64,000 bases of DNA from Opitutia bacterium (GTDB lineage: Bacteria > Verrucomicrobiota > Verrucomicrobiia > Opitutales > Opitutaceae): positions 512,001-576,000 of the forward strand of contig CANJVR010000002.1 of assembly GCA_947478395.1 (NCBI GenBank), read 5' to 3'. This document shows positions 1 to 64,000 of the stretch, piece after piece. A program made the position numbers and the translations under genes. The notes under the pieces were generated by a model, which did not search any database, was not told the origin of the DNA, and saw only the letters and a list, made by a program, of their open reading frames with translations. Within the stretch, counting starts at the first letter, position 1. Every line of letters begins with the position of its first letter.

Positions 1-1
1 C

Positions 2-1207
2 GCATCCTGGGTCGACCCTGATACCGGCCATCGTGTCATCCGGATCAGTTCGGAGCCCGGCTCGGCCAGCCTTTATTTTAATGACAACTCGTGCACGCCC
101 GACGGCAAAAGCATGGTCTACACCGCCGGCGGCGGGATCTCCGTCGTAGACCTCGCAACCTTCAAAACCCGCAGTTTGGTCCCCGGTCCCGTTCGCGTGA
201 TCGTCGTCGGTCGCAGGACGCCGACGGTCTATTACACCAAGGCCGGCGCGCTCTACGCGACCCACATCGACACCGGCGCGACGCGGAAAATCGCGGACCT
301 ACCGCCGCGCGCGAGTATCGCCAGCATCAATGCCGACGAAACCCTCGGCGCCGGCACGTTCAACGAAACCGATCCCGCCGCCGCGCCGCGGACCGCTGCG
401 CCAGCTGCGACGATGGCGCCGGTGTCGCAGACCGAAGTCGCCAACCGCGGGCAGGTTCTCAGCGCCGCTGTCGACAAGGTTTTGATGATGGATGCCCGGC
501 TCGCGCAGCGTCAGCCGATGACGATGTTCACGCTCGATCTGCGCTCGGGGAAAACGACGAACATCCTCGAGCACAGCACCGACTGGTTGAATCACCTCCA
601 GTTTTCGCCGACCGATCCCATGCTGCTCATGTACTGCCATGAAGGTACGTGGTGGAAGGTTGACCGTATCTGGACGATTCGGGCCGACGGCACCAAGAAC
701 ACCCTCATCCACAAACGCACGATGGGCCTGGAGGCGGTCGGACACGAAGCGTGGAGCCCCGATGGAAAAACTATTTGGTACGAAATTCGTTTTCCGTGGG
801 GCGTGGACCATTTCACCGGCAGCTACCACGTGGAAACCGGCGAGCGCTCGTGGTATCACGTCGATATCAACGCGTGGTCGATTCACTACAGCCAGACGGC
901 TGACGGAAAACTTTTTTGCGGCGACGGCGGTTCCAATACCGTGGTCGAGTGGGCGTCGGCCGAGAACGAATGGATTTATCTTTTCCGACCGGAGCTACTC
1001 AACGCGAGCGGTTCGCTCGGCGAAAATTTGGTGAGGCCCGGCGTGTTTCACCCGGAGCGCCTCGTGAGTTTGCACAAAAACAAATACACGCTGGAGCCCA
1101 ACGCATTTTTCACGCCGGACCAGAAGCACGTGATCTTTCGCTCGAATATGTTCGGGCCCACGTACGTGTTCGCGGTCGAAGTCGCCCAGACGGGCGGGAC
1201 CAAATGA
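2..1207 (+). CDS. Oligogalacturonate lyase family beta-propeller protein (5' truncated by window edge)
   Basis: Frame is open from base 2 (ASWVDPDTGHRVIRISSEPGSASLYF...). Has Ogl-type motifs WLNHLQFSPTDP, YCHEG, GHEAWSPDG, WSIH and C-terminal VIFRSN. Confidence 0.8.
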   Translation, partial: ASWVDPDTGHRVIRISSEPGSASLYFNDNSCTPDGKSMVYTAGGGISVVDLATFKTRSLVPGPVRVIVVGRRTPTVYYTKAGALYATHIDTGATRKIADLPPRASIASINADETLGAGTFNETDPAAAPRTAAPAATMAPVSQTEVANRGQVLSAAVDKVLMMDARLAQRQPMTMFTLDLRSGKTTNILEHSTDWLNHLQFSPTDPMLLMYCHEGTWWKVDRIWTIRADGTKNTLIHKRTMGLEAVGHEAWSPDGKTIWYEIRFPWGVDHFTGSYHVETGERSWYHVDINAWSIHYSQTADGKLFCGDGGSNTVVEWASAENEWIYLFRPELLNASGSLGENLVRPGVFHPERLVSLHKNKYTLEPNAFFTPDQKHVIFRSNMFGPTYVFAVEVAQTGGTK

Positions 1208-2541
1208 GCGGCGCCAATTCTGCCGTCAGCGCGCAAAAGCCCACGCGAGCGCGCTTCGTGATGATGGCGTTCGTGGTGTCGTTGGCCGTCATCACGTTTG
1301 TCGATCGCGTCTGCATTTCCCAAGCGGCGCCCGATATTCGCCGCGATCTCGGGCTCGATGAGCGCCAAATGGGGCTGCTGTTTTCGGTCTTCGCGCTCTC
1401 CTACGCGCTGCTCGAAATTCCCGGCGGCTGGATGGGCGACCGCTACGGCCCGCGGAGTGTGTTGATGAAAGTGGTGATGATGTGGTCGTTCTTCACGGCG
1501 GCGACGGGCGCGGCCTGGAATTTCGCCTCGATGCTGGTGTGCCGTCTGTTGTTCGGGGCGGGCGAGGCCGGATGTTTTCCCAACGTCACCAAAATCTTCA
1601 CCATCTGGCTGCCATCCAGTGAGCGCATCCGGGCGCAAGGCATCCTGTGGTTGAGCGCGCGCTGGGGTGGTGCGTTCACGCCGTTGTTGGTCGCGTGGGT
1701 GTTGGGCGTGACGACCTGGCGCTGGGCCTTCGTGCTTTTTGGCGCGTGCGGTGTGGTGTGGGCGATCTGGTTTTATCTATGGTTCCGCGACAAGCCAGCG
1801 GAGCATCCCGGCGTCAACGCGGCCGAACTGGCCTTGCTCGATGGCGCGGAAAAAAATGCGCCGAGTCACGAAAGCGTGCCATGGGGCCGGTTCGTCAAAA
1901 CGCCGACGGTGTGGCTGCTGTGGCTCCAGTATTTTTGCATGTCGTGGGGCTGGTATTTCTACATCACCTGGCTGCCCACCTATCTGCGGGACGCGCGCGG
2001 CGTCGCCCTCGGCAAAAGCGCGATTCTGGCTGGGTTACCGCTCTTCTTCGGCGGCGTGGGGTGCTTTGTCGGCGGCTGGCTCGCGAAGCGACTGGCGGAT
2101 CGCTCGGGCAATGTCGCGCGAGCGCGGCGCATCGTGGCAACGTGCGGATTTTTTGGAGCAGGCACTATGCTGATCGTGGCAACCCGGATCGGGGATCCCA
2201 CGTTCGCGATGATCGCGATCGGCTTTGCGAGTTTCTCCAGCGACCTCGCCATGGGACCTGATTGGGGAGCGTGCATGGATGTAGGCGGCCGGCTGGCTGG
2301 CTCGCTATCGGGCAGCATGAACATGATGGGCAACCTCGGCTCGGCGGCCGGAGCAGCCGTGGTCGGGTCGATGCTTAACAGCTCGAAGATCAGTCCCACT
2401 TCGCTGCCGACGATGGAGGCATGGCTCACGGTCTTCGTCCTCGCCGCCACGCTCTATGTCCTCGGCGGAATTGCCTGGCTCTTTATCGATCCCGTCACGC
2501 CGCTCGATCAGAGTTCACACCGACCCGCACCTGCGAGGTAG
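1204..2541 (+). CDS. MFS transporter, anion:cation symporter (sugar-acid) type
   Basis: ATGA overlap with the upstream stop. About 12 hydrophobic segments, with motifs ITFVDR, GGWMGDRYGPR and GAGEAGCFP. Confidence 0.9.
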   Translation: MSGANSAVSAQKPTRARFVMMAFVVSLAVITFVDRVCISQAAPDIRRDLGLDERQMGLLFSVFALSYALLEIPGGWMGDRYGPRSVLMKVVMMWSFFTAATGAAWNFASMLVCRLLFGAGEAGCFPNVTKIFTIWLPSSERIRAQGILWLSARWGGAFTPLLVAWVLGVTTWRWAFVLFGACGVVWAIWFYLWFRDKPAEHPGVNAAELALLDGAEKNAPSHESVPWGRFVKTPTVWLLWLQYFCMSWGWYFYITWLPTYLRDARGVALGKSAILAGLPLFFGGVGCFVGGWLAKRLADRSGNVARARRIVATCGFFGAGTMLIVATRIGDPTFAMIAIGFASFSSDLAMGPDWGACMDVGGRLAGSLSGSMNMMGNLGSAAGAAVVGSMLNSSKISPTSLPTMEAWLTVFVLAATLYVLGGIAWLFIDPVTPLDQSSHRPAPAR

Positions 2542-2597
2542 GTCGGCTCACGCTCGAATCCGGCGGGCCGCGGCGCAGGTATTTGGCGGGCCCACCG

Positions 2598-3680
2598 TCA
2601 TTCCTCTTGGTGTTGGCGATGGCGAAAGGGTTGCGCACCCTCGGATCTTTTGTTCCAGCCGGGCTTGCTCGCCAGCGCGCCCGGTTTGCGGGGACGCACC
2701 ACACTCGCCGCTTTTTCCGCTTTAAGTTTTCGGTAGGAATCAAACCGGGTGCGGTCCAGCGTGCCGTCCTCCAATGCCGCGCGCACGGCACAGCCCGGCT
2801 CATTTCCGTGGTGGCAGTTGCTGAAGCGACATTGCAGGGCGAACGCCTTGATGTCGCCGAAAGCCTCTTCGACGCCGTCCTCGACGCCCCAGAGCTGGAG
2901 TTCGCGCATGCCCGGCGTGTCGATCACGAGGGCGCCGGATGGCGTCAAAACGAGTTCCCGCCGGGTCGTCGTATGACGACCCTTGCTGTCCTTCTCCCGC
3001 ACTTCGGACGTGGGCAAATCGGCCCCGCGAACCAGCGCGTTGATCAGACTCGATTTACCGACGCCGGATGACCCGATAAACGCGAGAGTTCGGCCAGGCA
3101 GCGCGTAGGTATTTACAAGGGCCTTCAGGCCTTTGCGAGTCTTGGAACTGGTGAGTAAAACCGGCACCCCCGGAACCAGCGACTGCACCTCCGCCCGCAC
3201 CGCGTCCGCGTCGTCGTGCACATCGAATTTGTTCAAAAGGATCACCGGCGCGGCCCCGCTCTCATTCGCCGCCACGAGAAACCGTTGGATGCGTTTCGGG
3301 TTAAAATTCTGGTCGAGTCCGCTCACGAGGAACACGGTGTCGATGTTCGCCGCCACGATTTGCTCGATCGCCTCCGACCCCGATGCGCGCCGGGAAAACT
3401 TGGTGCGACGCGGCAGGACCGCATGGATATCGGCGCGCTCCTCGCTCGACCGCGACCGCACCGCGACCCAGTCCCCGATCGCAGGAAATTGGTCGGGGGT
3501 GCGGGCATGGTGAAAAAAACCACCGCCGCATTCGCCCAGCACTTCGCCGGCCGCGGTTTGAACCGCGTAGAAATTCCGGCGCAATTCGCAAACGACTCGT
3601 GCCGGTTCTAAGCCGTCCAAAAAGTGGGGGGCGAAAACGGCCGCGAGCGCGTCGTTCCAGCCCAAGTCGGCAAGCGTCAT
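2598..3680 (-). CDS. rsgA: Ribosome small subunit-dependent GTPase A
   Basis: OB-fold, AANID, NKFD, GSSGVGKSS, GRHTTT, IDTPGMR and the CxFxxCxHxxEPGC zinc finger. Confidence 0.97.
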   Translation of the reverse strand: MTLADLGWNDALAAVFAPHFLDGLEPARVVCELRRNFYAVQTAAGEVLGECGGGFFHHARTPDQFPAIGDWVAVRSRSSEERADIHAVLPRRTKFSRRASGSEAIEQIVAANIDTVFLVSGLDQNFNPKRIQRFLVAANESGAAPVILLNKFDVHDDADAVRAEVQSLVPGVPVLLTSSKTRKGLKALVNTYALPGRTLAFIGSSGVGKSSLINALVRGADLPTSEVREKDSKGRHTTTRRELVLTPSGALVIDTPGMRELQLWGVEDGVEEAFGDIKAFALQCRFSNCHHGNEPGCAVRAALEDGTLDRTRFDSYRKLKAEKAASVVRPRKPGALASKPGWNKRSEGAQPFRHRQHQEE

Positions 3681-3913
3681 GGCCGGGGAGAGAAACCACC
3701 TCCGTCGCTCCCTTCAACGTGAATTCCGGTTCGGCGCCGCAAGAAAACGAGCCAAGAGGCCGTTCACGGGATTTGTCCGGCGAAGGACTTAACGATTGAG
3801 CAACGGCCTAAACCGGTCCCGAAATCGGCGATCAGCTTAGGCCGCGGCCGACGCTCGTCCCGCCTTCACTTAATGAGTTGACCCGCTCCCGCGCTCGCCT
3901 ACGCAGGCAGCTC

Positions 3914-5542
3914 ATGCTTACCCGCATTTTTACCCTCGGAGTCTGCACCGCCGGACTCGCTCTCGCACCGTTCGCATCAGCCGCCGAGCCTATCGCTTCA
4001 CGCGGCGCCCAGATGTTTCAAGCGAACTGCGCCGCGTGTCACCAACCCACCGGCCTTGGCATCCCCGCCATTTTCCCGCCCCTCGCATCCTCCGATTACC
4101 TGATGACCGACAAGGACCGCAGCATCCGCGTCGTTCTCCAGGGCTATAGCGGGCGGCTCGTGGTCAACGGCACGGAATATCAGGGCGTCATGCCGCCGAT
4201 GGGCACGCTTGATGACGATATCATCGCCGATGTTCTCACCTATGTTCGCAGCTCGTGGGGCAATCAAGGCGACGCCGTCTTGACCGCCGACGTACAACGC
4301 GTCCGCGCCCAGCTCAACTCCGCCGAGGCCAACGCCAAGGATCCTTATCAACCGCTGCCCAAAGTTCCGGACGGTTTCAAACTCCGCGAAGTCGTCCGTC
4401 TCCCGCTCAACAGCATCCGCCTCGCCACGATGCCTGGCGCCAACTGGATCATGGCTCTCACCCAAGGGGGCGACGTTCTGCGCATCGAGCCAGCGACCGG
4501 AAACGTTGTCCGCGTACTCACCGCCAAAACTTACTACCCCGAGGCCATCGGCAAAAACGAATGTCTCGGTCTGACCATCGACTCTGAACGTCGTCTTTAC
4601 CTGATCTCAAATAACCAGGTCCGCGCCGAACCCTACCATCTCAACCGGGTCGTCATCTTTCGCTCCGCTCCACTCGACGCCACCGGCACACCGACCGATT
4701 TCAAGCCGTGGTTCCAAGTCGATTACCCCTACGGCAACAGCTATTTCAACCACGGCGTCAGCAAGATCGAGCAGGGTCCAGACGGTCTGATGTACGTCAG
4801 CAGCGGTGCCCGTACTGATGGCGGCGAAGTCGATGGCGGCGTCGCCGGCAAAGCCTCCTACTACTGGAAGGGCGGCGAAACTGATATCACGGCCGCCATC
4901 TGGCGGTTGGATCCCAAGCAGGACAAACCGACCTTGGAGGTATTCGCGCGCGGCATCCGCAACGCCTTCACGTTCGCTTGGAACGACCGCAAAGAACTGT
5001 TCACCGCGACCAACGGCCCGGACGCCGACATGCCGGAGGAACTCGATTTCGTGGAAAAAGGAAAACACTACGGCTTCCCGTATCAGTTCGCCGACAAGCC
5101 CGTTTCCGAAAAGCCGTACCCCTACACTCCGGAGCCACCTCCTGGCCTGAAATTCGTTTCCGCGATCCGCAATTTCGGACCCGCCGGCATCGGCAAGTCT
5201 GGCCAGCCGATGGCTTCTTTCGATCCTCACTCTTCGCCGACCAGCCTCGTTTTCCTCGGACCAGAATGGCCGGCCGCCTACCGCGGAAAGTTTTTGATGG
5301 GCCGTTTCGGCAATATGATTCAAGGCAAAGACTCGGGTTACGATATGCTGCTCCTTTCGCTCACTAAGAATTCCGAGGGAATCTATGAGGCTCACTCCGA
5401 AACGTTCATCGCCCCTCTCGCCCGCCCGGCCGATGCCCTCCAAGTTGGCAAGAAACTCTACATTCTCGAATACACCCGGTCCGTCAGCGGTGCCGCGAGT
5501 GGCGGACTCAGCCCCGGCCGCGTTCTAGAGTTGTCCTGGTAA
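3914..5542 (+). CDS. Secreted cytochrome c fused to a glucose/sorbosone dehydrogenase-type beta-propeller
   Basis: Signal peptide, CAACH heme motif with distal Met (GVMPP), then FNHG..GPDGLMYVSSG, ARGIRNAF, HYGFP and HSSPTSL. Confidence 0.8.
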   Translation: MLTRIFTLGVCTAGLALAPFASAAEPIASRGAQMFQANCAACHQPTGLGIPAIFPPLASSDYLMTDKDRSIRVVLQGYSGRLVVNGTEYQGVMPPMGTLDDDIIADVLTYVRSSWGNQGDAVLTADVQRVRAQLNSAEANAKDPYQPLPKVPDGFKLREVVRLPLNSIRLATMPGANWIMALTQGGDVLRIEPATGNVVRVLTAKTYYPEAIGKNECLGLTIDSERRLYLISNNQVRAEPYHLNRVVIFRSAPLDATGTPTDFKPWFQVDYPYGNSYFNHGVSKIEQGPDGLMYVSSGARTDGGEVDGGVAGKASYYWKGGETDITAAIWRLDPKQDKPTLEVFARGIRNAFTFAWNDRKELFTATNGPDADMPEELDFVEKGKHYGFPYQFADKPVSEKPYPYTPEPPPGLKFVSAIRNFGPAGIGKSGQPMASFDPHSSPTSLVFLGPEWPAAYRGKFLMGRFGNMIQGKDSGYDMLLLSLTKNSEGIYEAHSETFIAPLARPADALQVGKKLYILEYTRSVSGAASGGLSPGRVLELSW

Positions 5543-5654
5543 TCCCGCTCACGGTCCACGGTCGCGTGAGTCCATTCGTCCCCGGCTTAGCCGGGGGACA
5601 TCCGACTTTACCCAAACCCCACCCCTCAAAACCAAAACGCCCCTGTTTTCTGCC

Positions 5655-6809
5655 ATGAAATTTCACCGTGCCCTCGCCCTGATCCTCGCTGCCGCCCTTC
5701 CCGCCGTCGCCGCAGCCAATGAATACTTCGTTTATTTCGGCACCTATTCAAAAGCCCCGAGCAAAGGTATCTATCGCGCTCGATTCGATACCGCCACGGG
5801 TAAGCTCTCGGCCGCGGAACTCGCGATCGAGGCCAAAGATCCTTCGTTCGTCGCGCTCCATCCCAACGGCAAAGTGCTCTACGCGGTCGACGAAAGCCTC
5901 GACTCCAAAAAGAACCCCGGCGCCAACGGTATCGCCGCTTACAGCATCGATGCGAAAACCGGCGCGCTGAAACTCATTAGCCAACAGAGCTTCGAAGGCT
6001 CCGGTCCATGTCACGTTTCCGTCGATCGCGACGGCCGCTGCGTTTTCATCGCCAACTATAACACGGGTAGCATTGCGGCGATGCCGCTCGACCAGGACGG
6101 CCGCATCAGCCCCGTCAGTTCCTTTGTCCAACACACGGGCTCCGGCGCGAATCCGGGCCGTCAGGCATCGCCACACGCGCACTCGATCTACACCACGCCC
6201 GATAACCGCTTCGTCCTCGCGGCCGATCTCGGCGCCGACAAGGTCTTCATCTATCGCTTCGAAGCCGCGACGGGCAAACTCACCGCCAACGATCCGGCTT
6301 CCGGCGTTCTCGCGCCCGGCTCCGGTCCGCGCCACCTCGTGTTCTCCCCAAACGGGAAATTTGTTTACGTGATCAACGAAATGCTCTGCACCGTCACGAA
6401 GTTCAGCTACGACGCCGCCACGGGCGCCCTCGCCCCGCTCGAGACAATTTCCACGCTTCCTCCCGGCGAAACCAAACCCGCCAACGGTAGCTGCGCCGAA
6501 ATCGCGATTCATCCCAACGGCAAATTTCTCTACGCCTCCACCCGCGGCCACAACTCGATCACCGTCTACTCGCTCGACGCCGCCACCGGCAAACTCACGT
6601 TCGTCGATAACAAACCGAGCGGCGGCAAAACGCCCCGGCACTTCGCCCTCGATCCCACCGGCGCGTGGCTGATCGCCGAGCATCAGGATAGCAGCGACGT
6701 CATGGTCTTCCGCGTCGATGGTGCCACGGGTAAGCTCACGCCGACCGGCGCGCCGGTTTCGGTTCCGTCGGTCGTCGGATCGGTGTTCGTGCCGGCGCCG
6801 ACTCCATAA
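5655..6809 (+). CDS. pgl: Lactonase family protein (6-phosphogluconolactonase-like, secreted)
   Basis: [17 protein letters not shown]-like IANY, PHAH, ADLGAD, GSGPRH and GKTPRHF. Confidence 0.9.
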
Positions 6810-6862
6810 CGCGCCGTCCGCGCCCATTCCACCAATCCCATCGGGCGCGGAGGCCCGGTGCT

Positions 6863-6910
6863 ACCTGCAGGCGGCCGGTTTTCTTTCCGGCCGACCGCAG
6901 GTTTTTGTTT
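6863..6910 (+). terminator. Intrinsic terminator after the lactonase gene
   Basis: Stem acctgc-ggcggccgg / ccggccgacc-gcaggt followed by ttttgttt. Confidence 0.6.
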
Positions 6911-6999
6911 GCCCTCCCTTTGTCCGACGCGCTTTTACTTTTCGGCAACAGGGGCCGTTCCTCCGAGCGGGTTCCGGTTGCAGACCGTCTCCGCAACCC

Positions 7000-8541
7000 A
7001 TGTCCCTGCTTCCATTCTCGAGCCAACTCATCGCCGATGTCGGCATCTCCCTCGGCGACGAGGGCAAAGGCCGCCTGATTCCCGAAGTCGCGGACGAGCT
7101 GCGCGGCACGCCCCATCCGGTTTCCGTCGTCCTCAAGGTCAACGGCGGCGCGAATTCCGGCCACACGGCGGGCGGCGTTAAACTCAATCTACTTCCGGCC
7201 GGCGTCGTGGTGCGCGACGCTGCGCACCTGTGCATCGGCTCCGGCGTTGTCGCCGACCCCCGCAAAATCTGGTGGGAAACCAAGCCGCTCGAGCTCAAGG
7301 GCCACGCCATTCTCTCCCGTCTGCTGATCGACGAGCGCACGATGGTCACCGACCTCACGCACCGCCTGCTCGACCTCGCCTGGGAAGACTATCGCGAAAA
7401 AGTATTAGCCGAGGAACCCCGCGGTTCCACCGGCCGCGGCATCACGCCGGCCTACGCCGACGAAATCAGCCAGTGGCAAATGACTTTTTCCGATTTCCAA
7501 GCCGGACCGAATTTCTTCGCCCGCAAACTCGCCCACCGCGCCGACCGCGCCCTGCGCGTGATCCAGCACGTCTGCCGCGTTTCTCCCGCCACGTTCGCCA
7601 GCTTCTTCGACAAGCTCACCACCGCTGAACTGCGCGCCAACGCCGAAGCAATCGAGCTCGGAATTTTCCCCCCATCCGAATTCGACTTCACCCGTTTCCG
7701 CGGTGCCACGCCTTTCACGCTTAACCTCGACGCGCTCACGACCGTCACTTGGGACGCCGGTGTCGCCCTCGCGAAAAACATCGGCGAGGTCCGCGAACTT
7801 ATTCTCCGCGAACTCCACGCCGGCCGCACGATCATCGGCGAATTCGGCCAAGCCTACTGGCTCGACAAGCGTCACGGCTTTTCCCCGAACGTCACCGCCT
7901 CGCACACGTTCACACCCGAGTTTTTTGAGAGCGCCGGCATTCCGGTGCAGCGCATTCACACCTTCGGCGTCGCCAAAGCCTACGACACGAAAGTCGGCAC
8001 GCACACGTTCATCACGCAGATGGACGACGCGCATCCGCTCGCAGTGAAACTGAAGAAAATCGAGTTCGGCACCAGCACCGGGCGCCAGCGCATGGTGGGC
8101 TGGTTCGACGCCGTGGAAAAGGGCGACGCACTCCGTTACGGCGGTTTTCAAGACGTGATGATTAACAAGTCCGACGCGCTCACGCATTCGGGCGACTGGA
8201 ACGGCGAACTCCTCATTTGTACCGCCTATCAGGATTCGGCCGGGAAGATTTTCAGCCACGTGCCGCGCAACGAAGCCGTGCGGAAAACCCTGCGGCCCGT
8301 CTACACGCGGCACGCGGGATGGAGTGAGGATATTTCAAAAATTCGCCGCTTCGCCGACCTCCCGCTCAACGCGCAACGCTACGTCGCCGCGATGATGAAG
8401 AGCACATTGGATGTCGCGTACGCCGGCGAGCCCTGGCCGGCCGCCGAAAAGTTGCCGAACCTCCGTTATCTCGGCGTTGGCCCCGAGCCGTCGCAAATCA
8501 TCAAGGACGTTCCGGCGACGAGCGACCTGGTGAAGCTCTGA
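7000..8541 (+). CDS. purA: Adenylosuccinate synthetase
   Basis: [43 protein letters not shown] and GVGP. Confidence 0.93.
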
Positions 8542-8576
8542 CCTTTTTTATTGAAGGCGGGGTGCACGTACCCCGC

Positions 8577-8629
8577 TTGGGAGCGCGGCCGCCCTCGGCC
8601 GCATTGTCGTAAAGCGGCCGCGCTCCCAA
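8577..8629. repeat. REP-like inverted repeat (GGGAG-type ends)
   Basis: Perfect 16-bp inverted repeat ttgggagcgcggccgc (8577-8592) / gcggccgcgctcccaa (8614-8629). A second hairpin at 8554-8578 precedes it. Confidence 0.6.
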
Positions 8630-8808
8630 AGAGCATTTGCAGACGTCTTCAGTGACTTCGTTGGCCAGTCCGCTTGCCGACGCTCTGGGGCTCGCAAGCG
8701 AGCTGACCTACCTTGAGTTCAACCGCATCATTGTGGCTTTGATCGCTCGGCACAGCGCCTGCGATTTTGCCTTTGCTCCACCAGTGGGGGCTGCACAAAA
8801 ACACCGCC

Positions 8809-9546
8809 ATGAAACCGTCCCTGCTCCATGGCCTGCGGCCGCTCTTCATCGGGCTGATTCTCGTCGGCTCAAGCCTTGCCGCCCGCGGCAACACCGCAAC
8901 CGAGCCAGTGGCTCGTGGCGGCGATTGGCTCAAGCGGCACGAAAGCTTCGTAGCGGAAGCCAAGCACGGGGGAATCAACGTCCTCTTTCTCGGGGACTCG
9001 ATTACTGATTTTTGGCACACGCGCGGGAAAAAAACGTGGGACGAGCACTTCGCGCCCTTGCAGGCGGCGAACTTTGGCATCAGTGCCGATCGCACCCAGC
9101 ATGTCCTTTGGCGGCTCGAGCATGGCGAGGTCGACGGCATCGCGCCTAAAGTCGTCGTACTGCTGATCGGCACCAACAACACGGGGGTCGAAACCAATAG
9201 CAGCCCGCGCAACACGACGGCCGAAGCGACCGAGGGTGTCACGAAAGTGCTGGAGGTCCTTCGCGCAAAATTACCGCAGTCGAAAATTCTGCTGCTCGGT
9301 ATTTTCCCTCGGTCCGATCCTAAAGGCCCACCGGCCGGCTCGACCCAGATCGCCGACGTGAACGCCGCGCTCGCCAAATTCAGTGACGGACGAATGGTCC
9401 GGTTTCTCGACCTTGGATCCAAGTTCCTCGACGCCGACGGTTCGCTCTCGAAGGAACTCTTAGTTGATCAGCTTCACCCCTCGGAAAAAGGCTACGAAAT
9501 CTTTGCGGCCGCCATCAAACCGACCCTGCTGGAGATGATGAAGTGA
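8809..9546 (+). CDS. GDSL/SGNH hydrolase (PAF-acetylhydrolase-like), secreted
   Basis: FLGDSIT, GISAD, IGTNN, DQLH and an N-terminal signal peptide. Confidence 0.92.
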   Translation: MKPSLLHGLRPLFIGLILVGSSLAARGNTATEPVARGGDWLKRHESFVAEAKHGGINVLFLGDSITDFWHTRGKKTWDEHFAPLQAANFGISADRTQHVLWRLEHGEVDGIAPKVVVLLIGTNNTGVETNSSPRNTTAEATEGVTKVLEVLRAKLPQSKILLLGIFPRSDPKGPPAGSTQIADVNAALAKFSDGRMVRFLDLGSKFLDADGSLSKELLVDQLHPSEKGYEIFAAAIKPTLLEMMK

Positions 9547-9563
9547 GTCGGTCGTAAAGAACG

Positions 9564-9653
9564 GCAGGGCGCGTTATCCCGCACGCGTCGGCTCGATACG
9601 GGCCCTCTCTACCAACCAAGTCGAAGCCGCGAGCTAAGGATGAAGCGCCCCGC
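9564..9653. repeat. Degenerate copy of the 90-bp GTAG palindromic element
   Basis: gcagggcgcgttatccc...ctaaggatgaagcgccccgc. Same 90-bp span and arm motifs as the copies at 62030 and 62876. Confidence 0.6.
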
Positions 9654-9655
9654 CC

Positions 9656-10117
9656 TCACGACTCGATGATACTCGAATCCAAATGCTGAATGATCAGCTC
9701 CTGCACCGTCGCTAAAAACAGGTAGCACATGAAGGCCTTGCGGACCGCCGGCTCGAGGTCATCCAGCTCCACATCGCCGCCTTCGAGCGAATCGTCACCC
9801 AAGCCTTTGAGGAACTGCTCACGCAACCGGAGTCGCACCGCGGCGGCGGCGCGCACGATGGGCTCGGCGTTAGCCTCGTCGAACCCGACCACGCCATCGG
9901 TGAAAAATTCCTCGTTGAACAGCGCGAGCAGTGTTTGCAGGTCTTCGTTTTGCGCCGTCAGCAGATCGCCCACCCATGCTGCCTGAAAATCTGCATCGAG
10001 ATCCTCGAGCGCCTGCGGCGCGGCCAGACTTTGCTTCAGCCCTTCAGCCAGTTCCTTGATGACGTCGAGGAGCGGCGCCACGATCGGCAGGCTCAACTTT
10101 ACCTCAAGACGTTTCAT
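9656..10117 (-). CDS. DUF2017-like protein
   Basis: Acidic helical protein (AAVRLRL...YLFLATVQELII) coupled to clpS, as in the known clpS-DUF2017 pair. Confidence 0.65.
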   Translation of the reverse strand: MKRLEVKLSLPIVAPLLDVIKELAEGLKQSLAAPQALEDLDADFQAAWVGDLLTAQNEDLQTLLALFNEEFFTDGVVGFDEANAEPIVRAAAAVRLRLREQFLKGLGDDSLEGGDVELDDLEPAVRKAFMCYLFLATVQELIIQHLDSSIIES

Positions 10118-10409
10118 CGGGCTCCAGCACGGCGGTCAGGTGCCATTGTTGCAAAGTGAAAACGTACGCCTCGCCTTTTTCGCGCAGGCCGCTCCACACC
10201 ACCGAGCGCCCTAGTTCGTGCACCTCGAGCATGTGCCGACGCGCACGCGATTCATCGAAGCCGAAAACTTTTTTGAAAATCATGACGACGTAGGACATCA
10301 GGTTGACCGGATCGTTTAGCACGACGACGCGCCAATTCCCGGAAAGCTCGAGCTCCGTCCGGCTTTGGGCCTGGGTCGTCGGTGAGGGCTTGGCGCAGGC
10401 CAAAATCAT
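10104..10409 (-). CDS. clpS: ATP-dependent Clp protease adaptor ClpS
   Basis: VVVLNDPVNLMSYV, MLEVHELGRSVV. Confidence 0.92.
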   Translation of the reverse strand: MILACAKPSPTTQAQSRTELELSGNWRVVVLNDPVNLMSYVVMIFKKVFGFDESRARRHMLEVHELGRSVVWSGLREKGEAYVFTLQQWHLTAVLEPDETS

Positions 10410-12172
10410 GATGCGTTGACCCGCGCTGCACTCACCGCGGCCGCAATGAGCGCGGCCGCTTCTGCGAGCGGAAGTTTTTGTACATCCTTCGACGTACGCG
10501 CCTTCAACTCCACAATTCCGTCTTTCAGGCCCTTGCTGCCGATTGTCACGCGCAACGGAATACCGATCAGGTCGGCATCCTTGAACTTAACGCCCGGACG
10601 TTCGGCGCGATCGTCGATGATGACGTCCGCGCCCGCCTTCTCGGCTGCGGCCGCAAGCGATTGAGCGAGCTCCATCGCCTCCGGCACACCCGGATCGAGC
10701 AGACAGATGAGCAGGTGAAACGGCGCCGCGTTCCACGGCCAAATAATGCCGTCGGCGTCGTGACTTTGTTCGATCACGGCCTGCAACGTCCGGCTAATGC
10801 CGATGCCGTAGCAACCCATCACCATCAGGTGTGACTGCTTCTGGTCATCGGTGTACACCGCGCCAAATTTCTCCGAGTACTTCGTGCCCAGTTTGAAAAT
10901 GTGCCCGACCTCGATGCCGCGGCGCACTTGCAACGGCTGGCCGGATTGCGGACACGGCTCGCCCGGACGCACGCGACGGAAGTCCCCAAACTTCGTGATC
11001 GCGAGATCGCGGGTCACGTTAACGTTGCGCAGGTGGAAGCCGTCTTTGTTGGCGCCCGTCGTGCCGTTGCCCGTGAGCCGGATGGCATGATCGGCAAACA
11101 CCCCCGCGAGCGCCGCCGGATTTTTGATGGTGCCGTTCACGGCCCCGAGACTGCCCGGTTTTGCGCCGAGCACGGGCTCGATTTCTTCCGGCGTGGCTGC
11201 GCGGAAAAGTCCGAAACCGAGCGAGCCCAGTTTCGCTTCTTCGAGTTCGTCGTTGCCGCGGAGAATCACGAGAAACGGCTTCCCGTCGCCCATATACACG
11301 AGCGTTTTGAACTGCTGCTCTGCCGCCACGCCGTACGGCGCCGCCGCCAGCGCGGCGATCGTCACCACACCCGGCGTGGCGAATTCCTCGATCGCGCCCG
11401 TCGGCGCCGCATCGGCCAGGTCCTTCGGCACGAGCGCGCTCGTGGCCTTCTCGCGATTCGCCGCGTAGCCCGCCTCGCTGTAGATCACATCGTCGTCACC
11501 GATTTCCGCTGGCACCATGAACTCGTGCGAGTAACTGCCGCCCATCACGCCGGTGTCAGCTTCGACTGCGATGGCCTGCACGCCGACGCGTTTGAAAAAC
11601 TTCACGTAGGCCTCCTTCATCGCGAAATAACTTTTCACGGCGCCGTCGTCGGTCGCGTCGAAGGAGTAAGCATCCATCATCACAAACTCCCGCGCCCGCA
11701 TCAGGCCAAAGCGCGGACGGATCTCGTTGCGGAACTTGGTCGCAATCTGGAAAAAATTCTTCGGGAGATCGCGATAGCTCGTGATCTCAGCCTTCACCAG
11801 CGGGGTGATGATTTCCTCGTGGGTTGGCCCGAGCACGAATTCCGGCTCGCGCGAACGGCCCTTGCCGTTGCCGGCGCTGTCGACGCGAAACATGATCTCC
11901 CGTGCTGCGGCCCAGCGCGGACCCTGCTCCCAGTTTTCTACCGGATGGACGTGCGGCATCCATAATTCAATGCCGCCACCACGCTCAATTTCCTCGCGGC
12001 AGATCTGGGTGAGCTTCTGCATCACGCGTAGACCGAGCGGCATGAACGTATAAAGACCGCCGCCCAATTTGCGCACGAGGCCGGCGCGAACGAGCAACTT
12101 GTGCGACGCGATTTCGGCGTCGGCCGGGCTTTCCTTAAGAGTGGGGATAAAAAATTGCGACCAGAGTTTCAT
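10406..12172 (-). CDS. proS: Proline--tRNA ligase with editing domain
   Basis: LGPTHEE, KFRNEIRPRFGLMRAREF, GIEVGHIFKLG, MGCYGIG, GVKFKDADLIGIP. Confidence 0.98.
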   Translation of the reverse strand: MKLWSQFFIPTLKESPADAEIASHKLLVRAGLVRKLGGGLYTFMPLGLRVMQKLTQICREEIERGGGIELWMPHVHPVENWEQGPRWAAAREIMFRVDSAGNGKGRSREPEFVLGPTHEEIITPLVKAEITSYRDLPKNFFQIATKFRNEIRPRFGLMRAREFVMMDAYSFDATDDGAVKSYFAMKEAYVKFFKRVGVQAIAVEADTGVMGGSYSHEFMVPAEIGDDDVIYSEAGYAANREKATSALVPKDLADAAPTGAIEEFATPGVVTIAALAAAPYGVAAEQQFKTLVYMGDGKPFLVILRGNDELEEAKLGSLGFGLFRAATPEEIEPVLGAKPGSLGAVNGTIKNPAALAGVFADHAIRLTGNGTTGANKDGFHLRNVNVTRDLAITKFGDFRRVRPGEPCPQSGQPLQVRRGIEVGHIFKLGTKYSEKFGAVYTDDQKQSHLMVMGCYGIGISRTLQAVIEQSHDADGIIWPWNAAPFHLLICLLDPGVPEAMELAQSLAAAAEKAGADVIIDDRAERPGVKFKDADLIGIPLRVTIGSKGLKDGIVELKARTSKDVQKLPLAEAAALIAAAVSAARVNAS

Positions 12173-12260
12173 GCAGCTCGCCAACGAAGCAGCGGCGCTG
12201 CTGCCGCGCAAATTTATTTGCGACGCCGGCCGACCCGCCGATTAATGCGGGGCCCGCCTC

Positions 12261-12872
12261 ATGCCTGCCTCCCGCGAACGCCAGCCCTGGTCCATGAAAT
12301 GGATCGTCCTCACGATCATCGTGTGTCTCGTCGTCTATACCTATCTGACGCTGCACTACCGCAAAACCACGCCGGTGTTCCGGCCTTACGAAGATATCCG
12401 CGCGCGCGCCACAACCATCCGCCTGCTTTCCGCGGGCTATCAGCGCATCCCGCTCACGGCCCAGCAGCCCGCCGATCCCATCGCGCCCGAAACTAACGCG
12501 GTTATCGCCGCGACCCAGGGAGGAGTGCCGGATGATTTGCGCACGACGCTCGTCGACCAGCCCTTGCTGCCCGACGAAATTATCCGCGTGGTCGCGGCTC
12601 CCAGCGTGAGCGCATTGTTCGCGTACCCAATTCAGTTCACTTGCTCGCTGTCCGACAATCACCGTCAACTTGCCGGCGCCGAACTCTACGTTAAGGGCGA
12701 TGTACTTTACGTTGTCCCCGCGTTCGAACCGCTCAACCCCGCGCTGCTCGCCCGCACTCGCGAGAGCCTCGTCCGCGTCACCGTCCCGGCCGGCGCGCTG
12801 AAGTCCGGAACCTACCAAGCCACGCTGGTCGGAGCGCACGCTTCAAAAACCTGGACCGTGCAAGTGCGTTGA
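12261..12872 (+). CDS. Hypothetical membrane-anchored protein
   Basis: 203-aa ORF with one N-terminal TM helix (WIVLTIIVCLVVYTYLTL). It fills the gap before argA. Confidence 0.75.
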   Translation: MPASRERQPWSMKWIVLTIIVCLVVYTYLTLHYRKTTPVFRPYEDIRARATTIRLLSAGYQRIPLTAQQPADPIAPETNAVIAATQGGVPDDLRTTLVDQPLLPDEIIRVVAAPSVSALFAYPIQFTCSLSDNHRQLAGAELYVKGDVLYVVPAFEPLNPALLARTRESLVRVTVPAGALKSGTYQATLVGAHASKTWTVQVR

Positions 12873-12908
12873 CGCGCACCGCCGCCTCGTCGAGAAATTC
12901 GGCCAGAC

Positions 12909-14279
12909 ATGAGCAACGCCCACGGATCTGCCTCCGCCGCTCCCTCGCCTGCCGCCAGCAACGGCTCCGCTTCGCCTGCGCAAACCGCGCCTATTATCAA
13001 GCCGAACGACCTGCGTGGCATCCTGCAGTACGTGCCGCGATTTCAGGGGCAGATTTTTGTCATCGCGATCGACGGCGCCATCATCGCCGACGAAAACTTC
13101 AGCAATCTCCTCGTCGATATCGCCGTCCTGCGGAGCCTCCACATCAAAGTCGTGCTCATCCACGGCATCGGGCATCAAATCCAGGAGCTCGCGACATTGC
13201 GGGGCGTCGCGATCACCAACAACGACGGCATGGGGATCACCGACGCCCCTACGCTCGACCTTTCAATCCGCGCTGCGTCGCGCGTTTCCCACCTCATCCT
13301 CGAAGGGCTCACGCAAAATTCGCTGAAGGCGGTCATCACGAATGCCGTGCGTGCGCTACCGGTTGGGATCATCAAGGGCGTCGACCAGCAACTTACGGGT
13401 AAAGTCGAAAGGATCGACAAGGATTTCATCGGCGCGCTCATCGAGCAGCACGTTGTCCCGCTGATCATTCCGGTCGCATTCGGTCCCGATGGAAAATCGT
13501 TGCGCGTCAATTCCGACCTGCTCGCGGCCGAGGTCGCCGAGGCGCTGCATGCGACGAAGATCATTTACCTCACGCCGCACGCGGGACTGGAAATCAACGG
13601 CAAGCTGCGCCGGGAAATCTCGGTCGACGCGCTCAAGAAAATTGTGGAGACGCAGCCCGAGCAGATCGGCGAGGCCGTGCGCTCTAAAGCCGTGCACGCC
13701 GTGAAAGCGATCGAGACCGGTACGCCGCGGGTGCACATCGTGGACGGCCGCGTGTTTGACGGACTGTTGAATGAAATTTTCTCCAACGAGGGCGTGGGCT
13801 CGCTCGTGTACGGCAATGATTATCAGCAGATCCGCAAAGCCACGAAGCGCGACGTGCGTTTCATCTACCATCTCACGCGCGCGGGCGTGAAGCGCGAGGA
13901 GCTGCTGCAACGCTCGCAGCAATCAATCGAGAAAATCATCGACCAATTCTACGTCTACGAGGTGGACGAGAACATCATCGCGTGTGTCACGCTGTATTCT
14001 TATCCCGACAAGCCCACGCTCGCCGAAATTGGGTCGCTCTACGTGCTGCCTTTCTACCACAACCGTGGCATCGGGAAGAAAATGGTCGAGTACGCCTGCA
14101 TGCAGGCGAAGGAGCGCGGCGCCACCTCGATGCTGGCGCTCTCGACGCAGAGCTACGGTTTCTTTGCCAGCGTGTGTGGTTTCGAAGAGACGACGAAGGA
14201 AGCGCTCCCCGAGGCCCGGTTGAAACTTTACGAAGACAGTGGCCGTAACGCCAAGGTGATGGTCAAGCAGCTGGCTTGA
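12909..14279 (+). CDS. argA: Amino-acid N-acetyltransferase (N-acetylglutamate synthase)
   Basis: AAK-like domain (VVLIHG, RVHIVDG..LLNEIFS..GVG) plus a GNAT domain (HNRGIGKK, GRNAKV). Confidence 0.92.
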   Translation: MSNAHGSASAAPSPAASNGSASPAQTAPIIKPNDLRGILQYVPRFQGQIFVIAIDGAIIADENFSNLLVDIAVLRSLHIKVVLIHGIGHQIQELATLRGVAITNNDGMGITDAPTLDLSIRAASRVSHLILEGLTQNSLKAVITNAVRALPVGIIKGVDQQLTGKVERIDKDFIGALIEQHVVPLIIPVAFGPDGKSLRVNSDLLAAEVAEALHATKIIYLTPHAGLEINGKLRREISVDALKKIVETQPEQIGEAVRSKAVHAVKAIETGTPRVHIVDGRVFDGLLNEIFSNEGVGSLVYGNDYQQIRKATKRDVRFIYHLTRAGVKREELLQRSQQSIEKIIDQFYVYEVDENIIACVTLYSYPDKPTLAEIGSLYVLPFYHNRGIGKKMVEYACMQAKERGATSMLALSTQSYGFFASVCGFEETTKEALPEARLKLYEDSGRNAKVMVKQLA

Positions 14280-14392
14280 TCCGTCGCTTTACCTAGATGA
14301 AGGCGGGGCCCACGGGGTTTTGACGTCGCTTGTTGGACCGCCTCTTTGGCGAGCCTGCGCGGCCGCGAAATAAGAGAGCTAGGTGCAGTTCG

Positions 14393-14419
14393 GTTTTCAT
14401 GAATTACTAACATGAAAAC
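14393..14419. promoter_or_regulatory. AT-rich 9-9-9 palindrome, candidate operator
   Basis: GTTTTCATG-aattactaa-CATGAAAAC in the argA-tsaA intergenic region. Confidence 0.4.
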
Positions 14420-14532
14420 GCGTTCGCGCATCGTAAACCGCCGATCGCGCGCACTGCGACCCCAGGGCCTTCGGGCGCTGGGCCGTTAAATCCGACTCGA
14501 CCCCAGCGGCTGGGCGTTTTGTTTAAGCGTGC

Positions 14533-15342
14533 TTGTCTTCTTTCCTTACGCTTCAGCCCATCGGTTTCATCCGCACGCAAAAGCAGGTGAAGTTCCAAGC
14601 GCGCCACCAACCGGCCGAAACCGAGCCGGAGCGCAACGTCCTAGAACTCTTGCCCGGTTGTGACTACGAGCTGGCTCTCCGCGATCTCGCGGGTTTTTCA
14701 CGGATCTGGCTGATCTGGTGGTTTCATCGCAACACGGGCTGGCGCCCACAGGTGCTGCCGCCGCGCGGGCCGGCCCAACGTCGCGGCGTGTTCGCTACTC
14801 GCTCCCCTCACCGGCCCTGTCCGCTGGGTCTGACGCCGGTTCAGCTCATCAAGATCGAGGGCCGGCAGCTCATCCTCGGCGCGTGCGACTTGGTGGATGG
14901 AACGCCGGTGTTCGACATCAAACCTTACGTGGCGGACTACGATTCGTTTCCCGATGAGCGCGCCGGCTGGATCGACGACGTGAATGCGATCCTCGCAGCG
15001 CCGCCGCAGTTCACGGTGCAATTCGCCCCACTGGCCGAGGAGCAGGCCCACTGGCTGATCTCAGGCTGGCAGATCGATTTTCGTCCGCGGCTGTTTGAGT
15101 TGCTTTCGCGCGATCCCTCGCCCCACAAGACGCGCCGCATTCGTCCGCGGCGAAACACCCCGCATTTTGAAATCGGCTGTGGTGCGTGGCGGGCGATCTT
15201 CGCCGTCGAAGAAAACAAAGTTAAGGTGCTCGAAATCGAACCAGGTTATCCGCGACGTTTCCTGGTCGACCCGGCCCGAGAAGGCATGCCCGATGCGGCC
15301 GCGCAGCTCGCGTTTTTGGAATTCTGGCCAGAGCGGGCGTGA
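14533..15342 (+). CDS. tsaA: tRNA (N6-threonylcarbamoyladenosine(37)-N6)-methyltransferase TrmO
   Basis: RGVFATRSPHRP, DLVDGTPVFDIKPY; TTG start. Confidence 0.92.
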   Translation: MSSFLTLQPIGFIRTQKQVKFQARHQPAETEPERNVLELLPGCDYELALRDLAGFSRIWLIWWFHRNTGWRPQVLPPRGPAQRRGVFATRSPHRPCPLGLTPVQLIKIEGRQLILGACDLVDGTPVFDIKPYVADYDSFPDERAGWIDDVNAILAAPPQFTVQFAPLAEEQAHWLISGWQIDFRPRLFELLSRDPSPHKTRRIRPRRNTPHFEIGCGAWRAIFAVEENKVKVLEIEPGYPRRFLVDPAREGMPDAAAQLAFLEFWPERA

Positions 15343-15349
15343 AGATCGA

Positions 15350-15432
15350 AATGTAGGCGGGGTGACCTCACGCCACACGGACGTGATTTCACCTGCGACG
15401 TTTAAGCGGGTTGAGGGCACGCCGCCTACATT
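15350..15432. repeat. Second GTAG-type REP/REPIN-like inverted repeat
   Basis: aatgtaggcgg...ccgcctacatt (11-bp perfect ends) with inner gtgacctca / tgagggcac pairing, between convergent genes. Confidence 0.65.
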
Positions 15433-15465
15433 CACGCATTGATTCCGATCCGCGTGATGCGGCCC

Positions 15466-15498
15466 AAAAAAAGCCGCCCGGATTTCTCCGGGCGGCTT
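15466..15498 (-). terminator. Intrinsic terminator of rpsA
   Basis: 12-bp stem aagccgcccgga / tccgggcggctt, with an A-run on + (U-run on -). Confidence 0.85.
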
Positions 15499-15524
15499 GA
15501 AGTGATCGAAACGATGAGCGGCGA

Positions 15525-17195
15525 TTATTCCTTCTTGGACGCTTCGTCCAAGATGTCACCGAGGTTCATCATGTCGTTGCCGGCACTACGATTCAACGCC
15601 TCGTAGGTCGCCGTCTCGGCGGCGAGATCCTCAGCGCTGTAGTTGGCGGCCTTGATCGAGAGACCCAGGCGGCGCTCGTCGCGGTCGATTTTCACGACGC
15701 GAGCCGTGACCTGCTGACCGGGCTTGAGCACGTCCTTGATCTTGTCGATGCGCTCCTCGCTGATCTGCGAGATGTGCACGAGGCCGTCGATGCCGTCTTT
15801 CAGCTCCACGAAGGCGCCGAAGGACGTGACCTTGCTGATCGTGCCTGTGACGACGTCGCCGATCTTGAAGAACGAATCGATGTCGGACCACGGATCGACC
15901 GCGAGTTGCTTCATGCCGAGGCTGATGCGCTGCTGCGTCGGATCGACGTCGAGCACGATCGCGTCCACTTCGTCGCCCTTCTTCAGGACTTCGGACGGGT
16001 GGTTGACCTTGCGGGTCCAGCTCATGTCGGAGACGTGCACCATACCGTCGATGCCCTCTTCGAGTTCGATGAACGCGCCGTAGGTGGTCATGTTGCGGAC
16101 CTTGCCGCGCACGCGAGCGCCGATCGGATAGTTGTGGCGCACCATGTCCCACGGGTTCGGCTCCAGCTGACGGAGGCCGAGGGAAATCTTTTGGTCATCC
16201 TTCTGGATGCCGAGGACAACCGCGTCCAATTCCTGACCGACCTTGAGCAGTTCGGAGGGCTTGGTGATGCGCTTGGTCCAGGACATCTCGGTGATATGCA
16301 CGAGGCCTTCGACGCCGGGCTCGATCTCGACGAACGCGCCGTAAGGCACGAGGTTGACGACCTTGCCGTGAACTTTGGCGCCGACGGGGAACTTGCGCTC
16401 GATCTCGTCCCACGGATTTTTCGTGGTCTGTTTCAAGCCGAGGGAAACGCGCTCTTTCTCGCGGTTCACTTCGATGATCATCACTTGGATCTCTTCGCCC
16501 TGTTTCACCATTTCGCTCGGGTGCGAGATACGGCCCCAGCTCATGTCGGTGATGTGGAGCAAGCCGTCCATGCCATCGAGGTCGATGAACGCGCCGAAGT
16601 CGGTGATGTTTTTAACGATGCCCTTGCGGACCTGGCCGGGCTGGATCGAGTCGAGGAGGTTGCGACGCTTGGAAGCGCGCTGTTCTTCGATGAGCTCGCG
16701 ACGCGACAGAACGACGTTCTGGCGGACGAGATCGATCTTGAGGACCTTGAAGTCGTAGGTCTGGCCCACGTACTGATCGAGGTTCTTGGGCGGCTGCACA
16801 TCGATGTGCGAAGCCGGCATGAAAGCGTCGACGCCGATCGAGACGATCAGGCCGCCTTTGACCTTGGCCTTGACGCGACCAGCGGCGATGGAGCCCTCTG
16901 GAAATTTGGTGAGGATGTTATCCCAGTTTTTCTTCTGCTCGGCCTTGTCGAACGAGAGGATGGGATTGCCGTTCTTGTCTTCGAGTTTCTCAACGAGCAC
17001 CTCGATGGTGGAGCCGATTTGCAGTTCACCGATATCGATGAACTCATGGGCGGGGATCAGGCCTTCAGATTTGCCGCCGATATCGACGACAACTTCATTT
17101 TGGCGGATCTCAGTGATGGTGCCGGGGACGATCGCGCCGATCTTCAACTTATCGAAGGAGGACTGCGCGAGCAGATCATTCATTAACGAACTCAT
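15525..17195 (-). CDS. rpsA: 30S ribosomal protein S1
   Basis: Six S1 repeats, e.g. VKNITDFGAFIDL..DGLLHITDMSW. Confidence 0.98.
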   Translation of the reverse strand: MSSLMNDLLAQSSFDKLKIGAIVPGTITEIRQNEVVVDIGGKSEGLIPAHEFIDIGELQIGSTIEVLVEKLEDKNGNPILSFDKAEQKKNWDNILTKFPEGSIAAGRVKAKVKGGLIVSIGVDAFMPASHIDVQPPKNLDQYVGQTYDFKVLKIDLVRQNVVLSRRELIEEQRASKRRNLLDSIQPGQVRKGIVKNITDFGAFIDLDGMDGLLHITDMSWGRISHPSEMVKQGEEIQVMIIEVNREKERVSLGLKQTTKNPWDEIERKFPVGAKVHGKVVNLVPYGAFVEIEPGVEGLVHITEMSWTKRITKPSELLKVGQELDAVVLGIQKDDQKISLGLRQLEPNPWDMVRHNYPIGARVRGKVRNMTTYGAFIELEEGIDGMVHVSDMSWTRKVNHPSEVLKKGDEVDAIVLDVDPTQQRISLGMKQLAVDPWSDIDSFFKIGDVVTGTISKVTSFGAFVELKDGIDGLVHISQISEERIDKIKDVLKPGQQVTARVVKIDRDERRLGLSIKAANYSAEDLAAETATYEALNRSAGNDMMNLGDILDEASKKE

Positions 17196-17613
17196 ATGCG
17201 TAAACGGCGGACGTAACGCTTGCTCCAGCACGTCGGTCCACCGGGTTTGGCCTTGCGGCCGAGGTTGACTGTTTGACTGAGGGAAAAGGCCGGCGGGAGC
17301 ATCGCGGCGACGCCAGCCTTACCAATAACAAATGCCGCGAAGGATCAGAATCCCCTCCGAGCGTGCGTGCCGGCAAGCCCTAATTTCGGTTTTCCAAGGG
17401 AAACCGGGAGCCCGATCTTCGAGTTCCTTTGCGGCACGGGAACTTGGTACTCAGAGCGCAAAAGGAGGCAGTCGCAGCGTGACCCGAAGAGCTGGGCGGA
17501 AACGACGGCGCGTGTTTTGGGCGTTTTCATCGTGCCATGGTGCGGTCCGCGCATATGAATTTTTTGAGCCGACCAAAGTTTCAGTCCACCTTTGCGAACG
17601 GCCCCTCCCCTTC

Positions 17614-18588
17614 ATGCCTAACCGCCTTTCCAAACTCGTTCGTGCCGTGTGGCGACTGCTGGCTATTGCCGCCGCGGGTGTCACGACGTCAGCGATGGCC
17701 GCGGCGTCCTCCGAGCTGGTCGGTATTCCCGGCGTGGTCGCCGCCGGCATCCGCGTCGAATTAATCAAAGATGGTTTTCAAGGCACCGAAGGACCGATCG
17801 CGCTGCCGGACGGCAGTCTGCTTTTCACCGAACCGCAGGCGAATCGCGTGAACCGAATCTCGGCCGCCGGGGAAGTTTCGGTATTTCTCAACGACACCAA
17901 CGGCACCAACGCGCTCGCGTTCACCCGCAGCGGCGATCTGGTCGCGGTGCAAATCGGAAAACCCCGTCTCGCCGTGATCTACCCGGCGGATCGGGTGAAG
18001 ATCCAGGCGGATCGTTTCGAAGGCCTGGCCTTCTTTCGGCCCAACGATCTCGTGGCCGATCGGAAGGGCGGAATTTATTTTACCGATCCGAGTACGCCGC
18101 CGAAACCGGAAACGCCTGCGCCCCCACCGCCCTCGGTGTATTATCTCACCCCCGAGCAAAAACTCCTGCGTCTCACAACGGACATCACGCGGCCCAACGG
18201 CATCCAGCTCAGCCCCGACGAAAAAACGCTCTACGTCGCCAACACGTGGGGGGAATTCGTGCTGGCTTACGACATTGGCGCCGACGGCACGATCAGCGGC
18301 CGGAGGGATTTTGCCCAACTGGTGGGGTTTCAAAAAACTGAAACCGGTTTCACCAGCGGGGCTGACGGCTTGGCCGTTGATGCAAGCGGCCGACTGTTGG
18401 TCGCGACCACCGTTGGAATTCAGGTTTTCACGTCGGCCGGGGTCAGTCTCGGGATCATTCCGATTCCACTGCAGCCGCAAAACCTGGCCTTTGCAGGCGT
18501 AGACAAAAAGACCTTGTACGTCGTGGGGCGCGGCGCGGTCTATCGGATTCCCATGCTCACGTCCGGGTTTGCCGACCGCGCGAAGTAA
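17614..18588 (+). CDS. SMP-30/gluconolactonase family protein
   Basis: TEGP, RPND, IYFTDP, PNGIQLSPD, ADGLAVD and a signal peptide. Confidence 0.9.
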   Translation: MPNRLSKLVRAVWRLLAIAAAGVTTSAMAAASSELVGIPGVVAAGIRVELIKDGFQGTEGPIALPDGSLLFTEPQANRVNRISAAGEVSVFLNDTNGTNALAFTRSGDLVAVQIGKPRLAVIYPADRVKIQADRFEGLAFFRPNDLVADRKGGIYFTDPSTPPKPETPAPPPPSVYYLTPEQKLLRLTTDITRPNGIQLSPDEKTLYVANTWGEFVLAYDIGADGTISGRRDFAQLVGFQKTETGFTSGADGLAVDASGRLLVATTVGIQVFTSAGVSLGIIPIPLQPQNLAFAGVDKKTLYVVGRGAVYRIPMLTSGFADRAK

Positions 18589-18601
18589 CGCGACCTGAAA
18601 C

Positions 18602-19402
18602 ATGAGCCGCGAAACGTGTTATCGGTGCTTCTGGCCCAAGTCGCTATGCTGGTGCGCGTCGATCACGCCGATGGCGACGCGCACCAAATTTATTTTCCTG
18701 ATGCACCCCAAGGAATTCAAACAGGAAAAGGCCGGCACGGGGCGGCTGACCCACCTCTGCCTCGCCGGGAGCGAACTGCACGTGGGCTTGAGTTTCGACC
18801 AAAATGAAAAGGTGCAGGCGTTGGTCAATGATCCCGCCAACTTGACGATGTTGGTCTACCCCGGTCCTCAGGCGCTGAATCTTTCGCGGGGCGATTTGCC
18901 GCCGGTCGATCGTGGTGGACGACGCTTGGTCGTACTCTTGCTCGACGGCACCTGGGCGGCCGCCCGCAAGATGCTCAAGCTGAGCCCGACGCTGCAACGG
19001 CTGCCGCGCCTCATGTTCACGCCGACGGCGCCCAGCCGTTACATCATCAAACAGCAACCGCAGGTCGGCTGCCTATCCACCTTAGAAGCGACTCACGAAC
19101 TGCTGCTCGCGCTGGAGCGCACCGGGCTCGACGCCTATCCGCAGCCCGCTCAACTGCTGAATTTATTTAAGCGCATGCAAGATTTCCAGATGCGCTGCGC
19201 CGCGGACCCTGCACGGACCGGATATCGCCGGCAGCCCTACAGTTCCCCAGGCGAACGCAGCCTCGCGCGCGGACGGAGCGCATCGCGGCGCGAGCAATAT
19301 CTCGGTCGAGTGCCGGCCACCGGCCGGAAACTCGATCAACCGACCGCCAGCAGTTCGACCACAAACACCAATGTCGCGTTGGGCGGAATCGCGCCGGGAT
19401 AG
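18602..19402 (+). CDS. DTW-domain tRNA-uridine aminocarboxypropyltransferase (TapT-like)
   Basis: CYRC..LCWC zinc knuckle, HPKE, GTGRL, LDGTW, LSTLEA. Confidence 0.88.
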
Positions 19403-19668
19403 CCGTGCTCGCCGTAAGCGAGATGAGGCGGCAGCGTCAGCTTCACTTTATCGCCCACTTTCATTTGCGCGACGCCAAGATCCCAACCGGGGATCACCTG
19501 CCCAGCTCCCAGCACGAACGTAAACGGCTCGTCGCGATCCACGGAGCTGTCGAATTTTTTCCCGTCCATGAACGTCCCGGTATAATGCACGGTGACCGCG
19601 CGCCCTTTTTTGGGCGAGGCACCTTTGCCGGCAACCAAGTTCTCGATCTGCATTTCAGCGTTAGCCAT
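19336..19668 (-). CDS. FKBP-type peptidyl-prolyl isomerase
   Basis: [35 protein letters not shown]. Confidence 0.95.
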
Positions 19669-19760
19669 GCCGCAGGTCAGTGGGGCAGCGGGCCCGGGTC
19701 AAGGCCGCGTGTCCGCGCCTCGCGCGACAGAACGCTTTTTTCACGCCGGCGCGGTGCCGC

Positions 19761-20642
19761 TTAAAACAGCTCCGGCTCAAAGTAGCGTTTACGCGCGTCG
19801 GCCAGCGCCGAGCGCATTTCCAATTCCTCCAGCAAGCGAAACAACTCCTCGGGCGCAGACGTGGGCTTGCCGACGACGAGACTTGGCAAACTTAAATTCA
19901 GCGTAGTGAGTTTGAGATTACGCCGCAATTTTTCAGCTTCCGCCGCGACCGGTTCACGAAAGCGCTCGGGCTTCAATTCCGCCGCGTGCGAGATGACTCC
20001 TTCGAGGCTGCCCCACTCCGCCAGCCATTTCGCCGCGGTCTTCGGTCCCACGCCGGCGATGCCAGGAATGTTATCCGACGTATCGCCCACGAGCGCGAGG
20101 TACTCCGCGATCTGCGCCGGAGGCACCCCGAATTTTTCCATCACGCCCGCCGCATCCATGAAGCGCCAGCCAAGCTTGGGATTAGCCGTAGGTGGCGGCA
20201 GGAGGATTTTTATCTTCTCGTTCACCAGCTGCGCGAAATCCTTGTCGGAACTCACGATCAAAACCTCATGCCCCGCGCGCTCCAATGCGACCGCTTCGGC
20301 CGCGAGCAGATCGTCACTTTCAACCCCGTGCTGTTCGATGCCGACCAACCCCATGGCGCGCGTGAGCGTTTTCACGTAGGGCAATTGTTTCACGAGGGCT
20401 TCGGGCATCTCCTCGCGCTGCGCCTTGTACTCAGCATGGATGGCGAGCCGGTCCTGGGCGCCGCCCAAATCAAAAAACACGAGCGTCGAATCGGGCCGTT
20501 CCTGATCCATGAGTTTCCAGAGGGATTTCACCCACCCGTGCAACGCATTCGTCGGAAAACCGTCGGCGCGCGTCAGCTCCGGGATCGCGAAGAAGCAGCG
20601 GTACGCCAGATTGAATCCGTCCACGAGAAGCCATTTTGCCAT
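19761..20642 (-). CDS. Stand-alone 5'-3' exonuclease (flap endonuclease, PolA N-terminal-like)
   Basis: LLVDG, YKAQR, ESDD, SSDKD, LVGDTSDNIPGIAGVGPKTA. No polymerase domain. Confidence 0.9.
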   Translation of the reverse strand: MAKWLLVDGFNLAYRCFFAIPELTRADGFPTNALHGWVKSLWKLMDQERPDSTLVFFDLGGAQDRLAIHAEYKAQREEMPEALVKQLPYVKTLTRAMGLVGIEQHGVESDDLLAAEAVALERAGHEVLIVSSDKDFAQLVNEKIKILLPPPTANPKLGWRFMDAAGVMEKFGVPPAQIAEYLALVGDTSDNIPGIAGVGPKTAAKWLAEWGSLEGVISHAAELKPERFREPVAAEAEKLRRNLKLTTLNLSLPSLVVGKPTSAPEELFRLLEELEMRSALADARKRYFEPELF

Positions 20643-20911
20643 GCGCTCAAACCAATGGGGCCCGGCCACGGAGGGCCAGCGAAGAAATCGGTCGAGGGTC
20701 ATTCAGGGGAGAACCCACCGCGCGCTGCGGGCCCCCGTCTCAGAAAAGGCAATCTCCAGTAGGTCGGAACCCGTTGACCTCCGCCGCGGCTGGCCGGGGT
20801 TCGGCGACACCTTCGTCCGCCACGGTCCATGCTCCGCCTCGCGCCCGTGCTTGCTTTAAGCGGAAAGCACCGGTGAAGATTACTGACCTCGAATCGCTTC
20901 GATAACTTTTC

Positions 20912-21823
20912 ATGACTCCCCAGGAACTAAAGAAAACCATGTCGGCGGGATTGCTCTCATTTCCCGTCACCGATTTCAACGCCGCCGGCGATTTTCGTGC
21001 CGACACCTATGCGCGGAGGCTCGAGTGGCTGATGCCCTACGGGGCCACGGTCCTGTTCGCGGCGGGCGGCACCGGTGAATTTTTCTCCCTCACGGCGCAG
21101 GACTTCACCGACGTGGTTCGCACGGCTGTGAACACCTGTCGCGGCGGCGTGCCGATCATCGCCGGGGCCGGCGGTCCGACCCGGCAGGCGATCGCGTTTG
21201 CGCAGGAGGCCGAACGCCTCGGGGCGCAAGGCGTGTTGTTATTGCCCCACTATTTGACGGAAGCGGGACAGGAAGGTCTGGCCGCTCACGTTGAAGCGGT
21301 TTGTCGCTCGGTAAAATGTGGCGTCATCATCTACAATCGCGGCGCCTGCCGCCTGACCGCGTCCACGCTGGCCCTGCTCGCGGAGCGCTGTCCGAACCTC
21401 GTCGGCTTCAAAGACGGCATCGGCGACATCGAACTGATGGTATCGATTCGTCGAAAAATGGGCGACCGCTTCGCCTACCTCGGCGGCTTGCCAACCGCGG
21501 AAGTTTACGCGGGCGCCTACAAAGCGCTCGGCGTGCCCGTCTATTCATCCGCGGTATTTAACTTCATCCCGAAAACCGCGATGGAATTTTATCGTGCGCT
21601 AGCGGTCGGAGATGAAGCCACGATGAACGGGCTCCTTGACCGGTTCTTCCTGCCGTATTTGGAAATCCGCAATCGCCGTCCCGGTTACGCCGTGAGCATC
21701 GTGAAAGCCGGAGCCAAGCTCGTGGGTCACGACGCCGGGCCCGTGCGGCCGCCGCTCGTGGATTTGACCGCGGAGGAAGACGCCAAACTCGCCGCGCTGA
21801 TTCAAGCCCTCGGTCCGCAATAA
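20912..21823 (+). CDS. kdgD: 5-dehydro-4-deoxyglucarate dehydratase
   Basis: [45 protein letters not shown]. Confidence 0.95.
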
Positions 21824-21942
21824 ACCGCCGGAGGGACTCCGGGCCTGCGCGTAAACACCCGCGCGCCGGTTCGTCTCCACCCTCGGGGAACTGTCGCTCA
21901 GCATCGATCTCTGTCGGATTTGTCGTAATTCCCTTACCCCAT

Positions 21943-23319
21943 ATGAACCAGCCCACTACCCCGCCCCAGACCAAGCGCACGAACGTGCGGTATGGGATCG
22001 TTTTCTTCCTGTTCCTGCTCACGTCGCTGAACTTCGCCGACCGCGCCACGCTCTCGATGGTCGGCACCGATGTCTCAAAAAAATTCGGGCTCGATAACGT
22101 CACGTTAGGCTACCTGCTGTCCGCGTTTTCGTGGTCCTACGTGCTGGCGCAATTGCCGGGCGGCTGGTTGCTGGACCGCAAGGGCCCGAAGCAGGTCTAC
22201 CTTTGGAGTATTATCCTGTGGTCGCTTTTCACGCTACTTCAGGGCTGCACGTTCGGCGGGGATTCGTTTTTCACGATCCCGAGGCCTTTCATGACTCCCA
22301 TGCTCGTCAGCGGTGCGGTGCTGATGTTATTCGGCCTTCGGTTTTTCCTCGGCGTGGCGGAAGCCCCGTCCTTCCCGGCCAACAGCCGCATCGTCGCGAG
22401 CTGGTTTCCCACGGCGGAACGCGGCACGGCCACGGCAATTTTCAACTCAGCGCAATACGCCGCGACCGTGATTTTCACGCCGATGATGGGCTGGATTATC
22501 CACAACTTCGGCTGGCAGCAGGTATTTTTCTTCATGGGCGGAGTCGGACTTCTCTTCGCCGCCGCGTGGCCGCGCTTGATCTACGCGCCGAGTGAACACC
22601 CGCGGGCCAATGCCGCCGAAGTCGAGCACATCGCGAGCGGTGGCGGCTTGATCGAGATGGGCAAACCGGTGAGCAAGCCCGGGGCCAAGGGCGGCTGGCC
22701 GGTGATGAAACAGCTCCTGGGAAACCGCATGTTGCTCGGGATCTATTTCGGCCAGTACTGCATCACCACCCTCACCTGGTTTTTCCTGACCTGGTTTCCA
22801 ATCTACCTCGTGAAGGAGCGTCACATGTCGATTCTCAAGGTCGGATTCGTCGCTGTGTTGCCCGCGCTCTGCGGCCTGACCGGCGGCATCCTCGGCGGGC
22901 TATTCTCGGATTTCCTCCTGCGCCGCGGGTGCTCGCTGACGGTCGCGCGCAAGACGCCCATCGTGGGCGGGCTGCTGCTTTCAGTGAGCATGGTGGGGTG
23001 CAACTACGTTAGCGCCGAAGCCGCCGTGATCGCGCTCATGAGTCTCGCCTACTTTGGCAAAGGCATCGGCGCCCTCGGCTGGGCGGTCGTTTCCGACTCC
23101 TCCCCCAAGGAGAGCATGGGGCTGAGCGGCGGGCTGTTTAACATGTTCGGCAACATTGCGGGTATAACCACCCCCATCGCCATCGGCTACATCGTCGACC
23201 GCACGCACTCGTTCAACGGAGCACTGGTGTTCGTCGGTGCGCACGCGCTCCTCGGCGTCATCAGCTTCCTTTTCGTCGTCGGCGAAATCAAACGCGTGGA
23301 ACTGCGCGCGACCGCCTAA
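21943..23319 (+). CDS. gudP: D-glucarate/galactarate MFS permease
   Basis: [47 protein letters not shown]. Lies between kdgD and gudD. Confidence 0.88.
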
Positions 23320-23335
23320 CCGTTTTCGCTTCCGG

Positions 23336-24685
23336 GTGACAACTTCCTTGTTCTCCTCCGCCGCCACGCCCCTCGTAACCGCCATGCGCGTCGTGCCGGT
23401 CGCTGGCCGCGACAGCATGCTGCTTAATTTGAGTGGCGCGCACGGGCCTTACTTCACTCGTAATGTCGTTTTGCTCACCGACAGCTCCGGGCATACGGGC
23501 GTCGGAGAAGTTCCAGGCGGCGAACGCATCCGACAAACGTTGGAAGACGCGCGGCCGTTAATCGTCGGTCGCGCCATTGGCGAATATCAAGTCGTCCTAG
23601 AAACAATCCGGGAGAAATTTGCCGAGCGCGATGCGGGTGGACGCGGACAACAGACCTTCGATCTCCGCGTAACAATTCACGCCGTGACCGCCGTCGAATC
23701 AGCTTTGCTCGACTTGCTCGGCCAGCATCGCGGGGTCGCCGTCGCCGACCTGCTCGGCACGGGCCGCCAACGGGATCGCGTGGAGGTGCTCGGCTATCTT
23801 TTCTACGTGGGCGACCGGAAGAAAACCGATTTGCCCTACGAACCCGCGCCGGCCGTCGGCGACGACTGGCAGCGGCTGCGTCACGAGGAAGCCATGACAA
23901 GCGCCGCCGTCGTTCGCCTCGCCGAGGCCGCGCACGCGCGTTACGGTTTCAACGATTTCAAACTCAAAGGCGGCGTGTGCCGTGGCGACGAAGAAATGGA
24001 AGCCGCCGCCGCCCTTGCCGCGCGTTTTCCCAAGGCCCGCGTCACCCTCGATCCCAACGGCGCGTGGTCCCTGGATGAAGCCGTGCGGTTGTGCCGTGGA
24101 CAGCACCACGTGCTCGCGTACGCCGAGGACCCGTGCGGCGCGGAAAAGGGATTTTCGGGCCGTGAAATCATGGCGGAATTTCGCCAGGCCACGGGATTGC
24201 CCACCGCGACGAATATGATCGCGACCGACTGGCGCGAGCTCGGACACGCCCTCGCGCTCAAAGCGGTGGATATCCCGCTCGCCGACCCTCATTTTTGGAC
24301 GATGCAGGGCTCCGTGCGCGTGGCCGAGGTCTGCGCAAAGCATGGCCTGACCTGGGGATCGCACTCGAACAATCACTTCGATATCTCGCTCGCGATGTTC
24401 ACGCACGTCGCCGCGGCTGCGCCCGGCAAAACGACGGCCATCGACACGCACTGGATCTGGCAGGACGGCCAGCGCCTGACCAAGGAGCCGCTCAAAATTC
24501 GCGACGGCTACCTTACCGTACCGGAGCGCCCCGGACTTGGCATCGAGATCGACCTCGCGCAGCTCGACCTCGCGCACGAACTTTACCGGAGCATGGGGCT
24601 TGGCGCCCGCGACGATGCGATGGCGATGCAGTATTTGATCCCCGGCTGGAAGTTCGATCCGAAGCGGCCTTGCCTCGTGCGGTAA
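23336..24685 (+). CDS. gudD: Glucarate dehydratase (enolase superfamily)
   Basis: [49 protein letters not shown]. Likely GTG start. Confidence 0.93.
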
Positions 24686-24711
24686 GCGCACCCGTAAAAT
24701 AGGCGTCGGAG

Positions 24712-24801
24712 GCAGGGCTGCTATCCCTACCCCGTCGCTGCGACTTTGCGCACCGGAAAATCAACGCTAAGCCGGCGCGTTAAAGACAACGCGCGCTCGC
24801 C
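24712..24801. repeat. Degenerate copy of the 90-bp GTAG palindromic element
   Basis: gcagggctgctatccctacccc...ccggcgcgttaaagacaacgcgc. Arms resemble the copies at 62030 and 62876; it sits between convergent genes. Confidence 0.55.
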
Positions 24802-24802
24802 C

Positions 24803-25717
24803 TCAAACCTTCAACTCGGGATGGTCTCGCACATATTCCGTCACGTAATTCCCGAACGCCGCTTTCAAGCGCATCGCGACGGATTCGGGATAAACCCTGA
24901 ATCGAGCCGCATCGATCGCTGCCACCGGCATCACATCCTTGGTGGTCGAAATCAGAAAACACTCCTCTATTCCCGCTAAATCCTCCGGCCGCACCGTTTC
25001 TTCCCGCATCGTCACTCCAGCCTCGGCCGCAATTTTATCAAGCAGTAATCCCCGCGTAATCCCGCACAAAATGCCGGCTGAGACCGGCGGCGTGAGCACG
25101 ATGCCGTCACGGACAAAACCAATATTGGAAACGGCCGCCTCGGTGATTTCTCCCGCCAAGTTTAGAATCACGACTTCATCCGCACCGCGTGAGCGCGCCT
25201 CTCGCAGCGCGAGGACGTTGTTAAGATAATTTCCTGTTTTCCACGCCGGGCTGAGGCTCTCAATAGAATTTCGTCGCACCGTCGTGGCCACGGAAAGCGT
25301 CAGCCCCGTCGTCATTTTCGCCACCGTCAATTCCGGACAGGGCTGGACCAGCAAGACGAAGTCCGCGCGTTCCGCCAAAGCGGTATCGAGCCCGATGGCT
25401 CCGCTGCCACGCGTGATCTGCAACCGGATATACAGCTCGCCTGTAAAATTCGTCGCCGCGCGAAACGCCGCGATCGTCCGCCGGATTTCTTCTAGCATCG
25501 GACCCCGCGTGAAAAGCAGATCGAGATGCAGGGCCCTCGCCGACTCCTCCAATCGTCGCCAGTGTTCCTCCCACGCGAAAATCACGCCACGATACGTGCG
25601 CCACACTTCATAAATAGCGTCGCCGTATAAAAACCCGCGATTCAGCGGCGAGATCGAAGGCTCATGCGCGCCATGGAGCCGTCCGTTCGTATTGGCCTGA
25701 ATAAATGAAACCGACAT
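24803..25717 (-). CDS. PLP-dependent aminotransferase class IV (IlvE/PabC/D-amino-acid family)
   Basis: RGFLYGDAIYE, WKTGNYL, ITEAAVSN, ILCGITR. Confidence 0.9.
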   Translation of the reverse strand: MSVSFIQANTNGRLHGAHEPSISPLNRGFLYGDAIYEVWRTYRGVIFAWEEHWRRLEESARALHLDLLFTRGPMLEEIRRTIAAFRAATNFTGELYIRLQITRGSGAIGLDTALAERADFVLLVQPCPELTVAKMTTGLTLSVATTVRRNSIESLSPAWKTGNYLNNVLALREARSRGADEVVILNLAGEITEAAVSNIGFVRDGIVLTPPVSAGILCGITRGLLLDKIAAEAGVTMREETVRPEDLAGIEECFLISTTKDVMPVAAIDAARFRVYPESVAMRLKAAFGNYVTEYVRDHPELKV

Positions 25718-25751
25718 GAGCTTGAAAATTCAACGACGGCGCCCACTAGCC

Positions 25752-25784
25752 AAACAAAAAGCCCCGCTGCTTGCGCGCGGGGCT
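25752..25784 (-). terminator. Intrinsic terminator
   Basis: Stem agccccgc / gcggggct with an A-run on +, just downstream of the 25807-26175 gene. Confidence 0.75.
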
Positions 25785-25806
25785 GAAAATAAAAATCACG
25801 AAACGC

Positions 25807-26175
25807 TTACTTGCGGGCTTTGACGAGCCCCAGCTTCGTTTTGATGTTCTGCACGCTCGGCAGCGAAATCCCGACGGCACTTGCGATTTTTGAGCCGGAT
25901 GTTTTTTCGGCGAGCATGCGCTTTACTTCGGCTACGATGGCATCGGTGATGACAGCGCGTTTGCGTTTTTTAACGCCAGCTTTCTTAGCCACCTTGCCTT
26001 TGCTCCGTCCACCCGAGGCAGCCTTGACTGCTTTAATGAACGATTTGACGGAATCGAAATCGTATTTAGCCGGAAGACCGGCCAGTTCTCGACTGAGTTC
26101 AGCGGCAATAGCTTTTTCCAGATCGGCCACCTTCGCTTTGGTGGCGTTGAGTTCTTTAATTTTTTCAGTAACCAT
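25807..26175 (-). CDS. Small Lys-rich protein, coiled coil plus C-terminal HTH; putative nucleoid-associated protein
   Basis: 122 aa with its own terminator. Heptad N-terminus, basic linker and SGSKIASAVGISLPSVQNIK HTH-like end. Confidence 0.75.
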   Translation of the reverse strand: MVTEKIKELNATKAKVADLEKAIAAELSRELAGLPAKYDFDSVKSFIKAVKAASGGRSKGKVAKKAGVKKRKRAVITDAIVAEVKRMLAEKTSGSKIASAVGISLPSVQNIKTKLGLVKARK

Positions 26176-26249
26176 AAGCGCTGACTACACCGTCACTATA
26201 TCGTCGCCGCAAGTCTCAATATAGACGCTAAGTACATTGTGCATCGCGC

Positions 26250-27041
26250 CTAAATGGTCATAGCGTGATAGCCGCCGTCGACCACGATCTCGGCGCCGGT
26301 GATAAAGCCACCCGCGGCATCGCTCGCGAGCAACAGCGTGGCACCGATCAATTCACGTGCTTCGCCGAACCGTTTCATCGGCGTGTGGCCCATGATCGAG
26401 GTCACGCGATCAGGGGAAAGAATCTTGCGATTCTGCTCGGCCGGGAAAAATCCCGGGACCACCGTGTTAACGCGGACACCCTTCGGGGCCCATTCGCGGG
26501 CCAGATTTTTGGAGAGATTGTGTACGGCGGCCTTACTCGCCGAATAAGTGAAAACGCGGGAGAGCGGCACCAAGCCCGACATCGAACCCAGGTTGATGAT
26601 CGATCCGCCGGACCCGCGCTCCACGAGATATTTCCCGAAAATCTGGCAGCCGAGAAACACGCCCTTGAGGTTGATCTTGATGATGCGGTCGAACTCATCC
26701 TCCGCGATTTCAAGAAACGGAGTGGCCGAGTTTACGCCGGCGCCGTTAACGACGATGTCGATCTGACCCGAACGTTTCAGCACCGTGTCGAGCAACGTCT
26801 GCACCGCCAATTTATCGCTCGCCTCGGCTGAAACAAAATAACCTTTGCCGCCCGCCGCGTGAATGCGCTCAAGCCGCGGCTTGGCTTTCTCCTCGTTGCG
26901 ACCGACCAGCACGACCTCCGCGCCCGCCGCGGCCAGGCCCTCGCCCATCGCTCCGCAGAGTTCTCCCGTGCCGCCAATGACAACCGCGACTTTGCCACGG
27001 AGAGAGAACAGTGCATTCAAATAGTCAGGGGAGGTGCTCAT
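26250..27041 (-). CDS. SDR family oxidoreductase (sugar-acid dehydrogenase-like)
   Basis: [22 protein letters not shown]. Confidence 0.9.
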
Positions 27042-27152
27042 ATAAGAGCGTGCATCAAAGTCGACACTCCGCGCGCAAATCAACGGCAAACCCTGCGCTC
27101 TGTGCCGGCATTCGGCTTGCGAGGCTGGGTCCGCCGGACACCGTGAGCCCAC

Positions 27153-27977
27153 ATGCCTCGCATCCCGCTCGAAGATAATTTCAACGATGTCATCAATAAA
27201 GCCCAGCGCGGTCTGAAAATTTCTGATGCCGATCTCGCCAAGCGGGCCGAGGTCTCACTCGAGGATCTCGCCGCCGTCAAACGCGGCGAACCGATCGAGG
27301 CCGTCTACCGCCGCGTCGCCCGCCATCTTCGACTCGGACCCGAAACGCTGGCCCAGCTCGCGCAAAAGCGCTGGTACCCGCAGCCGCCCATCTTCACCCG
27401 CGGCTTCGCGATGTTCAACACGCCGTTCGAAAACATGACGGTTAACAGTTATCTTATCTGGGATTCCCGCACCAAGGAAGCAGCCGCCTTCGATACCGGT
27501 GCCAACTGCGACGACATGCTCAGCCTGATTGATTCCGAGAAGCTCAAGGTCACCGCCATTTTTCTAACGCACACCCACGAAGATCATATCGCCGATCTGC
27601 CCAAACTGGCGAAGGCGATCAACGCCACGGTGTGGGCCCACGAACTTGAACCGTCGGATTATCCCGGAGCGAAGACCTTTAAGGAAAACGCCCATTTCCA
27701 TTTCGGTGAACTCGCCGTGAAAACGCTTCTGACTTCGGGCCACTCGCCGGGCATGACCTCGTATTTTATCACCGGCCTGAGCTTTCCGCTGGCGATTGTG
27801 GGCGATGCGATCTTTGCCTCCTCGATGGGCGGCAGTGCGGAGCATTTCAAGGAGCAGTTCGAAAATAATCGGACCAAGCTCATGACGCTTTACCGCGATA
27901 CGGTCTTCGCTCCCGGTCACGGCCCGCTGACGACGCTGAATCAAGAGCGTATCAACAATCCGTTCATCGCACGCTGA
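27153..27977 (+). CDS. MBL-fold metallo-hydrolase with N-terminal XRE-like HTH
   Basis: THTHEDH, GHSPG, GDAIF, PGHG. N-terminal [11 protein letters not shown] helix pattern. Confidence 0.88.
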
Positions 27978-28245
27978 TCTCCGGTCTGCGTCTAAGCACC
28001 GCGCCGAAAAATCACCGACGCCGGCGTCGGGTTGCATGGCGCGCCGGTTAAAAATTTACGGACAAATCATCACGGCCGGCTCCGACCGCCGAGTTTCCGC
28101 GGCTCTCAAGCTCGGTCGGCAACGAGGTGCGGCGAAGCCAGCGGCATTCTTTATCTGATTTAGCCGGGCGATACCGTAATCGAAGGACGCTGCATCGACT
28201 CACTCCGCGCTGGCGCAATGTGGACTTGAGAGCCGTCACGGGCGC

Positions 28246-28479
28246 ATGGCAGAGTGGCCGTTCTTGAAGAACCCCCTCAGAATTTTCCACCTCGTCCTGA
28301 TTATCTTCGCCTTAACTCCGCTGCGGGCGGCCGAACGCTCCGTCGAGAATTCGTACTCCGTCGTGCCGGACGGCGCGCTTCTCACGTCGCGAGCGAGCGG
28401 CAAAAATGTGAAGTTAGAGCCGTTTATGCAGTTCATCGACGAGGAAGCCATGGACGCGATTTCTAGTCGAAAAACCTAA
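28246..28479 (+). CDS. Possible small exported hypothetical protein or gene remnant
   Basis: Signal-peptide-like LRIFHLVLIIFALTPLRAAE; ends 13 bp before the tatD start. No family recognised. Confidence 0.3.
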   Translation: MAEWPFLKNPLRIFHLVLIIFALTPLRAAERSVENSYSVVPDGALLTSRASGKNVKLEPFMQFIDEEAMDAISSRKT

Positions 28480-28492
28480 GCTCAAACACCCT

Positions 28493-29314
28493 GTGGCGAT
28501 CATCGATACTCACACTCATTTGGATGTATTCGCACGGCGCGGCGAACTGCCGGCTGTATTGAAGCGAGCCCGGGAGGCAAACGTCGTTGCCATGATCACA
28601 ATCGGGACCGCCCCCGATGATTGGACGCTGTATCGCGATTTAACCCGAGAGCATCGCGGGATCGTCTATTACACGGTCGGGCTGCATCCGTGTTCGGTGG
28701 ACGCCGACTGGGAAACGGCGGTCAGCCAGATCGAAGCGTTCTGGAACGAGAGCGATGCCGACTCCCGTCCGCGACCCGTGGCCTTGGGCGAATGCGGATT
28801 GGACCGATTCCATTTGCCGAAGGACGACGCCGCCCGGGCCGCCGAAATCTTCTCATGGCAACAGGCGGCTTTCGCTCGGCAGCTCGCGCTCGCTCGCCGC
28901 CTGGGCTGTCCATTGGTCGTGCATTCGCGCGGCGCATTCACCGAATCCGTCGCAATGATTGAGGCGAGCGGGGTCGATTGGAAGCGGGTGGTATTTCACT
29001 GCTTCACCGAAGGTCCGGCTGAAATCGCCGAGCTCGTGCGCCGTGGGGCCTGTGCCTCATTCACCGGAATTCTCACTTACAAGTCGGCCGAAAACGTCAG
29101 GAACGCCGCCAAGGCCCAGGGACTCGCCGCCCTGATGATAGAAACCGACGCGCCTTTTCTCGCCCCGGTGCCGCATCGCGGCGAAACCAATGAGCCCGCT
29201 TTTTTGCGGCACACGGCTGAGTATGCCGCGCGCACGGTTTTTGGCACGACGTTCGAAACGTTCGCGGCCACTACGTCGGCCAACGCGCGGCGATTCTTCG
29301 CTCTGGAAAGCTAG
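28493..29314 (+). CDS. tatD: TatD family hydrolase
   Basis: IDTHTH, GLHP, LGECGLD, VHSR, FHCF, IETDAPFLAP. Confidence 0.93.
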   Translation: MAIIDTHTHLDVFARRGELPAVLKRAREANVVAMITIGTAPDDWTLYRDLTREHRGIVYYTVGLHPCSVDADWETAVSQIEAFWNESDADSRPRPVALGECGLDRFHLPKDDAARAAEIFSWQQAAFARQLALARRLGCPLVVHSRGAFTESVAMIEASGVDWKRVVFHCFTEGPAEIAELVRRGACASFTGILTYKSAENVRNAAKAQGLAALMIETDAPFLAPVPHRGETNEPAFLRHTAEYAARTVFGTTFETFAATTSANARRFFALES

Positions 29315-29326
29315 CGGACAAACCGA

Positions 29327-29629
29327 TCAGGCCTCGTCGAATTTGCGGTCGAACAAAGATTCCAGCTCGGTCAACATTTCCGCGGCATCAGGCCCGGTGA
29401 CCAAAAACTTGACCTTAGAATCCTTGCAGGCCGCCAACATCATGAGGCCCATGATACTCTTGCCGTTCACCTGCTCGTCGTCTTTTTCCACGAAAACATC
29501 GGCCTTAAATTTATTAGTGATACGCACGATCATGGCCGCAGGCCGGGCATGAATCCCCATCTTGTTCTGTACCACCAGCTCCTTGTTCAGAGGCTGGGCC
29601 GCAATGGGTGTGGCGTTGGTTTTATTCAT
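29327..29629 (-). CDS. ptsH: HPr phosphocarrier protein
   Basis: GIHARPAA (His15 equivalent) and NGKSIMG (Ser46 equivalent). Confidence 0.93.
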   Translation of the reverse strand: MNKTNATPIAAQPLNKELVVQNKMGIHARPAAMIVRITNKFKADVFVEKDDEQVNGKSIMGLMMLAACKDSKVKFLVTGPDAAEMLTELESLFDRKFDEA

Positions 29630-29712
29630 GAGGGAGGGACGAGAATGACCGGCCAACGTCGGTTAACCCGGCTCGGCTTGCAACCCCAAAGCCACCCGCC
29701 ACCATGCCAACG

Positions 29713-30459
29713 ATGTCGCGAATCGCCATAATCGTTCCGTGCCGCCTTGAATCGACCCGCTTCCCGCGCAAGTTGTTACATCAAGTCAAAGGCAAGTCAC
29801 TCGTGACGTGGGTCGCCGAGCGAATTTCCCGAGAAATGCCCGATCTGCCGCTCTACTTCGCGGTCGATCACGAGCTGTTGCGCAGCTGCCTGGTCGCGGA
29901 GGGCTTCAAGACGATCATGACCTCGGTCCATCACGCCAGTGGCACCGATCGGATTGCCGAGGCCAACCGACAGATCGGCGCGGACCTCGTGATCAACGTC
30001 CAGGCCGACGAGCCCCTGGTTTCCGCCCGACAAATCGGAGCATTGGCCGAACTGATCGCGGGTCCGGCCGATATGGCAACGCTCGCCACGCCGTTTACAA
30101 CCGCCGCCGATTTCGCGAACCCAAATCAAGTCAAAGTCGTGCGCGGCAACGATGCGCGCGCACTTTATTTTTCTAGAGCACCCATGCCCTTCGCGCGAGA
30201 GCTCGGTGGAAAAGTCGACGATGCATGGGTGCGCGCCAACCCCTGCTTCCGGCATCTCGGCCTCTACGCCTACAAGGCAGACCTTCTCGAAAAATTCGCG
30301 CGATTGCCCGTTGGCCAGCTGGAGCAGATTGAGAAATTGGAACAGCTCCGCGTGCTCGAAAACGGTTATCAAATCGCGTGCGGCCTGACCGACGATCCGA
30401 CGATCGGCGTGGACACACTAGAAGACGCGGTGAAGTTCGAAAAATGGCTCAGCGCTTGA
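29713..30459 (+). CDS. kdsB: 3-deoxy-manno-octulosonate cytidylyltransferase
   Basis: PCRLESTRFPRK, SGTDR, NVQADEP, LYFSRA, HLGLYAY, EKLEQLR, GVDT. Confidence 0.95.
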   Translation: MSRIAIIVPCRLESTRFPRKLLHQVKGKSLVTWVAERISREMPDLPLYFAVDHELLRSCLVAEGFKTIMTSVHHASGTDRIAEANRQIGADLVINVQADEPLVSARQIGALAELIAGPADMATLATPFTTAADFANPNQVKVVRGNDARALYFSRAPMPFARELGGKVDDAWVRANPCFRHLGLYAYKADLLEKFARLPVGQLEQIEKLEQLRVLENGYQIACGLTDDPTIGVDTLEDAVKFEKWLSA

Positions 30460-30822
30460 AAATCTGAAAGTTGTCTTCGAAGCGCTCCGGTCGCGCACTT
30501 AATTCTCAGGGATAAACTTGTTCACGCTCGGCGCACCGCTGCGGGTTTCACATCACCCCTCGAGGTATTTCATCCGCGGTCGTCGGATGGCGCCGGTATC
30601 ACGCTTCCCATCGCCGGTTTCCCGGCCGAAGGTGCAACGGCATGGAATCCTGGTCGACCTGCTGAAACCCGACGGCGGCCGCGCCGCGCGGTCGGGAAAA
30701 GAGCGAGAACGACGGCGGACATCTCTAAGACGAAAGAGCGGATAATCTCACGATCGGCAAAGGCAGGTAACACCGTTCCGCACCGGAACGAGATCAGCCT
30801 CCATCTGCGAATGCGCCCGCGT

Positions 30823-31998
30823 TCAGATTTTACCGGCCTTGCGCGCTGCCACCATTTTGTAGAAATCCAAGAAAAGCGGATCGGCGTCGTTCGGACCCGG
30901 CGCGGCTTCGGGGTGATATTGAACGCTGAAGACCGGGAGCTTCGTATGGCGCAGACCTTCGACGGTGTTGTCGTTGAGATTGATCTCGGTGACTTTTGCG
31001 CCGCGCTTTTCGAGACTCGCCGGATCGGTCGCGAAACCGTGATTCTGCGCGGTGATCGAGACCTTGCCGGTCTCGATATTTTTTACCGGCTGGTTGCCAC
31101 CGCGGTGGCCGAATTTGAGTTTAAACGTCGTGCCGCCCAGCGCGTGAGTGAGCATCTGATGCCCGAGGCAGATTCCGAAAATAGGATAATCCGGAATAAG
31201 CTTTGTCACCGTCTGGTGCACGTAGCCGAGTGCGGCGGGATCGCCGGGGCCGTTCGATAGAAACACGGCGTCAACGTTGTGTTCTTTCACCTGCTCGGCG
31301 GTCGCCGTGGCCGGAAACACCTGCACCTCGAAACCGTGCCGAACGAGCTTGCGGAAAATCGTGTGCTTCGCGCCGAAATCAAAGGCGGCGACTTTGAAAC
31401 GCTTGGTCGGAGGCGGTGCGGCGTTGAACGACGTCCCCACGGGCAAATACGCCGCATTGTAGTTCGCCGGATCGTCGCTGCTCCAGATATAGGGTGCCTT
31501 GCAGGTAACGTCCTTCACGTAATCGCTCCCCGCCATGTCGCGCCACCCGCGGGCGCGTTTGATCGCCTCCTCGTCTGAAATCGGCAGCGTGCTGAGACAA
31601 CTCTTCATCGCGCCATCGACCCGCAGTTTTTTGGTGAGCGCGCGCGTGTCGATTTCGGCGAGTCCCGGTAGGCCGTATTTTTTCAGATAATCGTCGAGGG
31701 AAATCTGGCTGCGCCAGTTGGAAACGATCGGTGAAAGCTCGCGGACCACGAAACCGGCGCACTTTGGTCCACCGGCAGACTCTTCATCAGCGGCGGTGAG
31801 ACCGTAGTTGCCGATTTGCACGGCGGTCATCGTCACGATTTGTCCAAAGTAGGACGGATCAGTGAGGATTTCCTGATAGCCAGTCATGGAAGTATTGAAG
31901 ACGCATTCGCCGGCGATGGTGGCGTCGGCCCCAAACGCGCGACCGCGAAACACACTACCGTCTTCGAGGGCTAGAACTCCGGGTTTGAACGAGGACAT
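30823..31998 (-). CDS. carA: Carbamoyl-phosphate synthase small subunit
   Basis: FNTSMTGYQEILTDPSY, SNGPGDP, GICLGHQ, QYHPEAAPGP. Confidence 0.98.
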   Translation of the reverse strand: MSSFKPGVLALEDGSVFRGRAFGADATIAGECVFNTSMTGYQEILTDPSYFGQIVTMTAVQIGNYGLTAADEESAGGPKCAGFVVRELSPIVSNWRSQISLDDYLKKYGLPGLAEIDTRALTKKLRVDGAMKSCLSTLPISDEEAIKRARGWRDMAGSDYVKDVTCKAPYIWSSDDPANYNAAYLPVGTSFNAAPPPTKRFKVAAFDFGAKHTIFRKLVRHGFEVQVFPATATAEQVKEHNVDAVFLSNGPGDPAALGYVHQTVTKLIPDYPIFGICLGHQMLTHALGGTTFKLKFGHRGGNQPVKNIETGKVSITAQNHGFATDPASLEKRGAKVTEINLNDNTVEGLRHTKLPVFSVQYHPEAAPGPNDADPLFLDFYKMVAARKAGKI

Positions 31999-32113
31999 TA
32001 AAGTCGAACGAAAGGCGCGCGGGCGCACCATGCCAAGGGTTTTGTGCGAACCGCGCGGGCCGGGTTGCATTTTTTTTCAAAAACCCAAATCGACCGCCAA
32101 TCGCTCTGGTCAT

Positions 32114-32141
32114 TTGACACGCTTGATTAGGCACCTAATCG
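32114..32141 (+). promoter_or_regulatory. Sigma70-like promoter with an overlapping 7-2-7 palindrome
   Basis: TTGACA at 32114, then TAATCG after a 16-bp spacer. GATTAGG-ca-CCTAATC lies at 32125-32140. Confidence 0.5.
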
Positions 32142-32164
32142 TCTCCTCCATCTAAACGTACGCG

Positions 32165-33364
32165 ATGCCTTACCATGAAGACCGTTCCGCCTGGTTCGAG
32201 GGCCAGGGCCTTTGGCCACACGTCCCCGCCAGCGACTGGAACGACTGGATCTGGCAGCTCAAAAACCGGCTGACCACAGCCGCTCAACTTGAGGAGCACA
32301 TGACGCTCACCGCGGACGAAAAAGCCGGGTGCCTATTCGCCAGCCAAAAACTGGCGCTGGCGATCACACCCTATTTTTTCAACCTGATCGACCGCGAGGA
32401 TCCGGATTGCCCGATTCGGAAGCAGGTTATTCCGCGCGCGGGCGAAGCCGTGATCAGCGAGGAGGAAATGCTGGATTCGCTGGGCGAGGACGAGCATTCA
32501 CCGGTCGCCGGATTGGTGCATCGTTATCCGGACCGCGTGCTATTTCTCGTGACGGATCGCTGCGCGGCGTATTGCCGCTATTGCACGCGGAGCAGGCTGG
32601 TTTCCAACGCGCAGGACTATAATTTTCATCCCGAATACGAGCAGGGTCTGCGTTACATTGAGCAGCATCCCGAAATTCGCGACGTGCTATTATCAGGCGG
32701 CGACCCCCTTTTGCTCTCGGATCGGAAACTCGATCATCTCCTGAGCCGCCTGCGGGCCATCAAGCACGTGGAGTTCATTCGCATCGGTTCGCGTATTCCG
32801 GTTTTTCTGCCGCAGCGCATCACGCCCGAATTGTGCGAGATTTTCAAACGGCACGGTCCGATTTGGATCAGCATTCACACCAACCACCCGAAGGAAGCTA
32901 CCGCGGCGCTAAGCGCCGCGTGTGAACGCCTCTCCTTCGCCGGCGTGCCGCTGGGGAACCAGAGCGTGTTGTTAAAGGGCATCAACGATGATCCCGAGGT
33001 GATGAAAGCGCTCGTGCATCGTCTGCTGCGCATGCGGGTCCGCCCTTACTACCTTTACCAGATGGACCTGATTACGGGCGGCAGCCACTTCAAGGTGGAT
33101 GTCCGCAAAGGGATCGAAATTATCCGCGCACTGCGGGGCCACACCACGGGCTACGCCGTGCCGCAGTTTGTCATCGATGCGCCCGGCGGCGGCGGCAAGG
33201 TGCCCATCAATCCAGACTACGTAGAAGAAATCACGGACGACGAAATCGTGTTTCGCAATTACGAGGGGGATGTTTTCCGCTACCCACTGAAGAGCACGCC
33301 ACGCAAAGAGCCCGTCGAGGCCGGACTGATTACGGTAAACGAACCAGGTTTCGCAGGTTTATAA
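32165..33364 (+). CDS. KamA family radical SAM protein (lysine 2,3-aminomutase-like)
   Basis: HRYPDR, CAAYCRYC, SGGDP, NQSVLLKGIND, PYYL, DAPGGGGK. Confidence 0.93.
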   Translation: MPYHEDRSAWFEGQGLWPHVPASDWNDWIWQLKNRLTTAAQLEEHMTLTADEKAGCLFASQKLALAITPYFFNLIDREDPDCPIRKQVIPRAGEAVISEEEMLDSLGEDEHSPVAGLVHRYPDRVLFLVTDRCAAYCRYCTRSRLVSNAQDYNFHPEYEQGLRYIEQHPEIRDVLLSGGDPLLLSDRKLDHLLSRLRAIKHVEFIRIGSRIPVFLPQRITPELCEIFKRHGPIWISIHTNHPKEATAALSAACERLSFAGVPLGNQSVLLKGINDDPEVMKALVHRLLRMRVRPYYLYQMDLITGGSHFKVDVRKGIEIIRALRGHTTGYAVPQFVIDAPGGGGKVPINPDYVEEITDDEIVFRNYEGDVFRYPLKSTPRKEPVEAGLITVNEPGFAGL

Positions 33365-33864
33365 AAGTTCAGCTCACACGCAGCGGAGGCCTGCGTTTAG
33401 CCGTCCCTGATCTCGTACTTCACCTGCGCGGCTTTCGTGTCGCATCCCTCGGAAAGAAGCACGACTCCCTCACCCAAAAGCTGCGCGGCTTCATGGCTAA
33501 GCCGCGGCGGTCGATCAGCGTCTTTGGCTGTAAATCAATCGGGTGCCCGAGCCTGAATCTGATGTGCGTTGTCCCGGTTTAATCGTTGTCGAGCCAAGCA
33601 CGTGCGCGGACGAGCGCAGCAAAGGCGATTCCGGCCGCGAAAAAAAGCGGCGGCGAGAAGCCAGAAAAAGTGACAACGCGCAGCGTTTGCCATAAAAATT
33701 TCGGCCCCGAAAAGATACCTGAGTTCGCCCGCACGTAGTCGGGGCGAACCGATCCAAAAAACCTTAATAACTGAAAGGCAGCGATTTACGCACAACGAAA
33801 TTTTCATCAAAAAAATCCTCTTTTTTTGAGCGTTTCAACGTACGCCGCATCTATCCCCGCGTAG

Positions 33865-33969
33865 TCAGCACTGTCCTTGGTAAGACAGTGATTGTTTGTA
33901 GTTATTACGGTTTGCTTGGTGTTAGGTCACAGAACCGCCTCTCTCACAGGAGGCGGTTTCTGTGTTTTT
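33865..33969 (+). ncRNA. Candidate small regulatory RNA
   Basis: 5' hairpin cactgtc/gacagtg, a G/U-rich single-stranded linker, then a strong terminator (33928-33969) with no CDS upstream to terminate. Confidence 0.55.
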
Positions 33970-34039
33970 AGAGCTAGGATACCCCTGCACCGAAAGAATA
34001 TCTTGCTTCGCGATCCGACCCCCGCTTTCACGACATTTG

Positions 34040-34140
34040 CCTGTAGGGGTGCCTTCCGCGGAAGGCTGAGATTGCGGTGCGAATCGACCGCTCGACCCTT
34101 CGAACCTGAACGGATCATGCCGACGAAGGAAACAGCAGGC
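34040..34140 (+). promoter_or_regulatory. TPP riboswitch
   Basis: Canonical elements AGGGGTGC..GCTGAGA..ACCCTT.GAACCTGA..GGATCATGCC..CG.AGGAA. Confidence 0.93.
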
Positions 34141-34190
34141 GCGGTCCGCGCCTTTTAATCAACAGAGGGCGCGGGCGGCGCCCCTTTTTT
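34138..34190 (+). terminator. Riboswitch expression-platform terminator
   Basis: Stem ccgcgccttt / agagggcgcgg followed by tttttt, before the receptor start. Confidence 0.6.
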
Positions 34191-34223
34191 CGGAGCTCCG
34201 TTTTGGGTTGGCAAACCAACACC

Positions 34224-36362
34224 ATGAAGCTCCCGCCACTCCTTATCGCCGTCGTCACGCTCGCCGCCCTCTCAGTGGCTCGAGGTCAGCCCGCTCCCGC
34301 GACGCCGCCCTCCTCCACCCCTGCGGCGCCCGTAAAACTCGCGCCCCTGCTTGTTACCGCCGATCTCTGGGCTTCGCCCCTCGCGAGCATTCCCGCCAGT
34401 GTGAGCGTATTTGACGAAGCGGCCTTGCGCGCCGGCGCGGTCCACCATTTTGGCGATCTCGTCGATCAAATCCCCAATCTCACCTGGACCGGCGGCACGT
34501 CGCGGCCGCGCTATCTTCAAATCCGCGGCATCGGTGAAAACTCCCAATACGAGGGCGAAACGCCGGACTCTTCCGTGCGCTTTCTGGTCGACGATTTCGA
34601 TTTCACCGGGCTCGGCACGCTCGGCAGCACGTTCGACGTCAGCCAGGTCGAGGTGCTGCGCGGGCCCCAAGCCGGCGCATTTGGCGCTAACGCCGCGGGC
34701 GGTATCGTTCGCCTCGTTACCCGCGCCCCCACCCCGTTCTGGACGGGGCAAGTCGAGACCAGCGTCGGCGAAGACGCCCTGCGCGAAGGTGGTTTCGCCC
34801 TCGGCGGCCCACTCATCGCCGCCCAACCCGAAAAATTTATGGCCCGCCTCGCCCTGTACCAGCATTCGAGCGCTGGTTTTCGTCACAACGTCACGCTCAA
34901 CCGTGCCACCAACGCGCGCGACGAATTCAACGCCCGCCTGCGCCTTACCGCCAATCCTGCGCCTGAATGGCACTGGGACGCTGCGCTGCTTTTTTCCGAT
35001 CTCAACAATGGCTTCGACGAATTCATGCTCGATAACAACGGTCGCCAAACCTTGAGCGACCAGCCCGGCCGCGACGAACAGCGTTCCCGCGCCGCCAGTC
35101 TGCGCGGCACCTATTCGGGCATCGCCGGGGCCCGTCTCACCACGGTCACCAGCGAGAGTTGGTCCAAGTCGATTTACAGCTACGACGACGACTGGACCGC
35201 TGCGTCCTACCACGGCTTCAGCGATCTTCATCGCGACCGCTCCGTGTTTAACCAAGAGCTGCGGCTCGATTCCACGCTGACCCGTGCCGCCCTCGGCTGG
35301 ATCGATCGTTGGACGCTGGGCTGCTACTATTCGAATACCGATGAAACCGGCGCGTACACCGACGAAGATCCGGACAATCTCCGCGGCCTCCGCACCCGCT
35401 ACCAGTCCGACAACTTCGCGCTTTTTGGTCAGGTCGGCCACGACTTCGACGCCCACACTCGCATCATTGTCGGCTTGCGCGCCGAGCGCATCGAGATCGC
35501 CGGCCGCGGCACGAAAACGCGCCTCCTCAAAACTCGCGGGACTTCCGATCCGATCGTCACGTTTTCGCCGGCCTTCGGCGACACATTGTTCGGCGGAAAA
35601 ATCACCCTCGAGCGCGACTTGAGCGAACATCAGGTCGCGTTCGCGTCGGTCACGCGCGGCTACAAGGGCGGCGGGATCAACGTCGACGCTCGCATCAGCC
35701 CGCCGTCCGATCCCCTCACCTACGACACCGAGTATCTTTGGAACTACGAAACGGGCCTGCGCGGCCGCTGGCTCGATCAACGGCTCGTCGGTGAATTCAC
35801 CGCGTTCTATCTCGACCGGAATGCAACGCAGGTGCGCGATTCCGCTGGGTTCGGCGGCAGCTATCGTTTTTTCACCGCCAACTCCCATGGCGCCTACGTG
35901 TACGGCTTGGAATCCTCCGCAACCTACACGTTGACCGATCGGTGGGCCTTTAACGGATCGCTCGCGCGCTCGGAGTCTCACCTCGATCCCTTCACTCTGG
36001 ACAACGGCAGCGTCGGAGGTGGCCGCCGCCTCGCAAATACCCCGCGCTACGGCTATACCGTCGGCACGCGCTATCGTGATGCCGCCGGTTTTTCCGGTAA
36101 TCTTGAGCTCGTCGGGCGCGCGAGCCAGCTGGACTCCAACAACCAGAACGAAGCCCGACGGGCATTCCGCGTCGTCAACGCCAGCGTCGGTTTCCTCTGG
36201 CGGGAGTGGACATTCACGCTCTGGGGCCGGAATGTTTTTAACCAACGCTACGAAAAACGGGTCTTCTTTTTCGGCAACGCAGACCCGGACTACGCCGAAA
36301 CGCGCTATGAAGATCGGGCGGACCCCCGCCAGCTCGGCGTCAGTGCCGCGTATCGATTCTGA
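34224..36362 (+). CDS. TonB-dependent receptor, probably thiamine or precursor uptake
   Basis: Signal peptide, plug (QIRGIG, VEVLRGPQ..FGANAAGG) and C-terminal YRF. Downstream of the TPP riboswitch. Confidence 0.9.
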   Translation: MKLPPLLIAVVTLAALSVARGQPAPATPPSSTPAAPVKLAPLLVTADLWASPLASIPASVSVFDEAALRAGAVHHFGDLVDQIPNLTWTGGTSRPRYLQIRGIGENSQYEGETPDSSVRFLVDDFDFTGLGTLGSTFDVSQVEVLRGPQAGAFGANAAGGIVRLVTRAPTPFWTGQVETSVGEDALREGGFALGGPLIAAQPEKFMARLALYQHSSAGFRHNVTLNRATNARDEFNARLRLTANPAPEWHWDAALLFSDLNNGFDEFMLDNNGRQTLSDQPGRDEQRSRAASLRGTYSGIAGARLTTVTSESWSKSIYSYDDDWTAASYHGFSDLHRDRSVFNQELRLDSTLTRAALGWIDRWTLGCYYSNTDETGAYTDEDPDNLRGLRTRYQSDNFALFGQVGHDFDAHTRIIVGLRAERIEIAGRGTKTRLLKTRGTSDPIVTFSPAFGDTLFGGKITLERDLSEHQVAFASVTRGYKGGGINVDARISPPSDPLTYDTEYLWNYETGLRGRWLDQRLVGEFTAFYLDRNATQVRDSAGFGGSYRFFTANSHGAYVYGLESSATYTLTDRWAFNGSLARSESHLDPFTLDNGSVGGGRRLANTPRYGYTVGTRYRDAAGFSGNLELVGRASQLDSNNQNEARRAFRVVNASVGFLWREWTFTLWGRNVFNQRYEKRVFFFGNADPDYAETRYEDRADPRQLGVSAAYRF

Positions 36363-36527
36363 AGCGGGCGAGGCCGGACGCATCATCTCTAACGCGCCGA
36401 TCCGCGCCAAAGATCTGGCAACGAATTCGGAACCCGACGTCGCATGGAGAATAACGCGCCTTACCTCGGTCATGTTTTTTCCGTGTCTTCCGTTCGGCCG
36501 GTCGCCAAGTTTGGCGCTCCTCATTTC

Positions 36528-37388
36528 ATGCGCTTCCACAAATATCACGCCCTCGGCAACGACTACATCGTCCTCGATCCCCGCGATTTTCCTTCGTGGC
36601 AACCCGCGCCGACGGTAGAGCAGATCCGCGTCGTCTGCCACCGCAACTTCGGCGTGGGCTCCGATGGTATTCTCTGGGGTCCGCTGCCTTCGCAGAAAAG
36701 TGAATTCGGCCTGCGCATTTTCAATCCCGACGGCTCCGAGGCGGAAAAATCGGGCAACGGCCTCCGCATTTTTTCCCGTTACCTCTGGGATCAGAAACTC
36801 GTTAAAAGCCCCACGTTCACCGTCGAAACTCCCGGCGGACAGGTGCAGGTCGTGATCAAAGACAACGGACAGCTCCTCACAATCGCGATGGGCTCCGTCA
36901 GTTTCGACAGCACCAAGATTCCCGTGGTTCTCACCGGCGCGCCGCGCGAAGTGATCAACGAAAAAATCTCCGTGCTCGACCGTGAGTTCACCTACTGCGC
37001 CGCCACCATCGGCAATCCGCACTGCGTGATCCCCCTGCCCACCGTGACGTCCGAACTCGCGCACAAATACGGACCGCACCTCGAAACCCATCCCAACTTC
37101 CCGCGCAAAACCAACGTGCAGTTTCTCCAAGTGCTAGATCGCGCAAATATCCGCATCGAGATCTGGGAGCGCGGCGCCGGTTATACGCTCGCGTCCGGCA
37201 GCAGCAGCAGCGCCAGCGCGGCCGTCGCGCACCGGCTGGGACTCGTCGATCGCAACGTCACGGTCCACATGCCCGGCGGGCAGATCGGCATCGAGATCGG
37301 CGAAAACTTTTCGATCATGATGACCGGGACCGTGAACAAGGTTGCCGACGGGACCATGCACCCGGAGCTGTTCGCGGTGAAGGTCTAA
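36528..37388 (+). CDS. dapF: Diaminopimelate epimerase, Ser/Ser active-site variant
   Basis: KYHALGND, GVGSDG, NPDGSEAEKSGNG, GNPH, NVQF, WERGAGYTLASGS, PGG. Confidence 0.88.
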   Translation: MRFHKYHALGNDYIVLDPRDFPSWQPAPTVEQIRVVCHRNFGVGSDGILWGPLPSQKSEFGLRIFNPDGSEAEKSGNGLRIFSRYLWDQKLVKSPTFTVETPGGQVQVVIKDNGQLLTIAMGSVSFDSTKIPVVLTGAPREVINEKISVLDREFTYCAATIGNPHCVIPLPTVTSELAHKYGPHLETHPNFPRKTNVQFLQVLDRANIRIEIWERGAGYTLASGSSSSASAAVAHRLGLVDRNVTVHMPGGQIGIEIGENFSIMMTGTVNKVADGTMHPELFAVKV

Positions 37389-37533
37389 TCGCGAATTAGC
37401 CCGAGAGCGGTGGCATCAATGCCACTGACACGAATACCCGTTGCCGATTTCCAGCGATCGGGCCAGCGTGCACCGCTGTGATGAGCCTCTCCGCCGACGT
37501 TGCCCCCGTCGCATTACCGCTTTCCTGCTTCCG

Positions 37534-37980
37534 ATGAGTGCATCGCTTTCACCGTTGCGCCTCCCGTTGCCTTTGATGGCGGCTCTAAGCCTTGCGATCA
37601 TCGCGAGGCTTAGAGCCGGAATGTCGTTTCCCGTTTGGCCGGAAGGGCGGCGCAACCCCGAGCTTTTCCACCGTTTTGCCATGCCTTTGTTCCTTCTGCT
37701 AATGCTGCATGAAGATCCCGCCCATGCTTTCCCGCGTTACCTTTTAGCCGCAGCCGAGGTTCGCTTTCTGGGCGCGACGCTGACCACGTTAAGGCTGCTC
37801 GAGCTGGGCGCAGCGGGACTTTACGCGGCCGCAGTCGGCTGGTCTCATACTCTGGTCGCATTCTTACCAAGCATCTCGCTGGTCAGTTTTCTCAGCGCCA
37901 GCACCACCGCGTGGCGCGAGATATCCTCCGCATCTTTCCTCCAGCAATTTTTTTTCCGGCTCCAACCACGGGCCCTTTAA
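37534..37980 (+). CDS. Possible hydrophobic hypothetical protein
   Basis: Leu/Ala-rich ORF filling the gap after dapF. No family recognised and the start is uncertain. Confidence 0.3.
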   Translation: MSASLSPLRLPLPLMAALSLAIIARLRAGMSFPVWPEGRRNPELFHRFAMPLFLLLMLHEDPAHAFPRYLLAAAEVRFLGATLTTLRLLELGAAGLYAAAVGWSHTLVAFLPSISLVSFLSASTTAWREISSASFLQQFFFRLQPRAL

Positions 37981-37985
37981 TCCTT

Positions 37986-38078
37986 ATGCCCTTTCCCGTG
38001 ACTGCGCGCGAGAGATACGCCCTCGTTGTGCTAGCAACGATCATCATACTCGGACTAATCGGGCTGGCCGTGCTTTAG
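37986..38078 (+). CDS. 30-aa single-TM microprotein (not in ORF track)
   Basis: ATG..TAG translating to MPFPVTARERYALVVLATIIILGLIGLAVL. Confidence 0.6.
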   Translation: MPFPVTARERYALVVLATIIILGLIGLAVL

Positions 38079-38147
38079 GAACGAAGAAAACGCAACCGTT
38101 GAACCCGCTTTCCTCCGTAAATTTACCATCGCCGGGACCCAGTCCTT

Positions 38148-38174
38148 TGCATCCTCTCTACGCCGCCACGCGTA
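38148..38174 (+). promoter_or_regulatory. Candidate ECF (SigK-like) autoregulatory promoter
   Basis: TGCATCC-N16-CGTA upstream of the ECF sigma gene. A second GCAACC-N18-CGTA lies at 38092-38119. Confidence 0.5.
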
Positions 38175-38276
38175 TGATGAAAGCGCCCAATGTTCAATCT
38201 GCCGACCTACTCAATCTCAGCCTACGCGGCTTTGGTAGCGTTGCCGAGAACGACGCGTCCCGCGAAGCCTGAGCGA

Positions 38277-38876
38277 ATGAAGGCGCCCGTGAATCAGCCG
38301 GAAAATCCGGAGCAAAGGCATCAAGCCGACGCCGAACTGCTGAAGCGAGTCGCCGCCGCCGATCGCTCCGCATTCAGTGAACTTTACGATCGTTTTTCAC
38401 GACCGCTTTACGCCACCGCTGTCCACATCCTGCGGGATCCGGCCGAAGCTCAGGATGTCGTGCACGATGCTTTTATTACGCTCTGGGAAAAAGCCCCATC
38501 GTTCGAATCCACTCGCGGCACCGCATTTTCCTGGGCGGTCACCCTGACTCGTAACCGGGCCATTGATCGGCTCCGGTCCCGGCGTCGCCGGGCGGCATTG
38601 CTGGAAGGATCCGCGCCTTCGGATCTCGGGCTTGACGAAAACTCCTCCGGACCTTCGGCCGATACCGCGGCCGACTCCAACGATCAGGCGTGCGTCGTGC
38701 GCGCCGCCGTCGCAGCCCTCCCTTTAGAACAACAAAACGCGGTACAACTGGCTTTCTTCGGCGGGCTAACCCAGGAAGAAATCGCCGCCCGCCTCCAGGC
38801 CCCGCTCGGCACCATCAAAGCTCGCATCCGGCGCGGTCTGCTGAAGCTCCGCGAACAGCTCGTGCTCCGCCGATGA
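38277..38876 (+). CDS. ECF sigma-70 factor (SigK-like)
   Basis: AFSELYD, AQDVV, RNRAIDRLR, LAFFGGLTQEEIA..PLGTIKARIRRG. Confidence 0.93.
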   Translation: MKAPVNQPENPEQRHQADAELLKRVAAADRSAFSELYDRFSRPLYATAVHILRDPAEAQDVVHDAFITLWEKAPSFESTRGTAFSWAVTLTRNRAIDRLRSRRRRAALLEGSAPSDLGLDENSSGPSADTAADSNDQACVVRAAVAALPLEQQNAVQLAFFGGLTQEEIAARLQAPLGTIKARIRRGLLKLREQLVLRR

Positions 38877-39931
38877 ATCACGAACGCCACGAAGACCTCG
38901 CCGCCCTCGCCGCCCTCGACCTCCTGTCCGCCAACGAACAGGCCGAGTTAAACGCCGCCGTCGCCGTCGACCCGTCACTGCAGGGCCTGATCGATTCGCT
39001 GCGTTCCGCCGCCGCCGAACTCGCACGTATCGCTCCCGCGGTCGAGCCGCCCGCCGCCCTTAAAGCCCGGATCCTGGCCCATATTGCCGTGCTCCCCGCC
39101 ACCGCCCGGGAAACACCCCAACTCCAGACGCAAATTCTCGAGTTCAAAAAGCCCAAACCGAAAACGCCAAATTCAAAATTACCCGCCTGGGTCGGCTGGG
39201 CCGCGGCCGCTTGCCTCGCGCTCACGAGCGCATGGCTGGGCCAAAGCCTGCTGACGGCGCAAAAGGCCGACGCTTCACTTCACGATCAACAGACCCTGGC
39301 CGATCTCGAATTACATAGCGCCCAAAACCAGCTCGAGGCCGAGCGTCTCATTGCCCGGCGCGAACTCGCCGACGCCACCGCCCGAGCCACGGCGGCCACC
39401 AGCAATCTCTCGGCGCTTCAGGCAAGGGTCGATACTGCAACCGCAGCGTCGACCGATCTTGCCACACGGTTGAATCTCACCCGCACGGAAATCGAGACGA
39501 CGCGTTTGCAGGTCGCCCAGCTTCGCGCGGGCCTCGCGTCCCGCGAAGCGCAGATCGCCGCGCTCGACCGTCAGCTCAAGGAGCAAGGCGATCTCGCCAC
39601 TTACAAAATCGCCAGCCTCGTCTCAATTGCCGGCAACACTCCGGAGGCCCTAGCAGTCGCGGTTTGGAATCCGGCTAACCAACAAGGTGTCCTCTCCGTC
39701 CAAAAACTTCCCGCGCTAACAGCCAATAGCTATTACGAGCTCTGGCTGATCGACCCCCAATACGCATCACCCGTCAGCGGCGGGGTCTTCACCGTCGATC
39801 CGGCGACCGGGGCCAGCCAAGTTCATTTTCATCCCGCCAAGCCCGTCAAGACGGCCGCCAAGTTCGCCATCACCCTCGAACGTAAAGACGGCTCTGCCCA
39901 GCCAAGCACTTTGTTGTTTGTGAGTGAATAG
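38873..39931 (+). CDS. Anti-sigma factor (RskA-like) with long coiled coil
   Basis: ATGA overlap with the sigma gene. N-terminal ASD (PPAALKARIL), TM helix (WAAAACLAL) and C-terminal YELWLI..FAITLE. Confidence 0.88.
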   Translation: MNHERHEDLAALAALDLLSANEQAELNAAVAVDPSLQGLIDSLRSAAAELARIAPAVEPPAALKARILAHIAVLPATARETPQLQTQILEFKKPKPKTPNSKLPAWVGWAAAACLALTSAWLGQSLLTAQKADASLHDQQTLADLELHSAQNQLEAERLIARRELADATARATAATSNLSALQARVDTATAASTDLATRLNLTRTEIETTRLQVAQLRAGLASREAQIAALDRQLKEQGDLATYKIASLVSIAGNTPEALAVAVWNPANQQGVLSVQKLPALTANSYYELWLIDPQYASPVSGGVFTVDPATGASQVHFHPAKPVKTAAKFAITLERKDGSAQPSTLLFVSE

Positions 39932-39960
39932 ACGCGGCGCACCGGGACACGGGCGCCGGC

Positions 39961-40036
39961 GTTTGGTGTTCAGCGTTTGGAGTTTCGGTTGAGGAGGCGG
40001 CAACTCCAGACGTTGAACTCGAAACTATAAACTTCC
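39961..40036. repeat. Inverted heptamer tandem repeats
   Basis: gtttggt gttcagc gtttgga gtttcgg facing aactcca gacgttg aactcga aactata aacttcc; a 20/24-bp hairpin. Confidence 0.6.
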
Positions 40037-40099
40037 GGGACCGCGAACCGGGAATTGAAACTTGCCCCGACCCCGCCCGCGGCAAACGATTTCAACCCT

Positions 40100-41287
40100 A
40101 TGGTCATCAAACCGAAAGTCCGTGGCTTCGTCTGCGTTACCGCTCACCCCGCCGGATGCGCCGCGCACGTCCAGGAGTGGATCGCTCACGTAAAGTCCCA
40201 GCCGCCTCTGAAGGGTGGCCCCAAGAAGGTCTTGGTGATCGGATCGTCCACGGGATACGGTTTGGCGTCGCGCGTGACTGCGGCTTTTGGCTCCGGTGCG
40301 GCCACACTCGGCGTATTTTTTGAGCGCCCCTCCGAAGAGGGCCGTCCCGCCACCCCAGGTTGGTACAACACCATCGCCGTTACGGCCGCCGCCCGGTCCG
40401 CCGGCCTCTACGCCAAGAATATCAACGGCGACGCCTTCTCCGACGAAATCAAACGTCAGACCTTGGATTTGATCCGAACCGATCTGGGCCAGATCGATCT
40501 CGTCATCTACTCTTTGGCTTCGCCGCGGCGCACCCACCCCAAGACGGGCGGCGTTCATAAATCGGTCCTTAAGCCCGTCGGCCAGTCTTACACCAACAAG
40601 ACCGTCGACACCGACAAAGGCCTCGTCAGCACCATCACGATCGAGCCCGCCAACGAACAGGAAATCGCCGACACGGTAACGGTGATGGGCGGCGAAGACT
40701 GGGAGATGTGGATGCAGGCGCTAGCGGACGCCAAGCTGCTTGCTCCGGGCGCCCAGTCGATTGCCTATTCCTACATCGGACCCCAGGTCACTTGGGCGAT
40801 CTACAAAAACGGGACCATCGGTCTGGCTAAGAACGACCTCGAGCGCGCGGCCAAAGCCATCGATTCGAGCCTCAAGGCTAATGGCGGGGGCCGAGCCTTC
40901 ATCTCCGTGAATAAGGCGCTGGTGACCCAAGCGAGTTCGGCGATTCCGGTCGTGCCGCTCTACATTTCGATTCTCTACAAACTCATGAAAGCAAAGGGCA
41001 CGCACGAAGGCTGCATCGAGCAGATTCAGCGGCTGTTCGCGACCCAAGTCTACAGTGGCAAGCCGATCCAGTTCGATGAAGCCGGTCGAGTTCGTCTCGA
41101 CGATTGGGAGATGCGCCCTGAAATCCAAAACGCCGTGACGGAGATCTGGCCGCAAGTAACGACCGAGAATCTGACATCCCTTACTGATATTGCCGGTTAT
41201 CGCAGCGAATTCATGAAGCTCTTCGGCTTCGGCCTTCCCGGCATCAATTACGAAGCCGAGGTCGAACCGCATCTTCTGATGCTCTGA
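40100..41287 (+). CDS. fabV: Enoyl-ACP reductase FabV / trans-2-enoyl-CoA reductase
   Basis: MVIKPKVRGF, GSSTGYGLASR, YSLASPRR, VMGGEDW, VTQASSAIP, HEGCIEQ. Confidence 0.95.
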   Translation: MVIKPKVRGFVCVTAHPAGCAAHVQEWIAHVKSQPPLKGGPKKVLVIGSSTGYGLASRVTAAFGSGAATLGVFFERPSEEGRPATPGWYNTIAVTAAARSAGLYAKNINGDAFSDEIKRQTLDLIRTDLGQIDLVIYSLASPRRTHPKTGGVHKSVLKPVGQSYTNKTVDTDKGLVSTITIEPANEQEIADTVTVMGGEDWEMWMQALADAKLLAPGAQSIAYSYIGPQVTWAIYKNGTIGLAKNDLERAAKAIDSSLKANGGGRAFISVNKALVTQASSAIPVVPLYISILYKLMKAKGTHEGCIEQIQRLFATQVYSGKPIQFDEAGRVRLDDWEMRPEIQNAVTEIWPQVTTENLTSLTDIAGYRSEFMKLFGFGLPGINYEAEVEPHLLML

Positions 41288-41625
41288 GGCGACGAAAATC
41301 GGTCATTCCGCGGCCGCCCAAAACCCAGCATTGGAAGCTCGGAACCGAAAGCCAGCAAGGCTCGGGGCCACGAGCACTGAGCAGGTGGTTTTAGGCCCTA
41401 AGGCGCGGAACCCGACGGCGGTGTCCAAGCGACAACCGACCCGGCGAAAAAACGTCCGCACCTCCGCGATCGTAAATACCAAAGCTGGAACCCCCGGATA
41501 GCGCTACGATCAAGGGAACACCCCAATTTGCCGCAGCTTCCTGCGGCATCTGCGCCCCTTCCGGGAGCCCTGTCTGTCATTGGTGATGGCCCAGTCCGGG
41601 TGAGTCAGGTTACGGCTGGGTTCAT

Positions 41626-41657
41626 AAAAAAGGACCGGCGCATCGAGCCGGTCCTGC
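41626..41657 (-). terminator. Intrinsic terminator of the metallopeptidase gene
   Basis: Stem aggaccggc / gccggtcct with an A-run on +. Confidence 0.75.
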
Positions 41658-41684
41658 TATCTCACCGCTACCTGACGCGGCGTT

Positions 41685-42410
41685 TTAGTCGCGCCGCGAG
41701 GACACTAAATACAGCAGATAAAGCAGAGAACTCACGAACGCTGCGACATAGGTCAGGGCCGCAGCGTCGAGCGTTTTTGTCACACCGGGCATTTCGTCGC
41801 GATCGACGATTCCCAGCTCCACCAATTGGACCTTGGCGCGACGGCTCGCGTCGAATTCCACGGGCAGCGTGACGAGCTGAAAAAAGGTGATGACCGCATA
41901 ACACACGATCGCCACATCGAGCAGCATTCCGGTCAAGCCACGCGCGAGAAAAAAGCCGGCGAGCATCACAATCGGCACGACCCGCGAAACGATGTTCGTC
42001 GCCGGAACGAGTGCCATGCGGAAGTGTAACATCGAGTAGCCTACTTTGTGCTGGATCGCGTGGCCGGCCTCGTGAGCCGCGACCCCGAGAGCCGCGAGAC
42101 TGGTTCCCGCGTAGTTTTCCTCGGAAAGCACGAGGCGTTTGTTGATCGGATCGTAATGGTCGGTGAGGTGTCCCTCGGTCGCGGTGATTTCGACGTCGGT
42201 GATGCCGGCGCGCGCCATCACGGCCTCGGCGGCCTCGCGGCCCGTTATGCCGCCGCGCGAAAGTATCTGGGCATTCTTGTTGTAAACGCTCGACACGCGA
42301 AACTGCGCGAAGAGCGAGATCGGGATCATCAAAATAACGAGCACGAACAAAATCCCGGGAGAGAGAAAGCCACCGTTCAAAAGAGAAGCAGCGAAGAAGC
42401 TGGAGATCAT
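41685..42410 (-). CDS. Putative neutral zinc metallopeptidase (YugP-like, membrane)
   Basis: LTDHYDP, VAAHEAGHAIQH, TLPVEFDAS, AAALTYVA. Confidence 0.92.
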   Translation of the reverse strand: MISSFFAASLLNGGFLSPGILFVLVILMIPISLFAQFRVSSVYNKNAQILSRGGITGREAAEAVMARAGITDVEITATEGHLTDHYDPINKRLVLSEENYAGTSLAALGVAAHEAGHAIQHKVGYSMLHFRMALVPATNIVSRVVPIVMLAGFFLARGLTGMLLDVAIVCYAVITFFQLVTLPVEFDASRRAKVQLVELGIVDRDEMPGVTKTLDAAALTYVAAFVSSLLYLLYLVSSRRD

Positions 42411-42651
42411 GGGAAGGAAGAAGTGGTTGGTTTGTTTTGTTTTTAAACGCCCGCCAAAAAGCTAACGTGCTTACACGCTAATCAAAACGGAAATTTTGCC
42501 AGATAAAATCTGGGGTTTGGAAACGACTCGGGGCATTCTACCGACCAACGACCGCAAGCAGGGAGAGCGTCCGGCCAGCAAATCGGATTACGCGAACGAG
42601 TCCGAGAGCGCGTTGGGGTCAACGCGCTCCACCGCTTGTCTGGTATCGGAC

Positions 42652-43800
42652 TCAACCCAGCTTCGGCACGTCGAGCCAGCGGCGCTCGGCCCAGGATTTC
42701 AAGCCGACCTCCGCGAGTTGCACGCCCTTCGCGCCCTGCAACAAATCCCAAGGGAAAGGATCACCCTTCACCACGTGACGCAGGAAGAGTTCCCACTGTA
42801 CCTTGAACGCATTGTCGTACGGCCCTTGGTCGGGCACGCGGGTCCAGCCGTCGAAATACTTGATCGGACTATCGACGTCGGGATTCCAAAGGCAGCGGGG
42901 CGTGGCCGAAAAATGTTGCGCCGTACAATCGCGCAGACCTGCCACGGCCGAGCCATGGGTACCGTCCACCTGCAACGTCAACAAATCATCGCGCCGCACA
43001 CGAACATCCCACGAAGAGTTAAAATGGCAGACGACTCCATTAACCAACTCGAACGTTGCATACGCCGAGTCGTCGGCGGTGCATTTGTACGGCTTGCCGG
43101 CCTCATCCCAGCGTTGCGGGATATGCGTCGCGCCGAGACAGGTGAGCGATTTCACTTCGCCGAACAAATTCTGGATCACGTACTGCCAGTGGCAGAGCAT
43201 GTCGACGATGATGCCGCCGTCGTCTTCCTTACGATAGTTCCACGAAGGACGCTGAAGCTTTTCCGTTTCGCCCGTAAAAACCCAGTAGCCAAACTCACCG
43301 CGCACGGAGAGAATCCGGCCGAAGAACTTGGTATCGATGAGATACTTCAACTTTAACAGACCGGGCAGCCAGAGCTTATCCTGCACGACACCGTTTTTCA
43401 GTCCGGCGGCGGTCACTTCCTGATAAAGCGCGAGCGCCTCGGCCGAGGTGGTGGCGCTGGGTTTCTCGCAATAAATATGTTTTTTGGCGGCGATCGCCTT
43501 GCGCACGCCGATTGGGCGCTGACCGGTAAGCGTGGCATCGAAATAGATCTGGTTGCTCGCGTCGGCCAGCGCGGCGTCGAGATTCGTTGAGTAGCGCTTC
43601 ACACCTGCGCGGGCGGCCAGTGCGGCAAGTTTCGATTCGCTGCGGCCGATCAGAATCGGATCCGGCATGATCACTTCGGCATCACCGAGCTTGATGCCGC
43701 CCTGGTCGATGATGGCTTTGATGGAACGCAGCAGATGCTGGTTGGTGCCCATGCGTCCCGTAACGCCGTTCATGATGATGCCGACTTTATGCGTGGTCAT
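42652..43800 (-). CDS. Gfo/Idh/MocA family oxidoreductase
   Basis: NGVTGRMG, YCEKP, VVQDKL, RPSWNYR..GGIIVDMLCH. Confidence 0.92.
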   Translation of the reverse strand: MTTHKVGIIMNGVTGRMGTNQHLLRSIKAIIDQGGIKLGDAEVIMPDPILIGRSESKLAALAARAGVKRYSTNLDAALADASNQIYFDATLTGQRPIGVRKAIAAKKHIYCEKPSATTSAEALALYQEVTAAGLKNGVVQDKLWLPGLLKLKYLIDTKFFGRILSVRGEFGYWVFTGETEKLQRPSWNYRKEDDGGIIVDMLCHWQYVIQNLFGEVKSLTCLGATHIPQRWDEAGKPYKCTADDSAYATFELVNGVVCHFNSSWDVRVRRDDLLTLQVDGTHGSAVAGLRDCTAQHFSATPRCLWNPDVDSPIKYFDGWTRVPDQGPYDNAFKVQWELFLRHVVKGDPFPWDLLQGAKGVQLAEVGLKSWAERRWLDVPKLG

Positions 43801-43997
43801 GTCGAAAGAGAAAGTCGTTGAAAGCCAGTTTCCGGCGTCGAATCCACGCAATTCCGCAGGAACCGAACTGACCGTTAGTGGGCTTTCTCCGGTCAAAGCG
43901 CTGCTACCGCGCGCGCTTTACATTCAGGAAACGCTGGCCCGCAAGGAGAGACTAGCACGACGTGGCAGCCCTGGCGCCCCGTGCCTGACTTTATAGG

Positions 43998-44447
43998 TTA
44001 AGGTGCCTTCGTGCACTGAGGCTGAGCACCTTCGGGCAACGGGGGAATCGGTCCGGTGCCGGCGGGCGGCAGCGTGCCATTCAACTCCTGACGCCAATGC
44101 GCCACATCGCCGCCGGGACAATAGACATAGATCATGTGCATCGGCTCGTCACCGGTGTTCGTGAGCTGGTGAAACAACGTCGGCGGCATGAAGACGGCCT
44201 GCCCCGCCTTGATCGGACTGCGCTCGGTGCCAACGCAGATTTCACCTTCCCCCTGCACGATGAAATACACCTCCTCCTGTTCCTGATTGTGCCAAGGCAC
44301 CTGGCCACCGCGCGGCTCGAGAATCGAATAGCCCATCGAAAATCCTTTGGCCGGAATAGGCTGGCCGAGTTGCCCAACCAATCCGCGGCCCCATCGACGC
44401 GCGGGAAAGGTACCACCGGGAATTTTGGCGAGGTCTGCTATGATCAT
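43998..44447 (-). CDS. Cupin domain protein
   Basis: PWHNQEQEEVYFIVQGEG and FHQLTNTG cupin motifs. Confidence 0.9.
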   Translation of the reverse strand: MIIADLAKIPGGTFPARRWGRGLVGQLGQPIPAKGFSMGYSILEPRGGQVPWHNQEQEEVYFIVQGEGEICVGTERSPIKAGQAVFMPPTLFHQLTNTGDEPMHMIYVYCPGGDVAHWRQELNGTLPPAGTGPIPPLPEGAQPQCTKAP

Positions 44448-44789
44448 AGAAGTATGGGTTGCAGGAGTTGGCGACGGGGGCGCGGCGCGGCGATAAAAAA
44501 ATCAGCGCGACCACGCTTTGGGTAATGACGACACCCTCCGTTGCCCAGAGGTCCGACCCTGCGACGCGGAATCAACGCAACCACATCCGGCATCAACCTA
44601 CTTCCGCGCAGAAGCACCCGGCTAGTCACGTGGGGAATCCTATTGGCCTTGCTCTTCAATCGTCGATCGAGCGTGGCCCCCAGCAGCAGGCCCGCCGGCC
44701 GGAGCAACGGCGAATTTCGCCCTTCAGATCGAGATCATACTTCGACCGGCCGTTGAAGAGAAATTGATTTTTCCCGTCAACGTCACCGG

Positions 44790-46901
44790 CTACCCGCCTG
44801 ATCGCGCCGCGAGATTCTTCCCGTCGATCGTGCGGTCGTTGAGCTCCGCCGTGAGCAGGCCGCTGCGCCTAAGCAGCGCGTTCAGGTCGGGGTCCCGTCC
44901 CATGAACGCCCGATACAGGTCAGCGGCCTCCATGGAATTGCCCCGGCTGAGAATTTTTTCAACGAACTCCGTCCCCACCGTCGCGTTGAAAATACCCTCG
45001 CGTTTGAAACGCGTGAACGCATCCGCATCGAGCACCTCCGCCCATTTGTAAGAATAGTATCCGGCCGCATAACCCACGGGGTCGGAAAACAAATGCGTGA
45101 AGCGCTTCAGAATCGTCGGCGCCGGTGGCACGGTTGGAGTAAGGCACTCCGCGATCGCGGCCCGCGCCTTGGGCTCGACATCGTCCCCGCCAACGAACTC
45201 CGCCGTGCGCATGTGGAGCAAAAGATCCATCTTGGAAAACGCCAGCTGCCGCATCGTCCCACACGCGGAACGGAAATTTTTCGCCGCGATCATCTTGACG
45301 AAAATCTCCTCCGGAATGGGCGCCCCGGTTTCGTGATGACGCGCGAAGAGATCGAGACTCTCCCGCTCCCACGTCCAATTCTCCATGATCTGCGAGGGCA
45401 GCTCGACGAAGTCCCACGCGACATTGACGCCATTGAGCGACTTGATCTCGACCTCGCCCAGGAGGTGATGAAGCAAATGGCCGAACTCGTGGAAAATCGT
45501 TTCAACCTCGCGATGAGTGAGCAACGCGGGCTTGCCCTCGACGGGCGGAGTCATGTTGCCGCAAATTAAACCGAGGTGCGGCGCACGGGTACCATCGGCG
45601 CGCGGCCCGCCCGTAATGAGATAATTCATCCATGCCCCACCCCGTTTCGATTCGCGCGGATGCCAGTCGGCATAGAACGAACCAAGTTGCCGGTCGGCGC
45701 GGTCGAAGAGATCATAGAATTTCACTTCGGGGTGCCAGACTTCGACTTCGGCGGAGGTCCGTTCCACGATGCGCAAACCGAAAACGCGCTGGGCCAGCTC
45801 GAACAATCCGGCGATGACGCGGTTCATCGGAAAATACGGGCGCAGCACCTCCTCGTCGAAATTGTAGCGCGAGCGACGCAGCTTCTCCGCCCAGAATCCG
45901 AGTTCCCAAGGCGCAAGGCGGGCGACGGCTCCGCCGGTTTGCACGGCTTTGAATTCTTCCAGCTCGCGGCATTCCCGGGCAAACGCAGCGTTCGCGCGGC
46001 CTTGCAGATCCTCGAGAAAACTCAGCGCGCGCTGACCTGTTTTTGCCATGCGGCGCTCCAAGACCAGATCCGCGAAATGCGCCTTGCCCAGCAACGCGGC
46101 TTTCTCGGCCCGCAGAGTAAGAATACGGCCAACGAGCGCCGTGTTGTCATGGGGCGCAGCCGCCCCGACCGCGGCCGACGCAGTCCACATTTCCCGCCGC
46201 AACGCGTCGTCTTCCAAATAAGTCATGAACGGCTCGAGCGAAGGCATGTGCAGCGTGAAACGCCAACCGGGCAGTCCTTTCGCCTCGGCTCCGCGCCGCG
46301 CCGCGGCTTTCGCGTGCGGGGGCAAACCGACGAGGCGCGGTTCTTCGTTCACCACGAGCTGCCACGCATTCGACGCATCCAGGACGTGCTCGGAATATTT
46401 TTGGGTGAGCTGCGCCAGTTCGCTCTGCAACGCCTCGAGTCGCGCCCGCTCCGCGGCGGGCAAATCGGCGCCGGCCTGGCGGAATTCGGCGACCGTCTCC
46501 TCGAGAAACCGGCGGTTGATTCCCGTCAGCGCCGCCACTTCGGGTGAGCCGGCGACGGCCTTCAAACGCAGCCACAGCGCAGGGTTTAACGGTATGCTCG
46601 CGTAAAATGCGCTGACCTTGGGCAGCATCGCATTGTGCGCGTCCCGCAACGCAGGCGAATCGGCGACCGACTGGAGATGAGTAACTTTGCTCCATGCCGC
46701 CGTCAGTTCCTCGGTCAACTTCTCCAGCGCGAGGAACGTGTTCGCAAATGTGAGCGAGCCCAAATCGCGGCTAGCAATTACGCCCAAGCCCTCCGCCGCG
46801 CGCTCCAGAGCAGTCTCGATGGCGGACGCGACATGAGGAGGCGTAAGCTGTGACCAGCGAATGACAAAATCGGAACTGAGAAACGGATTGGAGGAAGCCA
46901 T
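44790..46901 (-). CDS. prlC: M3 family metallopeptidase (oligopeptidase A-like)
   Basis: KRGGAWM, FHEFGHLLH, WDFVELPSQIMENW, GYAAGYYSYKWAE. Confidence 0.9.
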   Translation of the reverse strand: MASSNPFLSSDFVIRWSQLTPPHVASAIETALERAAEGLGVIASRDLGSLTFANTFLALEKLTEELTAAWSKVTHLQSVADSPALRDAHNAMLPKVSAFYASIPLNPALWLRLKAVAGSPEVAALTGINRRFLEETVAEFRQAGADLPAAERARLEALQSELAQLTQKYSEHVLDASNAWQLVVNEEPRLVGLPPHAKAAARRGAEAKGLPGWRFTLHMPSLEPFMTYLEDDALRREMWTASAAVGAAAPHDNTALVGRILTLRAEKAALLGKAHFADLVLERRMAKTGQRALSFLEDLQGRANAAFARECRELEEFKAVQTGGAVARLAPWELGFWAEKLRRSRYNFDEEVLRPYFPMNRVIAGLFELAQRVFGLRIVERTSAEVEVWHPEVKFYDLFDRADRQLGSFYADWHPRESKRGGAWMNYLITGGPRADGTRAPHLGLICGNMTPPVEGKPALLTHREVETIFHEFGHLLHHLLGEVEIKSLNGVNVAWDFVELPSQIMENWTWERESLDLFARHHETGAPIPEEIFVKMIAAKNFRSACGTMRQLAFSKMDLLLHMRTAEFVGGDDVEPKARAAIAECLTPTVPPAPTILKRFTHLFSDPVGYAAGYYSYKWAEVLDADAFTRFKREGIFNATVGTEFVEKILSRGNSMEAADLYRAFMGRDPDLNALLRRSGLLTAELNDRTIDGKNLAARSGG

Positions 46902-46974
46902 CGAGCCGTCCACTGAAACCTGCCGGCCGTGACATGCAAGCCGCGGGCGGAAACCACCCGCGTTGCTTTTTCCC

Positions 46975-48810
46975 TCACCAGGCAAAGCCGAAGCCGCACA
47001 CGATCTGCCGACGCGCCGCGGGCACCGATGGCACTTCCTGGTAGTTGCTGTTCCAGAGATTGTCGGCGCGAACCGAGATCGTGCTTCCGCGCCAAGCGCG
47101 CGGACGGAAAAATATGCCTGCGGCACTGATCAAAGTTTCATCGCCGCCGATGTTACGCAGAACGTTGTCAGCTTGTACGCGAGCGGCGTTGTCGAACCTC
47201 AATTCCCACTCGGACGCGAAGCGATAAACGACCGCCGCCGTCAAGCGATGGCGGGCATAGTTCATGGCGTAGAAGCTGCCATCGACCAGCGCCCCGCGAT
47301 AATCCGCGTCTTTGATCAACGCGGTGTAGCCGAGAATCAGATCCAGATTAGCCCAAGAACGACGGGCGACGATTTCTAACCCGGTTGCGTCAATATCAAC
47401 GGCATCGGCGCTGCGGGCGGTCACCCCGCGGCGAAAAGTCCAATCGACGAGGTGCGAGTCCTGCCGGAAAAAAAATGCCGCTTGCCCGCTCCAGCCTGCG
47501 AGCGAGGTACTAACACCCACTTCGGCGTTGCGACTTTTTTCACGACCCAAGCCAGGATTGCCTCGGAACAAACCCGCCCCGGGGTTCGAATTCAGAGCGG
47601 TGTAACTCGGAAGTTGTGACGTGCCTGCGTAGCTCACGTAGAAACGTGCCGGCTGAGCGCCCCGCCATTCGCGGGCTAATTCAAAGACGGGTGAGATCGT
47701 GCTGCCGCCGTGATTGGAATCGTCATACGTCGCACCGGCTTTGGCGGAAACGGCCCCGGCATCGGCGGTCGTCCACGATTTATCCGCGGCCAGCGCCAGT
47801 TTCGCGAGCGTGCGGGTGTGAAATTTTCCAAAAAGCAGTGAAGTCGATTTCAGTTCGTCCGCGGCGATCTCGCCGCGATATTCGAAACTGAGATCGCCGC
47901 ACCCCTGCCGACCGGCGGCGGCCGCACCGCTGACCCACGTCGTGTGCTGAAAGGGATGAATCGTGGCGAGAGGAGCGAAGCGGTTAAACGCATAGTCATC
48001 CTTATTGCGACGATGGTAGGCCCCTGCCTCGAAAAATTCGCCGTGCCCCAAATCGGATCGGTGGTTCACCGCCAGCAAAACGGTCTGCAGGTTTTCCGAT
48101 TCCGGAGCATTGAATGGGGTATAGAGATTGGGCCAGCCAAAGAACTTTGCTTGGTAGCCGGCAAAAATATCGGTCTGGGCGCCGGCCGATGCCATTTGCA
48201 CGCGCGCGTTGACCCGATCGAAACGATAGTCGCCCAGGGGAATCGTACCGTCGCTTTCCGCGTGAGCCCATGCGACATCTCCCGCGATTTTCAAGCTGCC
48301 CGATGCGACCGATTCCGCGACGCGGCCTTGGTAAAGTTCAGCGTTCCACAGGCCGTGATTACCCGCGCCCACCCCGCCGGATCGCAGATTGGTTACTGGC
48401 CGCCAGCCATAGGCGACAGCGCCGACCGTTGACCCCAGGGTTCGCAGCGCGTGACTGCTCCCAGTGATGATCGACGGTGCCGACAACATCGACGACGCGA
48501 TGGGGATTTCGGCGTAGTAGTGTCCCGTTTGCGGATCGGTGAGCGAAACCGCGCCGACCCCAAAACCCGTATTTTCGAAGATACCTCCACGAATCGTAAC
48601 ATCCGCCTGCCCTTCCGCCATATTCCGCGCGGCGAGATCCACCTGAGGTTCGAAACGCAGTCCGGAAACCGGCATCGCGAAGGATGCGACCGGATTTTGA
48701 TTCGCCACGCGCGTCGAAAATACCGTCACCGCGGACAGGTCCACCGGACGGATTTGGCCCGTTGCGACCGTCGCGGTAACGATGAGCAAAGCCGTGAGTT
48801 GAAACTTCAT
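46975..48810 (-). CDS. TonB-dependent receptor
   Basis: Signal peptide, QADVTIRGG..DPQTGH plug, and beta-barrel ending DNLWN..GFGFAW. Confidence 0.85.
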   Translation of the reverse strand: MKFQLTALLIVTATVATGQIRPVDLSAVTVFSTRVANQNPVASFAMPVSGLRFEPQVDLAARNMAEGQADVTIRGGIFENTGFGVGAVSLTDPQTGHYYAEIPIASSMLSAPSIITGSSHALRTLGSTVGAVAYGWRPVTNLRSGGVGAGNHGLWNAELYQGRVAESVASGSLKIAGDVAWAHAESDGTIPLGDYRFDRVNARVQMASAGAQTDIFAGYQAKFFGWPNLYTPFNAPESENLQTVLLAVNHRSDLGHGEFFEAGAYHRRNKDDYAFNRFAPLATIHPFQHTTWVSGAAAAGRQGCGDLSFEYRGEIAADELKSTSLLFGKFHTRTLAKLALAADKSWTTADAGAVSAKAGATYDDSNHGGSTISPVFELAREWRGAQPARFYVSYAGTSQLPSYTALNSNPGAGLFRGNPGLGREKSRNAEVGVSTSLAGWSGQAAFFFRQDSHLVDWTFRRGVTARSADAVDIDATGLEIVARRSWANLDLILGYTALIKDADYRGALVDGSFYAMNYARHRLTAAVVYRFASEWELRFDNAARVQADNVLRNIGGDETLISAAGIFFRPRAWRGSTISVRADNLWNSNYQEVPSVPAARRQIVCGFGFAW

Positions 48811-48947
48811 CAAAGCCAAGCGGACAGGAAGCCTTGGCGAAAAACAAGCCTTGGTTAACTCAAATCGAAATTCAAAACTAACCAACCCGCTAGAGCCGCC
48901 GGTGCCGAGATTTCACGCACCTAATCACCGCGGGGCGGGCCCTGGAA

Positions 48948-49184
48948 CTACTGATCGCCGTCGTTCCCAATCGCCTCCACGGGGCAACCCTCCAGCGCCT
49001 CCATGCAAAGCGCGATATCGTCTTCCGTGACGGGCTGCTTGTGAACAAAGGAATACCCGCCCTCATCATGCCGGGTGAAGAATCCTGGCGCGGTTTCGCG
49101 GCAGAGATCGCAGTCGATGCACTGCTGATCGACGAAAAACTTACCCGAAACGTTCGGCTCCCACTTGTCTGCTTTATTAGCCAT
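48948..49184 (-). CDS. Ferredoxin (single 4Fe-4S)
   Basis: CIDCDLC...CPVEAI. Confidence 0.93.
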   Translation of the reverse strand: MANKADKWEPNVSGKFFVDQQCIDCDLCRETAPGFFTRHDEGGYSFVHKQPVTEDDIALCMEALEGCPVEAIGNDGDQ

Positions 49185-49330
49185 GGTTACAGGTGACGCA
49201 AAGCCCAACGCGAGGGCCTGTCAAGAAGCGGCGCGCAGGTGTCCATGGTCTTGCCCATCGCGCCGAAATTGCATGCATATAAGAGTCCGCCTTGTATTTG
49301 CCCCGGCGCATCCTAACGTTAACGCACCCG

Positions 49331-50224
49331 ATGTTTTCCGACCGCTTCTACATGCGAAGTCCAGACCCGGAAGAAAAACTATCCGTTCTATTCTGCCTGC
49401 TCGCAGCGGTGATCGCCGCATTCGTCGTCGAACTCGTCTCGCTGACTTGGTTTAGAGATGGCGCAGCGTTGATCCAAAATCTGGAAGTTACCGTTCCGGC
49501 GTTGCAGCACGGCCGGCTTTGGACGCTTTTGACGTACGGTTTTGTCCACTGGAATACAGCCCAAAACCTACTTCACGTTGTCGTGGTGATTATGGGCCTG
49601 GTCATTTTTGGCCGCGAACTGCTGCCCTCCCTCGGTCCCGTGCGTTTCGTTGCGCTTTATGCCGGGGCCCTGATTTTGGGGGCACTCACTTGGGCCGTCG
49701 CGAATTGGTCGCATCCCGAGGCTCATTTGTTTGGCGCCATGGCCGGCGTCTACGCCCTGCTCACGGTCTTCGCGTGCCTCCACCCCGATCGCGACTTCAG
49801 CTTCACGGTTTTCTTTTTTCCCGTGACCACGAAGCCCCGACATCTCGCGGTCGGCTTGGTCGCCATGGAGTTTATGGCGTTTCTTTTCTACGAAGTATAC
49901 CGCGCAGCCGCCCCGTTTTCGTATGCGCCGTCCGCACATTTGGGCGGCGTCGCAGCCGGTTTGATTTACTGCCGCTTTTTTCACGCCAATCGATGGGCGT
50001 CGGGAAAGGTGGCGGAGGCCGTCGAACCTGTCCGTATGCCCGCGATAAAACCCACTGGCTTCCCCCTCCACGAAGCGACCCGGGCTAGCGCGCCCGCGCG
50101 TGATGAATTGCGCGCTGAGGTCGATCGCATTCTCGACAAGATTAACAGCTCGGGCCTCGGTGCGCTCACCGCCGCCGAAAAGCAGGTGCTCGACGAAGCC
50201 AAACACCAACTCAGCCGGCGCTGA
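49331..50224 (+). CDS. Rhomboid family intramembrane protease with C-terminal DUF6576-like tail
   Basis: WTLLTYGFVH, AHLGG, VDRILDKI..L. The usual GAS motif reads FGAMA. Confidence 0.85.
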   Translation: MFSDRFYMRSPDPEEKLSVLFCLLAAVIAAFVVELVSLTWFRDGAALIQNLEVTVPALQHGRLWTLLTYGFVHWNTAQNLLHVVVVIMGLVIFGRELLPSLGPVRFVALYAGALILGALTWAVANWSHPEAHLFGAMAGVYALLTVFACLHPDRDFSFTVFFFPVTTKPRHLAVGLVAMEFMAFLFYEVYRAAAPFSYAPSAHLGGVAAGLIYCRFFHANRWASGKVAEAVEPVRMPAIKPTGFPLHEATRASAPARDELRAEVDRILDKINSSGLGALTAAEKQVLDEAKHQLSRR

Positions 50225-50306
50225 TGCCCGTAATTATTTCGTTCCACGCACTCGCTTGCGAAACTCCGAAACAACCGCACCGATTAACCGTCAAACGATT
50301 TCAACC

Positions 50307-52535
50307 ATGACCTTCGCTTTCTCGCCTCGTCGCACCTTCGTCGGAATATTAGGCGGTTTCCTCGCACTCACGCTTGGCCTGAGCGCTGCATCCGATCGGA
50401 AGTTCACGACCCCGCCGGCGCTTTCGACCGAGGTCAAAACCCTTGTCGGCTTGCTCGCCCAAGCGCATTACAATCGCGACTCGGTCAAAAACTCGGATTT
50501 CGAGCAGGTGATACCGGACTTCATGGCCGAGCTGGACAGCCAGCACTTATTTTTCATCAACAGTGACAAGGCGGCGTTCGCCCGCGGCTACGGGACCAAA
50601 GTCTATGACAACGCCGCTTACCTTGGAAACATCGACGCAGCCTATGAAATTTTTGCGACCTATGAAACCCGCACGCAAAATCGCATCTCTTGGATTCTGG
50701 AAGAATTGAAGAAGGACATCGACCTCGGCATCAACGGCACCTACCGCGCGGACCGCACAAAATCAGATTGGCCCGCCACGGCGGCAGCCGCGGACGACCT
50801 GTGGCGCGATCGGTTAAAATTCGAACTGATTGCCGAGATGCTCAACAAGAAGAGCGTCGACGATGCGAAACAGACGATACGCAAGCGCTACGAGCGCATG
50901 CTGAAAAACCTCACGGAGATCGAAGGAGACGATCTCGCGGAAATTTTCCTCAGCTGCGTCGCCCGACTTTACGATCCTCACTCCAATTATCTTTCCGCCA
51001 AATCCTACGAAGATTTCACGATTCAAATGAAGCTTTCGCTCTTCGGCATTGGCGCGCTGCTGGGAGTCGAAGATGACAACTGCTTCGTTAAGGAAATCGT
51101 CCCCGGCGGGCCCGCGGATCTTGGCCGGCAGCTGAAACCCCAGGATAAGATTATCTCAGTTGCGCAAATCGGCGGAGAACCCGTCGAAGTCATGGGCATG
51201 AAAATCCGCAAGATTGTGGACATGATCCGCGGCGCGAAAGACACCAAGGTACGCCTGATCGTTCAACCTGCCGATGCGACGGATCCTTCCGCGCGGCGGG
51301 AAATTGTCATCACGCGCGACGTGGTGAAGCTTAACTCCGCCCGCGCCCATGCGGCGATATTCCAAGTGCCGAACGCCGCCGATGGCGTGCTCAAGCCGGT
51401 CGGCGTGATCACGCTGCCCACCTTTTACGGTCCCGCCGAAGATGGTGACACCGACGCTAGCGAGAAATCTGGCACAACGGAGGACGTCGCCCGACTCATC
51501 GACCAGCTGACCAAAGCCGGAATTAGCAGCCTCGTACTCGACCTGCGCCACAACGGCGGCGGTTATCTCACCGAGGCGATCGACCTCACCGGACTGTTCA
51601 TCAGCAAAGGCCCGGTGGTTCAGGTGAAAAGCTATTCCGGCGACATTCAAGTGGACCGGGACAACTCCGACAAGATCGCCTACCGTGGCCCGCTCGCGGT
51701 GCTGGTTGATCGCTTCAGCGCTTCCGCTTCGGAGATCGTGACCGGAGCGCTGCAGAACTACGGTCGCGCCATAGTCATCGGCGACAGCTCGACGCACGGC
51801 AAGGGCACCGTGCAGACGGTCGTGGAAATAAAAAACGTGCTCGGTCCCCGCCTCAGCCCGAGCATCGCGAAGTCCGGCGCGGCTAAGATCACGATTCAGA
51901 AATTTTATCTGCCCGGGGGCGCGTCCACCCAACTGAAGGGCGTTGTGCCGGACATCGTGCTCCCCTCAATTAACGAATATCTGCCGATCGGCGAATCCGC
52001 GCTGCCTCACGCGCTTGTGTGGGACCAGATCCCCAGCAGCTCTTTCGATGGCGCTCCGCTCGACGCCAAGATTCTAACCTCGCTTCGCCAAGCCAGCCTC
52101 GAGCGCCAGACTAAGTTGGAGGAGTTTGCTTTCCTCAAAAAGAATATCGAGTGGTTCAAAGGCCGGCAGGAGCAGAAACAATATTCGCTCAATCTCGAGG
52201 AACGTAAGCGCCAGAAGCTTGAGGACGATGCCTTCCGCAAATCGAGCAAGGGGGAGCGTGATCTACTCGCCAAAGGAGATTTCACGTTCAAGGAATATCG
52301 GCTCGGTCCGCCGCTGCCGCCCAAGATCAAGGCGCCCAAAAAAACCGGCGACCTCACTGACGGGGAGGACGACGAAAACGATCTGGGTGTAGACGAAGAC
52401 AACGACGCCTATGCGAAGGTAGACATCCACCTCCGCGAAACACTCCGCGTGCTAAGCGACGCCGTGGCTTTGGCTGCGAACCGTGATTTCTGGGTCAGCA
52501 ATCACCCTCCGCTCACCGCCGCAGGCAAAGGCTGA
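50307..52535 (+). CDS. prc: Carboxy-terminal processing (tail-specific) protease
   Basis: YDPHS, PDZ (GIGA), DLRHNGGG, SASASEI, THGKGTVQ, STQLKGV. Confidence 0.92.
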   Translation: MTFAFSPRRTFVGILGGFLALTLGLSAASDRKFTTPPALSTEVKTLVGLLAQAHYNRDSVKNSDFEQVIPDFMAELDSQHLFFINSDKAAFARGYGTKVYDNAAYLGNIDAAYEIFATYETRTQNRISWILEELKKDIDLGINGTYRADRTKSDWPATAAAADDLWRDRLKFELIAEMLNKKSVDDAKQTIRKRYERMLKNLTEIEGDDLAEIFLSCVARLYDPHSNYLSAKSYEDFTIQMKLSLFGIGALLGVEDDNCFVKEIVPGGPADLGRQLKPQDKIISVAQIGGEPVEVMGMKIRKIVDMIRGAKDTKVRLIVQPADATDPSARREIVITRDVVKLNSARAHAAIFQVPNAADGVLKPVGVITLPTFYGPAEDGDTDASEKSGTTEDVARLIDQLTKAGISSLVLDLRHNGGGYLTEAIDLTGLFISKGPVVQVKSYSGDIQVDRDNSDKIAYRGPLAVLVDRFSASASEIVTGALQNYGRAIVIGDSSTHGKGTVQTVVEIKNVLGPRLSPSIAKSGAAKITIQKFYLPGGASTQLKGVVPDIVLPSINEYLPIGESALPHALVWDQIPSSSFDGAPLDAKILTSLRQASLERQTKLEEFAFLKKNIEWFKGRQEQKQYSLNLEERKRQKLEDDAFRKSSKGERDLLAKGDFTFKEYRLGPPLPPKIKAPKKTGDLTDGEDDENDLGVDEDNDAYAKVDIHLRETLRVLSDAVALAANRDFWVSNHPPLTAAGKG

Positions 52536-52751
52536 ACGCCTTTCGGAATAGCCATTAGGCCCGTGCGCTCACACGCAGCCGGGTCGACCGCGAGCCTACC
52601 GGCCTACGCACGCGCCTAATTCGCGCGGCCCAGCGAGCGTCTTTTGGGTCGACTGCCTCAGTCCCAGCTTAGCCGGTTTTCCATGGTCCGCTGAGAAAAT
52701 CCGGCGCTAGGGCTTACGGCGGACCTCGTCCAACGGATTCCCACGGCGAAC

Positions 52752-53606
52752 TCACAGCGCAGACCACGCGAGAAGGAAACGATCGCGGCGGGTCAAATCC
52801 TGCCGGGATTCCACGCGGGGAAATCCGTTCGAAGCGGCCAGCTGAGCCAATTCCGCGTGATGCGTGATGCCGGTCTCAAGCGCGAGTAGACCGCCCGGCG
52901 CCATGTATTTCGCCGCTCCGAGAACAATGGCCCGCAGATCCGCGATGCCGCCGTCGCCAGAGATCAACGCGCTGGCGGGTTCATGGGCGCTCACTTCGGG
53001 CGCCGCCTCCGCCGTTTCCTGAGCCGAAAGATACGGCGGATTCGCGACAATAAGATCGTAGGGAGCCTCACCGTCCAAATTCGTGAACCAAGAAGAGCGA
53101 ATCCAGCGAACTTTCGCACCGCCCGGAATGCTCGCCGCATTTTCGGCGGCGAGCGCCAAGGCGTCGTCGCTCAGATCTACTCCGGTGACCTCAGCCGCGG
53201 GCAGGGCCACGCCCATTGCGAGGGCGATCGCGCCACTGCCGGTCCCTAAATCGAGCACGCGCGGCGGAGGATTGGCCAAGACTAAGCCGATCACAATCTC
53301 GACCAGCAGCTCTGTTTCCGGACGCGGAATGAGCGCGCGGCGATCGACCTTTAATCGCAGTCCGTGAAAATCCGTTTGGCCGAGAATATATTGCAACGGC
53401 TCGCGCGCGGCCCGCCGGCGGACCAAGGGCCGCACTTTTTCCAACTCCAGCTCGGTCAGCAGGCGCTCGAACTGAAGGTAGAGCTGCATGCGCTTTAAGC
53501 CGAGCGCATGACCGATGAGCAGCTCAGCGTTCAAGCGCGCGGACTCGACGCCCTTCGCGCTCAAAAAATCTGCCGTCTTCTGAATGATTTCGAGGACGGA
53601 GAGCAT
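52752..53606 (-). CDS. prmC: Release factor N5-glutamine methyltransferase
   Basis: LIPRPETE, LDLGTGSG, NPPY; immediately downstream of prfA. Confidence 0.96.
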   Translation of the reverse strand: MLSVLEIIQKTADFLSAKGVESARLNAELLIGHALGLKRMQLYLQFERLLTELELEKVRPLVRRRAAREPLQYILGQTDFHGLRLKVDRRALIPRPETELLVEIVIGLVLANPPPRVLDLGTGSGAIALAMGVALPAAEVTGVDLSDDALALAAENAASIPGGAKVRWIRSSWFTNLDGEAPYDLIVANPPYLSAQETAEAAPEVSAHEPASALISGDGGIADLRAIVLGAAKYMAPGGLLALETGITHHAELAQLAASNGFPRVESRQDLTRRDRFLLAWSAL

Positions 53607-53607
53607 C

Positions 53608-54726
53608 TTAGTCCTCATCCGCATTCGCTCGCGGCGGGGTGTAACTTTGGCCGGTCAGCGCGGCAAACTTCTGTTCATAGTCCGCCTTCTGCAGCGCCTC
53701 GATGATCTCATCGATCCGCCCCTCCATAATCTGCGGCAGGCTATACAAGGTGAGCCCGATTCGGTGTTCCGTCACGCGGTTCTGCAGGAAGTGATACGTG
53801 CGGATGCGTTCGCTGCGGTCACCTGAACCGATCTGATTGCGACGCACCGCAGCGTATTTCGCGTGCTCTTCGTCCTGCCGCCGCTGCAGCAGTCGTGAAC
53901 GCAGCACGGTCATCGCCTTCGCTTTGTTTTTGATCTGCGAACGTTCGTCCGCACACGTCACGATCAAGCCCGTGGGCTTGTGCAAAATCTGGACCGCGGA
54001 ATCCGTGGTGTTGACGCCCTGCCCACCCGGACCGCTGGCCCGCGCCACCGTGATTTCCAGTTCCTGCGGATCGATCACGACGTCGACCTCCTCCGCCTCC
54101 GGCAGCACAGCAACCGTCACCGTAGACGTGTGAATCCGCCCGTTCGCCTCGGTCACCGGCACGCGTTTCACGCGATGCACACCGCTTTCGAATTTAAACT
54201 GCTTATAGACGTCCGTGCCGGTGATGAGGAAAATCACCTCCTTGAAGCCACCGCGTTCCGACTGACTGCTGCTCATCGGCTGGATTTTCCAACCGCGGGC
54301 GTCGGCGTAGCGCGAGTAGAGGCGGAATAATTCCGCCGCGAACAGGCTCGCTTCGTCGCCGCCCGAGCCGGCGCGAATTTCCATGACGGTGTTACGCGAG
54401 TCGGTCGGGTCTGGTGGAATCATCGCGCTCAACACCGACTGCCGCAGGGCCTCGGCGCGTCGCACCAGCTGGGGGAGTTCATCGGCCGCGAGCTCGCGCA
54501 TTTCCCGATCGGCCGTGCCATCCTTGGCCAACGCCGTGGCCTCGGAGAGCTCGCGCAGGAGCCGTTCGTGCAGCCGAAAATCCTCCACCAATTTTTGCAG
54601 TTTCTGATGCTCCCGCGTGACGTCGGCCGCGCGGCGGGAATTGGCGTAGAACGAGGGATCCGCCATCTGCGCATCGAGTTCGTCGAGGCGGCGTTGAAAC
54701 GGGGAGATGTCGGGCAGAACTTCCAT
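53608..54726 (-). CDS. prfA: Peptide chain release factor 1 with atypical motif residues
   Basis: PVT tripeptide, GPGGQGVN, GDRSE; operon with prmC. Confidence 0.95.
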   Translation of the reverse strand: MEVLPDISPFQRRLDELDAQMADPSFYANSRRAADVTREHQKLQKLVEDFRLHERLLRELSEATALAKDGTADREMRELAADELPQLVRRAEALRQSVLSAMIPPDPTDSRNTVMEIRAGSGGDEASLFAAELFRLYSRYADARGWKIQPMSSSQSERGGFKEVIFLITGTDVYKQFKFESGVHRVKRVPVTEANGRIHTSTVTVAVLPEAEEVDVVIDPQELEITVARASGPGGQGVNTTDSAVQILHKPTGLIVTCADERSQIKNKAKAMTVLRSRLLQRRQDEEHAKYAAVRRNQIGSGDRSERIRTYHFLQNRVTEHRIGLTLYSLPQIMEGRIDEIIEALQKADYEQKFAALTGQSYTPPRANADED

Positions 54727-54849
54727 GAACGAAAAATAGAAAACGATAAAGGCGGGACCACGATTTGCGAATTGCGCGAGTCGCGCGCAGCGGCTTGTGT
54801 GCGACTCTGCGCCGCACGAGGCATGTCTGCCTAGCGGTGTTGATCAGCA

Positions 54850-55875
54850 ATGGCCACGACGCTCTTCACTCAAAACACCATCGCCTGCATCTGGGATTTC
54901 GACAAGACCTTAATCCCCGATTACATGCAATCGCCGCTCTTCCGGCGCTACGGGATCGACGAGGCGACGTTCTGGGCCGAGACCAATCAGCTGGCGGCCC
55001 GCTACAAGGAACGCGGTTACCATCTCTCGCCCGAAATTGCCTACCTGAATCATCTGCTCACGTATGTGCACGAGGGCCCGCTGCGGGGCTTGAATAATAA
55101 AATCCTCTTCGAATGCGGCGCCGACATTAAGTTTTACGCCGGGCTGCCGGATTTCTTCGAGCGCTCAAAAGCTTATGTCCAGGACCGACCTGAATATCAA
55201 AAGCACGAAATCTCCCTCGAGCACTACGTCGTCAGCACCGGCATCGCGCCGATGGTTCGAGGCAGCGCAATCGCACCACAGCTCGACGGCGTGTGGGCTT
55301 GCGAGTTCATCGAAAATCCACTGCAGCCTGGCTTTCTGAAGCAAAAGGAGTTTCCGCTCGAGGCGTCCGCCGAAATTGCGCAGATCGGCATGGTCATCGA
55401 CAACACGACCAAAACGCGCGCGATTTTTGAAATCAACAAGGGCACCAACAAAAATCCCGCGATCGACGTGAACTCACAGATGGCCGCGGAGGATCGCCGC
55501 ATTCCGTTTCAGAACATGATCTACATCGCCGACGGCCCGAGCGATGTGCCCAGCTTTTCTGTGGTCAAGGGCAACGGCGGCAAAGCCTTTGCAGTCTACA
55601 ACCCGGCGAAGCCCGAGGAGTTCGCCCAAAACGACCGCCTGCGCCAATCGGGCCGCATCGATCACTACGGTCCCGCGGACTACACGGAAGCAAGCAGCAC
55701 GGCCCAATGGGTGCGCATGCACATCCACCAGATTTGCGATCGGATCGTGGCGGATCGCGAAACCGCGGTCGCACTGAAGGCATCCAAGCCGCCCCGCCAT
55801 CTCAACGCCACGCCCGAGGAAGAAGCGCTAGGGCGCGCCAAAAAAATACCGAAGCAGGCGTCATTTCTGGAATAA
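54850..55875 (+). CDS. HAD-like hydrolase
   Basis: WDFDKTL, VVSTG, TTKT, YIADGPSDVP. Confidence 0.85.
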   Translation: MATTLFTQNTIACIWDFDKTLIPDYMQSPLFRRYGIDEATFWAETNQLAARYKERGYHLSPEIAYLNHLLTYVHEGPLRGLNNKILFECGADIKFYAGLPDFFERSKAYVQDRPEYQKHEISLEHYVVSTGIAPMVRGSAIAPQLDGVWACEFIENPLQPGFLKQKEFPLEASAEIAQIGMVIDNTTKTRAIFEINKGTNKNPAIDVNSQMAAEDRRIPFQNMIYIADGPSDVPSFSVVKGNGGKAFAVYNPAKPEEFAQNDRLRQSGRIDHYGPADYTEASSTAQWVRMHIHQICDRIVADRETAVALKASKPPRHLNATPEEEALGRAKKIPKQASFLE

Positions 55876-55998
55876 TCGGAGCGGATCGACGCGCTCTCTG
55901 GAGTATTTTTCGCGGAGCGAAAACCCCTCCAGCCTTTCCGCGGTCTCCCCCGCAACGCACACGCGTTTCTTTCCACCGCGTACTCAATTCGACGTCAG

Positions 55999-56520
55999 CT
56001 ACCGCCTGCTCAATTCCGAAGCTAGGTTATCGGCACGGGTCGCGTAGTTCCAACTCGCCGCGGGTGCCCGGCCCCTAATCACCGCGGTGAGGCCCGCGTT
56101 CCAAGCAAGCGCAATGTTGAAGGTGCTCGGCTCCAAACCCGCGTGAACCAATCGGCTTTTCAACCATTCATAATGAAGAATCGCGACCTCATCGGAGGCT
56201 TTGCGCTCGAGGGCCGCTCGAAACGGCCGGCGAGTGTGCATGGCCCAAGTACCGCTCCGAAATTGATAGGCTCCTAGTTCTCCGTGACGACCCGGGCGCG
56301 AGGTGTCCGACGGATTTTCCAAGGAATGGATCGACTGCAACACGTCCCATCGTGAAGCCGCTTGAAGCGGTGCCGTGCCAATCAGGGCCGCAAGGACCGA
56401 TGCCTCCAAGACGATCCAAGCGCGGACGATCCGATGGTGAAAAATCCCGTTAAACGCTTTAACCGCACCAATGGCGGTGCGATCGATCCAGCCTGGCAAC
56501 GCGCAGTCGTTGGTTTTCAT
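55999..56520 (-). CDS. Exported lysozyme-like / lytic transglycosylase-fold protein
   Basis: Hydrophobic leader, IHSLEN (candidate catalytic Glu), GAYQF, LAWNAG. Start uncertain. Confidence 0.6.
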   Translation of the reverse strand: MKTNDCALPGWIDRTAIGAVKAFNGIFHHRIVRAWIVLEASVLAALIGTAPLQAASRWDVLQSIHSLENPSDTSRPGRHGELGAYQFRSGTWAMHTRRPFRAALERKASDEVAILHYEWLKSRLVHAGLEPSTFNIALAWNAGLTAVIRGRAPAASWNYATRADNLASELSRR

Positions 56521-56632
56521 GGCTCCTACCGAGACTGAACTTTCCGCCGGCTGTTCTTTAAATTTTTAGCAAAAATCGACCTTCAGCTGGGAACTTTCCG
56601 AGGCGGCATCAACCGAGCAAACCGCTGCAGTT

Positions 56633-56660
56633 GGCGCGGGACTTAGCGGTCGCGCCTACC
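56633..56660 (-). repeat. Single GTAG-type REP directly after a stop codon
   Basis: Minus strand reads TGA-GGTAGGCGCGACCGCTAAGTCCCGCGCC, with a ggcgcg/cgcgcc stem. Confidence 0.45.
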
Positions 56661-59333
56661 TCACTGATCCAGATTTGCGATCAATTGCGCGACGAGCGCG
56701 GTCCACCCCGTCTGATGGCTCGCACCGAGACCCTGTCCCGTATCGCCGTGGAAATACTCATGAAACCACAGCAGCTCCTGCCAGTGAGGATCGCTCACAA
56801 AGCGCGGCTCCATGCCCAAGGCCGGCCGCCGTCCTCCGCCATTTGGCAAAAATAATCCCACCAAACGCTGCCCTAATTCGCGCGCGATTTGCGCGAGATT
56901 CATCCGATTTCCCGAACCGGTCGGGAATTCCATCGTGAAGGTGTCCCCGTAAAAATGATGATATCGTTCCAACGACTCGATCAGCAGATAGTTCATCGGC
57001 AGCCACACCGGCCCGCGCCAGTTCGAGTTGCCGCCAAACAGCCAGGTGCGCGACTCGCCCGGCTCGTAGCCGACGCGGTACTCCGCCCCACCCGCGCTGA
57101 GCACAAACGGTCGTTCCGCGTAAGCCCGCGACAGTGATCGCACCCCGTGCGGCGACAGGAATTCCTTTTCGTCGAAAACATAGCGCAGCACGCGCTCCAG
57201 CCGCTCCCGCGACGGAATAGCCAGCAGACGTCGACCCGCGTCCCGCCCATCGCGGGCAAGATAGGATATCTGCGCCGAGAGTTCCTTGCGGTTTTCCAAA
57301 AACCAGCGCGTTCGTTTCGCAAACCCGGGCAAGCGGTCCAGCCGGCCCTCTTCGATATATTCCACCGCGAATAACGGCACGATCCCGACCAACGAGCGCA
57401 ACCGCACCGGATGCGCCCGCCCTTCGAGCAGCAGCTGGTCGTAATAAAATCCGTCCTCCTCGTGCCACAGGCCTGTCCCGCCGAGATTGTTCATCGCATC
57501 GGCGATCGAGACGAAATGTTCAAAGAATTTTGAAGCGATGTCCTCGTAGCCGGGATCGCCCTCCGCCAGTTCGAGCGACATCGAGAGCATCGTGCCGCAG
57601 TAAAACGCCATCCACGCCGTGCCATCCGCCTGCTCAAGCGAGCCCCCCGTCGGTAGCGGCTTCGAACGATCGAACACCCCGATGTTATCCAGCCCCAGGA
57701 ATCCGCCGCTGAAAATATGGCGACCGCCCGGGTCCTTCCGATTCACCCACCAGGTAAAATTGATCAGAAGTTTTTGAAACACACGCGCCAGCCAGACGCG
57801 GTCGCGCGCCCCGCGCGGTCCGGTCATTTTGTAAACCCGCCAGCAGGCCCACGCGTGCACCGGCGGATTGACGTCGGAAAAATTCCACTCGTACGCCGGC
57901 ATCTGCCCGTTTGGGTGCATGTACCATTCCCGCAGGAGTAAATTGAGCTGGCCCTTCGCGAATACCGGATCGATCCGCGCCATCGGGATCATGTGAAACG
58001 CCAAGTCCCAAGCGGCGAACCAAGGATACTCCCACTTGTCCGGCATCGAGATGACATCGCGCGCAAACAAATGCGGCCAGTCGCTGTTGCGGCCCGTCTT
58101 GCGCGCTTCCGACGGGCGCGGCTGCTCGGGATCGCCCTCCAACCAGTCTTTCACCACGTAATGATAAAACTGTTTCGACCAAAGCAATCCGGCGTAGGCC
58201 TGACGCGAAACCGGTTTCGCCGCGGGCACCTTGTTGGCCGCATCGCCTTCGACGGCTGCGTAAAACTTGTCCGCCTCCCTCCGCCGCGTCGAAATCGTAT
58301 CGTCGAAATTCCTCCCGAACGCCGCCCGCGGTGCCGCGCTTTCCGCGTACAGCCGCAAGCGCAACACCCGCTCCTCTCCTGGCGCGAGGGTGAGCTTTTG
58401 ATGAGCCGCACACTTCGTCCCGACCCGTGCGGGATTCACGGCGTCGCTGCGCTGAGAAACCACGTAGTCGTGAAACGCATCCTTCGGGTACTTGGGCGAC
58501 GTCTCCGACCCAAACAAGCGCCGCGCGTTGGTTTCGTTTTCCGCGAAGATCAGTTGCCCCGCCCCGGCCGCCGTCGGTTCCACCTCGAGGAAGAAGCGCC
58601 CCAGCGAAACGTGATCGCACTGCACCTTCACGTCACTCACCGCCCGCAGCTTCGGCTTGATCTCGCAGCCTTCGTGCCGGCAGCCCCACGACCAGGAATT
58701 CCGAAACCACAACGTCGGCAGCACATGAATTTCCGCCGGCTCCGATCCGCGATTGGCCACCGTGATTTGGATGCAGATGTCATCCGGACCCGCTTTCGCG
58801 TAGATCGCTTCAACGTCGAAATAGCGCTCGCCGTCGAAAACCCCGGTGTCGAGTAATTCGTATTCGCCCTCATCCCGGCCGCGCCGCCGACTTTCTGCCC
58901 GCAACCGCTCGTAGGGAAACGCCGCCTGTGGATATTTGTAGAGCGCGCGCAACCATGAGCCCGTCGGCGTCGCATCGAGATAAAAATAGCACTCCTTTAC
59001 GTCCTCGCCGTGATTTCCCTCGGGGCCGGTGAGACCAAACAGCCGTTCCTTCAAAAACGGATCCCGTCCGTTCCAGAGCGCGAGCGAGAAGCAGAGGCGG
59101 CACTCCCGGTCGGTAATGCCCAGCAGGCCGTCTTCTCCCCAGCGGTAAGCCCGGGCCATCGCCTGCTCGTGGGTGAAGTAGCCCCAGCTTTCGCCGTCAG
59201 GCGAATAATCCTCGCGCACCGTGCCCCACTGCCGCTCACCAAGGTAAGGCCCCCAGCGCTGCCAGTTTTTTTCCCGGCTGGCGTCTTCCTCGAGGCGAAG
59301 GTGTTCGGGCGTTTTCGCGGGACTCTTCGGCAT
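56661..59333 (-). CDS. MGH1-like glycoside hydrolase (GH63-like glucosidase)
   Basis: WGPYLGERQWGTVREDYS, SMPDKWEYPWFAAWD, GGFLGLDNI, GNSNWRGP, EYFHGD..GASHQTGWT. Confidence 0.92.
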   Translation of the reverse strand: MPKSPAKTPEHLRLEEDASREKNWQRWGPYLGERQWGTVREDYSPDGESWGYFTHEQAMARAYRWGEDGLLGITDRECRLCFSLALWNGRDPFLKERLFGLTGPEGNHGEDVKECYFYLDATPTGSWLRALYKYPQAAFPYERLRAESRRRGRDEGEYELLDTGVFDGERYFDVEAIYAKAGPDDICIQITVANRGSEPAEIHVLPTLWFRNSWSWGCRHEGCEIKPKLRAVSDVKVQCDHVSLGRFFLEVEPTAAGAGQLIFAENETNARRLFGSETSPKYPKDAFHDYVVSQRSDAVNPARVGTKCAAHQKLTLAPGEERVLRLRLYAESAAPRAAFGRNFDDTISTRRREADKFYAAVEGDAANKVPAAKPVSRQAYAGLLWSKQFYHYVVKDWLEGDPEQPRPSEARKTGRNSDWPHLFARDVISMPDKWEYPWFAAWDLAFHMIPMARIDPVFAKGQLNLLLREWYMHPNGQMPAYEWNFSDVNPPVHAWACWRVYKMTGPRGARDRVWLARVFQKLLINFTWWVNRKDPGGRHIFSGGFLGLDNIGVFDRSKPLPTGGSLEQADGTAWMAFYCGTMLSMSLELAEGDPGYEDIASKFFEHFVSIADAMNNLGGTGLWHEEDGFYYDQLLLEGRAHPVRLRSLVGIVPLFAVEYIEEGRLDRLPGFAKRTRWFLENRKELSAQISYLARDGRDAGRRLLAIPSRERLERVLRYVFDEKEFLSPHGVRSLSRAYAERPFVLSAGGAEYRVGYEPGESRTWLFGGNSNWRGPVWLPMNYLLIESLERYHHFYGDTFTMEFPTGSGNRMNLAQIARELGQRLVGLFLPNGGGRRPALGMEPRFVSDPHWQELLWFHEYFHGDTGQGLGASHQTGWTALVAQLIANLDQ

Positions 59334-59568
59334 TAGAGAGAGGCAGGATTCTACGTTCAGGCCGCTTAATCGAGCCGATTTCCCTAGCGTGTTAACCGTC
59401 TGCGCGACCCCGCTTACTGCGAACCGCCGGACGCCTAGCAGTTGGCGGCACGCGGGCCGAAAAATACCGGCTGCAATCGGCGCGCTGGAACGATCGTCGA
59501 CGGCGAAAGGAATTTTTGCGCCTCATCACGGCCATCCCTTCCGAAGTTTCTTAGTCGCTTCTTACGCC

Positions 59569-60618
59569 TCAACCCAAACGCCGACCCGGCCACGTTTCCG
59601 CGCGACGCCAAAACTCATCTGTCCGTCCGCCATAGTAGCCGCTGAGCACCGTGTCCATCACCTGCGACGCTCGCGCACCCGACACCCCCGTGCTGGGGCA
59701 GACGCCTCGTCCCAGCAAATCGTCTACGACGCTCTGGATCAGTGGTTGCGCCACGTGCGGCGGGTTCGGGCGGTCAAACGTCTCAACACCCTGCGCCGTG
59801 GTGAGTCGCACCGGGTCGTGGCCGAAAACCGAAAAAGCCACTTCGCCCAGTGTGCCGGTGAGACGCATGGTGTCGTCGCGCGCGGCGCTGGTGAAATTCC
59901 ATACGCCGGATCCGAACGTCCCGCCCATGACCTTGAAATTCGCCTCTACCACATCTTCTACCGCATAGTTCGACGCCAGATTTGCCGCCCGGCCGGTGAC
60001 GTCTTCCAGCGGCCCGAGCAAATAGTCGAACAGGTCGATGACGTGTGATCCCATATCAAGAAAATGTCCGGCACCCGCCGTCGCGACGTTCACGCGCCAG
60101 CTGTCGCCCGAAACATGAAACGGCGCGGCAAAACGATAACTCACCCCCGTAAGCGTGCCCAGCCGCCCGCTTTTCAAAAACTCTTCCACCAACAAAAACC
60201 GCGCGAGCCGGCGACGATAATACGCCACAAACAGCGGTAGCTTCGCCGCCGCGAACGCCGCCACCATCCGCTCGCACTCCGGCGCGTGACGCGCCATCGG
60301 CTTTTCGACGTACGCCGGTTTACCCGCCGCTGCGACCTTCAGCGCGTAATCCGCATGAGAATCGGGCGGTGTCGCGATGTAAACCGCGTCGACCTCGGGA
60401 TCGGCGATCAGCTCGTCCGCATTCGCATACCAACGGGCGACGCCGTGGCGCTGCGCGTAGTCTGCCGCCTTGGCAGCGTCGCGCCGCATCACCGCCACAA
60501 GTTTCGATCCGGTCGCTTTTTGAAAGCCCGGACCGCTTTTGACTTCAGTGACATCGCCGCAGCCGACGATACCCCAACGCACGACACTGCGACCGGAAAA
60601 AAAAGCGGGGTTACTCAT
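59569..60618 (-). CDS. Gfo/Idh/MocA family oxidoreductase
   Basis: WGIVGCG, YIATPP, YVEKP, AYYRR, DMGSH. Confidence 0.92.
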   Translation of the reverse strand: MSNPAFFSGRSVVRWGIVGCGDVTEVKSGPGFQKATGSKLVAVMRRDAAKAADYAQRHGVARWYANADELIADPEVDAVYIATPPDSHADYALKVAAAGKPAYVEKPMARHAPECERMVAAFAAAKLPLFVAYYRRRLARFLLVEEFLKSGRLGTLTGVSYRFAAPFHVSGDSWRVNVATAGAGHFLDMGSHVIDLFDYLLGPLEDVTGRAANLASNYAVEDVVEANFKVMGGTFGSGVWNFTSAARDDTMRLTGTLGEVAFSVFGHDPVRLTTAQGVETFDRPNPPHVAQPLIQSVVDDLLGRGVCPSTGVSGARASQVMDTVLSGYYGGRTDEFWRRAETWPGRRLG

Positions 60619-60856
60619 TCCGGCACGGTGCAGGCCGGTCCGCGCCGCTCAAATATTAAAGTGCGTCAGCCAGTCCAAAAGAGATTTTACCTACCGCCGC
60701 GTTCCGCATCACAACATCGACCCGTCGGGCGCGAACCGCGTTCTACATGCGGGATGGACTGCAGAGCCCAGATGCCGGGAAACTATTCCCGGGCTTTGTT
60801 GCAATTTTGTCGTTGCGGGAAGTGCAAGCGCCGGAGCAATCCCTACCTTCCGACCG

Positions 60857-63487
60857 ATGCTCCGCCTCAATCTGCCACCCAATCTGGCCGCCGCCATCGT
60901 GCGCGACGCCGTCCCGATCAAGGTGGAACTTGATCTAGCCACCGTGCCGGCGCCCGGCTTGCTGCCCGTGCTCGCCGTGCTGCAACGGCTGTGTGGCGCG
61001 ACCCCGCCCGCGTTCATCCAGCTCACGCGCGCCCAACTCCGGGAAATCGCCACCGCCGCCGCCGACCAGCCGATTTTCCAGCACAACGGCCAGCTCGGCG
61101 TCTGGCGTCATGGCAATCTCCTCGGCGCGGACCCGGCGAAATCTGAAAACTCCAAAGCCCAATCTCCAAGCGCCAAACCCGGCGTTTCGTCCGCCCAACT
61201 TAAAACCCAAAACTCAAAACCCAAAACTGCGCCCAGTGGCGCCGCGCCGAGTCCACTGCTCGTCGACGGTTCTGAAAACTTCCTCGCCCTGACCCTGCCC
61301 TCGCCCGAGCACCCGCAATATGCCCGCGCCCTCGATCTGGTAAAATCCTCCGGCTTCGCCCTCGATCCGTCGTCACGCAAATGGTGGCTCCGCGACCGCC
61401 ACAAGACGCTCAATTTTTTAGCGACCTACGGCGAACGTCTTCGCGTTGGTTTCGACGCCGATTTCACGCCGAACTTCGAGCAGAACACCGCCCGGCTTCG
61501 TCCGGCCGAAATTATCGCCGACGCCGCCGAGACGGCCGGTGGTTACGCTGTCACGCTGGGCCTGCGCGCGGGCTCGGCCGACGACGGGTTGCTGCGTGAC
61601 GCGCTGGCAACCAACCGCCACTACCTCGAATCGAACGGCCACGTTTTCCTGCTCGAACCGGCGAAGCTCGCGCAGCTCGCCACCGCCCAACGCGCCCTCG
61701 CCGGCGATCCCACCGCGACAATCGCGCCGCGCCGTTCACAGCGGGTCAGCACCGCGCGCGTCGCCGAAGCGGAGGCGATCATCGAGGAACTGGCGCCTGG
61801 CTTTCAGCCGCCCGCGACCTGGCGGACGCGGAGCGCGGCCCTGCGCAACCTCACGTCGCTCGCGCGTGCCCCGATTCCCGCGCCGCTCGACGCCCAGCTG
61901 CGACCTTATCAGCGCCTCGGCGTCGCGTGGCTCTGGCATCTACATCGCTCGGAGTTGGCTGGTATTCTCGCCGACGAGATGGGTCTCGGAAAAACCCTGC
62001 AAGCGCTCGCGCTGCTCAGCGCAGTGCAGGTAGGGCGGGTTATCCCTAACCCGCCGGTTGTGCTCAGCGCACCCAACAGCTCCGAGTCGCTCCGGCGGGT
62101 TAGGGATAACCCGCCCTACCTGCAACCCAACCCGCAACCCGAAACCCAAAACCCGAAACCGCGACCAGCGTCGCTGGTGGTCGCGCCCGCCTCGCTGCTC
62201 GAAAACTGGCGCCGCGAAACGCTGCGCTTTGCACCGTCGCTCCGCGTGTTTGTGCATCACGGCGAACACCGGCTCCTCAGCGTGGCCGATTTGGCCGCGC
62301 ATGATCTCATTATCACGAGTTACGGCACGCTGACCCGCGATCAGGACCTTTTTGCGGCGGCCGAACTTACCGTGGTGATCGCCGACGAAGCCCAGCATAT
62401 CAAAAACCGTCGCTCCCAAAACGCCGCTGCCCTGCGTTCGCTGCGGGCGCGCAGCCGTTTTCTACTGACGGGCACGCCGCTCGAAAACTCGCTCGACGAT
62501 CTTCGTTCCCTCTTCGAATTCCTTTTGCCCGGTTACCTGACGCGGGTCCCGGCCGGCCTGCGCGGCGACGAACGCGCCTGGTACGATCAACGCCTGCGCG
62601 CCCAAACCGCGCCGTATATTCTCCGTCGCACTAAAGTGGCCGTCGCGCCTGAGCTGCCGGCTAAACTCGAGCAGATCATCTGGTGTGAATTCACGGCGGC
62701 GCAGGCCAAACTCTACCGTGAGACTCAGGAAGCGTCCGAGCGCCAGCTCCTGGACCTCGCCGCCGGGGGAGCGAGCGAAAGCCGGCTACAGTTCGCCGCC
62801 CTCACGCAACTCCTCCGCCTCCGCCAAATCTGCTGCGACCCGCGGTTGGTCGCGGCGGGACGCGCCGACTCCGAGGTAGGGCGCGTTATCCCTAACGCGC
62901 CGGTTGCACTCAGCGGACCAGAAACTCTCGAATCGCCCCGGCGGGTTAAGGATAACCCGCCCTACCTCGGCTCCGCCAAATTGGAGGCTTTCCGCGAACT
63001 CCTCGCCGAGGCGATCGACGATGGCCATCGGATCCTCGTTTTTTCTCAATTCACTTCCCTCCTCGCGCTGCTGCGGGACGAACTGGCCGCGCAGGAAATC
63101 GCGCATTGTTACCTCGACGGTTCGATGACGCCCAAAGCGCGTCAGGCCGAGGTCGACCGTTTTCAAGCTTCCGACGAGGTCCCGCTCTTTCTGCTCTCAC
63201 TCAAAGCGGGCGGCACCGGACTCAATCTCACCGGCGCCGACACGGTGATCCATTTTGATCCCTGGTGGAATCCGGCCGCGGAGGCCCAAGCGACGGATCG
63301 AGCGCACCGCATCGGCCAGACGCGCGCCGTGACGAGTTACAAACTCATCTGTGCCGGTTCCGTGGAGGAAAAAGTACTCGCGCTCCAAACCGAAAAACGC
63401 GCTCTGCTCGCCGATGTATTCGAGGCCAGCGACGCCATCGCCGGGAAACTCTCCCTTGGCGATCTCCGCGAGCTACTGCGGACCTAA
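60857..63487 (+). CDS. SNF2-family (DEAQ) helicase/ATPase carrying in-frame repeat insertions
   Basis: LRPYQ, ILADEMGLGKT, DEAQHIKN, LTGTPLEN, LRRTK, FSQF, SLKAGGTGLNL, WWNP..QATDRAHRIGQ. Confidence 0.95.
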   Translation: MLRLNLPPNLAAAIVRDAVPIKVELDLATVPAPGLLPVLAVLQRLCGATPPAFIQLTRAQLREIATAAADQPIFQHNGQLGVWRHGNLLGADPAKSENSKAQSPSAKPGVSSAQLKTQNSKPKTAPSGAAPSPLLVDGSENFLALTLPSPEHPQYARALDLVKSSGFALDPSSRKWWLRDRHKTLNFLATYGERLRVGFDADFTPNFEQNTARLRPAEIIADAAETAGGYAVTLGLRAGSADDGLLRDALATNRHYLESNGHVFLLEPAKLAQLATAQRALAGDPTATIAPRRSQRVSTARVAEAEAIIEELAPGFQPPATWRTRSAALRNLTSLARAPIPAPLDAQLRPYQRLGVAWLWHLHRSELAGILADEMGLGKTLQALALLSAVQVGRVIPNPPVVLSAPNSSESLRRVRDNPPYLQPNPQPETQNPKPRPASLVVAPASLLENWRRETLRFAPSLRVFVHHGEHRLLSVADLAAHDLIITSYGTLTRDQDLFAAAELTVVIADEAQHIKNRRSQNAAALRSLRARSRFLLTGTPLENSLDDLRSLFEFLLPGYLTRVPAGLRGDERAWYDQRLRAQTAPYILRRTKVAVAPELPAKLEQIIWCEFTAAQAKLYRETQEASERQLLDLAAGGASESRLQFAALTQLLRLRQICCDPRLVAAGRADSEVGRVIPNAPVALSGPETLESPRRVKDNPPYLGSAKLEAFRELLAEAIDDGHRILVFSQFTSLLALLRDELAAQEIAHCYLDGSMTPKARQAEVDRFQASDEVPLFLLSLKAGGTGLNLTGADTVIHFDPWWNPAAEAQATDRAHRIGQTRAVTSYKLICAGSVEEKVLALQTEKRALLADVFEASDAIAGKLSLGDLRELLRT
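62030..62119. mobile_element. 90-bp REP/REPIN-like MITE, in-frame copy 1
   Basis: Perfect 33-bp inverted repeats 62025-62057 / 62092-62124 with GTAG...CTAC ends. Each arm has an internal 9-bp hairpin. Confidence 0.8.
62876..62965. mobile_element. 90-bp REP/REPIN-like MITE, in-frame copy 2
   Basis: Same arms and length as copy 1; the 34-bp spacer matches copy 1 at 22 positions. Confidence 0.8.
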
Positions 63488-64000
63488 AACCAATTTTCTT
63501 TCGGACCTCGGAACCTTTCGCAGTCGCCAGCGTTGTCCGCTGCCGACGATAAAACCGGCGCAGCGTTTACTTCCGCATCGGCACGGATGCAGCCGCCATT
63601 CCTTGAAGCTGAAACCATAGTCGAAGGTGAGCTCCTCGCCGGCTCCGATTTCCCGCCGGGCCAAGATCCAGATTCGGCCGCGGATCACCTCGACGCGACA
63701 GTTGGGTGTGCAGGAATGGTTGATCCACCGCGCCACATTCTGCCGCGAACGCCCATCGATATCGTAGCGCCGGGTTAGGTCGAAAATATAGACGGAGCCA
63801 TCGCCGCCCCTGCGCTGCCGTTCCAATCGCCGTGCTTCCCGCCGCATGGCTTCTGCCTTCGTGATGCGCTCGCCAGTGTATTCGATCACTTTCGTCGCAT
63901 CGGGAATCGCCAGCCGGGCGTATACGCCGCGTCCGTGAATCAGGGAACGCTGGGCCACGACCCATCGGGATTTCGCCGCTGGCCGTGTCGCTGGAGTTCG
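63473..64000 (-). CDS. SET-domain lysine methyltransferase with post-SET (start uncertain; frame open to window edge)
   Basis: IHGRGVYA, IEYTGE, ARWINHSCTPN, GEELTFDY, CRCGSKRC. Confidence 0.92.
   Translation of the reverse strand, partial: RTPATRPAAKSRWVVAQRSLIHGRGVYARLAIPDATKVIEYTGERITKAEAMRREARRLERQRRGGDGSVYIFDLTRRYDIDGRSRQNVARWINHSCTPNCRVEVIRGRIWILARREIGAGEELTFDYGFSFKEWRLHPCRCGSKRCAGFIVGSGQRWRLRKVPRSERKLVLGPQ

Follow-up and report, generated by a model that had tools for sequence, protein, structure and literature searches.

Results

In the present study, a gene of the SNF2 helicase family was examined on the forward strand at positions 60857..63487 of the window, that is, the whole stretch of 64,000 nucleotides that was analysed. 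The gene encodes a protein of 876 aa, and its start agrees with the 876-aa protein P0001 and with the other orthologues. The frame has no internal stop and the Pfam search matched SNF2-rel_dom with 204 bits and Helicase_C with 87 bits, which upheld the original prediction that the helicase motifs are intact. Within this gene, on the same strand, lie two REP doublets of 90 bp each, running from GTAG to CTAC and in frame with the SNF2 reading frame. Both are predicted from the open frame to be translated as 30-aa peptides, and their coordinates and translations were confirmed. Copy 1 (62030..62119, residues 392-421) occupies the interval between Walker A and motif Ia and contains the REPs 62030-62055 and 62094-62119; copy 2 (62876..62965, residues 674-703) occupies the interval between LRQICCDPRL and SAKL, with REPs at 62876-62901 and 62940-62965. 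The arms of copy 1 are 33 nt long and 100% complementary (62025-62057 / 62092-62124), those of copy 2 are also 33 nt long and 91% complementary, and the two spacers of 34 nt are identical at 22/34 positions; comparison of arms and spacers thus returned the perfect 33-bp repeat of copy 1 and the spacer identity that had been described. In both copies the GTAG of the left arm is directly followed by a perfect 9-bp stem with a 4-nt loop. Both REPs of copy 1 are of one arm type, and copy 2 shows the usual pair of two different arm types, which was found in 22 of the 28 full copies of the genome. The inverted repeat of copy 1 runs 5 nt beyond GTAG (62025-62124), and among the 28 full copies an extension of this kind was seen in copies 1 and 2 alone. 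Folding as single-stranded DNA gave z = -13.0 for copy 1 and z = -8.0 for copy 2, and 0/200 shuffles were as good.

A 7-bp tandem repeat of 4.6 copies, which reads PETQNPKP, shares the loop of copy 1 (62129..62160, forward strand), and a further 7-bp tandem repeat of 4.6 copies (61197..61228, forward strand) lies in a third low-confidence linker (residues 96-126). The inserts had been expected to lie in protein loops, and the AlphaFold model of the protein (mean pLDDT 84) agrees with this, as both inserts are modelled as low-confidence coil, with pLDDT <50 at residues 396-427 for copy 1 and at most of residues 670-698 for copy 2. In addition, both coincide with short gaps when aligned with 1z63 (residues 80-88 and 319-324), the structure alignment being built on 78 of the 120 listed homologues. 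We take these loops, sites 1 and 2, to be the 'minor' and 'major' Snf2 insertion sites.

Contigs from the runs X7, X9, X14 and X16, which belong to four studies, cover the region of both elements. At least 31 letters on either side bridge the left junction of copy 1 in X14, and the same holds in X7, X14 and X16 for the right junction of copy 2; at the remaining two junctions the pieces reach only 23-27 letters into the element. Among the joints listed for the contigs of these four runs none skips exactly one element, and neither an empty allele nor an excision was seen in these contigs.

The genome (G000), that of a freshwater bacterium, has 3.31 Mb in 9 contigs, and the source records of its homologues give the names Opitutaceae or Opitutus. 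The original prediction had placed the elements in a REPIN-like GTAG family with more copies in the genome, and this proved correct. The arm search yielded 28 full (two-arm) copies with lengths of 89 bp (18 copies), 90 bp (5), 88 bp (2), 78, 95 and 96 bp, and with a profile made from these copies 90 loci were detected at E<=0.01, of which 40 reached at least 45 bits. By gene calls from a purpose-built hexamer model, which is no published annotator and gave 2509 genes with about 85% of the genome coding, 79 of the 90 loci fall between genes, 5 extend across the end of a gene and 6 are intragenic. Spacers between divergent genes hold only 4/79 intergenic loci, and many of the 79 are no more than a few tens of bases away from the nearest gene end. 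Three of the loci were found elsewhere in the window: a degenerate copy of 34.5 bits at 9565..9650 (C2:521565-521650) and another of 46.9 bits at 24714..24795 (C2:536714-536795), both between convergent predicted genes, and a weak and doubtful copy at 36377..36464 (C2:548377-548464; 18.5 bits, E 0.006), intergenic by the same gene calls. GTAG-REPs are characterised by a GTAG at one end of a short palindrome, with most stems of 6-9 bp, and as repeated and mostly intergenic sequences between co-directional or convergent genes. The present family has the GTAG with a short stem, and it is likewise repeated, mostly intergenic and seldom placed between divergent genes.

Besides the two SNF2 copies, the six intragenic loci comprise a 78-bp copy within a protein with a GH20 domain, a lone arm in PurL, a locus near a doubtful start and a decayed copy in a PabB/TrpE-like protein. 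In PurL the insert adds about 21 residues, which are absent in 12/13 same-genus loci, the remaining locus (L238) being unparsed; for the GH20-like host gene, a search of 20 relatives returned no match and hence no view of the empty site. The length is divisible by 3 in 3/3 intragenic full copies vs 4/25 other full copies (Fisher p 0.011). With a modal length of 89 bp and this low share outside genes, the claim that the family is 'sized and phased' for proteins did not hold; the multiple-of-3 lengths in genes are a filter on survivors and no property of the family. The left arm carries a stop in two of the three frames and leaves one frame open, so a surviving coding copy must read VGRVIPN. Next to the arms, G stands at position -1 in 55/56 and A at -2 in 42/56 flanks, and because conservation extends beyond GTAG, the 90 bp need not equal the inserted length. 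The arm motif was detected in 58/201 genomes of the bacterial family (G000 included), in 28/63 genera, with 0 control matches. It was present in 1/6 other genomes of the same genus; the other five had no match, and their SNF2 loops contained no arm within 7 mismatches.

As had been predicted, a RAYT gene flanked by this REP is present, but it has an internal stop. At C5:141809-142334 of the genome two lone exact arms face each other with a RAYT reading frame between them, which has one internal TAA and its final stop inside the right arm. This frame scored 79.2 bits against NF047646 (REP_Tyr_transpos), just below the cut-off of 80 (E 2.7e-22), and PDHVH (the HUH motif) and YIRQNP (the catalytic Tyr) are conserved in the alignment. 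The same TAA is found in runs X7 and X9, and the gene in X16 has no TAA but a one-base insertion upstream. These lesions suggest a recent loss of the RAYT gene, in more than one event. With the internal stop in this genome and another lesion in X16, present-day mobility is doubtful. Among 200 genomes of the bacterial family, the 8 best-scoring RAYT relatives (L068-L075; 49-63% identity) all have the same REP beside them, and the next 21 have it beside none, except for a 4-mismatch variant at L090. This clade was found only with the RAYT pseudogene as query. A genome search with Pfam Y1_Tnp returned a single transposase, of 325 aa, which was rejected because its 33-bp terminal repeats are unrelated; the search missed the REP-flanked RAYT (21.9 bits vs a cut-off of 23), and 30 Y1_Tnp loci from 19 REP-rich genomes had no arm nearby. 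Inspection by eye showed different palindromic peptides next to the gene in several of the next 21 relatives, and some of these peptides occur in SNF2 loops as well.

The orthologue set consisted of 127 parsed rows, after 22/149 had been dropped by the loop parser before the tree was made. The two peptides had been predicted to be missing from orthologues, and they are absent in most. Across the 127 rows the loop at site 1 ranges from 6 to 76 aa and that at site 2 from 9 to 65 aa, with 9 aa in 39 rows. These loops contain the peptide of this REP, other palindromic peptides or peptides of 7-bp repeats such as SQPSTLNS or PKTQNPK; the peptide of this REP, whole or in part, occurs in 14 rows at site 1 and in 11 rows at site 2. 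When the tree was made with the loops left out, at least 11 changes of the trait were counted on it for site 1 and at least 9 for site 2. A single clade of the 8 full site-1 carriers was rejected (p-AU 1.4e-8, 40 of 127 rows) in a test that was run after the first tree was known and with a group defined by the trait. The peptide VGRVIPN...DNPPY recurs at both sites in unrelated branches, and orthologue P0020 has both inserts, while site 2 measures 9 aa in the five rows nearest to it. At other SNF2 loci 11 two-arm copies were found in 10 loci (two loci being identical at the site); they measure 54, 72, 78 or 81 bp, are all in frame and differ in their spacers. Judging from these loops, both sites are hypervariable and have been filled repeatedly by this REP and, as far as the peptides tell, by other repeats.

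Closer to the window, orthologue P0002 (73% identity) has both peptides with related spacers, compared as protein, and the pair P0001 and P0002 retains both across a distance of 0.21-0.26 changes per site. None of 6 metagenome matches proved to be P0002. In P0003 site 2 is whole and site 1 is half preserved, and the rest of the window's own clade shows remnants or replacements. Since P0002 shares their spacers, both inserts probably predate the divergence from P0002, and in other lineages these loops probably acquired their fillings independently. The history may alternatively have been one of ancestral presence with many losses. A tree does not tell gain from loss. The loops hold the arm in 7/27 genomes with at least 5 genomic arm matches vs 1/40 with fewer (2/40 at the looser cut of up to 7 mismatches); these genomes are related and partly chosen by REP count, so that p-values overstate the difference, and L198 and L203, which were unparsed, were left out.

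In the arms found in SNF2 genes (17 left, 12 right), third codon positions are off consensus at 19/261, whereas over the whole of these genes the identity to the present genome is only 42-57% at degenerate third positions. The arms were picked by DNA pattern, 6 loci by exact left-arm match, which biases this identity upward, yet leaves the missing synonymous excess unexplained. Arm differences are spread 19/14/19 over the three codon positions and 31/47 changed codons are non-synonymous; the window's two spacers differ at 2/5/5 by codon position, with 6/8 changed codons non-synonymous. These counts on arms and spacers gave no sign of protein-level selection on the inserts, and they indicate that what is conserved in the arms is the DNA sequence and not the encoded peptide. 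In the sister clade, which is mostly without the family, the inserts decay. The single arm type of copy 1 needs two linked changes, which turn NAP into NPP in the peptide, as would be expected from arm-to-arm copying.

Discussion

Taken as a whole, we consider it quite probable that the SNF2 elements are REP doublets spread by a RAYT, which have survived in frame in tolerant loops and whose arms are refreshed as DNA while the family persists. The family was likely spread by the RAYT whose now broken gene stands between the two exact arms on C5, and this transposase would also have made the insertions in SNF2. REP doublets would land widely, and those surviving in genes would be the ones in frame and in tolerant loops. 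Selection would have removed the copies that shifted the frame or hit the protein core, and such removal gives the survivors their look of 'sizing'. Both SNF2 elements likely persist as near-neutral passengers, because they are in frame within two loops that tolerate many different insertions. Their arms are likely kept near consensus by DNA-level copying, be it gene conversion, template switching or RAYT-driven exchange, and would decay once the family is lost. Against this reading, no RAYT activity, excision or empty allele was seen in the comparative data and contig joints, the retention of both peptides in P0001 and P0002 could also be explained by selection, and the spacers of copies 1 and 2 are mutual nearest, so that one copy may derive from the other.

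This last point leads to a variant that is compatible with the explanation above, in which a single insertion entered SNF2 and the second copy arose from the first by conversion or duplication. The two spacers are the best mutual match among the 28 full copies (score 15; next 9), and only these two copies extend the inverted repeat by 5 nt past GTAG. However, the spacer of an intergenic 90-bp copy at C5:102007 is related to theirs, so both could stem from a 90-bp subfamily, and carriers with an insert at a single site are common among the orthologues. We regard the derivation of one copy from the other as possible, with the odds somewhat against it.

A further and rather speculative proposal is that the SNF2 loops serve as landing pads, where RAYT-driven exchange at existing hairpins rewrites the loops with the REP family that is active in the lineage; the hairpins may also tune expression of the helicase. 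If this were true, part of a protein would evolve in concert with a population of DNA repeats, and the loop sequence would decay when that RAYT dies. The system offers a natural experiment on the matter: within one conserved gene with two loops and many REP/RAYT pairs, lineages with and without the family can be compared. Such a comparison could show directly whether REPINs insert in a targeted way, at hairpins already present, or whether selection merely filters their insertions.

We think it improbable that the hairpins are kept as nucleic-acid control elements in the SNF2 message or gene, acting on RNA stability, cleavage or pausing or as a protein-binding site, with the peptide as a by-product. 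The predicted hairpins are very stable, copy 1 is now a perfect 33-bp repeat of one arm type in a family that usually pairs two, the arms are conserved at the DNA level, and many intragenic REPs sit in DNA repair genes, according to PMC3733652. On the other hand, a 9-aa site 2, as in 39/127 orthologue rows, is too short for a doublet, arms are lost in close relatives, and copying from the family accounts for the DNA-level conservation without any function. Less credible still, and in our opinion very unlikely, is the co-option of the 30-aa peptides as functional modules, that is, binding or regulatory loops under protein-level selection, with the family as a peptide donor. The recurrence of VGRVIPN...DNPPY at both sites in unrelated branches and its retention in P0001 and P0002 would fit such a role, as would the large insertions in Swr1, Ino80 and Fun30 in the interval of site 2, between motifs III and IV, which are described in PMC3781322. 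But the stops force the reading frame, changes are mostly non-synonymous and third positions show no excess, spacers and lengths vary freely, unrelated peptides occupy the same loops, and the predicted model gives the inserts no fold. Finally, the reading of the two elements as an assembly artefact from collapsed repeats, an outcome that the original prediction had named as counting against it, is largely refuted and has a negligible chance of being true: although the elements coincide with breaks in the contigs of the four runs and no contig crosses the entire stretch, other studies bridge two of the junctions, the spacers of copies 1 and 2 are unique in the genome, and P0002 has both inserts.

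The favoured reading, of RAYT-spread doublets surviving in tolerant loops, is close to known systems. In REPIN/RAYT (TnpA-REP, REPtron) systems (PMC3116915, PMC8266576), an inverted REP doublet with a spacer likewise forms a hairpin, copies are mostly extragenic, and the REP itself borders a Y1/HUH transposase gene, as here. The GTAG with a 9-bp stem and a 4-nt loop resembles the group 3 REPs of PMC8266576. In contrast to these systems, the present family is small (90 loci), its RAYT is a pseudogene and few copies are coding. The palindromic elements of Rickettsia (RPE-1, -4 and -6) are translated in frame like the present copies, and RPE-1-tagged proteins are expressed in vivo, as reported in PMC3733652. 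According to the same paper, the RPEs of R. conorii end in CGTC, and CGTC repeats are apparently without a dedicated transposase (PMC3733652). Compared by description, the present family differs from them in its GTAG/CTAC ends and its link to a RAYT, and the CGTC tag is absent.

The nearest precedent is Opitutus terrae, which belongs to the same bacterial family as the present genome by the names of the homologues. Additional file 3 of PMC3733652 lists 70 rows of intragenic GTAG REPs with 8 genes hit twice, and the GTAG-17, -18 and -19 dimers of Di Nocera, De Gregorio and Rocco (2013, PMC3733652) are described there as also read in frame, with peptides of similar size. In-frame GTAG REP dimers in Opitutaceae genes, double insertions included, have thus been on record since 2013 (PMC3733652). 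That study distinguishes 24 families, GTAG-1 to GTAG-24, and the present one may be among them. As a discovery the present case adds little, and its use lies in the natural experiment. Searches of the open-access literature turned up no publication that describes this REP family or the recurrent occupation of these loops, and 'VGRV', from the VGRVIPN peptide, had 0 matches in additional file 3 of PMC3733652. What sets the present genome apart from the O. terrae list is that one family occupies both loops here and that the repeated filling was traced on a tree. One row of that list, Oter_3506, is annotated as a kinase of 848 aa with a GTAG-19 dimer at residues 625-640 (PMC3733652). By length, position and its 16-residue peptide it corresponds to the SNF2 orthologue in L180, with the dimer in the site-2 loop, and this peptide had 0 matches in the motif scan of the genome contigs. 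In all likelihood, therefore, the site-2 loop of this SNF2 protein was already listed in 2013 with another REP (PMC3733652). In the same list, PurL appears as a REP target of O. terrae, as it is in the present genome (PMC3733652).

REP arms at the ends of the RAYT gene

In the present genome (G000), the frame of the REP-flanked transposase gene (RAYT) lies between two arms of the GTAG-REP family found in the SNF2 helicase gene of the window (G000:C5:141809-142334, equal to L066:810-1335). The left arm is read through by this frame, and no usual start codon was found between that arm and the conserved N-terminal residues, while the right arm contains the stop codon. A RAYT ending inside the right arm was also seen in four of the eight best-scoring relatives (L068, L069, L070 and L074), and in L069 the N-terminus carries a whole REP doublet in frame. 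In addition, ten arms of the family are clustered around the RAYT relative in L073 (G073:C4:2383-5814).

In-frame REPs in other genes

The family also occurs in other genes of G000. A 78-bp doublet is in frame in a GH20-domain protein (G000:C3:69998-70075, L063), and a decayed doublet was found in a PabB/TrpE-like protein (G000:C1:157281-157368, L062). In PurL, a single in-frame arm (G000:C9:69549-69576, L065) sits in a 21-residue insert that is missing from same-genus relatives. The lists of PMC3733652 give Opitutus terrae PurL two REP dimers of another kind, at positions other than that of this arm.

Other transposase loci

A second Y1 transposase of 325 aa (L001:875-2168, G000:C1 near 347,000) is flanked by 33-bp terminal inverted repeats unrelated to the window's REP, and one end of the element has a 201-bp tandem duplication. 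The element resembles the TIRtrons described in PMC3733652. A third, partial match to REP_Tyr_transpos (model positions 92-146; G000:C6:112969-113133, L099) has no arm of the family nearby.

SNF2 linkers and the adjoining ORF

Heptamer repeats are a second source of SNF2 loop sequence. Two 7-bp tandem repeats (window 61197-61228 and 62129-62160) are read in frame in SNF2 linkers, and comparison of orthologue loops showed that in many orthologues the same loops are occupied by similar heptamer-derived peptides, such as SQPSTLNS and SKIENPKS. Such heptamers may be linked to four-helix-bundle genes. A few codons of a convergent ORF (window 63473-63958, minus strand) extend into the region of the SNF2 stop; judged by eye, this ORF resembles a SET-domain protein.
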